From positions 6,899 through 70,898 of the forward strand of contig CAYXZA010000001.1 of NCBI GenBank assembly GCA_964469605.1: a stretch of DNA of 64,000 nucleotides, given 5' to 3'. The DNA is from an uncultured Candidatus Saccharibacteria bacterium (GTDB lineage: Bacteria; Patescibacteriota; Minisyncoccia; Phycocordibacterales; DATDWN01). How positions within the stretch are numbered: the first letter of the stretch is position 1; each line of letters starts with the position of its first letter. Under the pieces are notes generated by a model. The model saw only the letters and a list, made by a program, of their open reading frames with translations, was not told where the DNA came from and searched no databases. Position numbers and translations under genes: made by a program. Of the stretch, positions 1 to 64,000 are shown in pieces.

Positions 1-56
1 ACCAAAAAGGTGGTTTTTTGCAATGAAAGCTTAATTCTTTCAAATAATACTAAGTA

Positions 57-3000
57 TTATTTTGATAGAACTTCAGCTGACATATTTGAAGCAGGAAGAC
101 CAACTACGCCATAACCATTTGTCCAATCATTAGATGCATAAACTGATGTAGATGTAGCATTTGGTGACCAGATAAAGTCGTTATTTGAATCGTTGTTGAT
201 TGAAAGTCCATTACCCATAAATCCTGAAAGTGAAGGATAAGCCGCATCACCTTGAACTTGAGTTTGAACAGATGCTCCTGTAGCAGAACCAGATACAGTA
301 CCAACTACATCAAAGTATCTTACTGCACCAGCTGGGACTTGAACTGTTGTTGTAGCACCAGCAGATGTTTGAGCAAAGACTTCTAGATCTGTTGAAGATG
401 AAGCCCAAGCTGTTCCAGCAAGGTTTGATGCAAGCATAGAACCATCAGAAGTCAATCCAGAAACTGGAGTTGAGAATGATGAATCTGTGTATGATCTTAT
501 GTTAATACCTGTAACTGTAGCAGTTGTTGTAGCAACTCTAACTGTAAACTTGTAGATACCTACATCACCAGCAGTTGAAGCAGTCACTTTAAATCTTAGA
601 AGTGATTGTTCACCGTTGTTTAGTGTGTTTGTAGGAACTGAAAGTTTTGTAAATGTAGGGTATGATTTGAACAATCTTACACCTGACACTGCTGTTGAAG
701 CAGATGAGTTTGAAGTTGCTAGGTTGATTGTAGAACCTGAATCAGTTCCTGTTCCTTCTGTTCCTGTTGTATCAGAACCGTTTATATCAACTGCAATCAA
801 GTGACCTTGAACTCCTGGTTGTGAAGTTCCAATAGCAGCAAAGTCAGCCTTGATTGTAAGCACTTTGTCTGTATCTTTTGGAAGAGAAACAGGTGTTGCA
901 AATGTAGTTGTAGCAACTGTATTTGAACCAGTAAATACTACTGAACCAACTTGTGTAGATCCATCCCAAACTGTGACTTGTATCAAGTCAGAAGCAGAAG
1001 ATGAAGCTGAGTTAGTCAATTTCAAACCTAATTTGTTTAGATTTATACCTTCGTTATAAGCTCTGAATTTGTATACACCTAGAACATTTCCAGTTGTATT
1101 TGCAGCAGCTATAGAATATGAAGGACTTGAAGCATCAGTTGTAACTACCAAGTAACCATTTCCAACTGTTTGTGTTTGACCAGCTGAAGCTGAAACAGAT
1201 TCAGTAACATCGTTAGATGAAGTGATACCTGTTACAGATATTGAAGGTGAAGCTTGAATACCCCAAGCATATGTTGCTGAAGTTGTAGCTGTTGAAGAAA
1301 TATTACATTTTAGTTTAACAGTCTTAACTGTTCCTTTTGGAATTGTTAGTGACTGATCTAGTGTAAATGTAACATCACCAGCTGAAGTTTGAGCAGCTGT
1401 TGGGTTAACAACATTTGAACCTGTGTTCAAAGCTGATGTTCCATCAAACAACTGACAAGAATTCAATAGATTTGCAGCACTTCCTGAGTATGTCAGTTTA
1501 AGTGGAATTGAAGCAAATCTAACATCTTCACCAGATTGTGAAGCATCAAATTGATAATTTGCAAACTCTCTAGCTGAACCACCAGCAACTATTGTTTGAG
1601 CAGCTGGAGTTGTAGCAACTGAGATAGCAAGTGAAGCAGCCTTTACAGTCATAGTATTCATTGAGAATACACCATTTCCTGAAAGACTGATTGTGTTTCC
1701 TGTTGTTTGACCAGTTATGTTTGACCAATCAGATGAAGGTGTTGTAGATGCTGTAAGAGTCGTATTGTTTGAAACACCTGAAGGTATTTTACCTTTTAGA
1801 GTATATGTTTTCACTCCAACTGGGAATGTTACAGTATCTGTGAATGTTACTTTTTGAGCAACACCACCAACATTAGTTGCATCAACTGGACCAGCAACAA
1901 CTGCACCATTTGAATCAACAAGTGATACATTTGTTAGAAGGTATGAAGAAGCAGCTACACCTGAACTGTAGTTAAAGTAATAAACCATACTTTGAACTGA
2001 TATAGGTTCACCTTTTATATCTGCATTGAATCCACCAAGAACTTGGTTAGGAACATTAACAGCTATATTTTGAGCAGCAACAGTGTTAGCTTTCTGTATT
2101 GTTGTAACAGAACCAGCTGAAACTGTAACTTTTGAACCATCAAACCAAGGTGTTGAAGCTGTGAACTCAGAAGTTGAATCTGAAGCAGTTCCTGCACCAG
2201 CTGGAGGAGTTATACCGTAACCGTAAGTTTCTCCAGATAGATATAGATCTGTTGTCTTGTAGATATCAAACTTGATTGTTCTTCCAGCAGCACCTGTTCC
2301 AACGATATCACCTTGGATATAGATGTCTTTTGAAGCACCTTTATCTATTGAAATACCGCTTCCTAGGTTAGCTGAATAGTATTTACCATCAGCAGAAACA
2401 GTTGTTGGGTAAGAAGTTCCATCAATATAGACTACAACATTTGCTAAGTCATTTGATGAAGCTGAACCAGATTGATTCCATCTTATAGATTGAACCTTAA
2501 CTTTTTCTACTGAACCAGCTGTAACACGAACACCAGCAAATTTATATCCTGTTGTTCCAATTTCTTTTGTTTGAGAAGTATTTGGATCAAATGAAGATAT
2601 GTTCATTGTAACTGAACCAAGTGAAAGTGTTCCGTTGATTGTGTGCATAGCACCCATTATTGGAAGAGAACCTCCAACTGTTGCTGAAGTGTTAACTGCA
2701 ACAACATTTAAACCAGCAACTTGACCTGCATAAGTTGAAAGTGATGAGGCCATATTACCAGCAATTGTAACAACTTTTGAAGTTCCAGCCTTAACAACGA
2801 AAGGTTCACCTACCATTGCTCTGTGATCTGAATTCAAAGTCTTTGCTATACCAATTTGTGTTCCATCAGAATTCAATAGAACAACACCACCAAACACAGC
2901 ATCTTGTGCAAGACCTGTTCTCTCTACTGTAATAGAGTTAACAGTTACATCTGCAGAACCAGCTGTAAGTGTAAGTGTAGTAAATGGAACTCTAGATGCT

Positions 3001-3467
3001 CCTTGTGGTGCTAAACCATTTGCAGGTTGAGAACTAGCAGAAACTGTAAGTGCACCTCCTGTTGGAGTTGAACTTCCACCATTTCCGTTGTCTGTTGTAG
3101 AACCACCTGAACACATTGAGTTAAGTTTAGCTCTTGTTATAGAACCAACAAAACCAGCAACTGGAGAGATTCCGTATTTTGATTGGAATTTCATAACAGC
3201 AGCTTTTGTAGCTTGTCCAAAGTAAGTTGTTTCATTACCCATTGAACCAGCTCCTGTTGAAGCAATTTGTGTATCAGCAGACATGTTAAGAGTCTTTTGA
3301 AGATTCATAACATCTGTTCCTCTGCTACCAACAGTTAGATTTCTACTGAAAGTGTAGCATTGTGATGTTTGTGCATCTGCTGTAACCGGAGTCACAACAA
3401 AAGACAATACCATCGCAACACCAACAAAAGCAGCAGATACCTGTGCTAATATCGATTTTTTATTCAT
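57..3467 (-). CDS. Large secreted Ser/Thr/Gly-rich cell-surface protein with an N-terminal signal peptide and a peptidoglycan-binding-like domain
   Basis: The N-terminus MNKKSILAQVSAAFVGVAMVLSFVVTPVTADA looks like a signal peptide. It is followed by a KAAVMKFQSKYGISPVAGFVGSITRAKL motif of the PG_binding_1 type. The remaining ~1000 aa are low-complexity T/S/G/V/A-rich sequence predicted to be beta-rich. Confidence 0.55.
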   Translation of the reverse strand: MNKKSILAQVSAAFVGVAMVLSFVVTPVTADAQTSQCYTFSRNLTVGSRGTDVMNLQKTLNMSADTQIASTGAGSMGNETTYFGQATKAAVMKFQSKYGISPVAGFVGSITRAKLNSMCSGGSTTDNGNGGSSTPTGGALTVSASSQPANGLAPQGASRVPFTTLTLTAGSADVTVNSITVERTGLAQDAVFGGVVLLNSDGTQIGIAKTLNSDHRAMVGEPFVVKAGTSKVVTIAGNMASSLSTYAGQVAGLNVVAVNTSATVGGSLPIMGAMHTINGTLSLGSVTMNISSFDPNTSQTKEIGTTGYKFAGVRVTAGSVEKVKVQSIRWNQSGSASSNDLANVVVYIDGTSYPTTVSADGKYYSANLGSGISIDKGASKDIYIQGDIVGTGAAGRTIKFDIYKTTDLYLSGETYGYGITPPAGAGTASDSTSEFTASTPWFDGSKVTVSAGSVTTIQKANTVAAQNIAVNVPNQVLGGFNADIKGEPISVQSMVYYFNYSSGVAASSYLLTNVSLVDSNGAVVAGPVDATNVGGVAQKVTFTDTVTFPVGVKTYTLKGKIPSGVSNNTTLTASTTPSSDWSNITGQTTGNTISLSGNGVFSMNTMTVKAASLAISVATTPAAQTIVAGGSAREFANYQFDASQSGEDVRFASIPLKLTYSGSAANLLNSCQLFDGTSALNTGSNVVNPTAAQTSAGDVTFTLDQSLTIPKGTVKTVKLKCNISSTATTSATYAWGIQASPSISVTGITSSNDVTESVSASAGQTQTVGNGYLVVTTDASSPSYSIAAANTTGNVLGVYKFRAYNEGINLNKLGLKLTNSASSSASDLIQVTVWDGSTQVGSVVFTGSNTVATTTFATPVSLPKDTDKVLTIKADFAAIGTSQPGVQGHLIAVDINGSDTTGTEGTGTDSGSTINLATSNSSASTAVSGVRLFKSYPTFTKLSVPTNTLNNGEQSLLRFKVTASTAGDVGIYKFTVRVATTTATVTGINIRSYTDSSFSTPVSGLTSDGSMLASNLAGTAWASSSTDLEVFAQTSAGATTTVQVPAGAVRYFDVVGTVSGSATGASVQTQVQGDAAYPSLSGFMGNGLSINNDSNNDFIWSPNATSTSVYASNDWTNGYGVVGLPASNMSAEVLSK

Positions 3468-3999
3468 ATATATATGTAATACACATTTTCCATCCTCAAT
3501 TACTTTTAAAATTTTTGAATCAAGAAAAAGTGTTAACTGATAAATTAATTAATTAATAACCTTTTAATTTTGAATAAAATCTTTTTCGTAAAATTTTATC
3601 CGTCACTAAATCTTTTACTTGCTTTATGAAAAATCATAAACCGACCAAATAAAAGTTAGCTAGTATTTTTAGACCGAATTCAACATTAACAACCAAATAT
3701 AGAAAAAATCATTCAGAAATTTCATCTCATTTTATTGAGATTTTAACTCTCTATTTGATTGTCAAAGTTCAATCAAAAATCTGTATTTTAAGAAAACTGT
3801 TTTACTTATTTTTATACAAATAAATACAACTTTCTTGACACTTATTATATATGCAAAACAAAAGATGCACAAAAAAATGTCTGTGGATAAATGGGCTTAA
3901 AATAAGGACTTTCGCCTTTTAAAAACCCATTTACACCACATATATAGTATCTCAAAAAAATGGCAAAAAGTCAATAAATAACGGTTTTCTGTGCAAACC

Positions 4000-4839
4000 T
4001 TAACTTTTAATCAAAGAGTATCTACTCCACCTCCTTTCGCCTGTCTTTTTAACCAGACCCCTGTCTATTAGATTTATAAGCTCCCTTTGTATAGTTTTTT
4101 CACTACAGTCCTTTATAATCTGGCTTATAGTTCCTATTGTAATATTGTCATTTTTAGCCAAAATAGAGATTATAGAATTTTGTCTGTTAGACTTCTTTGT
4201 CACATCATTTACCACATTGTTTACAGTATTTTTGTCTTTTAAACTATATTGGACATTTGATGTTTTTATAAAAGACTTTTCAGAATTAACCATTTCGACA
4301 GCCTTGTTTTCGTGAATATCAAAAAAGTTTTTTTCAAATCCAAATTTTACAGAAGAAACATCTTTCTTTTCAAAAGAACTTGCAAAATGAATTAGGTTTA
4401 GAAACTCATCTTTTAGTATTCTAAAATTCATATCTGATACTAGACCTGAAAAGTTAGCGATCTCTAAAAGAGAAACTATTTCCAAAATATTATTTTTCAA
4501 AAGATTTAAAAATTCTTGTTCTCTAAATTTTAAAACATCTTTGAAACTTAAAATAAAAGACAGTAAACTTGAAACTTTGGATCTGAGAGTCCATTTCATA
4601 GGTTCAGAATCTCCGAAAAGATTTGTAACCATATAAAGTGCCGTTGCTAATTTTTCTGTCTTTTTATAAATAAAGATAAAAGACTTATCATCACCAAAAA
4701 AATCTATACTTTTGGCTGTATTTTGTATGTCTTTTACGGTTTGTCCCTGAATATTATTTGACTGTCCTTGTTGATTTTGGTTTATGTCCATTTTAGTCTT
4801 TAAGACTTTTAGATATGTCTTTTTCAAAAAGATTTTCAC
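4000..4839 (-). CDS. Hypothetical protein with a C-terminal winged-helix/HTH-like DNA-binding segment (putative regulator)
   Basis: The C-terminus (...ISQIIKDCSEKTIQRELINLIDRGLVKKTGERRWSRYSLI) resembles DeoR/winged-helix HTH regulators. It lies next to a long AT-rich upstream intergenic region (3468-3999). Confidence 0.35.
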   Translation of the reverse strand: MKIFLKKTYLKVLKTKMDINQNQQGQSNNIQGQTVKDIQNTAKSIDFFGDDKSFIFIYKKTEKLATALYMVTNLFGDSEPMKWTLRSKVSSLLSFILSFKDVLKFREQEFLNLLKNNILEIVSLLEIANFSGLVSDMNFRILKDEFLNLIHFASSFEKKDVSSVKFGFEKNFFDIHENKAVEMVNSEKSFIKTSNVQYSLKDKNTVNNVVNDVTKKSNRQNSIISILAKNDNITIGTISQIIKDCSEKTIQRELINLIDRGLVKKTGERRWSRYSLIKS

Positions 4840-4928
4840 TAAAAGACTTATTTGATTGATACATTGTCCATTATAGATAAATCACATATTTTTAGCAAGA
4901 TTTTTATAAAAAATGTTATGATATTTAT

Positions 4929-7133
4929 ATGGCAAAAATTAAAAAAGAACAAAAGAAAAAAAAGTTAGATGACGAATTTGAAGAAAAAGAATCCTACTTA
5001 AAAACAGAAACCACACAAGGTATTTTAGCTATATTGTTTTTTGTTTTGGGAATATTTTTTATATTAAGCGGTTTCCAAAAATCCGGCAAAGTTGGGTTGA
5101 TAGTTTTTAAGATTTTTGAAAAACTTTTTGGATACGGTTTCTGGCTTATACCGCTTATATTTATACTTCTTAGTGCTTCATTTTTTAATTCTTTAAAAAA
5201 GAAGTTGGCTCTAACTCACAGTATAGGTGGGTTACTATTTTTTGTATCAACTTTATCTATATTAAATATATTTACAGAAAAAATGTCTGGACTTGGTAAA
5301 GGTGGTTTTATTGGTGGATTTATATCTACCCCACTAACCTCTCTTTTTGACATATATGCTTCTGTTATCATACTTTTATCATTTATTGTTATTTCTATTT
5401 TGATAATGTTTGATATACCTCTGAAAATCAGCTTCCAAAATATTTTCTTTAAAAAAGAAGATTCTCTAAAAACAATTGACGAAGATAAAGAGATAATACT
5501 AAATCCAGAGACCAAAAAAGCACTAGAAGAATCCAAAGAAAATAAAGAGATTAAAACTGAAAAACCAAAAGAAGTTAAAGAAAAACAAACATCAGATTTT
5601 GAACCACTACTCGGTAGAGTTACTTTAGCTGGAAAAGAATTTATTCCTCCTCCACTTAATCTTTTAGAGAAAGACAAGGGGAAACCAGAAGTTGGTGACA
5701 TAAAAGCAAATTCAAATATTATAAAAAGAACTTTGGCTAATTTTGGTATAAATGTAGAAATGGATGAAGTTTCAATAGGACCATCTATAACAAGATATGC
5801 ATTGAAACCAGCCGAGGGTGTAAAACTATCAAAAATAGTCTCTCTTCAAAATGATATTTCTCTGGCTTTGGCAGCACATCCTATCAGAATAGAAGCTCCT
5901 ATACCTGGAAAATCTCTTGTTGGTATAGAGATACCAAACAGTAGTAAAACAAAAGTTAGATTAGGATCACTTCTTTCTAACCCAGAATTTCAAGAGTCTG
6001 ACAAACCTCTATTTTTCTGTCTAGGTAAAGGTATTTCAGGTCACTCGTATTTTGCAAACTTGGCAAAAGCACCACATATGCTCATAGCAGGTTCAACTGG
6101 TTCTGGAAAATCTGTAACTATACATGCAGTTATAACATCACTTCTTTATAGAAATTCACCAGACAATTTAAAATTTATTATGGTTGATCCAAAAAGAGTA
6201 GAATTGACCTTGTATAACAAAATACCTCATCTCCTTACACCAGTCATAACCGATGCAAAAAAGACAATAATGGCACTTAAATGGGCTGCAAAGGAAATGG
6301 ATAGAAGATATGACATACTTCAAGCAAATTCACTTCAAAATATTTCTTCGTATCACGAAAAAATAGTTGAACCAGCTATCAAAAAAGCAAAATCCGATAA
6401 AAATGCAAAAATGGATGGTATTGAAACTATGCCTTATATAGTCATTGTTATAGATGAACTGGCAGATATTATGCAGGCATACCCTAGAGAACTTGAATCT
6501 GGAATTGTTAGACTAGCACAAATGTCCAGAGCCGTAGGAATACACCTTATACTTTCAACTCAAAGACCAAGTGTTAATGTTATTACAGGTCTTATAAAAG
6601 CAAACATACCTTCAAGAATCGCTCTTCAAGTTGCCTCTCAAATAGACTCAAGAACAATACTTGATATGTCCGGAGCGGAAAAACTTCTTGGTGCCGGAGA
6701 TATGCTCTATCTATCAGGAGAAATGTCTCAACCTCAAAGAATTCAATCTGCATACCTATCAGAAGATGAACTTAAATCTGTTGTAAACTATCTTGCATCA
6801 AACTATCAAAACGAACTACCAGAATCAATAGACCTCTCACCAAATTCAAACATCAACACAGAAAATAATCCCATCTTTTCATCCGATGTAACATCTGATG
6901 AAAATGAGGAAGATGATGATCTTTACGAAGAAGCTAGAATGACAGTTATACAAGCTGGAAAAGCATCTACATCGTTTTTACAAAGAAAACTTGGTATAGG
7001 ATATGCAAGAGCAGCTAGACTTATAGATATTTTGGAAGAAAGATCTGTTATAGGCCCAGGGTCAGGTGCAAAACCAAGAGATGTGCTTATAAAACCAGAG
7101 GATAATATAGGTCAACAAACAGAAACAGCATGA
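4929..7133 (+). CDS. ftsK: DNA translocase FtsK/SpoIIIE
   Basis: Has N-terminal transmembrane segments, a Walker A motif (GSTGSGKSV) and a Walker B motif (IVIDELADIM). The C-terminus carries a gamma/winged-helix domain (SFLQRKLGIGYARAARLIDILEE). Confidence 0.9.
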   Translation: MAKIKKEQKKKKLDDEFEEKESYLKTETTQGILAILFFVLGIFFILSGFQKSGKVGLIVFKIFEKLFGYGFWLIPLIFILLSASFFNSLKKKLALTHSIGGLLFFVSTLSILNIFTEKMSGLGKGGFIGGFISTPLTSLFDIYASVIILLSFIVISILIMFDIPLKISFQNIFFKKEDSLKTIDEDKEIILNPETKKALEESKENKEIKTEKPKEVKEKQTSDFEPLLGRVTLAGKEFIPPPLNLLEKDKGKPEVGDIKANSNIIKRTLANFGINVEMDEVSIGPSITRYALKPAEGVKLSKIVSLQNDISLALAAHPIRIEAPIPGKSLVGIEIPNSSKTKVRLGSLLSNPEFQESDKPLFFCLGKGISGHSYFANLAKAPHMLIAGSTGSGKSVTIHAVITSLLYRNSPDNLKFIMVDPKRVELTLYNKIPHLLTPVITDAKKTIMALKWAAKEMDRRYDILQANSLQNISSYHEKIVEPAIKKAKSDKNAKMDGIETMPYIVIVIDELADIMQAYPRELESGIVRLAQMSRAVGIHLILSTQRPSVNVITGLIKANIPSRIALQVASQIDSRTILDMSGAEKLLGAGDMLYLSGEMSQPQRIQSAYLSEDELKSVVNYLASNYQNELPESIDLSPNSNINTENNPIFSSDVTSDENEEDDDLYEEARMTVIQAGKASTSFLQRKLGIGYARAARLIDILEERSVIGPGSGAKPRDVLIKPEDNIGQQTETA

Positions 7134-7486
7134 AAGAATTTATAGTAAAAAACATAAATAAAATACTAATAACTCTTTTTCTTTTGTTTATATTTTCTTA
7201 TGGAATAATAGAATCAAAAGCCCTAATACAAGGCCCCCAGATTACAATAAACTCACCTTTATACGGAGAAACATATAAAAACTCAGGGGTAGTTATAAAA
7301 GGTCTAGCCAAAAATATAAGTAAAATATCTTTAAATGATAGAAATATCTTTTTAGATAAAAATGGCAACTTTATAGAAAAATTGCTGATGTCACCTGGTT
7401 ATAATATAATCAATATCAAAGCAGAAGATAGGTTTGGAAAACAAATTTCTAAAAAAATAGAAGTAACCTGTTTGTGCGATAATTAA
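7130..7486 (+). CDS. Small membrane-anchored hypothetical protein
   Basis: The start overlaps the ftsK stop, which suggests translational coupling. There is one N-terminal hydrophobic segment. Confidence 0.4.
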   Translation: MKEFIVKNINKILITLFLLFIFSYGIIESKALIQGPQITINSPLYGETYKNSGVVIKGLAKNISKISLNDRNIFLDKNGNFIEKLLMSPGYNIINIKAEDRFGKQISKKIEVTCLCDN

Positions 7487-7492
7487 AATAAT

Positions 7493-8569
7493 ATGAAAAA
7501 GACAAAAAAAGAAAGTAAGCCAGTAAAAAATACAAGTAGGATAGAAGATGCATTAAAAGAGATAAAAAGTCGTTTTGGTGATGATGCCATAATGACACTC
7601 GGAGAAAAACCAAAAGTCAACATAGATGCAATACCAACAGGATCAGTTGGACTTGATGCAGCACTTGGAGTATATGGAATGCCAAGAGGTAGAATAGTTG
7701 AAATATTTGGACCAGAATCAAGTGGAAAAACTACCCTATCCCTTCATGTTATAGCCGAAGCTCAAAAAAAAGATGGTATATGTGCTTTTATAGATGCTGA
7801 GCATGCCCTAGATCCTGAATATGCTAAAAGGATTGGAGTTAATATAGAAGAACTTTTAATATCTCAACCCGACAATGGCGAACAAGCACTTGAAATAGTT
7901 GATTCACTTGTCAGATCTGGAAAAATAGATGTTATTGTTGTTGACTCCGTAGCAGCACTTACACCAAGAGATGAAATAGAGGGAGATATGGGAGCGATGC
8001 ATGTAGGAAAACAAGCAAGACTTATGTCTCAAGCTCTTAGAAAACTGACAGCAATAGTTGCAAAATCAAAAACAGTTGTTATCTTTCTAAACCAAATCAG
8101 AATGCAAATCGGAGTAATGTTTGGAAATCCAGAGACAACACCAGGAGGAAAAGCTTTAAAATTTTACACATCTGTTAGGATAGACATAAGGAGGATTGCT
8201 CAGATCAAAAAAGGAGAAGATGTGATGGGTGGAAGAGTTAGGGTTAAAGTTGTAAAAAACAAAGTAGCAGCTCCATTTAAGCAAACAGAGTTTGATCTTA
8301 TGTATAACGAAGGTATATCCAAAGAAGGAGAAATAATCGCACTTGGTGAAAAAATGAAAATTATTGAAAAATCTGGATCAAGTTATAGTTATGGAGAATT
8401 AAAGCTCGGTAGAGGTTACGATTCCACAAGACAATTTTTGAAAGAAAATAAAAACATTTCAGATGAAATCTTGAAAAAAATAAAAGAAAAATTAGATGAA
8501 AATGGTGGTTCAATATCCCCTGTCTCTGAAAAAGAAGTTGAGGATAAAGAAGAAGCACCAGAGGAATAA
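7493..8569 (+). CDS. recA: Recombinase RecA
   Basis: GPESSGKTT Walker A, the FIDAEHALD motif, and the L2 loop region are all present. Overall collinearity with RecA proteins. Confidence 0.95.
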
Positions 8570-8580
8570 AAAACGAAAAA

Positions 8581-8700
8581 GCCGCGGGTTTTAATCCGCG
8601 GCTAAAACTAGGACCATCGGCGGTATTCCCGCCAAAACGTCCTTGATTTTTCCATCCGGCGAGCTCGCCGGAATGCTTCCTCGCCTTCAGCGAGAAAGCT
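8581..8700. other. GC-rich multi-hairpin element (copy 1 of 2) downstream of recA; possible structured ncRNA or compound terminator
   Basis: Four hairpins in a row: gccgcgg/ccgcggc; ggcgg/ccgcc; the palindrome ccggcgagctcgccgg; tcgc/gcga. The linker aaaacgtccttgat is shared with the element at 41400-41605. Confidence 0.3.
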
Positions 8701-8826
8701 AAGAATTTTGATGAACAAATTCATATTACAATTATATCAAATTAAATACAAAATGTCAATGGTATGTTTTTAACAATATACTATATAATTTTTCGGTATT
8801 ATAATTAGATTTAATATATATAAACT

Positions 8827-9402
8827 ATGCTTGAATATAACGAAATAACAGAAAGAAAATACATCATATACGAAGGTCAACCTTTTGAGGTCTTATCTTC
8901 TCATGTATTTAGAAAACAACAGAGAAAACCTGTAAATGCAACAAAACTTAAAAACCTAATAACAGGTAAAGTCACAGAAGTTTCTTTTCATCAATCAGAA
9001 AAAGTGCAGGAAGCTGAGATAAATAAAAAGGATGTAAAATACCTTTACAACAACAAAGGTGAATATTGGTTCTGCGAAGTAAATGATCCTAGCAAAAGAT
9101 TTTCAATGAAAGAAGATTCTATGGAAAGTGGTATTAAGTTTATAAAAGCAAACTCAGTTATAACAATACTACTATTTGATGAAAAAATAATCGGAGTAAA
9201 ACTTCCTATCAAAGTTGATCTAAAAGTTACAGAAGCACACGAAGCTGTTAGAGGAAATACAGCCCAGGGTGCAACAAAACAAGTTGTGCTAGAAACAGGA
9301 GTGACAATAAATGTCCCTATGTTTATAAAAGAAGGAGAAATAATAAGAGTCAACACCGAAGATGGGCAGTATGTTGAGAGAGCAATGGGAAATAGTTATT
9401 AA
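8827..9402 (+). CDS. efp: Elongation factor P
   Basis: N-terminal KOW-like segment ...FRKQQRKPVNATKLKNLITGKV... followed by two OB-like domains. Length 191 aa, typical of EF-P. Confidence 0.8.
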   Translation: MLEYNEITERKYIIYEGQPFEVLSSHVFRKQQRKPVNATKLKNLITGKVTEVSFHQSEKVQEAEINKKDVKYLYNNKGEYWFCEVNDPSKRFSMKEDSMESGIKFIKANSVITILLFDEKIIGVKLPIKVDLKVTEAHEAVRGNTAQGATKQVVLETGVTINVPMFIKEGEIIRVNTEDGQYVERAMGNSY

Positions 9403-9455
9403 AAAACACAAAAAGGAAAATATATACAGAGCAGTTTAAGATATATTCCGTAAAA

Positions 9456-9546
9456 GCATAGTATTTAGAGACTTGCGAGCGCGACTGGCACGAGCACGAG
9501 GAATTTTTCAGTAGAAAAATATCCGTGCTCTAAATATTATGCTTTT
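9456..9546. repeat. Nested long hairpin downstream of efp
   Basis: The arms aaaagcatagtatttagag / ctctaaatattatgctttt pair over 18 of 19 positions. They enclose an inner gagcacg/cgtgctc hairpin. The 5' arm motif taaaagcat..tatttagag recurs at 49586. Confidence 0.35.
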
Positions 9547-9573
9547 ATAAGGCAAATACGAGTAGTTTTTTAT

Positions 9574-9725
9574 TTTCAAACGAAGCGAGCGAAATAAGAA
9601 AGTATTCTTTCTTATTTCCGAGTGCAGTGTAGAAAACAAAATATTCCACAGCTTGCTACGGAGATAAACCGTGAGCGAAGCGAACACCCTTTGGGTCCAT
9701 GGCTCTGCCCTGGGGTTTAACACCT
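9574..9725 (+). repeat. Intergenic repeat family 1, copy A (5' module with a 12 bp hairpin plus a 3' ...ggggtttaacacc module)
   Basis: Contains ttttcaaacgaagcgagcgaaataagaaagtattctttcttatttccgag ... gtgagcgaagcgaacaccctttgggtccatggctctgccctggggtttaacacc. Other copies are at 41605, 46734 and 44701 (reverse strand). Confidence 0.5.
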
Positions 9726-9742
9726 TTTATTTTTAAACTTAT

Positions 9743-9940
9743 CTATCTTATTGTATAAGGAATAAGTCCCATAAATCTTGCTCTTTTTACAGCCAAAGCA
9801 AGTTTTCTTTGATTTAAAGCAGTAACACCAGTTCTTTTTCTAGCAATCATTCTTCCGTGTGGGTTTAAGAACTTCTTTAAAAGATCTATGTCTTTAAAAT
9901 CTATGTGATTTATATTATTTTGTGAAAAGTAACATTTCAT
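9743..9940 (-). CDS. rpsR: 30S ribosomal protein S18
   Basis: ARKRTGVTALNQRKLALAVKRARFMGLIPY matches the S18 signature. Sits in a conserved rpsF-ssb-rpsR arrangement. Confidence 0.85.
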   Translation of the reverse strand: MKCYFSQNNINHIDFKDIDLLKKFLNPHGRMIARKRTGVTALNQRKLALAVKRARFMGLIPYTIR

Positions 9941-9961
9941 AATTTATTTTTATTGATTTTA

Positions 9962-10411
9962 TTAAAATGGTATATCTTCTGGATTTATATCTTCTTCTGG
10001 ATATTCTATTGTATCCATTTTTGAATCAGGAGCAGAAGAATCTCCAGAAGTCTTTGATTCATTGGCAAATGAAGAGCCACCCTCTTTTCTTGGGCCAAGC
10101 TGTATTCTATCAGCAACAACCTCTGTTCTATAATTTTTCTTTCCAGAAGCATCGTCCCAGCTCCTTGTTTGCATTCTACCTTCAACTAAAACTGAACTTC
10201 CTTTTTTTAGATATTGAGAAACAATATCAGCTTGTTTTCCAAAAACTACTATATTATGATAATCAACTGATTCTTGTTTAACACCATTTTTATCTTTCCA
10301 AACTCTGTTTGTTGCCACTGAAAATGAAGAAACTTTTATACCTGACGGTAAAGACTTAGCCTCTGGATCTTTTGTTAAATTACCTATTAAAATAGCTTTA
10401 TTTAAATACAT
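9962..10411 (-). CDS. ssb: Single-stranded DNA-binding protein
   Basis: OB-fold core, a Gly/Ser-rich linker, and an acidic C-terminal tail ending DIPF. Confidence 0.9.
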   Translation of the reverse strand: MYLNKAILIGNLTKDPEAKSLPSGIKVSSFSVATNRVWKDKNGVKQESVDYHNIVVFGKQADIVSQYLKKGSSVLVEGRMQTRSWDDASGKKNYRTEVVADRIQLGPRKEGGSSFANESKTSGDSSAPDSKMDTIEYPEEDINPEDIPF

Positions 10412-10418
10412 ATTTTTA

Positions 10419-10967
10419 TTATGCTACTACTAAATTATCTATTGATTTATCTAGGGCAACTTCATCTATAACATCACTTTTAACATCATCAACAGTCTCA
10501 TCTTTAGAAACCTTGTCTTCTTTTTTAAACATCATTTTACCATTTAAAAGTGTATTTTCTTTAACTGTTTTTACAATCAAAAATCTAACAATAAAAGGAT
10601 TATTTTCCGCATACTTTTTGATCTCTGAAACATTTAGAGTATCCATCTGAAACTTTATATAACCAAAGTAACCCTTTTGACACTTTACTCTAGAAGAAGT
10701 TGTGACTTTAACCATAGGATATGCCAAATCTATAAGTATAGGATTTTCAAATGATAATACATTTCCAGAATTTGAACTTATTTGTTCTTGTAGATTTGTA
10801 ACCTCTTTTGAAACATCATCGTTTGACAGGCTTGGTAAAAGTATATATGAGATCTCGTATATACCAAAAACAGAGTCAACCTCTTCTGTTACTTTTTTGC
10901 TTTTTACGGCCTTTTTTTCTTTAGTTTTTACATCTTTTTCCATAAGAAACAGACTATCATAAAACAT
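10419..10967 (-). CDS. rpsF: 30S ribosomal protein S6 (possibly with an extended or mis-set N-terminus)
   Basis: The S6-like core YEISYILLPSL...LAYPM...GYFGYIKF is present, and the gene sits directly upstream of ssb-rpsR. The true start may be internal, near 10850. Confidence 0.65.
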   Translation of the reverse strand: MFYDSLFLMEKDVKTKEKKAVKSKKVTEEVDSVFGIYEISYILLPSLSNDDVSKEVTNLQEQISSNSGNVLSFENPILIDLAYPMVKVTTSSRVKCQKGYFGYIKFQMDTLNVSEIKKYAENNPFIVRFLIVKTVKENTLLNGKMMFKKEDKVSKDETVDDVKSDVIDEVALDKSIDNLVVA

Positions 10968-11016
10968 CTTTTATGGCAAGGAACGGGTCTAAACCAAAAT
11001 TGAATAAAATACTGCC

Positions 11017-11817
11017 CTATTTATCTATACTAAACAATCTTTTAGCATTAGAGATCAAAACCTCTTTTAGATAATCTTCTTTTATATTTTTTATTTCTGC
11101 CATTTTTCTTACAACAAAAGGAACATTTAGAGGGCTATTTCTCTTGCCTCTAAAAGGAACAGGGGCAACAAAAGGAGAATCAGTCTCGCAATGTATCATA
11201 TCATCTGGTGTATATTTTATAAGATCATTGTAGTCGCTTGTAAAAGTGATAACACCTGTAAAAGAGACAGAAAATCCAATATCCAAAAAACCTTTCAAAA
11301 TTTCCTTATTACCAGCAAAAAAATGTGCATTGCCAAAAAGCCTATCTCCAAAATCTTTTTTATAAGATCCAAGAACATTTAAAGTATCCTCGTAGGCATC
11401 CATAGATTTTTCAGATGGACGACAATGAAGCATTAGTGCTTTACTGTTTTTAACAGCTAAATCTATATGACTTTCAAATATTTGCTTTTGGATTTTTTTA
11501 GCACTATCAATTTCTGACAACCTAAAATAATCAAAACCACATTCCCCTAATGCTACAACTTTTGGCTCTAAAACTAAACTTTCAAAATCCTTATCAAAAA
11601 CATCACTTTGAAAATGAGCAGGGTGAACACCTATACAAGAAAAAATATTTTCATTTTCCTTTGCCAAAGAAATAGATTTTTCTGAAGTCTCTTTATTTGT
11701 TCCGATGGATATAGTAAAAATACCCTCTTTTTTCATAGATTCTAATATAGAAAATCTATCAGAATCAAATTCATCAAAATAAAGATGTGAATGTATATCA
11801 AAATAATTTATATTCAT
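11017..11817 (-). CDS. tatD: TatD-family metal-dependent hydrolase/DNase
   Basis: N-terminal FDIHSHLYFDEF metal-binding motif. The TIM-barrel histidine and glutamate pattern runs throughout. Confidence 0.8.
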   Translation of the reverse strand: MNINYFDIHSHLYFDEFDSDRFSILESMKKEGIFTISIGTNKETSEKSISLAKENENIFSCIGVHPAHFQSDVFDKDFESLVLEPKVVALGECGFDYFRLSEIDSAKKIQKQIFESHIDLAVKNSKALMLHCRPSEKSMDAYEDTLNVLGSYKKDFGDRLFGNAHFFAGNKEILKGFLDIGFSVSFTGVITFTSDYNDLIKYTPDDMIHCETDSPFVAPVPFRGKRNSPLNVPFVVRKMAEIKNIKEDYLKEVLISNAKRLFSIDK

Positions 11818-11821
11818 AAAA

Positions 11822-13264
11822 CTATTCTTTTCTTAAAAATAGTGGTTTTTCTAGTTTATTTTGTTTTATAGCATCTCTTATCTTCAAACTAGTTTCTGGC
11901 ATTATAGGCTCCAATAAAGTTGATACAAAATAAAGTCTTTTAACTAAAAAATCTATCATCTCTATACCCTTCTCTTTTTCTGTTTTTACAACCTTAAAAG
12001 GTTGATTTTCTTGTATATACAGATCAAGTTCAGAAATTTTCTGCCAAATATAATCAGTGGCTTTATTTATCTCAAAATTATTCAACAAGTTAAAATACTC
12101 TTCAATATTTTCAGAATCAACATCAGAAATGTAAACAGGAGTATCTAAATTTGTCTCAGCCATCTTCATTATACGAGAAACTAGATTTCCCAATCCGTTT
12201 GCCAAATAGCTATTGTAACTTTCTTTAAGCCTTTCCATTGTCATGTCAGAGTCTTCAAAACAAGATAGCTCTTTTACCACAAAAAATCTTAAAACATCAG
12301 CTCCGTATATAGAAACAACATCATAAGGATTTATAACATTACCGAGTGACTTACTCATCTTTTGACCTCCGCTTAAAATAAAACCATTTATAACAATACG
12401 ATTTGAATTTGGAAGACCTGCTGACATAAGCATTGCTTGCCACATTGCTGACTGCTGTCTTAGATTGTCTTTACCAGCATACTGAACAGGAGTGCCATTT
12501 ATCCAATATTTTTCAAAAGTAACAATATCATTTGGCCAACTTAAAGTTGAAATATAGTTTATAAGTGCATCAAACCAAACATACATAACATGATCAGGAT
12601 CATTTGGCACAGGAACACCCCAAGACATTTTTGACCTAAGTCTTGAAATACTAAAATCTTCAAGTCCTCTTTCTACAAATTTTTTTATTTCAGTAAAACG
12701 AAAATCTGGCACAACAAAATCTGGATTTTTTTCATAAAAATCTAGTAGTGGTTTTTGATATTTACTCCACCTAAAAAAATAATTTTCCTCTTCCCTTATT
12801 TCAAGTTCCCTGTTTGGATGTATAGAACATTTACCATCAACCAACTCTGAATCAGTTTTTTCAAGTTCACATCCAATACAATATTTAATCTTGTAATTTT
12901 TTTTGTATATATCTCCATTTTGAAAGCAAAGATTCCAAAAATATTGAGCTGACTTTTGATGTTCTTTGTTTGTAGTTCTTATAAAATGTAAATCACTTGA
13001 AAGATTTAACAGCTCTTTCAATCCTTTAAACCTATCAGCAAAAAAATCAACATAATCTTGAGTCTCCTTACCTGCCTTTAAAGCTTCGTCAAAAATCTTT
13101 TGACCATGCTCATCTGTTCCTGTGTTAAAATACACATCAAAACCTTGAATCTTTTTCGATCTAGCTATTATATCAGCCCTAACTATTTCAGCGGCAAAAC
13201 CAATATGAGGATCCGCATTTACATAAGGAAGAGTTGTTGTTATATAAAAAGTTTTCTTTTGCAT
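11822..13264 (-). CDS. metG: Methionyl-tRNA synthetase (short form)
   Basis: A class I HIGH-like motif (PHIGFA), a zinc knuckle (CIGCELE...CSIHPN) and KMSKSLGN are all present. Confidence 0.9.
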   Translation of the reverse strand: MQKKTFYITTTLPYVNADPHIGFAAEIVRADIIARSKKIQGFDVYFNTGTDEHGQKIFDEALKAGKETQDYVDFFADRFKGLKELLNLSSDLHFIRTTNKEHQKSAQYFWNLCFQNGDIYKKNYKIKYCIGCELEKTDSELVDGKCSIHPNRELEIREEENYFFRWSKYQKPLLDFYEKNPDFVVPDFRFTEIKKFVERGLEDFSISRLRSKMSWGVPVPNDPDHVMYVWFDALINYISTLSWPNDIVTFEKYWINGTPVQYAGKDNLRQQSAMWQAMLMSAGLPNSNRIVINGFILSGGQKMSKSLGNVINPYDVVSIYGADVLRFFVVKELSCFEDSDMTMERLKESYNSYLANGLGNLVSRIMKMAETNLDTPVYISDVDSENIEEYFNLLNNFEINKATDYIWQKISELDLYIQENQPFKVVKTEKEKGIEMIDFLVKRLYFVSTLLEPIMPETSLKIRDAIKQNKLEKPLFLRKE

Positions 13265-13310
13265 ATATAAGAGACTATAACAGAAAAATATGTTTTTGTC
13301 TTTGTATTTT

Positions 13311-14369
13311 TTAAGCTAGATTTTTTTCAATTCTCTCTATTTTATCTTTTTCAACATCATCTAAAAATTCCATAAGTGCAGTGGCAATAGGGACAGAAAG
13401 TATCAAACCTAAAAATCCAAATAACTCATATCCAGCAACTAGGGCAACTATTGAAACAATTGGCGAAACTCCTATAACTTTTTTTACAACAAGTGGATAT
13501 ATCAGATGATTTTCAAATTGATGAATAATAACATAAAGTCCAACAACAAGTATTGCAGTAGAAATACCACCGGAAACGAATGATAGTGTTATGGCCGGTA
13601 TAGAGGCAAGTATTGGACCAAAAAGAGGAATAATCTCAAAAACAGCGGCCAAAAAAGATAGAAGTAGTGCATTTTTAACATCCAAAAGAGTTAATCCTAA
13701 AAATACCAACATTCCTATAATAATAGCTAAAACTAACTGACCCTGCATCCACAAACCTATCTTATATTGAGCTCTTTGCCAAAGGTTTAATATATATTTT
13801 TCGTGTTTTAACGGAGTTACAAGTTTTAAAAATTTAGCAACTCCATTTTCATCAACGGAAAGATAAAAAGATAAAACTATCATAAGTATAAAACTTAAAA
13901 ATCCACCAAAAACTGAGACTATGGTATTAAATGCACCTATATTTAAACTATCTATAAAAGCATTTATAGTATTACCTATTTGTTGTATGTTTATTGAATT
14001 TTTTAAACTATAAACTATTGGCTGATTTGAAACAGACGAATCAAGTCCACTATCAAAACCAGAAAAATAACTTGGCAAATTTTTAATAACCTCAGATGAT
14101 TCTGAAAGCAGAGGAAGTAGAAGATAAAAAACACTAATACCTAAGATAATAGCAATGGTAAGATATATAACTATAACACCTAAAAGTCGAGGTATTTTCC
14201 TTCTAGAAAACCATTTTGTCAAAGGTTCAACAGCCGAAGCGATAACAATAGACATCAACACCACCAGCATTAAATCTTTTAAGATATAGAGAATATAAAA
14301 ACCGATCAATACCAAACAAAATTTTATCATTGTTGAAATACCAATAGATAACTGTTCTTTATGTTCCAT
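13311..14369 (-). CDS. AI-2E family (UPF0118/PerM-like) membrane permease
   Basis: Multipass membrane protein of about 350 aa whose topology and length match the AI-2E family. A paralog is at 42942-44006. Confidence 0.6.
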   Translation of the reverse strand: MEHKEQLSIGISTMIKFCLVLIGFYILYILKDLMLVVLMSIVIASAVEPLTKWFSRRKIPRLLGVIVIYLTIAIILGISVFYLLLPLLSESSEVIKNLPSYFSGFDSGLDSSVSNQPIVYSLKNSINIQQIGNTINAFIDSLNIGAFNTIVSVFGGFLSFILMIVLSFYLSVDENGVAKFLKLVTPLKHEKYILNLWQRAQYKIGLWMQGQLVLAIIIGMLVFLGLTLLDVKNALLLSFLAAVFEIIPLFGPILASIPAITLSFVSGGISTAILVVGLYVIIHQFENHLIYPLVVKKVIGVSPIVSIVALVAGYELFGFLGLILSVPIATALMEFLDDVEKDKIERIEKNLA

Positions 14370-14441
14370 ATAAATAAATATTTACTAAAATAATATATAA
14401 TTATACTACCATATACAACCAATAAAGTTTACAATTTATAT

Positions 14442-15689
14442 ATGACAATAGAAAAAGAAATTGAAAATATCCAAATACCACTTGAAATGTATGCAGTGCC
14501 TAGATCAGAAAAACACACATCAGATCTATATGAAATGTATAAAAAATCAGAACAAAGAGAGCTTGATAAAATAAAACAAGCAGTAAAAAGAAAATCAATT
14601 TTAAAAAAAATTAATGAAAAAGTTCAGTATACCTTTGAATTAATGACATTTAGATTAGATAGATTTGGAACTAAATCTAAGATGTTTTTAAAAGAAGAAT
14701 TGATTAGATCCCTATCTCAAAAACAAAAATTTAAACTTGCAAAAATTTTTTTCAAATCCAAAGATATTGAAAATCAAAAAACAGCAATATTTATATTATA
14801 TTTATTATCAAAAGAAGAACAAAAAGTTGAATGTATAAAAATTGGTCTTGAAAAAGGTGGTGATATTATTAAACAACACTGTGCTTTAAAAATTAGATTT
14901 TTAAATGATGAGAAATACAAAAAGGAGCTTTACTTTATATTAAAAGAATTGATCTTAAAAGCTCTAAGTAGTGGTTACGAACAACTTTCATATATAAGGT
15001 TAATTGAGTATTTACCAGAAGAACAAATGGTTGAGTGTATAAAAATCGGTCTTCAAAGTAAAGATGAGTTGGTTGTAAAAAAATGTTCAGAAATAGTTAT
15101 ATTTACTATGTCTAAAGAAAAAAGAGATATACTTTTTCCACTAATACCAGATAAATATGATATGAAAATAATAGAACCACCTTTATATACTAAAATTAGG
15201 AGAGACTTGAAAGGTAATTATCTACTATCCAAAGCAAAATTCGAAAAAGACGGTTCTGAAACAACACTACTTGGTGGTGGTCTTGAAGGTAAAGTAATAG
15301 TAAGACATATAAATCCAGAATCATTTTTAGCTTGGAGAAAAGCTTTTGAAGATTATGATATGTGGAGACAAGAAGGTTTTGATTATGTTCCAGTTGAACC
15401 AATTGTTAAGTTTAGATTAAACAATGACGGACTAGTTGATGTTTATTCCGGAGTTTTAGATCACAATTTAGCAGATTTCACAACAAAAAATGGTCCATTT
15501 TTTAATGAATTAACTGAAGAAGCAGATAAAATTAAGGAAATCTTATTAAAAAACAAAATTATTCACGGCCATAGTCATAATTGGAATTTTTGCTTAAGAT
15601 TTTTTGATGATGAAAATGGTAATATAGATTTTTCAAAAAAACCTAGAATTTACATTATAGATTTTGATCAAGCATATATTCAGAAGTAA
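14442..15689 (+). CDS. Hypothetical protein with internal helical repeats and a C-terminal APH/choline-kinase-like phosphotransferase motif
   Basis: The segment EQ.VECIKIGL occurs twice. The C-terminus has HGHSHNWNF plus IIDFDQAYI, which resemble the HGDxHxxN and IDxExx motifs of APH/ChoK-fold kinases. Confidence 0.4.
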   Translation: MTIEKEIENIQIPLEMYAVPRSEKHTSDLYEMYKKSEQRELDKIKQAVKRKSILKKINEKVQYTFELMTFRLDRFGTKSKMFLKEELIRSLSQKQKFKLAKIFFKSKDIENQKTAIFILYLLSKEEQKVECIKIGLEKGGDIIKQHCALKIRFLNDEKYKKELYFILKELILKALSSGYEQLSYIRLIEYLPEEQMVECIKIGLQSKDELVVKKCSEIVIFTMSKEKRDILFPLIPDKYDMKIIEPPLYTKIRRDLKGNYLLSKAKFEKDGSETTLLGGGLEGKVIVRHINPESFLAWRKAFEDYDMWRQEGFDYVPVEPIVKFRLNNDGLVDVYSGVLDHNLADFTTKNGPFFNELTEEADKIKEILLKNKIIHGHSHNWNFCLRFFDDENGNIDFSKKPRIYIIDFDQAYIQK

Positions 15690-15696
15690 ATTGAGG

Positions 15697-16965
15697 TTAT
15701 ATTTTCAGCAATTTGTAAATCTCTTTATCATCAAGACCATCGCCTATCAGAGCAACTGCTAAATTTTCTGTCTTAAATATTTGTTTAGCCAACCTTAAAA
15801 CATCAGAAGGTGTAACTTTTCTAATATTGGAAATAAAACTTTCAGGAGTTTCCAACTCTTGATCTAAAATCCTTTGCATACCAAAATATTCAGCCACATT
15901 GTCGGAAGATTCAAGAGAAAGTAAAGTGTTGCCTATTAGATATTCCTTTGCTTTTAAAATTTCTTTTTCAGAAATTTTTTCATCTTTTATTTTTTTCAAC
16001 TCATCAATAATAGCTTTTATAACATCAAAAACTCTTTTGTTATCAGCACCTATGGAAATACTGAAATTTCCATGATCACTAAACTCTTCTATGTTTGTCC
16101 TTATATAATATCCAATACCCATTTGGTCACGAAGTCTGTAAAACAGTCTTGAACTTAGACCACCAGAAAGAATTGCATCTAAAACCTTTAAAACATAACC
16201 CCTCTTGTCAGATGCTTTAAATGTTCTGATCCCAAAAACCAAATGAGTTTGATCTGTTTTTTTATTTTTTATTAAAATATTTGGTTTAGTTTTGTTTTCA
16301 ATAACTTTTTCTTTACCTTCTTTTTTAGAAACAGAAATATTATTAAATATTTTATTTATTTTTGGAGCTATCTTCTTAACATTAAAATTACCAGCTACTA
16401 TGACTTTTGTTGCCGATGCTACATAGTGTTTATTTATATAATCCACAAAATCTTCCCTTTTTGTTTTTAAAATATTTTCTTTTGGGCCAAGTATTGTAAA
16501 ACCAGCTGGACTATCACCGTAAAGTGCCTGAGAGAAAACATCTTGAACTTGTCTGTGAGGCATATCCTCATACATATTTATTTCTTCAACAATCACACCT
16601 TTTTCCTTTTCAATTTCATTTTTATCAAAAATAGGGTTTAAATACATATCGGAGACAACATCCAGTATTGTATTTATATGTTTTTTAGATGACTTAGCAT
16701 AATAACCAGTGAATTCTTGTGAAGTAAAAGCATTGTATTGAGAGCCAATAGAATCAAGCTCCTCTGATATAAGTTTTGGGGAAGGTCTCTTGGAAGTCCC
16801 TTTAAAACACATATGTTCTAGAAAATGAGAAATGCCATTATTTGACTTATTTTCATATTTAGAGCCAGTTTTAACCAATATAAGAACAGTGACGGCCATA
16901 GAATCCTTCATTGGTGCAAAAATGACCTCTAAGCCGTTTTTTAGTTTTTTAGTTGAAACTTTCAT
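15697..16965 (-). CDS. M16-family (pitrilysin/insulinase-like) zinc peptidase
   Basis: Inverted zincin motif HFLEHMCFKG (HxxEH). Confidence 0.8.
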   Translation of the reverse strand: MKVSTKKLKNGLEVIFAPMKDSMAVTVLILVKTGSKYENKSNNGISHFLEHMCFKGTSKRPSPKLISEELDSIGSQYNAFTSQEFTGYYAKSSKKHINTILDVVSDMYLNPIFDKNEIEKEKGVIVEEINMYEDMPHRQVQDVFSQALYGDSPAGFTILGPKENILKTKREDFVDYINKHYVASATKVIVAGNFNVKKIAPKINKIFNNISVSKKEGKEKVIENKTKPNILIKNKKTDQTHLVFGIRTFKASDKRGYVLKVLDAILSGGLSSRLFYRLRDQMGIGYYIRTNIEEFSDHGNFSISIGADNKRVFDVIKAIIDELKKIKDEKISEKEILKAKEYLIGNTLLSLESSDNVAEYFGMQRILDQELETPESFISNIRKVTPSDVLRLAKQIFKTENLAVALIGDGLDDKEIYKLLKI

Positions 16966-17058
16966 AGTTTTGCAAAGCGACTATATCACAGCTTTGAAAA
17001 AGTTTGAATATTTACTGGATTATACCATATTTTTATAAAAAAGTAAAATACCACCTAT

Positions 17059-17556
17059 TTAGGTGGCCCTAGTATTACTACCAAATGCGAATCTATAATT
17101 AGAATGCCAATATTCAGTAACAGATTCATTTAATTTATCACCTATTACTAAACAAACTTCATCTTTACCATCTTCATCTTTTCTTCTAACAAGAGAAATA
17201 TCATAACCATCATTAGTATATATTCTAAAATCTTCAAAAGATAAAGCTGTTGTATTCCTAAAATACAAGACAGAGGCAATGTAGATTAAAACTTCATATA
17301 AATTAAACTTCCTAGATGTTTTTTGCTCATTATGCGAATTTTTAATGGAAATATACGGAAAATTTAAATGAGCATTAGGTGAACTAGAAATTTTTTCCAT
17401 ATCCATAATTAAGTTAAATGTAAAACCTTTTCCTACAAGAAATCTAATTAAAGGATAAATAAAAAATCCATATACTAAGATTTTATCCTCTTGAAAATCA
17501 CAATCTATTTTAATATCAACACCTAATTCTTTGTAAAAATTTCTCCAAGTGAGCAT
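17059..17556 (-). CDS. Hypothetical protein
   Basis: ORF only; no recognisable motif. Confidence 0.3.
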   Translation of the reverse strand: MLTWRNFYKELGVDIKIDCDFQEDKILVYGFFIYPLIRFLVGKGFTFNLIMDMEKISSSPNAHLNFPYISIKNSHNEQKTSRKFNLYEVLIYIASVLYFRNTTALSFEDFRIYTNDGYDISLVRRKDEDGKDEVCLVIGDKLNESVTEYWHSNYRFAFGSNTRAT

Positions 17557-17604
17557 TCCGTAACTATTTTTACATAAAAGATAGTTACGGGAAATATAGA
17601 CAAA

Positions 17605-18936
17605 CTATATTAAAGAATTTCTAATTATTTCCTTAACTTCATCAACAGTTTTCCTCTCTTGAACCCCAGTATCTCTGTATCTTAAGGTCACAGTTTTATC
17701 TTTTTCAATGGTGTCGAAATCCACAGTAACACAAAAAGGTGTTCCTACCTCATCTTGTCTCCTGTATCTCTTACCAATATTTCCATTGTCATCAAACTCA
17801 ACTGTTCCAAAATCTTTTTTAAGTTCTCTGTATATTTCTCTTGCACTAGAAACTAAATTCTCTTTATTTTTTAAAAGAGGAAAAACTGCACACTTAACAG
17901 GAGCAATTTTTGGAGACAGTTTCAGTACAGTGCGAATCTCCCCTTCATTATCTTCTTCAAAATAAGCATTTGAAAGAACAGCTAAAACAAGTCTTTCTAA
18001 ACCAAAAGTTGGTTCTATACAATGAGGTATAAACCTATCTTTTGTAGGTTCATCAAAATACGACAAATCAACACCAGAGAAACTGCTGTGATTTTTTAGA
18101 TCAAAATCTGTTCTATAAGCAAGCCCTAGCAATTCTTTTTGTCCAAAAGGAAAATCAAACTCTATATCAACACTTCGTTTTGAATAGTGGGCTCTGTCAG
18201 ATTCAGAAACTTCTATTTTATGAATTTTAGAATCATCAAGACCAATTGTTTTTAAAAATTTAAACTGCTCTAAAAGGAGTTTTTCAAAAACACCCATCAC
18301 CTCTTTTTCATCTCTAGGATCAACAAAATACTCTATCTCCATTTGTTTAAATTCACGAAGTCTAAAAATAAAATCTCTTGGAGCTATCTCGTTTCTAAAA
18401 GCCTTACCTATCTGGGCTAAACCAAAAGGAAGTTTTGGATGCATTGAATCTAAAATATTTTTAAAATTAAGAAACATACCCCCAGCAGTTTCAGGTCTAA
18501 GATATGTTATAGAAGATTCATCCTCTGTGGCCCCAACATAAGTCCTAAACATCATATTAAATTGTTTTGAAGAACCCAAGTTTCCTCCACAGTCAGGACA
18601 AACATTCAGATCTTTTAAATGATCAGTTCTAAATCTATGTTTGCATTTTTGACATTCAGATAAAGGATCATTAAACCCGGATATATGACCAGATGCTTCC
18701 CAAGCTTTTGGATTCATTATTATTGAAGCATCAACACCATATACATCTTCCCTATCTGTCACAAACATTTTCCACCAAATATTTTTTATATTATGAGCTA
18801 GTTCAACTCCATAAGGTCCATAATCATAAGTTCCAGCCATACCACCATATATTTCAGAGCCTTGAAATATAAAACCTCTTCTCTTACAGAGAGATACTAT
18901 TTTTTCCATTAGATTATTTTCGTTCATACAAAACAC
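17605..18936 (-). CDS. glyQS: Glycyl-tRNA synthetase (alpha2 type)
   Basis: N-terminal RRGFIFQGSEIYGGMAGTYDYGPYG is characteristic of alpha2 GlyRS. A class II core and a C-terminal anticodon-binding domain follow. Confidence 0.85.
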   Translation of the reverse strand: MFCMNENNLMEKIVSLCKRRGFIFQGSEIYGGMAGTYDYGPYGVELAHNIKNIWWKMFVTDREDVYGVDASIIMNPKAWEASGHISGFNDPLSECQKCKHRFRTDHLKDLNVCPDCGGNLGSSKQFNMMFRTYVGATEDESSITYLRPETAGGMFLNFKNILDSMHPKLPFGLAQIGKAFRNEIAPRDFIFRLREFKQMEIEYFVDPRDEKEVMGVFEKLLLEQFKFLKTIGLDDSKIHKIEVSESDRAHYSKRSVDIEFDFPFGQKELLGLAYRTDFDLKNHSSFSGVDLSYFDEPTKDRFIPHCIEPTFGLERLVLAVLSNAYFEEDNEGEIRTVLKLSPKIAPVKCAVFPLLKNKENLVSSAREIYRELKKDFGTVEFDDNGNIGKRYRRQDEVGTPFCVTVDFDTIEKDKTVTLRYRDTGVQERKTVDEVKEIIRNSLI

Positions 18937-18972
18937 TATATCAAAAAGATGAAAAATTTACTAGAAGTAAAA

Positions 18973-20850
18973 CTACTTTACTAAACCAGGAGAACCAGAA
19001 ACACTTGTATTAAAATTTGAAAGATTTATTTTTATAGGAAGATTAGTAAATGAATCAGTTCCACTAAAAATAACTTTTGATGTCAGCTCTGGTATAGTTC
19101 CAATCTGATTTAAACTTGGAGTTATTTTAATCTGAAAACCACCTTTTTTAGAAGAACTATTAAACCCAGCACTATTTGAAATACTTCCAATATTCCACAA
19201 AACCTCTCTACTCTCTTCGTTGTATACAATATTTTCAGAAGATGGATATGTCTTTCCAACAAAAGTTACATATTGAGGTAAGACAATAGATATTGTTGCA
19301 TTATTTATATCATTATAAGTATTTGATATATTGAAATCTAGATTATATGAAGTTGTTTTTTCAGATACAGGAGGATTTGGGCCGGTCGTAGATAGTGGTG
19401 ACCCATACAAAGTTTTCAATACAAATGTCGGTTCGGTTTTTATCCTTATGCTTTTACTCATAGAAGATGTTATTTCTTCTGAATCAGAATCTTGAGAAGT
19501 TCTAAGTCCATTTACTTTGAGACTGAAATCTATTTTTGGATTTTCTGAAGAGACTGGTATGTCCACTATGTCAAACTGAAAAGACAGTGAATTTGTTGAA
19601 AGTGGTCCAAAAGAAGAAAGTGAATTTGTTGTGTTTCTATTCCAAGTTATTGTATTTGAAATAGAATCATAAAATCCTCCTTGACCAACTCTGATACTTT
19701 TTTTGTCTATAAGTGGAGAATTTATATTAACAAAAACTTCATTATCATAAACACTTTCATTTAAAGTATTTGATATATCAAAATTAACCGATACAGAAGA
19801 TTTATTGTCAGATATAGCAAAAGATGGATTATCTATAACACCTCCCATATAACTAACAATATTAAAAAATGGTTTTTTTATAGTTACAGAAGACAAGCCA
19901 TCTGCAATAACAGATATATCATCTTCTTTTTTATCTTTTGAGCCAACTGCAAATCTAAATGTCCTCTCTTCATTGTTTTGAGCAATGAGCTTGCCTGTTA
20001 TATTTAAAGTCTTTTTATCTCCATTTTTCAAATCACCAATAAACCACTCATTATTTGAACTAGAATTTTTTAAACTAGAATCGGCAAACTCAAAACCATA
20101 TGGATATTCAGCAGTGATATATATATTTTTCAAAACAGTTTGTGAATTTGAAGTTATATCAACTTTAAAATTTAGATTTTGGCCAGAATTTATTTCTTTT
20201 GAAGAAGATATATTTAATATAACCGGTGATGAGTCGAGTTTTAGATCATATTTCTTTTCTTTTACAAAGACAGCATTTGACCCGACAATTCTATATTGAA
20301 TTTTGAAAGATATAACCTTGTTAACATCTTTATTTCCTAAAATCGCAAAATTTATATCCCTATTTATATTTTGACCTTTTGCTATTTTACCTATATCAAA
20401 AGACAGATCTTTGATGGGTTTTTGATCCGGCATCATAACAGAACCATCAGGTAAAACAACAGAAAGAACAGAAGACTCAATATCACTTTTATTCTTATTA
20501 AAAACAGAAACTGAAAGCAAGACATCGGAACCAGAAGAAACAGATGTCGGCCCAGAGACCAATATCTCTAAATTATTTGATGACACAAATTGATTTTTAA
20601 AGAAAAATATATACAGAGAGAAAACGACAGAAAGCAAGAAAAAAGCTACTGCAAATATTGTAAATTTTTTTAAAAAACCTGTGTTATTTTCATCGTAATC
20701 TTTTATGTTAAGTTTTTCATCTTTTGCCCATCCAGAATAATCATCATCTCTTTTTGATAAATTTGAAAGTTCTGACCTGTCATCAGAGACTGAAAAGTAT
20801 TTTCTCGAATATAGTCTTTTTTTTAGTTTTTCAATACGATCAAAATCCAT
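18973..20850 (-). CDS. Hypothetical membrane-anchored surface protein (beta-rich)
   Basis: Has one N-terminal transmembrane segment (FTIFAVAFFLLSVVFSLYIFFF), then about 540 aa of S/N/T-rich extracellular-type sequence. Confidence 0.4.
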   Translation of the reverse strand: MDFDRIEKLKKRLYSRKYFSVSDDRSELSNLSKRDDDYSGWAKDEKLNIKDYDENNTGFLKKFTIFAVAFFLLSVVFSLYIFFFKNQFVSSNNLEILVSGPTSVSSGSDVLLSVSVFNKNKSDIESSVLSVVLPDGSVMMPDQKPIKDLSFDIGKIAKGQNINRDINFAILGNKDVNKVISFKIQYRIVGSNAVFVKEKKYDLKLDSSPVILNISSSKEINSGQNLNFKVDITSNSQTVLKNIYITAEYPYGFEFADSSLKNSSSNNEWFIGDLKNGDKKTLNITGKLIAQNNEERTFRFAVGSKDKKEDDISVIADGLSSVTIKKPFFNIVSYMGGVIDNPSFAISDNKSSVSVNFDISNTLNESVYDNEVFVNINSPLIDKKSIRVGQGGFYDSISNTITWNRNTTNSLSSFGPLSTNSLSFQFDIVDIPVSSENPKIDFSLKVNGLRTSQDSDSEEITSSMSKSIRIKTEPTFVLKTLYGSPLSTTGPNPPVSEKTTSYNLDFNISNTYNDINNATISIVLPQYVTFVGKTYPSSENIVYNEESREVLWNIGSISNSAGFNSSSKKGGFQIKITPSLNQIGTIPELTSKVIFSGTDSFTNLPIKINLSNFNTSVSGSPGLVK

Positions 20851-20884
20851 AAGAATAAATTTTTAATTTAAATCTATTATAACA

Positions 20885-21454
20885 TTAAAGATTGCTTAAT
20901 GATAAAGCATTATTCACCATTTTAACAATTGTATTTATTTCAGTTTTAGCTTGATCCAAAATATCAAAATTTGGCACCAAAAACCTACTATCAAATGAAG
21001 ATAAATCAACATATCCTAGATGAAATAAAACTGAAAGCAAAATAATAGCCTCAACAACCAAAACATCTTTATCATCTACTTTATTTAACATCAACAATCC
21101 TTCTCTAACAGATTTATATATTTGTTCATTTTTCTCTTCTGAAAGAATAAATTTTTCTAAAATTTTACAAATATTAAACAATGCTTTTTTTTTGATTTTA
21201 GATGAGTTATCAAATAAATTTTCAATAAAAGATGCCGAGGTTATTTTAAATCCTCTTCTGCTTTTTATAAAAGAGATTGATGATAAAAAATACTGTTGAA
21301 GTGAAAATTTTAATTTTGAGTTTACTTTTCTAACACCAACAGCTTTTGCATAAACAATACCAAAATCAGAAGTTAAGATAACATAAACAGCATCGTTTTC
21401 CAGAGGAACCCTTCTTAAAATTATACCTTCGGTAGTATGTATATGATAAGACAT
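20885..21454 (-). CDS. recO: DNA repair protein RecO (short form)
   Basis: N-terminal OB-fold pattern EGIILRRVPLENDAVYVILTSDFGIVYAKAVGVRK as in RecO. Confidence 0.6.
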   Translation of the reverse strand: MSYHIHTTEGIILRRVPLENDAVYVILTSDFGIVYAKAVGVRKVNSKLKFSLQQYFLSSISFIKSRRGFKITSASFIENLFDNSSKIKKKALFNICKILEKFILSEEKNEQIYKSVREGLLMLNKVDDKDVLVVEAIILLSVLFHLGYVDLSSFDSRFLVPNFDILDQAKTEINTIVKMVNNALSLSNL

Positions 21455-21456
21455 AT

Positions 21457-24400
21457 TTACAAGACTTCTATAGAGAAATGAGTTTTTTTATCTTTTAAAC
21501 TAACTTCAAAAGTTAAATCACCGTCTTCAAAAACAATTTCCTTTGCACCGACTGTCTTTTTTATAATCTCAGAAAAAGATTTGATGATTTTCTGTATATC
21601 AGAAGAAGCTGAAACTTTAAGTAAGATAATATTTTTTGAAATTAGATTCATTTTCTTTCTGCCATCTTGAACCGCTCTTATAAAATCACGGCAAATACCC
21701 TCCTCTATCAGTTCATCGGTTAAGTTTGTATCAAGAACAATGTCAGCAAGTGAAGAATCCACCTCTATTTCTTTAACATTAACTTCATCTTTAATAATTT
21801 CTAGTATTTCAGTATCCAAATCTGTATTTACATATAGTTTATACAGAGGTTGTCTGACTTTGATAGAAACCTTTTCTCTTTGCATTAAAACATTTGAAAC
21901 TATCTCTCTTGCTTTTTGCATAGAAGAAAGCAGATTATCATTTACCTGCCTATTTACTTTTGGCCAATTATCCAAATGAACACTTATGGAATCACCACCA
22001 TCTCTTAATCTCAGATACAGACTCTCTGCTAAAAATGGCATAAACGGAGCCAAGACTTTTGATAATTCTTTCAAAACATATTTTGTATAAAACAAGGCAG
22101 ATTTTCTATCATCTTCATTTTCTGATTTAAACCTCTCTCTTGATCTCCTGATATACCAAACAGAAAAATCATCTATAAATGAAATTATAGGTTTTGTAGC
22201 TTTATCTATTTCATACAAATCCATAGACAAAGTCACCTCTTTTATAAGAACAGCTAATTTATCTAGTATCCAACTATCCAAAACTGATTCTTTTGGTAGA
22301 TTAGAAATATCCTCTTTATACATATCATAAAAAGAATAAATATTTTCAAGTTTTAAAACTATTTTTTTATAAACCTCATCTACCAATTTTTCTGAGAAAT
22401 TGAAATCTTCAGCTTTAACAAGTGGAGATGATAGGAGTAAATACCTTATACTATCGGCACCGTATTTATTTATAGTATCCATAAGATCTGGATAGTTTTT
22501 AAGTTTTTTAGACATCTTTCTACCATCTTCAGCAAGCACAAGACCATTTACCAAAACATTTTCATAAGGACTTTTACCAAAAAGAGCTGTTCCTAAAACT
22601 AAAAGTGTATAGAACCAACCCCTTGTCTGATCAAGTCCTTCTGCTATAAATTCTGCCGGAAACATTAAACTATCAACTTTATCAAACTCATTTTTATTCT
22701 TAAAAGGATAATTTTGTTGTGCAAAAAACATAGAACCGGATTCATACCAACAATCAAAAACATCAGGAATTCTTTTTAGTTTCTGACCTTCATCATCAAA
22801 AACTTCTACATCATCTATAAATGGCCTATGCAGATCAACTTCAAAATCTTCATTTACAGGAAGCTGACGAAAATCAACCTCTCTAACTTCTGCATTATCC
22901 CAATCACTTTTATAATCCAAATACATCTCTCTTTTAGATAAACCCTTTGAAACCAGGTCTAAAATAATAAGTGGTGCTCCGTGAGAAACTATTAGTATAT
23001 TTTTACCTTGATATTTTTTATCTATATCATATATAAACTCGGACACTCTTTTTCTAACATCATCCCAATTTTCATCTCCATCTACTTTTTTTTCAAACTT
23101 ATCTTTTTTTTGTGGAAAATTTTCCAGATATGTTGACCATAATTTACCATTAAAGGATTTTGCTTGAAGCTCAATTAACCTTTCATCAGTTTCTATTTGA
23201 CCAGAAAATCCAATTTCTTTAGATAACAACTGGGCAGTTTGCATTGTTCTCTTAAAAGGAGATGAAAAGATTACATCAATTTTTTCATTTATATTTTTAG
23301 CTGAGGATATAACATCTTGAATACCTGAATCTATTAGAGAATCTTCACCATCATAAATACACGAAATTACAGATTTTTCATTTGACTTTGATCTTCCATG
23401 CCTTACTAGAAAATAATTATTTCTCTTTGGTATATGTTTTTTTATATCTGAAATAGATTCAAAAACATATTCCTTTCCTTTTTCATCAGTCCAAACAGGA
23501 AGAGGTGCTCCCCAAAATCTAGATCTAGATATTGCCCAATCTGGAGCACCCTCTATCCAATTACCAAATCTATTTTCCCCTATTTGTTTTGGAATCCATT
23601 TAACTTTTCTGTTATTTTCAAGCATTTTCTCTTTCAAACTCTCTATCTTTACAAACCAAGAACTTGTAGCATAGTTTAAAAGTGGACTATCACATCTCCA
23701 ACAATGAGGATATGAGTGGACAATTTTTTCCTTTGCAAAAAGCAGTCCGCTATGTGCCAAATATTTTATAATCTCAATATCTGTTTTTTGATGACCATCT
23801 TTGTCATCTGATTTTGGTTTTACAAAAAAACCTTTAAAATCCAAAATCTCATCTTTAAATGTTCCGTCTGTTTTTACATGTTGAATAAAAGGCAGACTAT
23901 ATTTTTTAAGTAGAGAGTAGTCATCATTTCCAAAAGCTGGTGCAATATGAACAATACCTGTTCCATCTTCTGATGTCACAAAATCACCTTCATAAATTTT
24001 CCAACCATTTTCTCTGTTTTCTATTTTTTCATTTTCTGAATAATAATTGAAAAGTGGTTTATATCTTTTTCCTAAAACTTCATCAACTAAAACAGTTCTC
24101 AAAATTTTAAAATTTTCTTTAAATACAGCTTCAACTCTTGATTTTGCGATTATGTATTTATTTTCATCAACTCCACTAGAAACTTCAACATATTCAATAT
24201 CTTTATTTATGGCCAAAGCAACATTTCCAGGAAGTGTCCAAGGTGTTGTTGTCCAAACCAAAAGATAAGTATTTTCCAAACCTTCTAATTTAAACTTCAC
24301 ATATACAGAAATATCGGTTATATCTTTGTAACCCAGATTGACCTCAAAATTTGAAAGTGTTGTCTCGCATCTAGGACAAAGATGCATTGATTTGAATCCT

Positions 24401-24936
24401 TTATAGATAAGCCCTTTATCATAAAGATTTTTAAATGACCACCAGATACTTTCAGTATATGTCTTGTCCATTGTCCTATAATCATTTTCCATATCAACCC
24501 ATCTCCCAGTTCTAGGTATAACCTCTTTCCAAATATCAGCATATTCCAAAACAGAATTCTTTGCCTCTTTATTAAAATTACCAACTCCATAATCTAAAAT
24601 ATCTTTCTTTGTTTTAAGATTTAATTTCTTCTCTATCAAATTTTCGATCGGAAGACCGTGACAGTCCCAACCCCACCTTCTCAAAACCTTTTTGCCCTGC
24701 ATTGTTTTGTATCTAGGAATAGCATCTTTTATAGAACTAGCCAAAAGGTGTCCGTAATGTGGCTCACCTGTGGCAAATGGTGGACCATCATAAAAAACAA
24801 AACTACCACCGTCTTTTTCTAGACTTTTTTCAAAAATATTATTTTCTTTCCAAAAAGCAAAAACTGCCTCCTCCCTTTTGGCAACTTCACTTTTTTCTTT
24901 TTTATCTTTATTTGACGACTGATCCATAAAATCCAT
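21457..24936 (-). CDS. ileS: Isoleucyl-tRNA synthetase with an inserted histidine-phosphatase-like domain
   Basis: HYGH (PPFATGEPHYGHLL), a CP1 editing region and KMSKKLKN are present. Between the ...WAISRSRFWGAPLP and ...DCWYESGS segments there is an extra ~180 aa carrying LVRHGRSKSNE and IVSHGAPL motifs. Confidence 0.9.
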   Translation of the reverse strand: MDFMDQSSNKDKKEKSEVAKREEAVFAFWKENNIFEKSLEKDGGSFVFYDGPPFATGEPHYGHLLASSIKDAIPRYKTMQGKKVLRRWGWDCHGLPIENLIEKKLNLKTKKDILDYGVGNFNKEAKNSVLEYADIWKEVIPRTGRWVDMENDYRTMDKTYTESIWWSFKNLYDKGLIYKGFKSMHLCPRCETTLSNFEVNLGYKDITDISVYVKFKLEGLENTYLLVWTTTPWTLPGNVALAINKDIEYVEVSSGVDENKYIIAKSRVEAVFKENFKILRTVLVDEVLGKRYKPLFNYYSENEKIENRENGWKIYEGDFVTSEDGTGIVHIAPAFGNDDYSLLKKYSLPFIQHVKTDGTFKDEILDFKGFFVKPKSDDKDGHQKTDIEIIKYLAHSGLLFAKEKIVHSYPHCWRCDSPLLNYATSSWFVKIESLKEKMLENNRKVKWIPKQIGENRFGNWIEGAPDWAISRSRFWGAPLPVWTDEKGKEYVFESISDIKKHIPKRNNYFLVRHGRSKSNEKSVISCIYDGEDSLIDSGIQDVISSAKNINEKIDVIFSSPFKRTMQTAQLLSKEIGFSGQIETDERLIELQAKSFNGKLWSTYLENFPQKKDKFEKKVDGDENWDDVRKRVSEFIYDIDKKYQGKNILIVSHGAPLIILDLVSKGLSKREMYLDYKSDWDNAEVREVDFRQLPVNEDFEVDLHRPFIDDVEVFDDEGQKLKRIPDVFDCWYESGSMFFAQQNYPFKNKNEFDKVDSLMFPAEFIAEGLDQTRGWFYTLLVLGTALFGKSPYENVLVNGLVLAEDGRKMSKKLKNYPDLMDTINKYGADSIRYLLLSSPLVKAEDFNFSEKLVDEVYKKIVLKLENIYSFYDMYKEDISNLPKESVLDSWILDKLAVLIKEVTLSMDLYEIDKATKPIISFIDDFSVWYIRRSRERFKSENEDDRKSALFYTKYVLKELSKVLAPFMPFLAESLYLRLRDGGDSISVHLDNWPKVNRQVNDNLLSSMQKAREIVSNVLMQREKVSIKVRQPLYKLYVNTDLDTEILEIIKDEVNVKEIEVDSSLADIVLDTNLTDELIEEGICRDFIRAVQDGRKKMNLISKNIILLKVSASSDIQKIIKSFSEIIKKTVGAKEIVFEDGDLTFEVSLKDKKTHFSIEVL
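22880..23430 (-). other. Histidine-phosphatase (PGAM/RHG-fold)-like insertion domain within ileS (approximate bounds)
   Basis: Contains an RHG motif (FLVRHGRSKSN) and a second catalytic histidine motif (VSHGAP). These sit between conserved IleS catalytic-core blocks. Confidence 0.5.
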
Positions 24937-24968
24937 ACTATCATTTTTATCATTTTTTTGAAAGAAAA

Positions 24969-26165
24969 ATGTGCTATATTGAATTTAATAAAAAATTTAT
25001 GAAAAACATATCAAAAGAAGAAAAACTAAGACTTAGGACTTGGGTTGAAATAGACAGATCAGCCATCAAGCACAATGTAAATATTTATAAAAAAATTATT
25101 GGTAAAAATGTAAAACTAATTGCTGTCGTAAAATCAAATGCTTATGGACACGGACTTGTATCATTTTCAAGAGAATTAGAAAAAAACGGAATAAAATCTT
25201 TTGCAACTGACTGTATGGAGGAAGCTACCACACTAAGAGAAGCTGGCATAAAATCTGAAATACTAAATTTGGGTTTTTGTCCTTATACAGATTACCAAAA
25301 TGCTATAAAAAACAATATAACCATTACAATATCAAGTTTAGATTCTTTAAAAAGAGTTTCCAAAGTTAAAGAAAAAATAAACATACATATAAAGGTGGAT
25401 ACTGGTATGGGAAGACAAGGTTTCAAAAATGAAGAACTTGATATTGTATTAAATACACTAAAAAAACATAAAAATATAAATGTATTAGGTGTTTACAGTC
25501 ACCTAGCATCAGCAGATGATTTGGAAAATGTTGCATTTACAGAAAAACAGATTGGGACACTAAACTCTTGGCACAGTAGATTTTTAGAAAATGGTTTTAA
25601 ACCAATAAAACATATCACTGCTTCTGCCGGCACAATGCTTTTTCCTCAATTTCACTTTGATGCAGTTAGGATAGGTATTGGACTTTATGGACTTCACCCA
25701 TCTGACACAACCAAAAAACTTTTTTCAAAAAAATACCCACTTAAACCTGTGCTATGTTGGAAAAGTATTTTAACTGAAATAAAAAAATTTAAAAAAGGAG
25801 ATAAAATTGGATATGATTTAACAGAGACACTGCAAAGAGATTCTAGACTAGCAATAATACCAGTTGGATACTACAACGGTTATCCAAGACTACTTTCCCT
25901 CAAAGGATTGTTTGAACTGAAAGGTAAGAAAATAAAAATCATAGGTAAAGTTTCTATGAATATGATTATTGTTGATATAACCGATGTAAAAAAAGCTAAA
26001 TTGTTTGACGAAGTTATTATTGCTGGTGGCAAAAGCCATATTGCAGATATATATCAAATAGCACAAGATACTGAAAGTATAGTATATGAAGTATCAACAA
26101 AAATAAATCCAATTATAAAAAGATATTACAGTATCAACCCTGACATAAAACGAGTAGTGGTTTGA
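24969..26165 (+). CDS. alr: Alanine racemase
   Basis: PLP-lysine motif AVVKSNAYGHG, and the overall fold III PLP-enzyme layout. Confidence 0.9.
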   Translation: MCYIEFNKKFMKNISKEEKLRLRTWVEIDRSAIKHNVNIYKKIIGKNVKLIAVVKSNAYGHGLVSFSRELEKNGIKSFATDCMEEATTLREAGIKSEILNLGFCPYTDYQNAIKNNITITISSLDSLKRVSKVKEKINIHIKVDTGMGRQGFKNEELDIVLNTLKKHKNINVLGVYSHLASADDLENVAFTEKQIGTLNSWHSRFLENGFKPIKHITASAGTMLFPQFHFDAVRIGIGLYGLHPSDTTKKLFSKKYPLKPVLCWKSILTEIKKFKKGDKIGYDLTETLQRDSRLAIIPVGYYNGYPRLLSLKGLFELKGKKIKIIGKVSMNMIIVDITDVKKAKLFDEVIIAGGKSHIADIYQIAQDTESIVYEVSTKINPIIKRYYSINPDIKRVVV

Positions 26166-26267
26166 AAATCTAATACAATAATGAAGCCTCGCTCCCGATG
26201 AATCGGAAACGAGGCCGAGGACCAAGGTCAAAGTGTCTAAAAAATCACAGTGACCTAGCCCAAAGAA

Positions 26268-26909
26268 CTAACTTTCGAGATAAGCCGAAAAATGCCAGCT
26301 ATGCCACCGATCGCTGAGCCGACGCACGCGCCAGTGCCACTGACCTCCAACCGAGCACAAGTACAGAACGCAACGCCCGCCATCCGGATTACGGAGAATG
26401 GTTCCGAAGAAATCGAGATATTTGATACCTCGCTCCCTTCGGAGATTCTCCAAAACGGAGGCGCTGCCTCTGGACTTGTAGTCCACAAGGAGAGCCTCTC
26501 CGACCAGGGCGTCGAGGACGATCTTGCCTGACTTCTTAAGCTGGGCAAACTTTTCCTCTCCGGTGATACTCGTCTCGCCGGGATGGAGAAAGGTCTCGAA
26601 ATTCGCCCAATCCACCTCTTTCAAAGCAAGACTGTCGAGGTCTTGCTCCATATCCCCATAGAGACCATCACCATTGGCTGGACCCCTCCAAATGGTCCAG
26701 CCGGGACCAATGAAGGTGGTTGGGTTGAACTTCTTTGTGCGGTCTATGGCGAGCACTGGGCTCACCACCCAACAAGCCTCCTTCCGGAGGAATTTTTTGA
26801 ACTCTCTGAGCCACCGCTCGCCGTCCTCCCCGGCGAGATTGACGATTAAATGATTCAGCAGTCCGGAGTTAAACTCACGGAGTGCTTTGAAGAGCATGGT
26901 GTTGTCCAT
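26268..26909 (-). CDS. GC-rich island paralog 1 (unknown function; Trp-rich C-terminal domain)
   Basis: Its GC-rich codon usage contrasts with the host. It shares about 140 aa of C-terminal homology with the 27208-28074 product (FNPTTFIGPGWTIW...GEEKF..LKKSGKI..DA...FFGTILRNPDGGRCVLYL...W.WRV). Confidence 0.55.
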   Translation of the reverse strand: MDNTMLFKALREFNSGLLNHLIVNLAGEDGERWLREFKKFLRKEACWVVSPVLAIDRTKKFNPTTFIGPGWTIWRGPANGDGLYGDMEQDLDSLALKEVDWANFETFLHPGETSITGEEKFAQLKKSGKIVLDALVGEALLVDYKSRGSASVLENLRRERGIKYLDFFGTILRNPDGGRCVLYLCSVGGQWHWRVRRLSDRWHSWHFSAYLES

Positions 26910-26955
26910 GGTCTTTTTCCTTTCTGCCAGAGGACCATCTTTAATCTTGTTGGAT

Positions 26956-27002
26956 GGTCATAGCCAAAAAATGCCTACTTTAAGCATTTTTTGGCTATGA
27001 CC
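26956..27002 (-). promoter_or_regulatory. Conserved 5'UTR hairpin (19 bp stem) between promoter and start codon of paralog 1
   Basis: ggtcatagccaaaaaatgc-ttaaagta-gcattttttggctatgacc is a perfect inverted repeat. A nearly identical copy is at 29036-29082. Confidence 0.5.
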
Positions 27003-27064
27003 AAGTCTAAAATTAAAATTTGTCCTACTTGGGGGGTTTGGGGGTTGCCCGAATTTCTCATCCA

Positions 27065-27093
27065 ATTATATCATATTTAGATATAAAAGTCAA
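27065..27093 (-). promoter_or_regulatory. Near-consensus sigma70 promoter driving paralog 1
   Basis: Read on the minus strand: TTGACT, a 17 nt spacer, TATAAT. Confidence 0.55.
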
Positions 27094-27121
27094 TAAATAA
27101 ATTTGTAGGATTAAGAAAAGA

Positions 27122-27151
27122 CCCTGCATCTCTGTACAAGCAGATGCAGGG
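27122..27151 (-). terminator. Hairpin terminator after paralog 2
   Basis: The 10 bp stem ccctgcatct/agatgcaggg is followed, on the minus strand, by a tcttttctt T-rich tract. Confidence 0.5.
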
Positions 27152-27207
27152 CCCAAAGGGCTAAGGTCAAAGGGTTCAAGAAGGTCCCAGTGGCTTAGTC
27201 CAAAGAA

Positions 27208-28074
27208 CTAAATTGCGAGAACGGCGGATGGCTGTCGAATGTCCCAGTTGCCCATTAACCAGGACACGTTCCAGCGCCACCGACCCCTGCTCCAAAACAA
27301 GCACAGAACGTAACGGCCACCGACCGAGTCCCGAAGGACTGTGCCGTCAAAGAAGATGTAACGGGTGTTCCAGTTGACCCTCTCCTTCCACGACTCGGGA
27401 ATGAGGTGCTGGTTCTCCCAGAGCGTGAGGAAGATGTCGGCGTCCAAGCGAATGTAGTCCGATTCTTTGAGACGCCTGAGCTTCTCCTCGCCATTCACGT
27501 ACGTCTCGCCGTCCTTCAGCATCGTCACGTGCTGAACCTTCGTCAGGTCCAGTTCGGTGAGTGCGATGGATCGAGTGTCTGTCTCGTCCACCCAGATGTT
27601 CCAACCTTGGCCGATTAATAATGAATTGGGATTGAAGCGACCATGGTTGATTGGGATGATCTTCGACTCGCCGACGATGATCTTTCCACCGTTCTTGAGG
27701 AACGCCGTGAACTGTCTGCCAGCTTCCTTCGGGTTACGGACGATGAAGTCCTGAAGCCCCGAGTTAGCGAAGTCAATCGTTGCCCAATCAGTATTCACAG
27801 CCAGAGTGGCGATAACCTGATGGGATTGGTCAATTTGGCCGATTAATGAATTGGGATTGAAGCGACCATGGTTGATTGGGATGATCTTCGACTCGCCGAC
27901 GATGATCTTTCCACCGTTCTTGAGGAACGCCGTGAACTGTCTGCCAGCTTCCTTCGGGTTACGGACGATGAAGTCCTGAAGCCCCGAGTTAGCGAAGTCA
28001 ATCGTTGCCCAATCAGTATTCACAGCCAGAGTGGCGATAACCTGATGGGATTGGTCAATAGTGATTTGTCCCAT
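27208..28074 (-). CDS. GC-rich island paralog 2 (unknown function) containing an internal 75-aa tandem duplication
   Basis: Residues ~1-76 and ~77-152 are near-identical (IDQSHQVIATLAVNTDW...GRFNPNSL). The C-terminal domain is homologous to paralog 1 (FFDGTVLRDSVGGRYVLCLFWSRGRWRWNV). The start codon is preceded by a strong SD (caaggagatagacaATG). Confidence 0.55.
   Translation of the reverse strand: MGQITIDQSHQVIATLAVNTDWATIDFANSGLQDFIVRNPKEAGRQFTAFLKNGGKIIVGESKIIPINHGRFNPNSLIGQIDQSHQVIATLAVNTDWATIDFANSGLQDFIVRNPKEAGRQFTAFLKNGGKIIVGESKIIPINHGRFNPNSLLIGQGWNIWVDETDTRSIALTELDLTKVQHVTMLKDGETYVNGEEKLRRLKESDYIRLDADIFLTLWENQHLIPESWKERVNWNTRYIFFDGTVLRDSVGGRYVLCLFWSRGRWRWNVSWLMGNWDIRQPSAVLAI
27608..28060. 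repeat. Tandem direct duplication of about 225 bp (two copies, one 3 nt indel) inside paralog 2
   Basis: Plus-strand ORFs 27643-27846 and 27868-28119 translate identically. The DNA at 27608-27835 nearly equals 27836-28060. Confidence 0.8.
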
Positions 28075-28221
28075 TGTCTATCTCCTTGTGTGCAAGAGGG
28101 CGACTGTATGTCGCCGTAGCTGGGAAAGCCCTATATAAATTACTTTTTTGTAAGACTCTTTCAGCTATGGCGATTTTTTTGAAGATCAGATATGTTTAAG
28201 ACTTTGCAAATTTCTTATCGA

Positions 28222-28250
28222 ATTATATCATATTTAGATTAAAAAGTCAA
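28222..28250 (-). promoter_or_regulatory. Near-consensus sigma70 promoter driving paralog 2
   Basis: Read on the minus strand: TTGACT, a 17 nt spacer, TATAAT. Confidence 0.55.
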
Positions 28251-28278
28251 TAAATAAATTTGTAGGATTAAGAAAAGA

Positions 28279-28308
28279 CCCTGCATCTCTGTACAAGCAG
28301 ATGCAGGG
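28279..28308 (-). terminator. Hairpin terminator after paralog 3
   Basis: The same ccctgcatct/agatgcaggg hairpin as at 27122, followed by a T-rich tract. Confidence 0.5.
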
Positions 28309-28364
28309 CCCAAAGGGCTAAGATCAAAGGGTCCAAGAAGGTCCCAGTGACCAGAGCCAAAGTG

Positions 28365-28952
28365 CTACTTGCGACGAACGAACACGAAGCGACTGTAACC
28401 GTCCCAGAGGGTGTCCCACTTACCGTTGCCATTCAACCAACGACCATCCTCGCCGTGTACAACGTGGAACACGTTAGGATAGCCGTCCGAGTCCGAAATC
28501 GGTTTCATCCCGATGAGTAACCACTCTCCCTTCGGCTGGTCCTTGTACTGCAAACGCAGTTGAGGACCAACTTCAGAAGGACAGAGTTCCAGACCGAGTG
28601 AAATCGCTCGCTCGTAGATGTCGCCACGTGTGGCACCATCATTGAAGCCGAGCTCGGCAACGGAGACATTGACGAGGGGGAGCTCCATCTCGGTTTCGCT
28701 CGCCGTGAAGGCGGGCTTGCCGAGAATGTCGTTACCCCAATTCCCGATTTTGAAGCCCCCGTCCTTGAGTGCCTTTCGGAAATCATCGGCGATCTTCAGT
28801 CCCGTGCCAAGCTTCACCGTCTTCCAAATGGTGAACTGTGGAACCGATAGGGTCAGCTCACCCGAGAGGAAGCGGCGAACGCCGTCCATCCCACCGAGCT
28901 TGTTGACTATTGCTTCTATCTGACCAAGAGTTAATTCCCCGTATTTCATCAC
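28365..28952 (-). CDS. GC-rich island paralog 3 (unknown function)
   Basis: GC-rich. Its C-terminal ~40 aa (DGYPNVFHVVHGEDGRWLNGNGKWDTLWDGYSRF) resemble the paralog 1/2 C-terminal motif more weakly. It carries the same promoter, UTR and terminator cassette. Confidence 0.5.
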   Translation of the reverse strand: MMKYGELTLGQIEAIVNKLGGMDGVRRFLSGELTLSVPQFTIWKTVKLGTGLKIADDFRKALKDGGFKIGNWGNDILGKPAFTASETEMELPLVNVSVAELGFNDGATRGDIYERAISLGLELCPSEVGPQLRLQYKDQPKGEWLLIGMKPISDSDGYPNVFHVVHGEDGRWLNGNGKWDTLWDGYSRFVFVRRK

Positions 28953-29035
28953 TCTCTCTCCTTATCGGCTGATTGCCGATGGACTTCCCACTGCCCGTGG
29001 GTTTAGGGTTAGAGCTAGAGGACAACCACATTGGT

Positions 29036-29082
29036 AGTCATAGCCAAAAAATGCCTACTTTAAGCATTTTTTGGCTATGACC
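29036..29082 (-). promoter_or_regulatory. Conserved 5'UTR hairpin of paralog 3
   Basis: agtcatagccaaaaaatgc...gcattttttggctatgacc, a copy of the hairpin at 26956. Confidence 0.45.
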
Positions 29083-29144
29083 AAGTCTAAAATTAAAATT
29101 TGTCCTACTTGGGGGGTTTGGGGGCTTCTGAAATTTCTTATCCA

Positions 29145-29173
29145 ATTAGATCATATTTAGATTAAAAAGTCAA
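29145..29173 (-). promoter_or_regulatory. Sigma70-like promoter driving paralog 3
   Basis: Read on the minus strand: TTGACT, a 17 nt spacer, TCTAAT. Confidence 0.45.
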
Positions 29174-29192
29174 TAAATAAATTCAGAAGATT

Positions 29193-30872
29193 TTACATCT
29201 CCTCTGGAGTTTTTATACCAAGAAGCCAAAGTCCTGACTGCATAGTTTCTTTGAAAACTTCTATTAAGAAGATTTTATATGGAGAATTTTTATCATCTTT
29301 GTCTACTATTTTTTCTTTTGCATAAAAACTATTAAACTCACCTGAAAGCTCTATCAGATATGTACTTATGTATTGTGGAGCATATTTTAGTCCCGCTCTT
29401 TCTATAACAGAATAAAATCTCTCTAAAAGTTTTTCTAGTTTTGTTACTTTCCAATCTTCTGGAATCAAATCACCTGAAACCAAAGACAGATCATTTGCTT
29501 TTTTTAATATAGAATTTGCTCTGACAGCTGAATATTGTAAATAAGGACCAGAATCCCCTTCAAAAGAAAGTGATTTATTGAAATCAAAAATAATATCAGA
29601 ACCGATTGATTGTTTTAATATAGAATATTTTATAGCACCAATAGCAACCATCTGAGCAATTTCTTTTTTCTTTTCATCTGAAAACTCTCTGTCTTTCATT
29701 TTTTCTAATGTTTTTTCTTTAACCTGATTTATCATTGACTCTGCTGTTATAACATTACCAGTTCTACTAGACATCTTTCCTTCTGGGAGTTTTAACATCC
29801 CATGAGATATATGTTTTAATTTACCTTTTCTTGATGGCATAACTTCACCTATGGCAACCTCTACCACATCAAAAAAACTATCTTGCTCATTTGCTGTTAC
29901 GGTAATAGATAAATCATAATCAAAATTTTCTTTTTTTATGAAAGCAAGACCAACTTCTTTTGCTTCATAAGTTGGCAATCCGTCGCTGTTTAAAAAAACT
30001 CTGGTATGAGTTTTAGGTATAAAATTTTCACCTTTAAATATCACTGCTCCACTATCACCTTTTTCAAAAACTTTACCAATATTTTCAGATACAACTTTTT
30101 TACCAATCTCCCCTGACTGACTTTCTAAAAAATGAAAATTAAAATGACTATCTAGTTTTTTATAAATTTCTTCAAAAAACTCAAAACTTTTTTTTATACC
30201 TTCTTTGTATATTAAATTTATATAACTATCAGATTCTTCATATATTTTCTTATTAATTTCATTTATTTCACTTTTTTCCACAAGGTTTTCATAAAATATA
30301 TTTCCTACTGCATAAGCTTTTTTAAAATCATCTGTTTTTTTATTGAAAATAGCCCACACAGCTTTTGCTATATGAATACCTTTATCACCGTGATAAGTAG
30401 CAACTTGCACATCCGCTCCAAGTGTCTTAATAAGTCTTGATATTGACTCACCAATTGCATTGTTCATTAAATGTCCAATGTGAAATTCTTTAAACGGATT
30501 TGGTTGAGTATGTTCTATAAAAATCTTCTTTCCTTTCAAATTGCTCGGTAAACCCTCACCTTTTTTAGTCCTCTTTAAACAATCCCTTATATATTCTTTT
30601 GTTAAAAAGAAATTCAAAAAACCATTTGGTGCAACTTCAACTTTTTCAATTTCTTTTATTTTTTGATTATTTAATTTTTCTACAAATTCAGCGGATAAAG
30701 TCTTTAAATCCTTACCCTCTTTTTTTGCCATCATCAAAGCTACGGTGCTAGAGTAGTCACCAAAAGAAAGGTTTTGATTTGGTTCAATAGAAAAATCAGT
30801 ATCTAAACCCAAAACCTCGGCTATCCATTTTTTTATTATACTTTCTGTCATTTTATTTTCCAGATGAACCAA
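29193..30872 (-). CDS. argS: Arginyl-tRNA synthetase
   Basis: A class I HIGH motif (FHIGHLMNNAIGE) and a C-terminal DALR anticodon-binding-like region. Length 559 aa. Confidence 0.9.
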   Translation of the reverse strand: MVHLENKMTESIIKKWIAEVLGLDTDFSIEPNQNLSFGDYSSTVALMMAKKEGKDLKTLSAEFVEKLNNQKIKEIEKVEVAPNGFLNFFLTKEYIRDCLKRTKKGEGLPSNLKGKKIFIEHTQPNPFKEFHIGHLMNNAIGESISRLIKTLGADVQVATYHGDKGIHIAKAVWAIFNKKTDDFKKAYAVGNIFYENLVEKSEINEINKKIYEESDSYINLIYKEGIKKSFEFFEEIYKKLDSHFNFHFLESQSGEIGKKVVSENIGKVFEKGDSGAVIFKGENFIPKTHTRVFLNSDGLPTYEAKEVGLAFIKKENFDYDLSITVTANEQDSFFDVVEVAIGEVMPSRKGKLKHISHGMLKLPEGKMSSRTGNVITAESMINQVKEKTLEKMKDREFSDEKKKEIAQMVAIGAIKYSILKQSIGSDIIFDFNKSLSFEGDSGPYLQYSAVRANSILKKANDLSLVSGDLIPEDWKVTKLEKLLERFYSVIERAGLKYAPQYISTYLIELSGEFNSFYAKEKIVDKDDKNSPYKIFLIEVFKETMQSGLWLLGIKTPEEM

Positions 30873-31275
30873 ATCCAGTTTGTCCCCTTTTTGAATCTGA
30901 TAAACTATCTACCTCAATAATATTACAATAAATATAAGGTTGTACAATCATTTGCATTACCTTATGTCCTTTTTCAAAAACATAATCATCTAAACCTAAA
31001 TTAACAACACCTAAAACAAGCTCCCCTCTAAATCCGGAATCAATAACACCAGCCAAAACTTTTATACCATTATTCATTGAAAGTCCACTCTTATCCCAAC
31101 AAAGACCAACAAAACCATCTTGTAATTCTATAGATATCCCTGTTCTTATTTTCGTTATTTTTCCCCTTACAGCAACAGTTTTTTCTAAAGCAAAAATATC
31201 CATACCTGCATCACCATCTTTTGCATAAGCTGGCAATTTAGCATCCTTTTCTATTTTTTTAACCTTTAAAATCAT
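30853..31275 (-). CDS. dut: dUTP diphosphatase (dUTPase)
   Basis: The motifs GLCWDKSGL, VIDSGFRGEL and the C-terminal glycine-rich GQTGFGSSG are typical of trimeric dUTPase. The start overlaps the argS stop. Confidence 0.85.
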   Translation of the reverse strand: MILKVKKIEKDAKLPAYAKDGDAGMDIFALEKTVAVRGKITKIRTGISIELQDGFVGLCWDKSGLSMNNGIKVLAGVIDSGFRGELVLGVVNLGLDDYVFEKGHKVMQMIVQPYIYCNIIEVDSLSDSKRGQTGFGSSGK

Positions 31276-31354
31276 ATTCTAATAATAACAAATATGTTCT
31301 AAATAAAAAATAAAGTCAATATTGTACAATAAAAATATATGATAAAATCCATCT

Positions 31355-32251
31355 ATGGAAAAGATAAAACTTAAAAGAATATTGGATATGGAAGAGCTAA
31401 AAAGTTCTCTAAAAAAATTAGAGTTTAGAGGTTTGTATGGTAAAGATGGTCAAAAAATAAGACCTTATGATAAAGCAAAGTTTAGTATTGCAACAGTATT
31501 ACCGGCACCATCCATAGGAGACTCACCAACTATAAAAATAGGAAATAAAAAGGAATTTCTTTTTTCACCTCAGCCAACATTATATCAAAATCAAACTGAC
31601 ATAATAAAAACTGTTGACAATTTCCTTAAACCACACAAAATAAGAATTAATGAATTAAAATACGGAATAGAGTATGACTGGAAAGATAGAGGCACCTTCC
31701 ATATGATACCTCCCATAATAGAAAAACATTCATATCATCTTTCCAATGGTTTTATAGATTTAAATAAATTAATAACTTTATTTAAAAAATTTTATACAAA
31801 AGATTCAGAGGGAAATTTACACCATATATTAAATAGATTTTTAGAAAATTATTTCATAGATGAAATAAGTTCAATAAATAACTTAGACATATTCCATTCA
31901 AATGCCCCTCTTATAAACTATGGAATACAATACAATGGTAAATATGATTTTTATATAATATGTGATGGTTCACACAGAATAGATTATTCAATAGAACACT
32001 TAAACAAACCGATCAATGTAATACTAGTTGAACCAGAAGAAAACCAAAAACTAATACCTTATTATGCATTTCCAATGCCATTTAGACCAACAATACGACT
32101 GTCGAGTAAGCAAGCAGAAATAATATATACAAGATTAGAAAGAGACAAAGTTCATTTATTTAATGATTTTTTAAAAAAAATACTACATTACGATTGGACA
32201 AACACTGGATTAAATGTAAGTAGACTAAGGACTAATATAAAAATAAACTAA
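31355..32251 (+). CDS. Hypothetical protein (first gene of the coupled operon; possible ParB/Srx-like DGxHR motif)
   Basis: Contains ...YIICDGSHRIDYS..., which is loosely ParB/sulfiredoxin-fold like. No P-loop. Its stop overlaps the next gene's start (taATGa). Confidence 0.35.
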   Translation: MEKIKLKRILDMEELKSSLKKLEFRGLYGKDGQKIRPYDKAKFSIATVLPAPSIGDSPTIKIGNKKEFLFSPQPTLYQNQTDIIKTVDNFLKPHKIRINELKYGIEYDWKDRGTFHMIPPIIEKHSYHLSNGFIDLNKLITLFKKFYTKDSEGNLHHILNRFLENYFIDEISSINNLDIFHSNAPLINYGIQYNGKYDFYIICDGSHRIDYSIEHLNKPINVILVEPEENQKLIPYYAFPMPFRPTIRLSSKQAEIIYTRLERDKVHLFNDFLKKILHYDWTNTGLNVSRLRTNIKIN

Positions 32252-33123
32252 TGAACAAAGAAATGTTTAATGAATTAAAGAGCAACCTTAAACTATCTAT
32301 TACAAAAAAAGATGGTTCTTTTAGATCGGTTTCTGTTGCAGTTTCACTTTCTGGAGAAAAATATTTCGGAGGATTAGTTGAATCAGATACAAATACATTT
32401 AATTTACCATCTGAACATATTGCTTTAATGTTATCCACAATATCAAATGATTATAGAGTCAATGAGATTGTTACACTAACCGAAGAAACAGATCACTATA
32501 CATTACCAATCATACTTAAAATAATAATTGATCATTCGATAAGAACTGGACAGTTGATTAAATACACCTTAATTGACACAAAAGGAGATATAATTTTTAA
32601 ACAAGAAAATGTGAGTCTTGATTTTTATAAACCAAAAAATATATTATTATCAAAAATAAATCAAAACCATTCTCCTTATCATAAAAAATTAAACTTAGAT
32701 CAAAATAAAAATTTAGTAGATGAGATTAAAAAATATGCAATTGAAGGTTTAGTTAAAAACTTCCCTCTTTATGATTCAGCTTCTGGTTATGCAACATCGG
32801 TTGTAACTGAAAAAAATGAAATATTTTTTGCCGGACAATATTCCAGTCCAGACAAAAGACTTGGGTTGCATTCAGAAGTAAATTCTATACTTTCATCACT
32901 AATGTATAATAAAGACAAAATAACACACATAGGATTAGTATCAAATAAGTATAAAAATGAACCGTGTCAAATGTGTGGAAATTGTAGACAATTTATTTCA
33001 GAAATTTGCAGTAAATTTAACTTTGATCCTAAGATATACTTATTTGCAAAAGATAAAGATATTTACATTAAACAAAATATTAATAATTATTTACCATCAA
33101 AATGGACAAGCAAAAATTGGTAG
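32251..33123 (+). CDS. Tandem-domain cytidine/dCMP-deaminase-fold protein (degenerate N-terminal domain, catalytic C-terminal domain)
   Basis: Domain 2 has GLHSEVNSI (HxE) plus PCQMCGNCRQF (PCxxC zinc ligands). Domain 1 has YFGGLVESDTNTFNLPSEHIAL, with the cysteine ligand replaced. Confidence 0.65.
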   Translation: MNKEMFNELKSNLKLSITKKDGSFRSVSVAVSLSGEKYFGGLVESDTNTFNLPSEHIALMLSTISNDYRVNEIVTLTEETDHYTLPIILKIIIDHSIRTGQLIKYTLIDTKGDIIFKQENVSLDFYKPKNILLSKINQNHSPYHKKLNLDQNKNLVDEIKKYAIEGLVKNFPLYDSASGYATSVVTEKNEIFFAGQYSSPDKRLGLHSEVNSILSSLMYNKDKITHIGLVSNKYKNEPCQMCGNCRQFISEICSKFNFDPKIYLFAKDKDIYIKQNINNYLPSKWTSKNW

Positions 33124-35516
33124 AAAAAAATACATTTCCATTAATAGATGCAATATTACAAATGCCCCAAGAAGGTACAAATGGAAATATTGCCATCTGC
33201 ACAAACACATCATCTCCCGGACAAGTATTAAACGAGATACCAGAAGATTTAAGGAAATATATATGTATTTTAGGTACTCTTATTGTAAGTCGTGACGGTG
33301 GAGAAAGAATGATTATCAATTCTTTATCCCACAAAACATTAAAATATTTAATTCTATTTTCAGAAGAATCAAACACTTTTTGCCCAAGCACTAATCTATT
33401 ACAAGCACTAATGAATGGCTTTGATCTAACACAAACAGGTAATTATATAAACGATGGTGTAGGAGCTTCATATCACTATCCAAATATTAATGCAAAAATT
33501 TTTGAAGAATTCAAAGAAGAAATCATTGTTTTGCCTATGTTTGCATATAAAAACGAAAAAAGTAAAAATATTATAGAAAACTACCTGAAATGGCTTGAAA
33601 ATAAAATACCGAAAAATCTACTAGATGAATTAATAGAAATTAATAAAAAAGATAAAATCTATTACGATTCATTGAAAATGATCATTAAAACCATATCTAA
33701 TTTAAAAGAAAATATAAAAAAACCCAAAGAACTTGATCCAAAAGATTTTCAACATCTTCAGCCACCTAAAATTTATTTAGACGTATTGCCTATAAAATTT
33801 AATACTTCATTTAAAGTAAGCAGAAAAAATAAAAGTATAAGAGTTGATTTAAAGATAATCTCAGACACCTATTTTATAATTGGAGATGACCCATTTCTAA
33901 TATGCTACTCAATCATGAAAGAGTTAGGAGATAAAAAAAAATACATTTCTCCTACAGATCAAATATTACTAGGGGCAGAGATCGGGAGAGTTAATACTGA
34001 AATACTAAATGAAGTACAATTTCCATCTTTTATTTTAGATAATGAAATTATAGGTGATAAAGAAATAAAAACAGAATCCAATATACAATTAAAAATGGAT
34101 CAAAGATATTACTATAAAATCAATTCCAGAGATAAAAAAATTTCTGTTATGTGTTTATCTTTTGATGTATGTGAATCAGTTTTTGAATTATTATCCAATA
34201 ATCTACCAGAAATGATAGACAGAATATCAAGAGAAAACAGGTTTGAAAATTATGAAATGGATATATTACACAGGATGGATATTGGAGTTCAGCTTGGAAA
34301 AGCTGCTATTGCATCAAAGCTTGGGTACTCATTTATACAAGATTTTAGTTTAATTTTTAAAATTAACAAAGAAAACCTACCAACAACTATTATAGACGGA
34401 GATAGTTTTTTAGATGTCCACAAAGGAGTTTTAAGATCAATATACACACTTGGAATAACCGAAGAGCATGGTGATTCATGGAAAGGATTGGCTCGAACAT
34501 CATCTATATTGGCAATATATAGAAAATCAAATATCTCATTGGAAAAAATACCTGCAATATACAGACAAGGTGATCAAAGCGGAGAAGAAGTTAGAGAAAA
34601 ATACAAACAGCAACTTTTAAGAAAAGATCATGATGGTTCATATTCATACGGCGAAAGAACTAGAACTTATTTTGGTTTTGATCAATTAGAAAAAACTATA
34701 GAAATCCTGAAAAATAACTCAAAATTAGCAACAATCATTCAGAGATTTGATCCTGCAACTGATATGGGAACATATATTGACATAAGCACTGGAAAACAAA
34801 AATTTACTCACGATCCATGTCTAACACATGATATTTTCTTTATACAAAACGACAAACTAAACTCTTTTCACATTGCAAGAGCACATAATGCCGTAAATGC
34901 TTATCCTGAAAATATTTTTGGTCTTTTTGATGCATACATATCAACAATACAAAAAGAATTGAATATACCTTTTGGAGATATGTATATGCTTTCCAATAGA
35001 GCAAATATTTTACTTTTAACAGAGGAACAAAGGACCAAAAAGATATTATCAGAACCATCAAAACCAGTCGGTGACATTGATACAAAATCTGGACCTTATA
35101 AACTAAATACAGATAATAATTTAAATACATCAGGAGGAGTTGCATATTATTTTGACGATATTGTTGAAATAAAAGAAAAACCTAAAAGTAAGATTCTTGA
35201 AAAATTAGAAGATTACGAAGGTGTAAATACAATCGAAAAATCTATTAACTACTTAAAAGAAAAAGGGGTTATACATAACAACCCAGTTATGTCAGAATAT
35301 TATACTGGAAAATCAGACCCCCAAGGTGATAATTTGGTATTTCTACAAATAAATGTTTATGGAGGAAAGGTTTATGCAACAGCAGTGTTTGCAAATAGAT
35401 CAATAGATAATTTATCTGATGATAAAAAACTAATTTCCTATATTGCAACATTGTTTTCAACCAGATTAAATGCTTTATTAGGGAAATTAAGTATATACTA
35501 TGTTGCATATAAATAA
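33102..35516 (+). CDS. Large fusion protein: unknown N-terminal ~480 aa plus a C-terminal thymidylate-synthase/dCMP-hydroxymethylase-like domain
   Basis: The region ~34540-35200 encodes ...IIQRFDP...HDPCLTHDIFFIQNDKLNSFHIARAHNAVNAYPENIFGLFDAYISTIQKELNIPFGDMYM... . This aligns to the ThyA core around its catalytic cysteine, as detailed in the corresponding finding. Confidence 0.55.
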   Translation: MDKQKLVEKNTFPLIDAILQMPQEGTNGNIAICTNTSSPGQVLNEIPEDLRKYICILGTLIVSRDGGERMIINSLSHKTLKYLILFSEESNTFCPSTNLLQALMNGFDLTQTGNYINDGVGASYHYPNINAKIFEEFKEEIIVLPMFAYKNEKSKNIIENYLKWLENKIPKNLLDELIEINKKDKIYYDSLKMIIKTISNLKENIKKPKELDPKDFQHLQPPKIYLDVLPIKFNTSFKVSRKNKSIRVDLKIISDTYFIIGDDPFLICYSIMKELGDKKKYISPTDQILLGAEIGRVNTEILNEVQFPSFILDNEIIGDKEIKTESNIQLKMDQRYYYKINSRDKKISVMCLSFDVCESVFELLSNNLPEMIDRISRENRFENYEMDILHRMDIGVQLGKAAIASKLGYSFIQDFSLIFKINKENLPTTIIDGDSFLDVHKGVLRSIYTLGITEEHGDSWKGLARTSSILAIYRKSNISLEKIPAIYRQGDQSGEEVREKYKQQLLRKDHDGSYSYGERTRTYFGFDQLEKTIEILKNNSKLATIIQRFDPATDMGTYIDISTGKQKFTHDPCLTHDIFFIQNDKLNSFHIARAHNAVNAYPENIFGLFDAYISTIQKELNIPFGDMYMLSNRANILLLTEEQRTKKILSEPSKPVGDIDTKSGPYKLNTDNNLNTSGGVAYYFDDIVEIKEKPKSKILEKLEDYEGVNTIEKSINYLKEKGVIHNNPVMSEYYTGKSDPQGDNLVFLQINVYGGKVYATAVFANRSIDNLSDDKKLISYIATLFSTRLNALLGKLSIYYVAYK

Positions 35517-36177
35517 TACAAACTTTTCAAAAATAAAAATAATCGGGTTTGATCTTGATCAAACTTTATATCCCAAATCCCCTCTTATAGATGAAGCTAT
35601 ACAAGGATATTTATTTGAGGAAATATCTTTACTTAAAAAAATAAGCAAAGATGAAGCAAAAAAAATATTTGATAGTTATTATAAAAATGGCAAAGGCTTA
35701 AGTGGTAGTAAAACTCTTATTCAGATTGGCTTTGGGGAAAATAGAGCAAAAAATTTAGTTCAAGAGGCACTAGAAAATGCTGATATTTCAGAATTTTTAA
35801 AACCAAACAAAGACATACTGAGCATATTAAAGTATTTAAAAAATAAATACTCATCACTTGATATAATAACCGGTTCAAATAAAAAAAATACATTAATCAA
35901 ACTTGATAAATTAAAAATTAACACCTCATTATTTAAAAATATTTTAACTTCTGATAATGCCTCAAAATCCGATTTAGATGCTTATAAAATATGGATGAGT
36001 TACTATCCAAATTTATTGCCTGAAAATTTTCTTTATATTGGGGACAGACCATCTACTGACTATGAAAAACCAAAAGATTTGGGTATAAAATCAATATTGG
36101 TAAACATTAAAGAATTTGATCCAAGCATAAACTGTCTACAACTTAAATCTCTAATTGAGATAAAGGAATATTTATAA
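35500..36177 (+). CDS. HAD-superfamily hydrolase (phosphatase/nucleotidase-like)
   Basis: N-terminal motif I IIGFDLDQTLY (DxDxT). A further HAD motif lies in ...YIGDRPSTD.... The start overlaps the preceding gene. Confidence 0.65.
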   Translation: MLHINNTNFSKIKIIGFDLDQTLYPKSPLIDEAIQGYLFEEISLLKKISKDEAKKIFDSYYKNGKGLSGSKTLIQIGFGENRAKNLVQEALENADISEFLKPNKDILSILKYLKNKYSSLDIITGSNKKNTLIKLDKLKINTSLFKNILTSDNASKSDLDAYKIWMSYYPNLLPENFLYIGDRPSTDYEKPKDLGIKSILVNIKEFDPSINCLQLKSLIEIKEYL

Positions 36178-36188
36178 AAAATTCCAGG

Positions 36189-36743
36189 TCAACCCTGGAT
36201 TTTTTTCCAAACAAAATAACTTGTCTTTTTAGAATCATTTTCTATATACCCATCTGGTTTATAACCATTATCATTTAATACTAAAATAAACCTAAAAAAA
36301 ACATAAACTGTTTTTAGTCCTGGATAAGACTTGGAGTTCTCTTCTTTTGTGGTTACCCCATTGTTTTCAAGAGTATAATTCAATGACTCAATGGATAATT
36401 CTTCTCTAATACACCTTATGACACCCTGATTTGGCTCTTCATTTAAATAGAGTTTTTCACCTAAACTTGTTTCAAGATTTCTTTTTCTTATTCTACCATC
36501 ACTAAATTCCTGCTTTTCTTCAACAAGAATATATTTATTTCCTTTATGATCATTATAGAAAACATCTATTGCAACAACTTTTAAATTCCTGACACACAAT
36601 CCACCTTCATTAATAATCAGTTCAGCTTCTTTCTTTTGAATTTCTTTTAATAAATCATCAATTGATTTCGCACTACCAAAACCCCAATTTGAAGTATCTA
36701 TTCTACTTTTTGAAAGAATTCCTAAAAGTTCTTGTTCTGTCAC
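36189..36743 (-). CDS. Hypothetical protein (weak Nudix-like REELSIE segment)
   Basis: ORF only. GEKLYLNEEPNQGVIRCIREELSI is reminiscent of a Nudix box but does not match it. Confidence 0.3.
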   Translation of the reverse strand: MTEQELLGILSKSRIDTSNWGFGSAKSIDDLLKEIQKKEAELIINEGGLCVRNLKVVAIDVFYNDHKGNKYILVEEKQEFSDGRIRKRNLETSLGEKLYLNEEPNQGVIRCIREELSIESLNYTLENNGVTTKEENSKSYPGLKTVYVFFRFILVLNDNGYKPDGYIENDSKKTSYFVWKKIQG

Positions 36744-36789
36744 TTAAACCTCTCACCTCAGACTATCAGAAAAAAATTAAAAAGTAAAA

Positions 36790-37239
36790 CTAGACTTTAC
36801 AAATATCACTTTCACACAAATCAACCTGAACTGATTGTTTAAAATGTTTCAACTCCTTTTCTTTAATAAAATTTAAAATATCTTCTTTTGATTCATATTC
36901 ATTTAAAGTAAACATTGGGTGATTTATTCCCAAGATAAATGTTGAAACTTTAGTACCTTTTTTATAGAAAGCAATGACTGGTTTACTAAACTTTTCTAAA
37001 GCTAAAGAAATCTCATATCCTAAACTTATAGAAGGATAATCACATATTGCAACAATAAAATCTGACAATAAAACACAGTTTATACTATGTTCATAAACTT
37101 CAACGGATTTTATTTGTTCTAATTCAGTAAAATCTAAAACTTCATATTGTTTTTTTAGATCAAATTTAACCTCTTTTATAAAATTTATAAAATCGATTGG
37201 AGTATTAGTTAAAGAAAGTGATATATAAATCTTTCTCAT
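36790..37239 (-). CDS. Nucleoside 2-deoxyribosyltransferase-like / TIR-like flavodoxin-fold protein
   Basis: N-terminal KIYISLSL. The segment ...ICDYPSISLGYEISLALEKFSKPVIAFY matches the NDT-family pattern (D..S...GxExG.A...gKPV) with a candidate glutamate nucleophile. Confidence 0.4.
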   Translation of the reverse strand: MRKIYISLSLTNTPIDFINFIKEVKFDLKKQYEVLDFTELEQIKSVEVYEHSINCVLLSDFIVAICDYPSISLGYEISLALEKFSKPVIAFYKKGTKVSTFILGINHPMFTLNEYESKEDILNFIKEKELKHFKQSVQVDLCESDICKV

Positions 37240-37399
37240 AATAATTATTTAAAAAAATTAAGTAATGCAAAAGGCGCCTTGCGACACCTTTTACATTTTT
37301 AATTATATCTAAAGACTGGAAATCTGAAAATTAGTTATCCACAATTACACCTTTATGAGATACATTTCCAGTTATTCACATCTATATAATTATCACATA

Positions 37400-37825
37400 T
37401 TACCCTTTAACTTCAACACCCATACTTCTAGCAGATCCTTCTATTATTTTCATTGCAGCTTCAATATCATTAGCATTTAGATCGGGCATTTTCTTTTCAG
37501 CCACTTCTCTTATTTGTGCCTTTGTTATAGAACCAACTTTTGAAACAGCATTTTTACCACTACCCTTTTCTTTACCAATCGCTTTTAGTATAAGAGATGA
37601 AGCAGGTGGTGTTTTAAGAACGAAACTAAATGTTCTATCTTCGTAAACTGTTATTTCAACAGGAACTATATCGCCCATCATCTTTGCAGTAGCATCATTG
37701 AACTGCTTTACAAACTCACCAATATTAACCCCAGCTTGACCCAAAGCAGGACCAGTTGGAGGAGCAGGTGTAGCTTTACCAGCAGATATAACAAGCTTTA
37801 ATCTTTTTGTAATTTTTTTTGCCAT
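37400..37825 (-). CDS. rplK: 50S ribosomal protein L11
   Basis: ...[29 protein letters not shown]..., the L11 N-terminal signature. Confidence 0.9.
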
Positions 37826-37908
37826 AATTTATGTTTTTATCTTTAACTTTCTCGAGAAGCACGAGAAGACTTAATATACATTAAAATACTTATAATTTCA
37901 AATTTATT

Positions 37909-38454
37909 TTAAATTCTTTTTACCTGCAAAAAATCAAGTTCAACAGGGGTTTCTCTTCCAAACATAGATACCAATATTTTGACTTTACCTCTCTGACTAT
38001 CAACATTTGAAACTTTCCCTTCAAGATCTTTAAATGGACCATCTATAATAACCACAGGATCATTTATACTTAGATCAATAGCATGACTTGCTGTTTGAGA
38101 GTTCATTCTAGAAAATAGAGAATCTAATTCTTTCTTTTCAACAGGAACGGGATAAACACCTGACCCAACGAAACCTGTAACACGAGGAGTATTTCTAACA
38201 ACATACCAAGAATCATCAGTTACAATCATATCAACCAAAACATAACCCGGATATATTTTTTCAAGCTCCTCAATTCTTTTTCCACCTTTGATTTTTATCT
38301 TCTTTTCAACAGGAACAACAACATCAAATATTTTATCACCCATAGCTAAGGACTCTATTCTTTGTTTAAGATTTCTCATAACTGCATTTTCATAACCAGC
38401 ATAAGTGTGTATAACATACCAATTTCTACCCTCTTGTATTTGTTGTTTTGACAT
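37909..38454 (-). CDS. nusG: Transcription termination/antitermination factor NusG
   Basis: An NGN domain (WYVIHTYAGYENAV) and a C-terminal KOW domain. Sits in the secE-nusG-rplK context. Confidence 0.9.
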   Translation of the reverse strand: MSKQQIQEGRNWYVIHTYAGYENAVMRNLKQRIESLAMGDKIFDVVVPVEKKIKIKGGKRIEELEKIYPGYVLVDMIVTDDSWYVVRNTPRVTGFVGSGVYPVPVEKKELDSLFSRMNSQTASHAIDLSINDPVVIIDGPFKDLEGKVSNVDSQRGKVKILVSMFGRETPVELDFLQVKRI

Positions 38455-38464
38455 ATTTAATCTA

Positions 38465-38647
38465 TTAATTTAGTAAAAATTTTTCTAATAAAAGATTGAA
38501 ACCAAAATCAAAAACACCTAAAAATATTGAAACAAATATTGAAACAAAGACAGTAATAAGTGTAAAAATTATAGCTTGTCTTTTTGTTGGCCAACTACAA
38601 TGTCCAAGTTCTATGTATGTATCTTTTATGTATTGTATTAAATTCAT
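38465..38647 (-). CDS. secE: Preprotein translocase subunit SecE
   Basis: A 60 aa single-TM protein immediately upstream of nusG. Confidence 0.65.
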   Translation of the reverse strand: MNLIQYIKDTYIELGHCSWPTKRQAIIFTLITVFVSIFVSIFLGVFDFGFNLLLEKFLLN

Positions 38648-39065
38648 ATTATTTATATTATCAAATTTTGGTTTTATAAAAAGGCCTTTCGGCCCGACAT
38701 TTATATATTATATACTATTTAATTTTTTCTGTCAAATCTTAGCTTTTCCAATGTTTTTGATTTTTTCTTCAACAAATACCATAGGTACCATAACAATATA
38801 AATAATGATATTAGAACCAAAGGGTTCATCCTACCACAACCTTCCCAACTCATACATTATTTGTTTTTTACAACAATATAGCAAAACAAAAGGGATTATA
38901 ATCCATTTAAAAATCACTAGAAAAAATGGCTTTATTACATCTTTTATCATATCAGCAATTTCATAAACACCTAAACAAAAACTTAAAAACATTACATAAA
39001 TAAACTCTTTTATTGTTTGTCTCATCTAATAGAGAGTTTCTCACAAATAAAGCAATAAAGCAACT

Positions 39066-39130
39066 GGTTTATTCGAGAAATGTCCAGTAGCTTTGCTGTG
39101 AAGATTGGACGAGGTATCTGCTTTTATTCT
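39066..39130 (+). repeat. Intergenic repeat family 2, copy 1
   Basis: ggtttattcgagaaatgtccagtagctttgctgtgaagattgg...ctgcttttatt. The homologous copy is at 49614-49771. Confidence 0.4.
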
Positions 39131-39945
39131 ATTTCGTAAGTAATAGTGATATTTGATATAACTTTATTTTCACCAGTTGGAATCTCCGGAGAAATCCTAT
39201 CTGCTTTTGCAGACATCATAGCACCACCACCCATACCCTCTCCGTATCCATACATATTATCTGAACTGTCATAATAACTTGTTATTTTCTTTATTTTAAC
39301 ACCAAGATTTTTTGACAATTCTTTTGCTTTTTCTTTAGCATCTTTTATAGCCAGTTCTTTTGCTTGTTTTTTCAAAGCATCAATGTCATCTATAACAAAA
39401 GAAATTCCAGATACATTTGAAACTCCCATTTCCCCTATCTTTGCCAAAACATCACCTGATTTTTCTATTTTTCTAACTTTAACTTCAAAAGTCTGACTAA
39501 CTTCGTAACCGACAATGATAGACTTACCGTCTGTACAATTTCCCAAAGGACAAGAACCGTCAGAATTTCTAGGATTGGTTCTGTATTCATATTTTGGATA
39601 TATATTATAACCAGTTGTTTTTATATCCTTCTCTTCAATTCCAAAACCCCTTAAAGAAGCTAGGGTGTCGTTTGATTTTTTTGTAGCTTTGTCTTGTGCC
39701 TCTTTTGCAGTTTTTGCACTTTCAATCACAGAAAAAGATATAGATGCAATATCTGGTTTTACCAAAATTTCTCCTTTTCCGTTTACAGATATAACACTAC
39801 TAGGATAAACACCTTTACCTACATATTTATACTCTTTTAAAGCTGTAATAGTTTTTAAAAGAAAAAAGATAGAAACGATAATGACAAAAAAAGAAATGTA
39901 TTTTGCCACCCTATATTTTTCCAAAGAATTTACAAATGTATCCAT
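39124..39945 (-). CDS. SIMPL-domain (DUF541) periplasmic/secreted protein
   Basis: An N-terminal transmembrane/signal segment, then ...ISFSVIESAKTAKEAQDKATKKSNDTLASLRGFGIEEKDIKT..., which resembles the SIMPL/'26 kDa periplasmic immunogenic protein' family. Confidence 0.6.
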   Translation of the reverse strand: MDTFVNSLEKYRVAKYISFFVIIVSIFFLLKTITALKEYKYVGKGVYPSSVISVNGKGEILVKPDIASISFSVIESAKTAKEAQDKATKKSNDTLASLRGFGIEEKDIKTTGYNIYPKYEYRTNPRNSDGSCPLGNCTDGKSIIVGYEVSQTFEVKVRKIEKSGDVLAKIGEMGVSNVSGISFVIDDIDALKKQAKELAIKDAKEKAKELSKNLGVKIKKITSYYDSSDNMYGYGEGMGGGAMMSAKADRISPEIPTGENKVISNITITYEIE

Positions 39946-39976
39946 AATAAAATGTTAAACTTTTAATACTTATATA

Positions 39977-40813
39977 CTAACAAATATCAACAAGATTTTC
40001 AAAAACAGATGCAACAGTCACAGGACCAACACCTTTTGGAACAGGTGTTATAGCTGAAACAAAATCTTTTACAAGATCAAAACAAACATCTCCACATAAT
40101 CCAAAAGACCCATCATCTTTTTCAATTTTATTTATCCCAACATCAATAACAATAGGTTTTTTATTTCCTATATAACTTTTATCTATCAGATTTACCTTAC
40201 CAACAGCTGAAATAATAATATCTGCTGACAAAGAGATTTCTTTTGGATTTTTTGTTTGACTTGAAATAACAGAAACCAAACCCCCTCTCTGTGACAAAAG
40301 ACAAGCAGTTGGCTTTCCGACTAAATCTGATCTACCGAAAACAGAAATATTTTTTCCAACAACATCTATTTTATAAAAATCCAATATGGACAAAATGGCC
40401 CTTGCCGTTGCTGGAACTACTGATTTTTTACCACTATAAAGTAGTTTTTTATTCTCCTCCGTCAGACCATCGACATCTTTGGTTGGTAAAATAGAATTTA
40501 TTATTAAATCTTTGTCTAAATGATTTGGTATTGGAAGTTGAACAATAATACCATTTACAGAAGAGTCTTTGTTTAATTTAGAAACAAAATCTATTATTTC
40601 CTGATTTGTGGAATCAGAAGATAGATTGTATAAATCACAACCAAAACCAACCTCTTGACCAAATCTCTGTTTGTTTCTGACATAAATATCAGACTGGTCT
40701 GATATTGAAATATTTAATATTGCTAATTTTGGTTTAAAATCTAAAAATGATAATTTTTTCCTCAAATCACTTTTAATATATTCAACAACAGGAAGTCCGT
40801 AAAGTATCTGCAT
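39977..40813 (-). CDS. folD: Bifunctional methylenetetrahydrofolate dehydrogenase/cyclohydrolase
   Basis: The YxxSxxK-type region and GKNISVFGRSDLVGKPTACLL are characteristic of FolD. Confidence 0.9.
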   Translation of the reverse strand: MQILYGLPVVEYIKSDLRKKLSFLDFKPKLAILNISISDQSDIYVRNKQRFGQEVGFGCDLYNLSSDSTNQEIIDFVSKLNKDSSVNGIIVQLPIPNHLDKDLIINSILPTKDVDGLTEENKKLLYSGKKSVVPATARAILSILDFYKIDVVGKNISVFGRSDLVGKPTACLLSQRGGLVSVISSQTKNPKEISLSADIIISAVGKVNLIDKSYIGNKKPIVIDVGINKIEKDDGSFGLCGDVCFDLVKDFVSAITPVPKGVGPVTVASVFENLVDIC

Positions 40814-40814
40814 C

Positions 40815-41318
40815 TTATTTATAAAATTTTAAAACTACATAAACACAAAGTCCACCTAAAATATATCCAAATAAAACATCTGAAAGGAAATGAAAAGAAA
40901 AGTAAAGTCTAGATACCCCTACAAAAAGAGCGGATGATAAACAGAAAGCAAAATGAAGATATCTCCTGAAAACATTTTTATCTCTTCTCATAATATGAAG
41001 TAGAAAAATAAAATAAGAAGTAGCAACAGAGCTGTGAGCACTAGGAAAACTAGGACTAAAAACATTTACACCGTTTGGTCTTTCTATGTTGAAAATATAT
41101 TTTAAAATATATGTCAAAATAACAGTTAAAAATATAGCTAGGATAAATTTTATAAAATCTTTACTATCAGATGAATATTTTTTTATCAAATATAAAGTTA
41201 AAACAAATACAATCAAAAAAGGAATAGGATTAAATAAAGTAGAAGCAAAATTAAAAGCAAAATTAAAATCTAAATTGCCAGAAAAAAAATTTAAAAAATA
41301 TTTATCAAAATTAAACAT
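40815..41318 (-). CDS. PAP2-family membrane phosphatase
   Basis: Multipass membrane protein with a PSAHSS motif (PSGH-like) and a downstream SRLYFSFHFLSD motif (SRxxxxxHxxxD). Confidence 0.6.
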   Translation of the reverse strand: MFNFDKYFLNFFSGNLDFNFAFNFASTLFNPIPFLIVFVLTLYLIKKYSSDSKDFIKFILAIFLTVILTYILKYIFNIERPNGVNVFSPSFPSAHSSVATSYFIFLLHIMRRDKNVFRRYLHFAFCLSSALFVGVSRLYFSFHFLSDVLFGYILGGLCVYVVLKFYK

Positions 41319-41399
41319 AAAATAATATTAACATTTCCACAGATTTTAAACAAAAAAGTTGACTTTTATTGCAAATGTTATTATATTTTTTACGGTATG

Positions 41400-41605
41400 C
41401 TAATTTCGAGAGAAAAGTTCCGGGAACTTCAAATGAAGTTCCCGAAACAAAAGTTCCTTGATGCTCCCCCACGATGGTGGGGGAGCGAAATCATGGAGGG
41501 GCGGGAAATCGCCCCTCAAAAGGAGGTGGAAGAAGAAAAATGACCCGAAGTGGGTCGGGGGTGTCAGACCGCAAGCGACCCCCGACCCACTTGCGGGTTT
41601 TTTAT
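41400..41605. other. GC-rich multi-hairpin element (copy 2 of 2); candidate structured ncRNA ending in a terminator-like hairpin plus T-run
   Basis: Four hairpins: gttccgggaactt/aagttcccgaaac; gctcccccac-gatg-gtgggggagc; gaggggcg/cgcccctc; cgaagtgggtcggggg...cccccgacccacttgcg followed by tttttt. The linker aaaagttccttgat is shared with the element at 8581-8700. Confidence 0.4.
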
Positions 41606-41740
41606 TTTCAAACGAAGTGAGTGAAGTAAGAGAGTAGTCTTTCTTACTTCCGAGCGAGTGCAGGAAAAGATCTCTTTTCAAACGAAGTGAGCGAAGCGAA
41701 CATTCTTTGGGTCCAAGGCTCTGTCTTGGGGTTTAATACC
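41605..41740 (+). repeat. Intergenic repeat family 1, copy B
   Basis: Its hairpin is gaagtaagagag...ctttcttacttc. Relative to copy A (gaaataagaaag/ctttcttatttc) it carries compensatory A-T to G-C changes. The 3' module is gtgagcgaagcgaacattctttgggtccaaggctctgtcttggggtttaatacc. Confidence 0.5.
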
Positions 41741-41760
41741 CTTTTTATTTTTTTAATTTT

Positions 41761-42624
41761 CTAAAAAGAAACAATGGAGAAAATACCAGAAGAAAGATAA
41801 GCCTCCTCTTCTTGTTGTTTTATAGATAGTTCACCAGAAGAAATATTTTTCTTTTCCTCAAAAACTTTTTGAAGTAAATTTTGGTAAGTTAAAAATGAAT
41901 AATTTGTTCCATAACCAGACAGAAGCAAAAAAATCTTATTTTTTGATAAAATTTTTTTACAAGAAATCAAAAGTTTTAACAAATCATCTTCAAGTATCCA
42001 TTTTTTACCACTTGATGTCTTTCCATAAGGTGGCGGATCAAGCAATATAGCATCATAAACATTTCCCCTTTTAGATTCTTTTTCTACAAACTTTAAAGCA
42101 TCATCTAGCAAAAACCTGACACTGCCACTGAAGCTATTTATAGATTTATTTTGGTTTGCCCAAAGTATTGCCTGTTTTGAAGAATCAACACACAAAACAT
42201 CCGCTCCTTTTTTTGCCAAATACAAAGCAGATGCTCCAGTGTAACTAAAAAGATTTAAAACCTTGATTTGTTTGTTTGGATTTATTTTTTTAGACTGATC
42301 TATCAAATCCCCCATCTTTCTCCATAAAATGGCTTGTTCTGGAAAAAGACCCGTGTGTTTAAAATTATTTATTTTCAAAATAAGATTTAGATTTTCAAAA
42401 ATAATCTTCCATTCTTTAATGTCTTTTTTAAAAACCCATTTAAAACCCTTTGTAGTTTTTTTAAAATATAGATCATAATTTTCCCAAAGTAAAGGAAAAG
42501 ATTTTGGCCAAATAGATTGAGGGTCCGGTCTTCTAAGTATAACCCCAGCAAAATCTTCAAGTTTTTCACCATCTCCACAATCAATAAGTTTATATGAATC
42601 TGTATTTTTTAAAGAAAAATCCAT
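41761..42624 (-). CDS. Class I SAM-dependent RNA methyltransferase (RlmI/RlmK-like; DPPPY motif)
   Basis: A SAM-binding region (VLNLFSYTGASALYLAKKGADVLCVD) and ILLDPPPYGK (DPPY motif IV). Confidence 0.65.
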   Translation of the reverse strand: MDFSLKNTDSYKLIDCGDGEKLEDFAGVILRRPDPQSIWPKSFPLLWENYDLYFKKTTKGFKWVFKKDIKEWKIIFENLNLILKINNFKHTGLFPEQAILWRKMGDLIDQSKKINPNKQIKVLNLFSYTGASALYLAKKGADVLCVDSSKQAILWANQNKSINSFSGSVRFLLDDALKFVEKESKRGNVYDAILLDPPPYGKTSSGKKWILEDDLLKLLISCKKILSKNKIFLLLSGYGTNYSFLTYQNLLQKVFEEKKNISSGELSIKQQEEEAYLSSGIFSIVSF

Positions 42625-42657
42625 AACTATATTTATAACATTAAAAACAAAAAACCA

Positions 42658-42921
42658 CTACATAAAAAGTGGCCTGTATTTTATAAAAAACAACAAAATA
42701 ATATTTTTCAATTTATGAAAATAAAAATATATTTTTTTGACATATAAAATGTTTGTATATTCAACAAAAGATCCAGGGAAACTTAATTTCATTCTTTTTT
42801 TATGATCAAATACCGCTGAAAAAAATCCAATTACTCTAAGTAAAACCCATACAACAAAACAGAAAGGTTTTGAAATAATACAAATAATATCTTGATCAAA
42901 AATTGATTCTTTTTCTTTCAT
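42658..42921 (-). CDS. Small hypothetical membrane protein
   Basis: ORF with one hydrophobic segment. Confidence 0.25.
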   Translation of the reverse strand: MKEKESIFDQDIICIISKPFCFVVWVLLRVIGFFSAVFDHKKRMKLSFPGSFVEYTNILYVKKIYFYFHKLKNIILLFFIKYRPLFM

Positions 42922-42941
42922 CTAAAAGAATAATACCTATC

Positions 42942-44006
42942 TTATGGTATAAAATCAACACTGTTGTTGTTCAATAAACTAGATTTATATATACCAACAA
43001 ATGCAACAAGAAGACTTACTATAACTGGCCCAAATATAAAACCTTCTGGCCCAAAAAGAGCTATTCCACCTAAAACTGAAAATAGGATCAAGAGAGAGTG
43101 TATTTTTGTTCTAGATCTAATAATATAAGGATTTAAAAAGTTATCTATACTACCAACCAATATAGCCCCCCATAGCAAAAGTCCTAGTGCATAAGGTGTA
43201 TTTCCAACAAATAACAAATATATAACAGAAGGAACAATAACAATACTTGTTCCAAGACCAGGAACAACAGCACAAACAGCAGATACAGCACCCCAAAGTG
43301 AAGCATTTGGAATACCAAAAATATATAATCCTAAGCCAACTAAAAAACCCTGAACAACAGATATAATCAAAGTGCCTTTTATTACAGAATTTACAGTATT
43401 TGATATTTTTACGATAATTTCTCTATCATAACTATCTCTCATAGGAGATAGTTTTACCATCTCTTCTATAAAAGACTTACCATCTCGTATAAAAAAGAAA
43501 GTTGCCACTAAAAACAAAACTAAATCTATAACAATAGTTAATGTTCCAAAAACAATATCAGTAAAATTATTTGTCATAAAAGAAAAAAATGTTTCTGCAT
43601 AAGACTGTGTGTTTATTGTAAAGTCTGGAAATATTTTTTGTATAATATTTTCAACAGTAAAAACCAAAACATCAACTTCGTTTACATTATTATTTGCCAG
43701 ATTGTCATATATATCCCTAGCTTGAAAAAAAGCTTGTTTACCAAGAAAAATAAGTGGAGCTAGTATAAAAATCACAAACAAGATAATCGTAACAAAAGCT
43801 GAAAGTGATTTATTTGAGAAAAATTTAGATAAGATAAATTTGTTTAGAGGATACAGAAAAACAGAAAAAGTTATGGCTAAAAATAAAATACTTATAAATG
43901 GTTTGAAAAGAAAATAGTTTAAAACTATCACACCAAAAAACAATCCGAAAAAAAATATTGTTTCTTTTTTTTGTATATTTTGATTATTCATATTTTTATA
44001 AAGCAC
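42942..44006 (-). CDS. AI-2E family (UPF0118/PerM-like) membrane permease
   Basis: Multipass membrane protein whose length and topology match 13311-14369. Confidence 0.6.
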   Translation of the reverse strand: MLYKNMNNQNIQKKETIFFFGLFFGVIVLNYFLFKPFISILFLAITFSVFLYPLNKFILSKFFSNKSLSAFVTIILFVIFILAPLIFLGKQAFFQARDIYDNLANNNVNEVDVLVFTVENIIQKIFPDFTINTQSYAETFFSFMTNNFTDIVFGTLTIVIDLVLFLVATFFFIRDGKSFIEEMVKLSPMRDSYDREIIVKISNTVNSVIKGTLIISVVQGFLVGLGLYIFGIPNASLWGAVSAVCAVVPGLGTSIVIVPSVIYLLFVGNTPYALGLLLWGAILVGSIDNFLNPYIIRSRTKIHSLLILFSVLGGIALFGPEGFIFGPVIVSLLVAFVGIYKSSLLNNNSVDFIP

Positions 44007-44553
44007 CTGATACTAGTGCAACAAGTAAAACACCTATAAAATTCATAATAAACGATATTAAAGCTAAATTTACTGATCGGATCTTTGAAATACCCAAAAG
44101 AGTAATACCTAACTCATCTGGAAGAGGTGAAGCTATAATAAAAGCCCCAAGTAGAGGTGATAACCATCTAAAAAAACCTTTTCTGAAAAAATGTAATATT
44201 TTTCTAGCTTTACTTAATTTTAAAACCTCCATAATATCATCAGCAAATCTGTCTCTTATAAAAAGAAATATAATCATATCCCCTATTACAGCACCTATCG
44301 CACCCCAAAAAGCAACTATAAAAGGCGATGTTGTTTTAGCTATTTCAGCCAAAGATATAGAAGCAGGAGCAATGGTAAAAGCAGATGTAAAAAATATTCC
44401 AGAAACAAAACTACCGATTATCTTTGCCTCCTCTGTAATAGCAAAAAAATTTGCAAGAACACCGAGCTTAACAAGCAAAACAGCAAAAACAACACTGATT
44501 GCCACAAAAAACAAATCTCTTTGTAGGTTTCTATAAACTTCAATCTTTCTCAT
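43996..44553 (-). CDS. Hypothetical multipass membrane protein
   Basis: Hydrophobic segments throughout. The start overlaps the previous gene. Confidence 0.4.
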   Translation of the reverse strand: MRKIEVYRNLQRDLFFVAISVVFAVLLVKLGVLANFFAITEEAKIIGSFVSGIFFTSAFTIAPASISLAEIAKTTSPFIVAFWGAIGAVIGDMIIFLFIRDRFADDIMEVLKLSKARKILHFFRKGFFRWLSPLLGAFIIASPLPDELGITLLGISKIRSVNLALISFIMNFIGVLLVALVSGAL

Positions 44554-44700
44554 TATTATAAATATAACATTTACTTTGAAAATATAAAAAACTTATTAAC
44601 ATAAAATATTTTTTATATTTTCTAAACCCTTTCTCCTATTTGCTCTCTCCACATAGCATAATACAAACCTTTATCTTCCAAAAGACTTTTATGATCACTA

Positions 44701-44770
44701 AATAAAAGGTTAAACCCCAGAGTAGAGCCCTAGACACAAAGGGTGTTCGCCTTGCTCACGGTTTATCTTA
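44701..44770 (-). repeat. Intergenic repeat family 1, copy D (3' module only, reverse orientation)
   Basis: The reverse complement reads ...aaccgtgagcaaggcgaacaccctttgtgtctagggctctactctggggtttaacc. Confidence 0.4.
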
Positions 44771-45268
44771 AATACTTAAATTAAATAAATCTAAAATATA
44801 TTTAGCAAAAGGATCTGCAGATGTTCCATATACAATAACACCCCCTAAAACACCTGTTAAAAATATTAAAATAAAACCTAAAATAGCAAATGTTTTAGTT
44901 AAAAATTGTCTTTCTGATAATTTTGAGAAAAATAATAAAAATTTTCCAAACTTCAAATTAAAATATGATTTTGTATTTAAGAAACTGCAAAATTCCAAAA
45001 ACCCAAGAAAGACAAAAACGAAAGTTGAAAGAGATGCAAAAAGAGAGTGTATTTCTATAATATTTCTATTTTTCCTTACAATATGCTCTGCAATCTCCCC
45101 TGTGTTTAAAGAAGCAAATGCACCCAAAATACCAAAAAATAAAAGAGTTCTTTCTATACTTTTCCTATTTTGAGCAAAAAATCTAGCGGGTAAAATTTTT
45201 ATTAAAGAATAAAGCGAAAGAAAAGCTATTGGAAAATGAACAAAAATCGGATGAATATTGTATTGCAT
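44768..45268 (-). CDS. Hypothetical membrane protein
   Basis: Five to six hydrophobic segments. Confidence 0.35.
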   Translation of the reverse strand: MQYNIHPIFVHFPIAFLSLYSLIKILPARFFAQNRKSIERTLLFFGILGAFASLNTGEIAEHIVRKNRNIIEIHSLFASLSTFVFVFLGFLEFCSFLNTKSYFNLKFGKFLLFFSKLSERQFLTKTFAILGFILIFLTGVLGGVIVYGTSADPFAKYILDLFNLSI

Positions 45269-45291
45269 ATTATATATTAAAATTTTAATTG

Positions 45292-45364
45292 GGTGACCAG
45301 AGGGAATCGAACCCTCATTATCGGCTCCACAAACCGAAGTCCTAACCGTTGAACGATGGCCACC
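45292..45364 (-). tRNA. tRNA-His (anticodon GTG) with an encoded G-1
   Basis: The reverse complement GGTGGCCATCG...TCGGT-TTGTGGA-GCCGA...GGGTTCGATTCCC...TGGTCACC folds as a cloverleaf with anticodon GUG, an extra 5' G and C73. Confidence 0.8.
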
Positions 45365-45448
45365 ATAGCCATTTATTTAAAAATGGTTAAATAATTTATA
45401 TCAGAAAAATTGCTAAAAATCTAGTTTTTTCATATAATAACCGGAAAT

Positions 45449-46717
45449 ATGAATACTAAAATAAATTTTGATCCCTATGACTTTTCGCAAACAGAAATAT
45501 CATCTGTTCCTGTTTATTACAAAAATCTTCCTTGGGCAAATTGTATTTTTATTAGAATAGTTTTCAAAGTAGGTGCACTAGACGATCCTATTGGTAAAGA
45601 AGGTTTGGCTCATTTTTTAGAACACATGATGTTTGACGGATCAGAAAGTTTTCCTGATAGAAAATCCATAGTTGAATGGAAAAAAAATATGACACTAAAC
45701 ACTTTCAATGCTTCAACTGGTTTACGGAGAACAGAGTATAACTTAAAATGTATTCCTGAAAATTTTGAGAAAGTAATGACCGATTTAAACAATATAATCT
45801 GGAAACCATTTTTAAAAGAAGAATTTGTGGAAAGTGAAAGACAGGTTATCACCCAAGAATGTTGGCAAAGATATAAAAATGAAAAATTTTTAGCACACCT
45901 AAAAGAAGTGCAAAATATTGTATACCCAAATACAAGATATGGAAAAATAATAATAGCATTTGGTTTTCCAGATACAATATCATCTATATCAAAACAAAAC
46001 TTGAAAGATTTTTATGAAAATAAATATGTAAAAGAAAATATGTTTATTATCTTGACTGGAAAAATAGATGAAGAAAATATAAAGCATCTAAATCTATTTT
46101 TTAAAGATTCAAAAAGTGGTGTGAAAAATAATAGAAATGCAGAGAATATAACAAAACCATCACAAAATAGAATTGAAAAATCATCAAAAGACATAGGCAA
46201 CCCACAAAAACAAACTGAAATATTAAAAATTTTTTATTCAAAACCTTTTGAAAAAAATACCAGCAAGATTTTAATCTGGAGAAATTTGATATATGAAATA
46301 CTTATGGAAAAAATGAGATATGAAAAAAACCTGTGTTATTCATTGTCTTTAAACTATAATGAAACTTCTGAAATGTCATCTTTTTATTTTTTATTAAAAA
46401 CAGATACAAAAAACATAAAAATAGTTGAGGATGAATTTCAATCCATAATCACAGATATTTATAACGGAAAATATGAAGATAAATTTGCAACACAAAAAAG
46501 AATTTATCTAGAAAGAATAATTACAAGTGAGAGACTTTCTGATGACATAGCAGATGATGCACTGAATGATGTATTGTATTTTGGCAAAATAAAACATCTT
46601 CGAGAAACTATAGAAGATGCTTTAAAAGTAGAATTTTCTGATATGCAAGAAATTTCGAAAAAAATCTTTACCAAGGATAGGACTTTTACCAAAATAACAC
46701 TTTCAGAAAATGACTGA
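45449..46717 (+). CDS. M16-family zinc peptidase
   Basis: HFLEHMMFDGS (HxxEH). Confidence 0.8.
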   Translation: MNTKINFDPYDFSQTEISSVPVYYKNLPWANCIFIRIVFKVGALDDPIGKEGLAHFLEHMMFDGSESFPDRKSIVEWKKNMTLNTFNASTGLRRTEYNLKCIPENFEKVMTDLNNIIWKPFLKEEFVESERQVITQECWQRYKNEKFLAHLKEVQNIVYPNTRYGKIIIAFGFPDTISSISKQNLKDFYENKYVKENMFIILTGKIDEENIKHLNLFFKDSKSGVKNNRNAENITKPSQNRIEKSSKDIGNPQKQTEILKIFYSKPFEKNTSKILIWRNLIYEILMEKMRYEKNLCYSLSLNYNETSEMSSFYFLLKTDTKNIKIVEDEFQSIITDIYNGKYEDKFATQKRIYLERIITSERLSDDIADDALNDVLYFGKIKHLRETIEDALKVEFSDMQEISKKIFTKDRTFTKITLSEND

Positions 46718-46733
46718 TTTTATTTTCAAACGA

Positions 46734-46873
46734 AGTGAGCGAAATAAGAAAGTACTCTTTCTTATTTCCGAGCATAGTGTAGAAAACAAAATACTCCATA
46801 GTTTTATTATGGAGTATTTTATAATCTTAATTTATATCATTTAAGGTCAAAAGCTCTGTCCAAGGTTTAATAC
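46734..46873 (+). repeat. Intergenic repeat family 1, copy C (intact 5' module; degenerate 3' module; extra 11 bp hairpin)
   Basis: ttttcaaacgaagtgagcgaaataagaaagtactctttcttatttccgag... then aatactccata/tatggagtatt ... ctctgtccaaggtttaatac. Confidence 0.45.
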
Positions 46874-46878
46874 ATCTC

Positions 46879-49497
46879 TTATTTATTTCCACAAGTTATA
46901 TAACTAATCTTTCCTCTTGTTATAGATCCAACAAAACCAGTTGGAGATATACCATTATCACTTTGAAATCTTTTTACAGCTTGAAATGTTAATATTCCAA
47001 AATAACCAGTTGGTTCTGAATTCAAATAACCTTTAAACTGCAAGAAATCTTGTAAAGCAGAAACTTCTTGGTTTGTTGTAATATCTTTTGATCTGTATCT
47101 AAGATTATTTTGTAAGTTCAAACAAGAACCAGCAGATTGATCCTGTGTATCCACATCACCAACAACAGGGTCATGTTGATTTACAGTTGGAGTTGTTGAT
47201 GGTGTTTGTACAGTAAGTATATTAGCTGAACTTAAAACAGTTAAATAAACTGCACTACTAATAGCTGAACCTTCACCTACTTGAATAGAATGTGATCCAA
47301 TGGAAATGTTTGATGGAACTGTAAATGTTATAGAGGTTGGAGATATAAAACTTGTATTAGACTTAATTGAATTACCATCAATAGAAACATAAGTGTTGTA
47401 GTTAAAATTTGTCCCAGAAACAGTAACTTGACCACCTTGTAAAGCATACATTGGACTTATTGATGAGATTGTTGGAGCTTTTAGGAAATTATCATTTATA
47501 CCTGAAAAATTAGATGAGAGAGTTTCAACAATATTTATAGTAAAGAAATTACTAAGAGGACCAGAACCTTCAACCACTTGAACAGTATGTGATCCAAAAG
47601 AAATATTTGGTGGAAGTATGAATTTAAGAGAAGTCTTTGAAACAACATCAAAAGTTGGCTTGATTACATATCTTCCATTATCAATATAGACATAAGTTTT
47701 ATCACTAAAATTTGTTCCAGAAACATAAACAGTAGATCCTTGTAAAATATTAGATGTTGGACTTATTGAAGATATTGTTGGATTTTGTGAAGCTGAAACA
47801 ACAGTTAAATAAACTGGGTTGCTAAGGGGAAGACCAGATCCTGTCTCACCTACTTGTATAGTATGTGATCCAACAGAAAGATTTGATGGAACTGAAAATG
47901 TTATAGCAGTTGGAGATATAGAATTAGGTGTAATTGTCTGACTTCCATTATTTACAGATATGTAAGTTTTGTTGGTAAAGTTTGTTCCGTAAATATGAAC
48001 TGAACCACCTACAAAAGCTGATGTTGGAGACATTGATGAGATTGTTGGATTTTGTGATGAAACAACATTTAAATTAACCGCATTGCTAAGTGGAAAATTA
48101 GATGCTTTTTCACTAACTTGAACAGTATGAGTACCCATACTAATATTTGATGGAACTACAAAACTAATTGATGTGTCAGAAATCAAAGTTGGAGTAATTG
48201 TTTGTCCGTATGCTCCATCTAAAGCAACAAAAATACCTTGATTGAAATTTGTTCCGTAGATATAAACTAAACTGCCCGGTAAAGCTGATGTTGGAGACAT
48301 TGAAGATATTGTTGGAGGTTGAGGTGAGACAACATTTAAATTAACTATGTTACTAAATGGAAGCACAGATGACAAAACACCAACACTAACAGTATGTGAT
48401 CCAACAGAAAGGTTTGATGGAACTGTAAATTTAAGAGTAGTTGGAGATATAAAATTAGGTGTAATTCTTTGACCGTTACTATCAAAAGCAACGACAGTAT
48501 TATTGGTAAAATTTGTTCCGTAGATATAAACTTCATTTCCTAATAAAACCGATGTTGGACTTATTGAAGATATTGTTGGATTTTGTGAAGCTGAAACAAC
48601 AGTTAAATAAACTGGGTTGCTAAGGGGAAGACCAGATCCTGTCTCACCTACTTGTATAGTATGTGATCCAACAGAAAGATTTGATGGAACTGAAAATGTT
48701 ATAGCAGTTGGAGATATAGAATTAGGTGTAATTGTCTGACTTCCATTATTTACAGATATGTAAGTTTTGTTGGTAAAGTTTGTTCCGTAAATATGAACTG
48801 AACCACCTACAAAAGCTGATGTTGGAGACATTGATGAGATTGTTGGATTTTGTGATGAAACAACATTTAAATTAACCGCATTGCTAAGTGGAAAATTAGA
48901 TGCTTTTTCACTAACTTGAACAGTATGAGTACCCATACTAATATTTGATGGAACTACAAAACTAATTGATGTGTCAGAAATCAAAGTTGGAGTAATTGTT
49001 TGTCCGTATGCTCCATCTAAAGCAACAAAAATACCTTGATTGAAATTTGTTCCGTAGATATAAACTAAACTGCCCGGTAAAGCTGATGTTGGAGACATTG
49101 AAGATATTGTTGGAGGTTGAGGGGTTGTAGTATTTCCAATTGAAAAGACTCCACTTATAGCACCAGTTTGAGATGGTCCTTGAAAATTTACAGTATAAGA
49201 ACCAGCTGGAATATCTGTTGGAACTGTCCAATTAAATTGAGAACTACTTGTATTTATTGAACCTAAATATTTTGGACCATTTACACCAAGACTACGACCA
49301 TAAAGATAAATTGAATAGCCACTTATTGGATTAAAAGAAGAGTCAAAATCCCAACCAGACCACTTGAAACTATATGTCTGTCCTGAAACAAGATTCTCTC
49401 CCCCAGTTGGATATAAAATAGTAAAAGGGCCACCGCCAGCATAGACTGATCCGGAAAACAAAAAACTGAAAATAAAAATGCCTAGTATTTTTTTCAT
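46879..49497 (-). CDS. Surface protein with about 8 IPT/TIG-like repeats and a C-terminal peptidoglycan-binding-like domain
   Basis: A signal peptide is followed by repeated ~85 aa modules (PTISSMSPTSA..G..V.IYGTNF...). The C-terminus VKRFQSDNGISPTGFVGSITRGKI matches the PG-binding motif of the 57-3467 product. Confidence 0.6.
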   Translation of the reverse strand: MKKILGIFIFSFLFSGSVYAGGGPFTILYPTGGENLVSGQTYSFKWSGWDFDSSFNPISGYSIYLYGRSLGVNGPKYLGSINTSSSQFNWTVPTDIPAGSYTVNFQGPSQTGAISGVFSIGNTTTPQPPTISSMSPTSALPGSLVYIYGTNFNQGIFVALDGAYGQTITPTLISDTSISFVVPSNISMGTHTVQVSEKASNFPLSNAVNLNVVSSQNPTISSMSPTSAFVGGSVHIYGTNFTNKTYISVNNGSQTITPNSISPTAITFSVPSNLSVGSHTIQVGETGSGLPLSNPVYLTVVSASQNPTISSISPTSVLLGNEVYIYGTNFTNNTVVAFDSNGQRITPNFISPTTLKFTVPSNLSVGSHTVSVGVLSSVLPFSNIVNLNVVSPQPPTISSMSPTSALPGSLVYIYGTNFNQGIFVALDGAYGQTITPTLISDTSISFVVPSNISMGTHTVQVSEKASNFPLSNAVNLNVVSSQNPTISSMSPTSAFVGGSVHIYGTNFTNKTYISVNNGSQTITPNSISPTAITFSVPSNLSVGSHTIQVGETGSGLPLSNPVYLTVVSASQNPTISSISPTSNILQGSTVYVSGTNFSDKTYVYIDNGRYVIKPTFDVVSKTSLKFILPPNISFGSHTVQVVEGSGPLSNFFTINIVETLSSNFSGINDNFLKAPTISSISPMYALQGGQVTVSGTNFNYNTYVSIDGNSIKSNTSFISPTSITFTVPSNISIGSHSIQVGEGSAISSAVYLTVLSSANILTVQTPSTTPTVNQHDPVVGDVDTQDQSAGSCLNLQNNLRYRSKDITTNQEVSALQDFLQFKGYLNSEPTGYFGILTFQAVKRFQSDNGISPTGFVGSITRGKISYITCGNK
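47753..49122. repeat. Two near-identical ~572 bp direct repeats (47753-48324 and 48551-49122; 798 bp offset) within the IPT/TIG gene
   Basis: Long identical DNA stretches give identical antisense ORF translations, duplicating three IPT modules. Confidence 0.75.
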
Positions 49498-49613
49498 AAT
49501 TAAATATTTTGATTATTTACAATATGTTCAATTATACAATAAAAATAATATATTATCAAATACTATACTTATCCACAACTATCCCATAAAAGCATCATAT
49601 TTAGAGCAATGGC

Positions 49614-49771
49614 TGATTTTATTCGAGAAATACCCCGCAGCTTTGCTGTGGGGATTGGTAAAAGAGTGTCAGTGGTGGCCGACTCCTATACGAATATAAG
49701 AGCATTGGTTCGCCTCGCCAATACCTCGTCTGCTCTGCAGCGAGGATCAGGCGAGGCTACTGCTTTTATTT
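49614..49771 (+). repeat. Intergenic repeat family 2, copy 2 (with inserted nested hairpin gcctcgcc...ggcgaggc and a T-run)
   Basis: tgattttattcgagaaataccccgcagctttgctgtggggattgg ... gcctcgccaatacctcgtctgctctgcagcgaggatcaggcgaggctactgcttttattt. Confidence 0.4.
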
Positions 49772-51577
49772 AAAACCACTTGCTTGGATATTGAATAATT
49801 GATGATATAGTGATTTGTTTTTTATAAGAACCTTATGTGTCCCCTCTTCTTTTAACTGACCGTCTTCTAGAACTATTATATGATCACATTCTTTTATCAT
49901 AGAAAAATCATGTGATACTAATATTATGGTTTGATTGTTTGGTAAAGTATTTAATGATTGAAATATTTTTGCTTCAGATTCTGCATCCACAGAAGCCGTT
50001 GGTTCATCTAAAACCATTACAAAACCATTTCTATATAAAATTTTTGCAATAGCCAACTTCTGCTTTTGTCCTTTTGAAGGTTCAACTCCTTTAAATTCAA
50101 CTCCAATCTGATGGTCATATCCATCTTCCCATTTTTCAACAAATTCACTTACCTGACTTATTTTAGATGATTTTACAACAAGCTCATCATCAATAGGAAC
50201 ATTTGACCTACCAATAGCAATAGCTTGTTTTACTTTAAAATCATAACTGGCATAATCTTGTAACATAACAGAAAGATAACTCCACCACTTATCTAAATCA
50301 ACATCTTTTAGATCAATACCATTTATTAAAATCCTTCCTTCTGTTGGATCATACACCCTACAAAGTAGTTTTATAAGTGTCGTCTTCCCAGCACCATTGT
50401 TCCCAACCAAACCAATCTTAAAACCACCTTTGAAAATTAAGTTTAAATTTTTTAAGACAAATTTTTCATCTTTTTGATTTGGATATTTGAAACTAACATT
50501 TTCAAATACTATATCAGGAGGGTTTTTCAAATCAAGATCAACTGGATTTTCACTTCTTTTTACAAAAGGTTTTGTATTAAATACCTGCAACAAATCACCT
50601 ACTATCATATTTTGTTCAAGAGATTGTGATAATTGTGAAATAAAATCTACAAAATAAGCACTTATATTATCAAGTGTTCTTAAAATATATATCATTGAAC
50701 CAATCATTATAATACCAGACAACACATCCCTAAACACTAAATAAAAAGAGAGGGTAAAACCTAATAGATAAATTATTTCTGCAATAAAAGTATATGATGT
50801 TTTTGATTTTTCAACTGAAATTTGCTTTTTATTGAAGTTTTCAAGTATCTCTTTTGACCATGAAAGAAGTATGTCTTTGCTTTGTAGAAGTTTTGTTTCT
50901 ATTAAATTACTTTTTGATACAAAATGCATTCTTATATCAGAAAATCTTCTTTGTTCGGGAGAATCTTTTGCCCAAATACTATAAACACTTTTACCATAAC
51001 GATACTGAACAAAAAAACTGGGCAAAGAAGATAATATAATTATAAAATAAACCCACGGATTAAATATTGTAGCTAAAATAGAACCAACTATAAAAAATAT
51101 AAGTGCCCTAATTACACCAAAATTGGACTGCCAAAATTCTAAGATAGGCCAAAAACTTTGCCTAAAAGCTCTTTGGTATAAATCTTGAAATTCTGAGTCT
51201 TCATAATGAGCTATATCTATAACCTCTCTTTTTCTTATAGATTCAACTTCCATAAAAGAAGAAAATTTATATCTAGCAATTTTATTATAATAATTTACAA
51301 TACTTGAAATTAAAGATGGTAGTGAATTTAACAATGCATAAATAGAAAAAACATAAAATAAACTTGATTGAAAACTAAAAGAATTGCTTTTTGAAACATA
51401 TAAAGAAACTTCATTTATTAACAATCCTAAATAGTATGCTGATAGATATGGAAAAGATGCCCTAATAAATGTAAGAAAAAATATAATACTAACCTCTTTT
51501 TTAGATACAGACCAAAAATAACGAAAAGATTCTCTTGAATTCTTTATATAGCTTTTAAAATTATTTTTCTTATCCAT
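49766..51577 (-). CDS. ABC transporter, fused permease/ATP-binding (exporter type, MsbA-like)
   Basis: N-terminal transmembrane domain. Walker A (GLVGNNGAGKTTL), signature LSKGQKQKL and Walker B (VLDEPTASVD). Confidence 0.85.
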   Translation of the reverse strand: MDKKNNFKSYIKNSRESFRYFWSVSKKEVSIIFFLTFIRASFPYLSAYYLGLLINEVSLYVSKSNSFSFQSSLFYVFSIYALLNSLPSLISSIVNYYNKIARYKFSSFMEVESIRKREVIDIAHYEDSEFQDLYQRAFRQSFWPILEFWQSNFGVIRALIFFIVGSILATIFNPWVYFIIILSSLPSFFVQYRYGKSVYSIWAKDSPEQRRFSDIRMHFVSKSNLIETKLLQSKDILLSWSKEILENFNKKQISVEKSKTSYTFIAEIIYLLGFTLSFYLVFRDVLSGIIMIGSMIYILRTLDNISAYFVDFISQLSQSLEQNMIVGDLLQVFNTKPFVKRSENPVDLDLKNPPDIVFENVSFKYPNQKDEKFVLKNLNLIFKGGFKIGLVGNNGAGKTTLIKLLCRVYDPTEGRILINGIDLKDVDLDKWWSYLSVMLQDYASYDFKVKQAIAIGRSNVPIDDELVVKSSKISQVSEFVEKWEDGYDHQIGVEFKGVEPSKGQKQKLAIAKILYRNGFVMVLDEPTASVDAESEAKIFQSLNTLPNNQTIILVSHDFSMIKECDHIIVLEDGQLKEEGTHKVLIKNKSLYHQLFNIQASGFK

Positions 51578-51580
51578 TGT

Positions 51581-51610
51581 TTTTATTCGTTTGTGCCCAA
51601 GGAGGGACTT
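51581..51610 (-). repeat. Direct repeat duplicating the last 17 nt of tRNA-Leu plus 13 nt of its 3' flank
   Basis: 30 bp at 51581-51610 are identical to 51747-51776. The intervening 136 bp contain tRNA T-arm-like gttcaagtccc and a 9 bp hairpin (ggatttgcg/cgcaaatcc). Confidence 0.6.
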
Positions 51611-51759
51611 TCCCTCATAAATCCTAATTTCGTCAAATTAAGATTTATTGGGCACCGGATTTGCGACAAAGTCTGCTGACTTCGTAAACCGCAAATCCGT
51701 TCAAGTCCCTTCGTAAATCTGCGATTTACCCCTTGGTCAAAACTCATTTTATTCGTTTG

Positions 51760-51841
51760 TGCCCAAGGAGGGACTTGAACCCTCAAGGATCGCTCCATAC
51801 GCACCTCAAGCGTACGCGTATACCAGTTCCGCCACCTGGGC
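51760..51841 (-). tRNA. tRNA-Leu (anticodon GAG)
   Basis: Reverse complement GCCCAGGTGGCGGAACTGG...TACGC-TTGAGGT-GCGTA...GAGGGTTCAAGTCCCTC-CTTGGGC-A. It has a type II variable arm and is 82 nt long. Confidence 0.8.
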
Positions 51842-51891
51842 AATTGAATATATACTAACAAAAAAACACCTTTTAGGCGATTTTTTGTTGA

Positions 51892-52290
51892 TTATTCTGA
51901 CTTTGTATCTTCTGAAACTTCCGCTTTCTCAACCTCTTTAACAGCTCTAACATTTCTCATTTGTCTTCTTATTTCCTTAGCCGCCTTGTCTCTTATGTGA
52001 TACAGTTTTGATTTTCTAACTTTTGACCTCTTTAAAATTTCAATAGAATCTATAATAGGAGAATACAAAGGATATATTCTCTCAACTCCAATACCGTTTG
52101 ATACTTTTCTTACAGTAAAAGTAGCACCAGCTTCTTTGCCGTGTTTTTTTGCTATAATCAAACCTTCAAAAGCTTGGAGTCTTGTTTTTCCCTTTTCTTG
52201 GATTTTTTGCCAAACCTTTACAGTATCCCCTGATCTCATATCAAGATTTGATCTTTCCTCTATTTTTACTGGTGAAATTATATTTATCAT
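51892..52290 (-). CDS. rplS: 50S ribosomal protein L19
   Basis: ...FRSGDTVKV-like MRSGDTVKVWQKIQEKGKTRLQAFEGLIIAKK... is characteristic of L19. Confidence 0.9.
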   Translation of the reverse strand: MINIISPVKIEERSNLDMRSGDTVKVWQKIQEKGKTRLQAFEGLIIAKKHGKEAGATFTVRKVSNGIGVERIYPLYSPIIDSIEILKRSKVRKSKLYHIRDKAAKEIRRQMRNVRAVKEVEKAEVSEDTKSE

Positions 52291-52317
52291 TGCGAAAACA
52301 AGTCTAACATATAAAAA

Positions 52318-53040
52318 TTAAATTCGCAAATCCTTGAATTTAGTTAAAGCTTTTTTAAAATCATCTGGAAAATCAGATTCAACTTTAATCATTTGACCAT
52401 CTAAATTTTGAAATTCAATACTTTTTGCATGAAGTGCAGTTCTATTGAAACCAATTTTAGATCTAACAGTTGGTCCATATAAACTATCAGAAACAACAGG
52501 GTGTCCTATACTCTTTAAATGAACTCTAATTTGGTGTGTTCTACCTGTTTTTGGAATAACTTTTAAAAAAGAAAAATTTGGTATTTCACCTAAAACTACA
52601 TAATTTGTTATAGCATCTCTTTTATCACCTTTCATACTTCTCTCTGTTGTCTTTTTTCTAAAATCATAATCACTTCTACCAATCTGCTTATCTATTATCC
52701 CTCTTTTTATTTTTAAATTCCCATAAACAAAAACATTGTATATTTTTTTTATAGTGTGATTTTGAAACTGCTCTTTTAAAAAAGAAAATCCTTCTTTGGT
52801 TTTAGCTAAAATCAAAACACCAGAAGTGTCTTTATCTAACCTATGAACAATCCCCGATCTTTTTATAACACCACTATCAGTATAGATATCCTCTCCTACA
52901 TTTTTAGATCTAGGATAATTTTCAACAAACCAGTCAGAAATAGTTTTTTCTTTACCTTTACCATCACTATGAACTAAAACCCCAAAAGGTTTGTCTATAA
53001 CTAAAATATTCTTATCTTCGTATAATATTTTTATCTTCAT
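52318..53040 (-). CDS. RluA-family pseudouridine synthase (RluD/RluC-like)
   Basis: Catalytic motif GIVHRLDKDTSGVLILAKT (HRLD). Confidence 0.85.
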   Translation of the reverse strand: MKIKILYEDKNILVIDKPFGVLVHSDGKGKEKTISDWFVENYPRSKNVGEDIYTDSGVIKRSGIVHRLDKDTSGVLILAKTKEGFSFLKEQFQNHTIKKIYNVFVYGNLKIKRGIIDKQIGRSDYDFRKKTTERSMKGDKRDAITNYVVLGEIPNFSFLKVIPKTGRTHQIRVHLKSIGHPVVSDSLYGPTVRSKIGFNRTALHAKSIEFQNLDGQMIKVESDFPDDFKKALTKFKDLRI

Positions 53041-53043
53041 AAA

Positions 53044-53736
53044 TTATTTACCCATTCTTCTTTGTCTTTTATTGTAGCTTTCTAAAATACCCTTAAATTC
53101 TTCTTTTGTAAAATCTGGCCACATAGTCTCTGTAAAGAAAAATTCACTATAAACCGATTGCCAAGGTAAAAAACCTGAAAGTCTTTGCTCACCAGAAGTT
53201 CGGATTATTATATCAGGATCTTTGATTTCAGATGAATACAAATTGTCACTAATATCTTTTTCAGTTATCTTTACTGTATTATTATTTTTTTCTAAAAATT
53301 GGTTAACGGCATAGACAATCTCCCCTCTGCCACCATAAGACAAACACAAAACCAATGTAAAACCACTGTTTTCTTTTGTTTTGTTTTGCAACTCTATCAT
53401 CTTTTCATAAATATCTTTTGGAAACTTTGATATATTGCCAGCAAAAACAATTTTTACTTTCTCTTTTACAAATTTATCATCTTCTTCAAAAATAATTTTT
53501 TTTATTAAAGAGATTAAAAAAGAAACCTCTTCTTCTGACCTTTTCCAGTTTTCCTCTGAAAAAACATAAGAATAAACGGTTTTAACTCCAAATTCCCTTG
53601 CCCAATTTAAAAAATCTTTAAATATAGCATAACCAGCAGTATGACCTTCAAAACCTTGTTTACCTTTTTGTTTTGCCCACCTCCTGTTTCCGTCCATAAT
53701 AACTCCAACAGATAGAGAGCTGTTTTCATTTTCCAT
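53044..53736 (-). CDS. uppS: Isoprenyl transferase (undecaprenyl diphosphate synthase)
   Basis: VGVIMDGNRRWAK, the cis-IPPS signature. Length 230 aa. Confidence 0.9.
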   Translation of the reverse strand: MENENSSLSVGVIMDGNRRWAKQKGKQGFEGHTAGYAIFKDFLNWAREFGVKTVYSYVFSEENWKRSEEEVSFLISLIKKIIFEEDDKFVKEKVKIVFAGNISKFPKDIYEKMIELQNKTKENSGFTLVLCLSYGGRGEIVYAVNQFLEKNNNTVKITEKDISDNLYSSEIKDPDIIIRTSGEQRLSGFLPWQSVYSEFFFTETMWPDFTKEEFKGILESYNKRQRRMGK

Positions 53737-53804
53737 AATACATTAAAGCATAGCAAAAAAATGCTCTTGTAAAAAGGGTCGTTTTGATATAAAATGACTT
53801 TAAT

Positions 53805-53877
53805 GCGCGATTAGCTCAGTTGGTAGAGCAACCCGTTTACACCGGGAAGGTCATAGGTTCGAGTCCTGTATCGCGCA
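53805..53877 (+). tRNA. tRNA-Val (anticodon TAC)
   Basis: GCGCGATTAGCTCAGTTGGTAGAGC-A-ACCCG-TTTACAC-CGGGA-AGGTC-ATAGGTTCGAGTCCTGT-ATCGCGC-A. Confidence 0.85.
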
Positions 53878-53926
53878 CCTTAAACGAACTAAACGGCTTT
53901 GAAAAAGCCGTTTAGTTCGTTTAAGG
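53878..53926. repeat. Near-perfect 23 bp-stem palindrome between tRNA-Val and the left TIR
   Basis: ccttaaacgaactaaacggcttt-gaaaa-agccgtttagttcgtttaagg. Confidence 0.7.
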
Positions 53927-54124
53927 TGCATTTATATTACCAAATCCGAACCTATTTTGAAAATCTATAAAATGGATGAATTTTTGCGAAATATATTTTC
54001 TAGGGAAAGGATTCGCAAAAATTCGGCTAGTGTTTTCTGAAATGTGGACTCGCCCGCCCGCAGAAAGGGGTCTGGGGAATGAATGCGGGCGGGTTTCGGG
54101 TTTTTTGTTTTTGGCGAGGCGGGC
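53925..54124 (+). repeat. Left terminal inverted repeat
   Basis: See the element above. Contains the GC hairpin cccgcccgca...tgcgggcggg. Confidence 0.7.
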
Positions 54125-54508
54125 TTCAAAAGAACTTGCAAAATACCGAATCGTATACTATCATACCCGTATGAGTTTTTCAGTTAAATTTTCCGCAAAT
54201 TACTATTATACCCGCCCTGTGGGACGGTCTTCTTTTTGTTAACTGATTTTTACTAAAAACAGAGCACAAAAGACCGCCCCAAAGGCGGTCTTTTGTTTAT
54301 TACTTACACATTATGATTCTAAAAAAATTACAAACAAATAGCATTTATTATTACGGCTCTTTGCAAGAGACTTGTTTCAAGGTGCCGAAATAATTTTTTT
54401 AAAATTTCGACTCCTCCAACTGGTCTCTTGCGAGACCAGTTTTTATTTGGGTGAAGGAATCTACCCATGCAAGTGATTCCAAAATAGTTCTTTAAAAAGG
54501 AGGAGACC

Positions 54509-55036
54509 ATGAATAAAAAAGTGGTTCTCTTGGCAGGCTTACCTGGTGTGGGTAAGTCAACTCTGGCGCGAAAGATTGCCAACAAAGAGTGTGGCTTGGT
54601 TTTGGACATTGACGAAATTAAAAGAAAGATTGTCGATCCAAAACTCGTCACGTCAACCATTGACCCACCGGAAGTTAGGTGGCGATGTTACGAGGAAGCC
54701 GCGGAAAAGGTTTTCTTTCTCCTTGAAAAAGGAGCGTCTACAATTATTATGGACGAGGTATTTCATTTGGCGATTCTCCGCCAAAAACTGGAAGAACTTT
54801 TCCTTCAAAAAGGAATTGAAGTTTTCTGGTTGGAAGTACGTTGCTCACATGTCGAGGTTGAGCGACGGCTTCGTGAGAAATCTCGAAATGGACATATTCT
54901 CTCGACAGATGAGGCGTTGAAAATGAATCTTCTTTTCGAGGGAATCTTCGAAAGATTTCCTGAAGGAAAGAAAAATCATATCATCTTCAGAAATGAAGCT
55001 GGTTGTGATTTTGAAAAATTGGCATTCAACCCTTAA
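54509..55036 (+). CDS. P-loop NTPase kinase (AAA_33 / polynucleotide-kinase / zeta-toxin-like fold)
   Basis: Walker A VVLLAGLPGVGKSTLARKIA near the N-terminus, a DE Walker-B-like IIMDEVF, and a lid-like RRLREKSRNGH. It is preceded by a canonical SD (aaaaaggaggagaccATG). Confidence 0.6.
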   Translation: MNKKVVLLAGLPGVGKSTLARKIANKECGLVLDIDEIKRKIVDPKLVTSTIDPPEVRWRCYEEAAEKVFFLLEKGASTIIMDEVFHLAILRQKLEELFLQKGIEVFWLEVRCSHVEVERRLREKSRNGHILSTDEALKMNLLFEGIFERFPEGKKNHIIFRNEAGCDFEKLAFNP

Positions 55037-55045
55037 ATGGGTATT

Positions 55046-55088
55046 GAGGGTTGGTGCAGTGGAAACTTGCACCAACCCTCTTTTGTTG
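55046..55088 (+). terminator. Rho-independent terminator after the kinase gene
   Basis: gagggttggtgca-gtggaaact-tgcaccaaccctc followed by ttttgttg. Confidence 0.55.
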
Positions 55089-55126
55089 AATAAAATCTGA
55101 ATTACTAATATAATAAAAATATTCTT

Positions 55127-55840
55127 ATGACTAATACATTACAAAAAATCAAAAATCTTGCTCTAAAAATAGATAACGATATTGCTTTTGGTGGAAAGTC
55201 AAAAGGTAATAAGCATTTGCTTAGAGTTGTTAAGGTGGCAAAATTTCTCGCACAAAAAACTGGAGCAGATTTGTTTATAAGTATAGCTGGAGCGTATTTA
55301 CACGATACTGCCTTACCCTCTGGAAATGACTACAATTACAAAAATAATAAAGAAATAGTAAAAGATTTACTCAAATCTTTTACTATTTCCAAAAAAGAGC
55401 TAGATGGAATAGCGGAGTGCGTGGCTTCTCATGAAGGTACATTTAAGCCAAAAAGTTTAGAAGCAAAAGTTGTTCATGATTCAGATGTTCTTGAAAAAAC
55501 TGGATTATTGGGGATTATTCGTCACACATGGAAATTAACCAATTCGGGAAAGATTAATCATAAAAATATAACGGATAAAGATGTCAAATTAGTTATTGAC
55601 CATATAGATTGGCGTAGAAAAAAATTACAAACACCTATTGCAAAAAAGATTGCAAAATTTTTAACAATACCAATAAATAAAGAGAAAGCAAAAATCATTG
55701 TATCAATATCATCAGAATTAGCTTTCAATAGTGTTGTCACTGAAAAAATAGCTGTAGCTTTACGAAAACATTTAAACAAAAAAGAAAATGAAAAGCTCAA
55801 AGAGCAATTAAATTTAGCTTATTTGAATAAGTTTAAATAA
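55127..55840 (+). CDS. HD-domain metal-dependent phosphohydrolase
   Basis: Full HD pattern: H (NKHLLRV), HD (AYLHDTALP), H (VASHEGTF), H...D (VVHDSDVLEKTG). Confidence 0.7.
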   Translation: MTNTLQKIKNLALKIDNDIAFGGKSKGNKHLLRVVKVAKFLAQKTGADLFISIAGAYLHDTALPSGNDYNYKNNKEIVKDLLKSFTISKKELDGIAECVASHEGTFKPKSLEAKVVHDSDVLEKTGLLGIIRHTWKLTNSGKINHKNITDKDVKLVIDHIDWRRKKLQTPIAKKIAKFLTIPINKEKAKIIVSISSELAFNSVVTEKIAVALRKHLNKKENEKLKEQLNLAYLNKFK

Positions 55841-56038
55841 GCCCGCCTCGCCAAAAACAAAAACCCGAAGCCTGCGCGCATTCCTCCCCAGACCCCTCCT
55901 CCGCGCGGGCGAGTCCGAATTTCAAAAACAGATTAGCCGAATTTTTACGAATCCTTTCCCCAGAAAATATATTTCGCAAAAATTCGTCCATTTTATAGAT
56001 TTTCAAAATAGGTTCGGATTTGGTAATATAAATGCACC
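55841..56038 (-). repeat. Right terminal inverted repeat
   Basis: Reverse complement of the left TIR with scattered mismatches. Confidence 0.7.
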
Positions 56039-56236
56039 AGAATAGAACTTAACGATTTAGAACCTATTTGCAACTCTCGGAGGGAAATCTTCCACAAGTA
56101 AAACTTTTTCGTCAAAAAGTTTTCTCGTGTCCACGACTCGCGACCTAGCTTGCTAGCTGGGTACCCCGCTCCGTCTTTCGATTCCCTCTCGTAAAGCTCC
56201 ACTTTACTCTCGGCACAAAACAGCTTTGCAATTTTG

Positions 56237-56308
56237 TGCTCTCGGAGGGAATCGAACCCCCATCAAGGCCTTAGAAGAGCCCTGCTCTATCCATTGAGCT
56301 ACGAGAGC
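56237..56308 (-). tRNA. tRNA-Arg (anticodon TCT)
   Basis: Reverse complement GCTCTCG-TA-GCTC-AATGGATA-GAGC-A-GGGCT-CTTCTAA-GGCCT-TGAT-GGGGG-TTCGATT-CCCTC-CGAGAGC-A. Confidence 0.75.
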
Positions 56309-56337
56309 ATTTTTTTTGATTCTAACATAAAAAAAGT

Positions 56338-56652
56338 CTAAAAGAAAGGATTTGGTATATTTAAAACACCAGAATCAAGTTTTTCTCTTTTGCTATCCAT
56401 ATATTCAAAAAAGTCATTTAAATTTTTTTTATTTAATTTATACTCACGAACTTCCGTCTGAAAATCAACTTTCCAAAAAACACCAGAAGAAACTATTTTA
56501 AAAAGCCACAAACCTAAAAATCCAAAAATTATAACAAATAAAAATGTTGACATAATCATAAATATCCAATCTTTATCAGGACAAATAACTCGTCTTTTAT
56601 AAATACTCGATGATTTTAAAAATTTTATTTTATCTGTTATTTTTTTAAACAT
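56338..56652 (-). CDS. Hypothetical small membrane protein (last gene of the pilM-N-O-like operon)
   Basis: One transmembrane segment. Confidence 0.3.
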   Translation of the reverse strand: MFKKITDKIKFLKSSSIYKRRVICPDKDWIFMIMSTFLFVIIFGFLGLWLFKIVSSGVFWKVDFQTEVREYKLNKKNLNDFFEYMDSKREKLDSGVLNIPNPFF

Positions 56653-56654
56653 AT

Positions 56655-57185
56655 TTAATTTTTTTCAACAATATAAACCTCCAAAAAACCTTTTAAAATT
56701 TTGTTTTTCAAATCTTCTGGTTTAGATATGGAAAACTTGTTTATAAATATATGATAAGGCAACATTTCAACCAGATTCAAAAACCTGTATATCCCCTCCC
56801 AAGAGCCTTTTATATTTATTTTAACAACCAAATAAACCAAATTATTTTTTGCCAAAACTTGATCTTTTTCTATATTTATAGAAGATATTTCAACATCTAG
56901 TTTATTATCCTTTGCAAAAGATTCAAGATTTTCTATAAAAACAACTTCCTGATCTTTTGTTAAAAAGTAGCTATTTATAGAATCAATATCTGGTTTGATT
57001 TTTTGATAACTAGATCTGATATCACTTATATTGTTTTTTATTTTTTGATCCTCATATAGAGACTGATAATTTTCTTTTATTGTAAAAGTTAGTTCTTTAA
57101 ATTTTTTATAAGCAAAAAACCATATTGCACCAAAACACAGAAAAGTTAATATTATCAATATTATGTTTTTATAATTATTTTTCAT
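56655..57185 (-). CDS. PilO-like type IV pilus assembly protein
   Basis: N-terminal transmembrane segment plus a coiled/periplasmic domain. Position in the operon after PilM and PilN. Confidence 0.4.
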   Translation of the reverse strand: MKNNYKNIILIILTFLCFGAIWFFAYKKFKELTFTIKENYQSLYEDQKIKNNISDIRSSYQKIKPDIDSINSYFLTKDQEVVFIENLESFAKDNKLDVEISSINIEKDQVLAKNNLVYLVVKINIKGSWEGIYRFLNLVEMLPYHIFINKFSISKPEDLKNKILKGFLEVYIVEKN

Positions 57186-57721
57186 ATAGAAGTTTTTACA
57201 TCAAAAGAAAATTCTATGTTTTTATCTTTTGCAAAATTTGAAATTGGTAAATTTAAATCTTTAAAAATCGGATTTGAAGATATTTCTTTTGAAAACATAA
57301 TCAAAGAATCTCTGTTTGAAGCCACACCTTTAATGGTAAATATAGCTGTACTTGACGACAATCTTTGATACAAAATATCTGTCATTTTTATACCAGTATT
57401 GCTAGATAAAATAACCTTTGAAAGCATAAAAGTTGAATAAAAAGATGGTTTTGAGGAGTTGATATAAGCTAGTAAATTATTGGTACTATCAAATATCTCT
57501 TTTGTTTCTTCATCTTCTTTAGATGAAAAAGAGTTTCTAAAAGAGTCGTTTATAGTTAAAACATATTTTTTTTCAGACCAGATAGCAACAAAAGATGGTG
57601 TTAAAACTATTGTTATAAAAAAGAATAAAAATAGTAGAAAAAGAAATATCATAAAAAACCTCCTGTTTTTATAATCAGATTCAATATTTTTCTTTAAATC
57701 TTTTGTTAGAACATTGAACAT
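57182..57721 (-). CDS. PilN-like type IV pilus assembly protein
   Basis: Single N-terminal transmembrane segment. Overlapping start/stop with its neighbours. Confidence 0.4.
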   Translation of the reverse strand: MFNVLTKDLKKNIESDYKNRRFFMIFLFLLFLFFFITIVLTPSFVAIWSEKKYVLTINDSFRNSFSSKEDEETKEIFDSTNNLLAYINSSKPSFYSTFMLSKVILSSNTGIKMTDILYQRLSSSTAIFTIKGVASNRDSLIMFSKEISSNPIFKDLNLPISNFAKDKNIEFSFDVKTSI

Positions 57722-57725
57722 ATTT

Positions 57726-58691
57726 TTATATACAAATAAATTTCTTTGGAATAGCTAAACCAATAGCCGAGGCATACCTCAAAGAATCCTCAAAACCAAT
57801 TTCCGGAACACTATCCTTTAAATCAAAAACATTACTCCAAACATTAGCCAAAGATGCTTTTACACCAGTTGTTTGAGAAATTATATCTAAACAAGAATTA
57901 TCAAAATCACTGCCACAAACAATTATTTTATTAAAATGTAAATTTTTGTCTTTGCTAATACTATCACTCCAATAATTTATAACTTTTAAAACTTCGAAAG
58001 CAGCTTTGTTATAAAAACCATCTTGGTTTTTTAAAATACTGATAGTTGAAGTAAATCTAACAATATTATCCTTTACCACATAAACACCTATCTTGTCAGA
58101 AGAAAAATGAACTATCATATACAAATCTTTGTCAGTATCCTTTATAACAGCATCAGCAGTTGTCTGAGATTCTATGCTCATATTAAACAAAGAGAAACCG
58201 GCCGATATTATAACTTCTTCATAACTTTCAATTGTGTTTTTAGGTAGAGCCGAAACTACAAGTTTTAGAGAGTCAATTTTTTCTTCCAAAATAACATAAT
58301 CAAAAATAGTTTCGGGTGCTTTCAAAGGAACACTTTCTTCTATTTTAAATTCAATAGTGCTTTTTATTTCACTTTGTAAAACTTTTGGAATCTCAGTTTC
58401 AAAAAGATAAACTTTCTCTTCTGGCATAGATGCTCTAACAGCAGAAAAACCAGTTTCTTTTCTGACTTTTTCAAGTAAAGAGATGAGATCTTCTTTGTTT
58501 TGTATCTCTCCGGAAACAATCACACCATCTGGTATAGAAACTTCTTTGTGACAAATAATATGCAAACCTTTAGAATCCTCGTTTAAAGCAACCAGTCTTA
58601 TATGATTATCTGAAATAGAAAGACCTGCGGTTGGTTTTTTTAAATATTTTGGGGTGGGAAAAAATTTATATAATTTTTCAACAAAAGACAT
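57726..58691 (-). CDS. pilM: PilM-like actin-fold type IV pilus assembly ATPase
   Basis: N-terminal LSISDNHIRLVAL and an overall actin/FtsA-like fold pattern of about 320 aa. Confidence 0.55.
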   Translation of the reverse strand: MSFVEKLYKFFPTPKYLKKPTAGLSISDNHIRLVALNEDSKGLHIICHKEVSIPDGVIVSGEIQNKEDLISLLEKVRKETGFSAVRASMPEEKVYLFETEIPKVLQSEIKSTIEFKIEESVPLKAPETIFDYVILEEKIDSLKLVVSALPKNTIESYEEVIISAGFSLFNMSIESQTTADAVIKDTDKDLYMIVHFSSDKIGVYVVKDNIVRFTSTISILKNQDGFYNKAAFEVLKVINYWSDSISKDKNLHFNKIIVCGSDFDNSCLDIISQTTGVKASLANVWSNVFDLKDSVPEIGFEDSLRYASAIGLAIPKKFICI

Positions 58692-58731
58692 AGATATATT
58701 ATATCAATATTGTTATATAAAAGAAGTCTGT

Positions 58732-59064
58732 TTATAACAATCTACTTCCTATCTCTATTTTTTCAGAAACATTTAACAGTGAAAAATCCTCTCCACTTGA
58801 AACAGCAAAAAGCATACCGTTACTTTCCATACCCATCATCTCTCTTGGCTTGAGGTTTGTAATAAACGGACATTTAACGCCAACTAAAACAGATTGATCT
58901 GGGAAAAATTTTGCTATTCCTGATAAAATAACTCTGGGACTTTCCTCACCAACATCAACGAGAAGTTTCAAGAGTTTGTTTGAACCTTCAATATTTGAAA
59001 CTTCAAGTATCTTCCCTATCTTTATCTCAACTTTTTTTAAATCATCTATATCTATTTTTTCCAT
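58732..59064 (-). CDS. tRNA-binding OB-fold protein (CsaA/Trbp111-like)
   Basis: The ~110 aa protein KIGKILEVSNIEGSNKLLKLLVDVGEE...ESNGMLFA matches the tRNA-binding domain found at the MetRS/PheT termini. Confidence 0.65.
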   Translation of the reverse strand: MEKIDIDDLKKVEIKIGKILEVSNIEGSNKLLKLLVDVGEESPRVILSGIAKFFPDQSVLVGVKCPFITNLKPREMMGMESNGMLFAVSSGEDFSLLNVSEKIEIGSRLL

Positions 59065-59065
59065 T

Positions 59066-59458
59066 TTAATTTGAATTTATTTTATCTAAATAACCTTGTA
59101 ATATAAGTGAAGCAGCGGAAGCATCATGCATATCATTTTCTCCAGTAAATCTTTTTGCTTCAACAGATGTTAAAAACTCTGGATGAAAGACGACTGGCAA
59201 ATCTGAAACCTTTGAAAAATCATCTTTAAAGATTTTAATTTTTTCCATTATTGGATTCTCATTGCCACTAAAATCTTTTGACTCACCCAAGACCAAAGTT
59301 TTAATATTGTTTTTTTGGCAAATTTCTAATATTTCAGAAACTATATTTTTTGAGTTTTTTAAAACAATAAGTGGAAATGCTATTTTACCCAAATCATCAG
59401 AAACAGCTAATCCTATATTTTTTAAACCAAAATCAACACCTAAATATTTATTAAACAT
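59066..59458 (-). CDS. ruvX: Putative pre-16S rRNA nuclease / Holliday junction resolvase-like YqgF
   Basis: N-terminal LGVDFGLKNIGLAVSD and an RNase H-like fold. 130 aa. Confidence 0.85.
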   Translation of the reverse strand: MFNKYLGVDFGLKNIGLAVSDDLGKIAFPLIVLKNSKNIVSEILEICQKNNIKTLVLGESKDFSGNENPIMEKIKIFKDDFSKVSDLPVVFHPEFLTSVEAKRFTGENDMHDASAASLILQGYLDKINSN

Positions 59459-59533
59459 TTTATAAATCTAACATAAAAACAGTAAAAAAACAGCAAATCT
59501 AAATTTGCATAATTTGCTTTTTTTCAGTAATAT

Positions 59534-59746
59534 ATGAAAATGACTGATATAAATCCAGTTATATTGATTGTTATCTTTCTTTGGAGCCTCCCTTGGAAAG
59601 GATTGGCCTTATGGAAAGCATCGAGACTAAATCACAGAAACTGGTTTATAGTTCTGCTTTTAGTCAACACTTTGGCAATAGTTGATATATATTACATATA
59701 TAAAATTGCAAATAAATACAAAGTGGAAGTTGAAGAATCAGTTTAA
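59534..59746 (+). CDS. Small hypothetical membrane protein
   Basis: Two hydrophobic segments. Confidence 0.3.
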   Translation: MKMTDINPVILIVIFLWSLPWKGLALWKASRLNHRNWFIVLLLVNTLAIVDIYYIYKIANKYKVEVEESV

Positions 59747-59755
59747 ATTAAATAC

Positions 59756-59842
59756 GGATGGGTGGCCGAGTGGTTTAAGGCAACAGTCTTGAAAACTGTC
59801 GTGCTCGTAAGGGTACCGTGAGTTCGAATCTCACCCCATCCG
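59756..59842 (+). tRNA. tRNA-Ser (anticodon TGA)
   Basis: GGATGGG-TG-GCCGAGTGGTTTAAGGC-A-ACAGT-CTTGAAA-ACTGT + long variable arm + GTGAG-TTCGAAT-CTCAC-CCCATCC-G. Confidence 0.85.
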
Positions 59843-60197
59843 CATCGTAATATCATCGGATGTATTTGCCATCAGATTGAACAGAGAACGCAAGGTAAAA
59901 CTTAGCGTTTTTTTGTTTAAGATACAGTTAGAAAGTAAGAAACCTAAAAGTTGTCATTTTCCTTTACTTCTTTACTTCAGAACTCATAAAGATTTCTTGC
60001 TCATTTAGCTAGATTTAACATTGTATTTACACTGATATAAAACTGTTCATCAGCATCAGAATGACCCCATATCTGTTCAAGTAATTCTGATTACTTTCAT
60101 TTATACTCTCTCAATAAGCTGTCATACATTTCATCTGTAATTCCCCATAGTTGACATTTAATAAAAAAGATTTATGCTATTCTTTAGAGGAGTAATT

Positions 60198-60539
60198 ATG
60201 GGAAAAGTCATCCCATTCAAAAAAAATCCAAACAAGCCAGTACAAACACGCCATTCAAGTGTAGGTCTGCACAAAAATATTGCGCCTCTGATTCCTGGTC
60301 TGGAAAGTGAATTAAACAGAATTGGAATCGAGATTGATCCTGTATTAAAAATCCGTGCTTATCTTAATTCCCTTCAGGGATACATATCGCAACACGCGAT
60401 TGCAACAGGAAGAAACATACTAAAAAACTACACTCTCGAAGAACTTAAAACTTTCGCCAAAAACAGCAATGAAAATCAATGGAATGCTAAACCTGGATAC
60501 TTCGTCGCTCTGTGCGATGAAATCGATGCTCGAGGATAA
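60198..60539 (+). CDS. Hypothetical protein (strong SD) in a ~0.8 kb compositionally distinct segment after tRNA-Ser
   Basis: tagaggagtaattATG start. No recognisable motif. Confidence 0.35.
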   Translation: MGKVIPFKKNPNKPVQTRHSSVGLHKNIAPLIPGLESELNRIGIEIDPVLKIRAYLNSLQGYISQHAIATGRNILKNYTLEELKTFAKNSNENQWNAKPGYFVALCDEIDARG

Positions 60540-60732
60540 TGCCCGTCTTCCTGTACAGTAAAATCTGTCTCAAGGCGGGTTTTCTGTTACCAAATAGTTT
60601 ATACTATATTCCTAGCCACCATGGTTCCAACTTCGAACCACACTCCCCGCATTCAAAAAATGGCTCAAATATTGAGTCATTTTTACCCAAGGTAAGATAT
60701 GAACTTTTCTAATAATTTGATATTATGTTGCT

Positions 60733-61449
60733 ATGAACAAAAACAAACAAATGGTTACTGACCCTGTTATATCAGCTCAGCAACCACATAAATACTTGGG
60801 AATTTTTGGGATGCTTTGGGTTACAGTTTTATTGGTAGGAACTTTTACCTCGTTAAAAACCTTCTATATTGGTAGTTTTGTATTTTCTGTTGGAGCAATT
60901 GCATATCCATTTGTGTATATATTTGCAGATATTTTTACAGAAGTATATGGCTACAGAGTGACCCGAAAAATTGTTTGGACTGGATTTGCTTGTATGCTTC
61001 TATCCACAACCCTAACTTCTATTTATAGTTTTGTTCCTAACCCTGGCTTTGAATACAACGATGCATTTAATTTGATTTTTAGGTCTGCTCCAATTGTTGC
61101 ACTAGGTTTTATTATTGCGTTCTTTGCTGGAGAACTTACAAACTCATACATTGTTGCGAAAATGAAATTGTGGACTAAGGGTAAATATGTAGGTGCAAGA
61201 CTTGTTATATCTACTTTATTTGGACAAACAGTTGATAATACAATAGCTTTCTTTACCGCCTTTTATTTTGCTGGATGGTTTACTGCAAGTGAAATAATCC
61301 CTTTAACTATTACAACTGTTGTCTTCTGTACAACTTGGGAAATAATCGCACTGCCTATAACCCAAAAAGTAATAAAAATTATTAAGCACAAAGAAGGACT
61401 AGATACTTATGACTACGGGACTAACTTCAGCCCATTTAGTTTAAAGTAG
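60733..61449 (+). CDS. yhhQ: YhhQ/COG1738-family transporter (queuosine-precursor transporter family)
   Basis: AIAYPFVYIFADIFTEVYG and ...STLFGQTVDNTIAFFTAFYFAG blocks resemble E. coli YhhQ (AFSFPFIFLATDLTVRIFG; STLFGNVSDTLAFFFIAF). Confidence 0.65.
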   Translation: MNKNKQMVTDPVISAQQPHKYLGIFGMLWVTVLLVGTFTSLKTFYIGSFVFSVGAIAYPFVYIFADIFTEVYGYRVTRKIVWTGFACMLLSTTLTSIYSFVPNPGFEYNDAFNLIFRSAPIVALGFIIAFFAGELTNSYIVAKMKLWTKGKYVGARLVISTLFGQTVDNTIAFFTAFYFAGWFTASEIIPLTITTVVFCTTWEIIALPITQKVIKIIKHKEGLDTYDYGTNFSPFSLK

Positions 61450-61587
61450 AAGAGTTCTTGGTTCATTTCTGTCAAATCACTAGTTCTAAAAACATCTAAC
61501 CATTCCATCACTCAAAATATGGCTTAAATTTTTAGCCGTATTTTGCACTAGCAGTAAGATACAAATTTTAGTACACTTTTAACCACA

Positions 61588-62283
61588 ATGAATAAAATAG
61601 ATAAAAGATTTGCAAATAGAATAGGAGTGGAATATAACTTATTTCCTTTAGCTGCTCCACACTACAATGAACTTCAATTTAAATTAGCTGAATTGATTAT
61701 TAAATACAAAGTTAAAAATCCAATAATTTTAGAAATTGGATGTGGAACTGGTCTTACTACTACGGAATTACATAAAGCTAGACCAGATGCAAAAATTGTT
61801 GCTATTGATGCGGAAGAAATTATGGTTAAACAAGCTAAAAGTTTTTTAGCCGATAATAAAATAGAAATCGTTTGGATTGATGCTTTGGAATATTTAAAGA
61901 AACTGGAATCACAAAGTTTAGATATAGTAGTTTCAGCTTTCTGTCTACACAATACACCCTTAAAATACAGGAGAGAGGTTTTTGAAGAAATCAGTAGAGT
62001 ATTAAAGCCGAACGGACTTTGCATCAATGGAGATAAAATTGCACTAGATAACGAAGAAGCACACAAAAAAACTTTAGAAAAACAAATAGAAGCATTTGCT
62101 GTATTCAAAAATACGGAATATCCAGAACTTCAAGAAGAGTGGACAAAACATTATCTTGAAGACGATAAAACAAAACTTACTGAAAAGGAACAAATGGAAC
62201 TGTTAAAACTAGCTGGTTGTCAAGATATAAAAATGAAGCAACGTTGGTTAATGGATGCTATATATGTTGGAATAAAGAAATAA
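61588..62283 (+). CDS. Class I SAM-dependent methyltransferase
   Basis: Motif I ILEIGCGTGLTT and post-I acidic IDAEE. Confidence 0.65.
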   Translation: MNKIDKRFANRIGVEYNLFPLAAPHYNELQFKLAELIIKYKVKNPIILEIGCGTGLTTTELHKARPDAKIVAIDAEEIMVKQAKSFLADNKIEIVWIDALEYLKKLESQSLDIVVSAFCLHNTPLKYRREVFEEISRVLKPNGLCINGDKIALDNEEAHKKTLEKQIEAFAVFKNTEYPELQEEWTKHYLEDDKTKLTEKEQMELLKLAGCQDIKMKQRWLMDAIYVGIKK

Positions 62284-62369
62284 AAGTTTTAATTACTATT
62301 ACAAAATATTACAGTTACCAATTTTATAAACACACAAAACTACTACCACAATCTGCTATAATATCTATT

Positions 62370-63140
62370 ATGTATAAATCACACTCAACAGAGTATTATA
62401 AAGCTCGTTTTGGTCTACCAGAAGATTACACCATTAATGGTTTATTATCTTACGGAGCATGGGACGAACAAAAACATTTCAACAAGATTCATAAAATACT
62501 AGATGAATTGAATATAAAATATTCAAGCAAACAGTTGACTGGATTTTTAAGTCATATTTATGAAATAGAAATTCAAGGAAAACTCTATTGGTTTACCCTT
62601 TTATACGGAGGAGCTATGTTATCAGAATATACACACCTAGCCTGTCTATTTGGTTCAAATAAAAATATACACATAGGAAGTTGTGGTGGACTATATCCTC
62701 AAATGAATTCTTTGGATTTTCTCATTCCTAAATGGAGTTTTGGCAACGATAGCATAACAAGAGTATATAACCGAAACTCGACAGACTTTAAACATTATTC
62801 AAACGAAAAACTTTCAAAATCCTTGAAAGAAAAAATAACACTTTCAAACAAAATATGGGATGGACCTATTGTAACTTGCCAAGGTATGATGGGAGAAACT
62901 TTTGAAGATGTCCAGAATTGGTCAAAAGATGGTTTCTATGGAGTGGAGATGGAGACTTCTACAGTTTTTTCTGTATCTAATTTTCACAAAATCCCCTGCG
63001 CTTCACTAGTTTATGTATCAGACAATATGATCAAGGGTCAAACCATAGGAGACGAAAGTCATATTGCAGAAAAAGAGCTGAGGGAAAAATCAAAAGATGA
63101 AGTTTACAAAGCTGGCCTTAAAGTTCTTATTGAAAATTAA
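62370..63140 (+). CDS. PNP/UDP-family nucleoside phosphorylase or nucleosidase-like protein (start set at internal ATG 62370)
   Basis: IHIGSCGGL (glycine-rich phosphate/ribose loop) and GVEMETSTVF (EME motif) are typical of the PNP/MTAN/UDP family. The ORF track extends to 62217 but that overlaps the preceding gene. Confidence 0.5.
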   Translation: MYKSHSTEYYKARFGLPEDYTINGLLSYGAWDEQKHFNKIHKILDELNIKYSSKQLTGFLSHIYEIEIQGKLYWFTLLYGGAMLSEYTHLACLFGSNKNIHIGSCGGLYPQMNSLDFLIPKWSFGNDSITRVYNRNSTDFKHYSNEKLSKSLKEKITLSNKIWDGPIVTCQGMMGETFEDVQNWSKDGFYGVEMETSTVFSVSNFHKIPCASLVYVSDNMIKGQTIGDESHIAEKELREKSKDEVYKAGLKVLIEN

Positions 63141-63261
63141 ACAGCTTAAATACACAACACTTATATATTAAAATAGGAATTTAATATATAAATATTTTAT
63201 TAAATTTTTCTAAGTAAATATTATTGAGACACTAAAACTGACCACTAAAAGATAATGGATT

Positions 63262-63879
63262 TTACTGAGATAAACCTATTTTAATACCCATTAATTTCCA
63301 ATTTGGATATTCATATATATATTTTAGTTGAAAATTAATTGTCGAAGAATTTTGGTAAGGATAATAACCTTTGAGAATCAGAATCTCATCCTCATTGATT
63401 ATTGGTTTTTCGGTAAACACAAGGTCAGTATCCTTCAAATTGGTTATATCTATTTTTTGATCTACAAAAGATTTGAATATATCTTGAATTTTTTCAGGAG
63501 TTATTTGATTTTGCCAAAACTTTGATATTGACGAATAAAACACAGAAAAATCATTATTCTTTACCGCCTCGGCAAAAAGTTGTATAGAATCATTTGTTAA
63601 TTTTACTAAATCAGTATCACTGGGAATAGTTTTTGTTTGAGACACTCCCCTTTTCACATCAATACCTAAAATCTTCCACTTTCCATCTTCTTTTATTAGG
63701 CTAATTTTTACTGGAACTGTTTGGTTATTTTTGGTTTTAATATTACCTTCAAGTTCGGCAATGCCTGGATTTATCGTTCTTGAATTCCAAAAAACACTAT
63801 TAAAATCATTTATGGAATATGTTTCGATAAAAATTTTAAAATTTTCTAATGTTGTTTTGTCTTTAAATTGTATAGACAA
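63262..63879 (-). CDS. Hypothetical protein
   Basis: ORF only. Confidence 0.3.
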   Translation of the reverse strand: MSIQFKDKTTLENFKIFIETYSINDFNSVFWNSRTINPGIAELEGNIKTKNNQTVPVKISLIKEDGKWKILGIDVKRGVSQTKTIPSDTDLVKLTNDSIQLFAEAVKNNDFSVFYSSISKFWQNQITPEKIQDIFKSFVDQKIDITNLKDTDLVFTEKPIINEDEILILKGYYPYQNSSTINFQLKYIYEYPNWKLMGIKIGLSQ

Positions 63880-64000
63880 AGTTTCATATGCACTATCAAT
63901 TTGACCATTTTTTATTAATGAAAAGAAATTATCTGCTGATTTAGCCGCACCACTTGTAAGATAGAAAACTAGACTAATAATAATTCCGATTGAAACAATA

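Follow-up and report, generated by a model that had tools for sequence, protein, structure and literature searches.

A kinase and HD hydrolase segment between two tRNA genes is probably a non-autonomous member of a recombinase-linked family of accessory cassettes in CPR bacteria

CPR bacteria (Patescibacteria) have tiny genomes, and we know of few vehicles for gene exchange in this group. Several described systems resemble the element reported here, which lies in the window analysed in this study (the whole 64-kb stretch of DNA). With SCC elements (CcrAB/CcrC) it shares a large serine recombinase (LSR) as the mover (in the present case, the probable mover), variable cargo such as metal resistance, inverted-repeat ends, site-specific insertion beside a conserved gene, and the occurrence of cassettes devoid of a recombinase (ccr-less pseudo-SCC). 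It differs from them in that the LSR of related loci is encoded outside the cassette, on a 1.7-kb unit of its own with 78-nt terminal inverted repeats, and in that the putative targets are tRNA CCA ends and a cassette-borne site resembling a tRNA end, instead of rlmH. In addition, no flanking direct repeats were seen here, and the hosts are CPR bacteria. When the window element was compared with phage- or SCC-type integrative elements, no LSR gene was found inside it.

Tycheposons of Prochlorococcus (10.1101/2020.12.28.424599) are likewise integrative elements with cargo, inserted at tRNA genes of organisms whose genomes are streamlined; partial copies of the tRNA stay behind, the accessory cargo is of a 'plug-in' kind, and a minority of the elements carry an LSR. 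However, they are mostly driven by internal tyrosine recombinases, often together with replication modules, and have neither a conserved inverted core site nor a separate recombinase-only unit. Serine invertases (Gin/Mu G segment, Hin, Pin) also involve inverted sites with the serine recombinase gene just outside, and two orientations possibly coexist in populations, but their enzymes are small, their sites measure ~26 bp, and their cargo and locus are fixed, whereas we found a large serine recombinase, variable cargo, many contexts and long arms. Integron cassettes are likewise promiscuous accessory cassettes with their own recombination site and a separate platform encoding the recombinase, although the tyrosine recombinase IntI, single-stranded attC hairpins, directional arrays and a common promoter have no counterpart here. 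MITEs and other transposons with terminal inverted repeats share the repeats, the enzyme-less interior and mobilisation in trans; in contrast to MITEs, the present element shows no target-site duplication, carries 1.7 kb of coding cargo and is associated with a site-specific recombinase. Finally, RNA repair modules of the Pnkp/Hen1 or RtcB type differ from the window's segment, which has no third gene, a modelled kinase fold of generic type and an HD protein of the YpgQ/YedJ group.

The segment is flanked by convergent genes for tRNA-Val(tac) (53805-53879, plus strand; Rfam 67.7 bits) and tRNA-Arg(tct) (56236-56308, minus strand), both detected by ARAGORN and Rfam and both with their 3' end toward the element. 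It is bounded by an inverted repeat of 218 nt (left arm at 53909-54126, plus strand; right arm at 55839-56054, minus strand; 89% identity over 219 aligned columns, blastn E = 6.5e-76), and these two arms were the only copies of the repeat within the window. The repeat encloses genes for a P-loop kinase (54509-55036, plus strand; 175 aa; Pfam AAA_33, E = 4.8e-13; model pLDDT 90) and an HD-domain phosphohydrolase (55127-55840, plus strand; 237 aa; Pfam HD, E = 6.8e-10; model pLDDT 94). The kinase gene is preceded by a leader (54127-54508, plus strand) with a bidirectional terminator-like hairpin (54266-54296), an attenuator-like hairpin (54418-54441) and the SD (54494-54505) in the sequence aaaaaggaggagaccATG (54494-54511, plus strand). 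A further terminator-like hairpin follows the kinase gene (55046-55080, plus strand) and a promoter-like site, TTGAAT-17-TATAAT, precedes the HD gene (55086-55114, plus strand), both called by consensus scan only. Inspection of the ORFs of the segment revealed no recombinase or transposase. In all these respects the first-pass annotation was borne out: it had described inverted repeats of ~200 bp and ~90% identity between tRNA-Val and tRNA-Arg, a kinase and an HD gene with SD sequences, terminators belonging to the segment, and the absence of a transposase or integrase. Its claim that GC lies above that of the flanks (0.24-0.29) is true of the arms (0.43-0.45) and of the kinase gene (0.42), and untrue of the HD gene (0.29); the values for the leader and the whole window were 0.36 and 0.31, respectively.

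From its outer end inward, the left arm consists of a T-like tail (T is defined below), a core site that we call C (53925-53961, plus strand; GGTGCATTTATATTACCAAATCCGAACCTATTTTGAA; nhmmer E = 5e-12), hairpin 1 (53978-54024, plus strand), hairpin 2 (54052-54093, plus strand; loop GGGGTCTGGGGA) followed by a T-run, and the inner end GGCGAGGCGGGCTT. The right arm carries its C at 56002-56038 (minus strand; nhmmer E = 2.5e-12). Both copies of C are intact and contain the same exact 22-mer (53939-53960 in the left one); they are spaced 2.1 kb apart, and the arms run inward from them with GC-rich hairpins. In the alignment of the two arms, hairpin 2 showed a compensatory C/G swap. As candidates for a structured RNA the arms were rejected, with unconvincing folding z-scores against shuffles (-2.0 and -1.15), and Rfam returned the tRNAs only, at both gathering and permissive thresholds, all other matches falling far under their cut-offs. 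A small ORF within the arms was also discarded, given that a frameshift separates the two arms after 22 codons.

The search for further copies of the repeat that the first-pass annotation had proposed was productive. The outer 37 nt of the arm, i.e., C, recur at loci with unrelated cargo in many different CPR lineages (at least 160 public contigs), and the exact 22-mer is spread over many lineages too, with at least 120 contigs from metagenomes and 42 from MAGs. Loci were gathered through the 22-mer, and the context counts given below cover C-bearing loci; the consensus is based on 182 instances of C, 148 of them distinct. We delimited the family by two inward-facing copies of a 37-48-nt core C. 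Twenty-three such pairs were present, spaced 1.7-4.9 kb, and their cargo was unrelated, comprising SMODS and Cap15 (CBASS), a TaqI restriction-modification system, DruA with a HerA-like protein, ArsA/ArsR, ArsP, a serpin and an SDH protease. With two inward copies of C, GC-rich arms and cargo within the range of 1.7-4.9 kb, the window's segment belongs to this family. None of the 14 fully read pairs (the window and 13 others) had target-site duplications. The arm had no match in PLSDB, and three pattern scans of viral contigs gave none either. Our literature search, with subscription journals outside its coverage, returned no description of these cassettes, in line with the first-pass annotation, which had not recognised the arrangement as described; the family is apparently large and undescribed in the literature.

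C (reverse complement ...AGGTTCGGATTTGGTnnnATAAAnGCACCA) resembles an inverted tRNA end from the T-arm to the CCA, a likeness that consists of two short common motifs (GGTTCG and GCACCA) whose spacing differs by 4 nt. The idea that C is a foldable tRNA remnant was rejected: ARAGORN predicted no tRNA over it, and the T-stem positions are unpaired.

The sole recurrent neighbour of C was an LSR of 510-560 aa with Resolvase, Recombinase and Zn_ribbon_recom domains, and no transposase family recurred there. The LSR gene of related loci sits outside the C pair; at about 30 loci, the distance between C and its start codon is 200-214 nt. It is the only gene of a unit of ~1.7 kb (1668-1802 nt) with 78-nt terminal inverted repeats, T. 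The final ~75 nt of the ORF make up one T, and the inverted copy is situated upstream of the ORF. A CRISPR repeat or an omega-RNA scaffold beside C, suggested by the conserved outer flank, was discarded, since the 3'-terminal part of the LSR ORF, with the inverted copy, accounts for this flank. The unit fits exactly into the junction of C with a genuine tRNA CCA end or with a second C. Among 151 distinct C contexts, T with LSR was found in 35 and a T'T palindrome in 7, and 75 had no adjoining LSR, T or tRNA. The junction between tRNA...CCA and GTATCAAACTTTC was exact to the nucleotide and occurred at 24 distinct loci involving 8 tRNA species. Furthermore, the flanking 5-mers co-varied, with GCTCC...GGAGC in 8 out of 8 units and NCACC...GGTGN in 12 out of 12. 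Between MAGs carrying the labels Saccharibacteria, Liptonbacteria and Blackburnbacteria, the LSRs showed 74-86% identity, and no phage or plasmid LSR of the collections that we searched exceeded 28% identity to them. Among NCBIfam models CcrB matched best (E = 8e-38), with a score falling far short of the cut-off set for it. Neither a T/T' nor a C'/C junction, the predicted recombination products, was present among the 162 fetched loci.

A further trait by which we delimited the family is a T arm, a T'T palindrome or a tRNA end adjoining C on its outer side. The window copy shows it at both edges, of which the left reads tRNA-Val, palindrome, C, and the right C, T remnant, displaced tRNA-Arg fragment. 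The palindrome (53875-53929, no strand; arms at 53875-53900 and 53904-53929, separated by a 3-nt loop) begins 5 nt within tRNA-Val and connects GCACC, at the 3' end of the tRNA, with GGTGC, where the core starts. Its start in the tRNA-Val end had been correctly noted in the first-pass annotation; the near-perfect 23-bp stem reported there is in fact 26 nt long and 100% complementary. It occupies the position of the LSR-less T'T palindromes of other members, with analogous tRNA/palindrome/C junctions at L139, L131, L126, L147, L048 and L117, and its identity to canonical T is about 58% by eye. On the right, C is followed by a T-arm remnant (56039-56073, minus strand) and then by a displaced 3'-terminal piece of tRNA-Arg (56074-56086, minus strand; CTCTCGGAGGGAA, found again at 56239-56251). 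When compared by eye with T ends, the minus-strand sequence of the remnant, ...AAGTTCTATTCTGGTGC, was alike at 15 of 17 positions to the canonical ...AAGTTTAATTCTGGTGC. The region 56074-56235 also includes a segment of ~150 nt with an inverted partial tRNA copy, and this displaced-tRNA layout is host-conserved, being present in the cassette-free relative L165 too. A search of the window with a T profile gave no match at either flank; by position and by-eye likeness, both the palindrome and the right flank look like decayed T arms. An adjacent LSR unit, as present in roughly one in four distinct contexts, was not seen for the window copy. When five LSRs of the family were run against the whole window with tblastn, the strongest alignment (E = 0.007) fell on the arm, and no LSR was detected; the window copy is therefore non-autonomous.

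At this locus, the interval between the two tRNA genes is occupied by an ABC-F gene in the closest relative, whose UppS is 76% identical, and arms are lacking there; ABC-F without arms is what the relatives L165 and L166 carry in place of the cassette. The empty-site comparison proposed in the first-pass annotation was thus answered in part: the arms are missing from the closest relative, and no clean empty site was found, the nearest relative holding a different gene at the locus. The same unit of arms and cargo, with eroded arms, was found in other genomic contexts; the arms are only partially kept in L171 and L173, and homology to L170 stops at 56031, the outer end of C. These data support the view that the segment is a repeat-bounded cargo element with no recombinase of its own and not fixed at this locus.

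Taken together, the family, junction, locus and cassette evidence supports a non-autonomous cassette moved in trans, and the mover was probably an LSR rather than a transposase. Our preferred reading, to which we give a probability of roughly 0.6, is that 53925-56038 represents an intact non-autonomous member of a CPR-wide group of LSR-linked accessory cassettes, and that the LSR units on its two flanks appear to have decayed. What this reading builds on was observed: the anatomy of the segment, its place in the family, the pattern of junctions, the diversity of cargo and the lack of the cassette at the orthologous locus. As to the action of the LSR on C and T, the assignment of attB and attP and the history of decay, we propose the following from sequence comparisons. 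An LSR would take either the 'tRNA 3' end/C' junction or the C'/C junction as a dyad-symmetric attB-like site, in which C would be a half-site, and the attP-like counterpart would be the joined T ends. By conservative recombination between such sites, LSR units would be integrated and excised, and cassettes lying between sites would in the same way be excised, captured or inverted, without target duplications. In the window, the left LSR unit would have decayed to the 55-nt palindrome and the right one to the ~35-nt T remnant beside the displaced tRNA-Arg fragment, so that further movement would need an LSR in trans.

More tentatively, and with somewhat more doubt than confidence, we suggest that CPR bacteria share a cassette-exchange system composed of an LSR-only unit that docks at tRNA CCA ends and of cassettes with tRNA-3'-end mimics. 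Since these mimics are inverted at both cassette borders, each border would recreate a docking site. If this is true, the system could excise, capture and invert defence and resistance genes and carry them from one CPR lineage to a distant one, a function similar to that of integrons, though LSR-based. The family would then constitute a CPR-wide route for defence systems, metal-resistance and other accessory genes, for which the invariant 22-nt site and the 74-86% identity of the LSRs across Saccharibacteria, Microgenomates-type and Parcubacteria-type contigs are the evidence. An LSR-only 1.7-kb unit with 78-nt inverted ends is an unusual minimal mobile element, and a cassette-borne site resembling a tRNA 3' end is unusual as well. 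In practice, C pairs can be used as markers of accessory islands in the annotation of CPR genomes, and LSRs with predictable candidate att sites are of interest for genome engineering.

Other explanations of the repeats were weighed against this one. The arms could be crossover sites at which an LSR, or RecA working on the 200-280-nt repeats, inverts the segment in place and so switches the orientation or expression of the cargo, in line with the inverted orientation of the sites and with a recombinase gene just outside, like gin beside the Mu G segment. Two pairs of loci from sister samples (L009 and L087, 100%; L068 and L054, 99.9%) carry the same cassette in opposite orientations relative to the same flank. 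These two cases could reflect assembly ambiguity, as short reads leave the orientation of a segment between perfect repeats of 280 nt ambiguous, and three other comparisons agree in orientation. Moreover, given that the window's genes come with promoter-like sites and terminators of their own, the direction in which they lie should be of little consequence, and a small serine invertase (about 190 aa) does not adjoin the segment, the associated enzyme being the 510-560-aa one that is missing from the window. We consider inversion unlikely, as by itself it leaves unexplained the unrelated cargo, the varied contexts, the absence from the orthologous locus and the spread across lineages. An even smaller probability is given to the arms being host insulator or terminator modules of tRNA-locus islands, at whose C sites LSR units merely insert while the cassettes are not moved by LSRs. 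Hairpin 2 and its T-run do point inward in both arms, the hairpin seems to be under selection, to judge from the compensatory stem change between the arms and from stems that vary between loci while the loop is kept, and half of the C contexts lack LSR or T. However, the arms are GC-rich in low-GC hosts, fold unconvincingly as a whole, and erode where the cassette appears fixed; homology of cassette copies stops at the outer edge of C, and a 22-nt core identical across lineages exceeds the conservation expected of regulatory sequence. A non-autonomous DDE-type transposon (a cargo MITE or a composite one), mobilised by a transposase encoded elsewhere, would be in keeping with long terminal inverted repeats, an enzyme-less interior and many copies across genomes, yet it is very improbable in view of the lack of target-site duplications (0 of 14 fully read pairs), the LSR as the only recurrent neighbour of C, and the nucleotide-exact tRNA-end junctions. 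Nor does the segment, with 2.1 kb, two genes and one copy within the 64-kb window, conform to the definition of a MITE as small, non-coding and multi-copy. From the MITE-like, non-autonomous element moved in trans of the first-pass annotation, what stands is enzyme-less, repeat-bounded cargo that is not fixed here; the MITE mechanism does not, given the absence of target-site duplications.

A last alternative concerns the cargo. Here the two enzymes would serve as a 5'-OH kinase and a 2',3'-cyclic phosphodiesterase that heal RNA ends or counter phages, with the adjacent tRNAs as their substrates; the first-pass annotation had been reminded of RNA end-healing by the pairing and had called a nucleotide-pool-modifying or defence role equally possible. 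The best PDB profile match of the kinase is PSTK, a tRNA-dependent kinase (E = 2e-6), PNKP kinase domains are among its Foldseek matches, and other cassettes of the family carry defence systems. Nevertheless, sugar and nucleotide kinases dominate these fold matches (gluconate kinase, 6PF2K, adenylate kinase), and the modelled fold is generic for small P-loop kinases. For the HD protein, NCBIfam (PRK10119), the PDB profile and Foldseek point to the YpgQ/YedJ/lp_2664 group, PADLOC-DB gave no system-level match (weak P-loop matches only for the kinase, none for the HD protein), and the segment contains neither a ligase nor a Hen1 partner. Furthermore, the pair is widespread and conserved in many Parcubacteria at 60-90% identity, mostly without arms and not beside these tRNAs, and a PP2C-like protein can take the place of the partner. 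The end-healing reading was not upheld, and we regard it as highly doubtful. Identification through PADLOC, NCBIfam, PDB profiles and Foldseek ended at 'P-loop kinase' and 'YpgQ/YedJ-like HD'; with low confidence, the cargo is most likely a module for phosphorylation and dephosphorylation of small molecules or nucleotides. The attenuator-like hairpin in the leader of the kinase gene is conserved, with two compensatory pairs across five loci.

The kinase-HD segment of the window is bounded by two inverted-repeat arms, recovered by self-alignment at 53909-54126 (forward strand) and 56054-55839 (reverse strand), which aligned to each other with 89% identity over 219 columns (E 6.5e-76) and thus bore out the repeats proposed in the first-pass annotation. 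The palindrome that it had described at the end of tRNA-Val(tac) (53805-53879) was also real: its two 26-nt arms pair perfectly around a 3-nt loop (53875-53929), and it begins 5 nt inside the tRNA gene; tRNA-Arg(tct) lies on the other side (56236-56308, reverse strand). The segment comprises a P-loop kinase ORF (54509-55036; AAA_33) and an HD-domain ORF (55127-55840; HD). The raised GC content that had been claimed for the whole segment held for the arms (0.43-0.45) and the kinase gene (0.42), but not for the HD gene (0.29, compared with 0.24-0.29 in the flanks). The SD sequence and the terminators, in the form of terminator-like hairpins, were present as described, and no recombinase was found within the segment, as already stated, or elsewhere in the 64-kb window, which contained no further copy of the arms either.

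Copies of the arm did occur elsewhere, as a search suggested by that annotation revealed: a 22-mer from the window arm (ACCAAATCCGAACCTATTTTGA) had exact matches in at least 120 metagenome contigs and in 42 MAG contigs, the latter labelled as Saccharibacteria, Gottesman-, Roizman-, Blackburn-, Magasanik-, Kerfeld-, Veblen-, Lipton-, Zambryski-, Portnoy- and Sungbacteria or Minisyncoccia, and zero matches in viral contigs. Beyond the window's own contig, conservation at the DNA level was limited to about 37 nt at the outer part of each arm, hereafter C (consensus tgGtGC.tTTaT...ACCAAATCCGAACCTATTTTGAacg.AA.TgAc; 182 instances, 148 distinct), of which the 22 search positions are conserved by construction and the positions flanking them are not so biased. 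A profile search yielded 23 inward-facing C pairs spaced 1.7-4.9 kb apart, and many lone matches fell at contig ends, a pattern to be expected of repeats. The cargo of these cassettes varied from one C pair to another, and included SMODS and Cap15 (CBASS) with a TaqI-type restriction-modification system, DruA with a HerA-like ATPase, ArsR/ArsA, ArsR with an ArsP permease and thioredoxins, a serpin, an SDH-type protease and a solute-binding protein. No target-site duplications were found at the C-bounded cassettes. The reverse complement of C (AGGTTCGGATTTGGTnnnATAAAnGCACCA) contains GGTTCG and GCACCA, as in the T-arm-to-CCA end of a tRNA, with a spacing 4 nt longer, which is a resemblance rather than demonstrated mimicry.

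Several further features of the family were recorded. In the metagenomic locus L068 (406-4395), a single cassette combines the CBASS pair (SMODS cyclase and Cap15 effector) with a TaqI-type endonuclease, whose cognate methyltransferase carries LexA DNA-binding and S24 peptidase domains as fusion partners. A GC-rich hairpin with a G-tract loop (e.g., GGAAGGGGGTTGGGGGGAAGGAA) was present in 57 of 131 distinct family arms; both loop orientations occurred (G-rich in 25, C-rich in 32), with the 5' stem arm always G-rich; in the window hairpins (54052-54093 and 55870-55911), it is the stem arms that are swapped, instead of the loop. Seven contigs whose C/T/LSR arrangement (described below) is of the CPR type (L126, L129, L138, L147, L150, L162 and L164) carried Hydrogenedentota or Gammaproteobacteria MAG labels, probably through mis-binning or mislabelling.

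Clustering of all ORFs of the family loci revealed a sole recurrent neighbour of C, a protein of 510-560 aa with Resolvase, Recombinase and Zn_ribbon_recom domains, i.e., a large serine recombinase (LSR). Its nearest named models were CcrB and XisF, both with scores far under the model cut-offs, and its identity to phage or plasmid recombinases in the collections searched was at most 28%. In about 30 loci, the LSR start codon was located 200-214 nt from C, on its outer side, with transcription running away from C. The conserved stretch between the gene and C, termed T, repeats the final ~75 nt of the LSR ORF in inverted orientation; the T'-LSR'-T unit measures 1668-1802 nt. At 24 distinct loci, the LSR-3'-proximal end of the unit met a tRNA (Gly, Val, Leu, Lys, Arg, Glu, Ile or Thr) precisely after CCA (tRNA...NCCA|GTATCAAACTTTC); the opposite end adjoined C, and in a few loci both ends did. 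The 5-mers flanking the unit were mutually inverted and co-varied, being GCTCC...GGAGC in 8/8 tRNA-Gly units and NCACC...GGTGN in 12/12 units. The outer flank could be read in 151 distinct C contexts, in which C was followed by T plus LSR in 35, an LSR-less T'T palindrome in 7, T alone in 9, a codirectional LSR 3' end in 7, a tRNA end in 18 and other sequence in 75. Near-perfect mirror symmetry was observed in L038 (1-5638; LSR'-T-C-cargo-C'-T'-LSR) and L106 (1-2353; C'-T'T...T'T-C), which reflects either a genuine symmetric arrangement or a fold-back assembly artefact.

The anatomy, junction pattern, LSR link, lack of target duplications, diversity of cargo, variation of context and cross-lineage distribution were observed directly, and a mechanism can be proposed on this basis, in which the LSR would bind T and C, 'tRNA-CCA|C' or C'|C would serve as a dyad-symmetric attB-like site, and joined T ends would serve as the attP-like site; recombination between the sites flanking a cassette would then lead to its excision, capture or inversion. 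Two cassettes were inverted relative to the same flank in sister samples (100% and 99.9% identity), at loci where 280-nt repeats allow assembly ambiguity, and the predicted recombination product junctions were not found. The family would belong with the known phenomenon of cassettes moved by a site-specific recombinase. Its nearest analogues, SCC elements with Ccr recombinases, tycheposons (10.1101/2020.12.28.424599), Gin-type invertible segments and integrons, each have part of its logic in common, but their defining features were not matched, and the literature search returned no description of a C/T/LSR cassette family.

The tRNA-Val to tRNA-Arg interval was compared in related genomes, as also advised in the first-pass annotation. 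In L165, the closest relative available (UppS 76% identical), and in L166, synteny was kept on both sides of the locus, and tRNA-Arg (with a ~170-nt segment bounded by direct repeats) and tRNA-Val enclosed an ABC-F ATPase gene, with neither C nor arms in the interval. The window cassette (53925-56038) is not a fixed feature of the locus, and it appears to move together with its arms. Kinase-HD copies elsewhere had lost their arms to varying degrees. Homology of L170 (HD 83% identical) to the window ran as far as the outer edge of C (56031), beyond which comes a tRNA-Ala; L171 (80%) had its own 101-nt inverted repeat, equivalent to the inner arm only; in L173 (91%), the two arms were reduced to 70 and 18 nt; and L172 (73%) and L174 (67%) were armless. 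Among the kinase-HD copies seen, both C sites were intact only in the window. The ABC-F gene (L165 3835-5493; L166 3-980) likewise has a convergent tRNA 3' end immediately on either side, and ends 8 nt from that of tRNA-Val.

The left flank of the window reads tRNA-Val, palindrome, C; canonical T'T palindromes occupied the equivalent place in L139/L131 and L126, and shorter ones in L147, L048 and L117. On the right (reverse strand), tRNA-Arg is followed by a ~150-nt segment, then by a second, displaced tRNA 3' end (56074-56086), ~35 nt and C, and the final 17 bases of the ~35-nt stretch were identical to the canonical T end at 15/17 positions; the T profile gave no score on either flank. LSR units were present on both sides of the cassette in L038, L140, L142 and L154, and the simplest history for the window would be that its cassette formerly lay between two such units, both since decayed. 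In the window (56074-56251), in L007 and L037, and also behind tRNA-Arg in the cassette-free relative (L165 3596-3780), the 150-230 nt after a tRNA gene close with a directly repeated tRNA 3' end and contain, in inverted orientation, a further partial copy of the T-arm and acceptor of that tRNA; such a stretch could be the scar of a recombination event or a very small integrated element.

With regard to the cargo, kinase and HD genes were side by side in 5/5 other loci read, and homologues of both were found on contigs of equal size in at least 20 cases; on this sequence evidence, they therefore qualify as a gene pair conserved in Parcubacteria. In L167 (4076-4819) and L168 (6613-7362), a PP2C/SpoIIE-like protein follows the kinase in place of HD, and since L167 and the HD-bearing L172 have TyrRS and PDT genes in common further downstream, the phosphohydrolase partner appears to be interchangeable. 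Profile and structure searches identified the kinase (AAA_33; pLDDT 90) as similar to gluconate kinase, the 6PF2K kinase domain and adenylate kinases, with PNKP further down the list and PSTK as the top PDB sequence match (E 2e-6), and the HD protein (pLDDT 94) as similar to lp_2664, YpgQ and YedJ. Nothing in these results, or in a comparison with the PADLOC profiles, specifically favoured the RNA end-healing role suggested earlier; with low confidence, the couple may act on a small molecule or nucleotide. Upstream of the kinase gene, a conserved 5' leader (window 54340-54508; L170 4640-4814; L171 4622-4798; L172 5245-5379; L167 3320-3444) had no Rfam match and carries a terminator hairpin (AACTGGTCTCTTGCGAGACCAG, with a T-run after it; 54418-54441), in which two base pairs showed compensatory changes in L172 and L167, making it a candidate attenuator or riboswitch. 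One database homologue, the 375-aa protein P0251, joins a Sua5/YciO/YrdC domain (PF01300) to an HD domain 84% identical to that of the window, and may reflect either a genuine fusion or gene calls that were run together.
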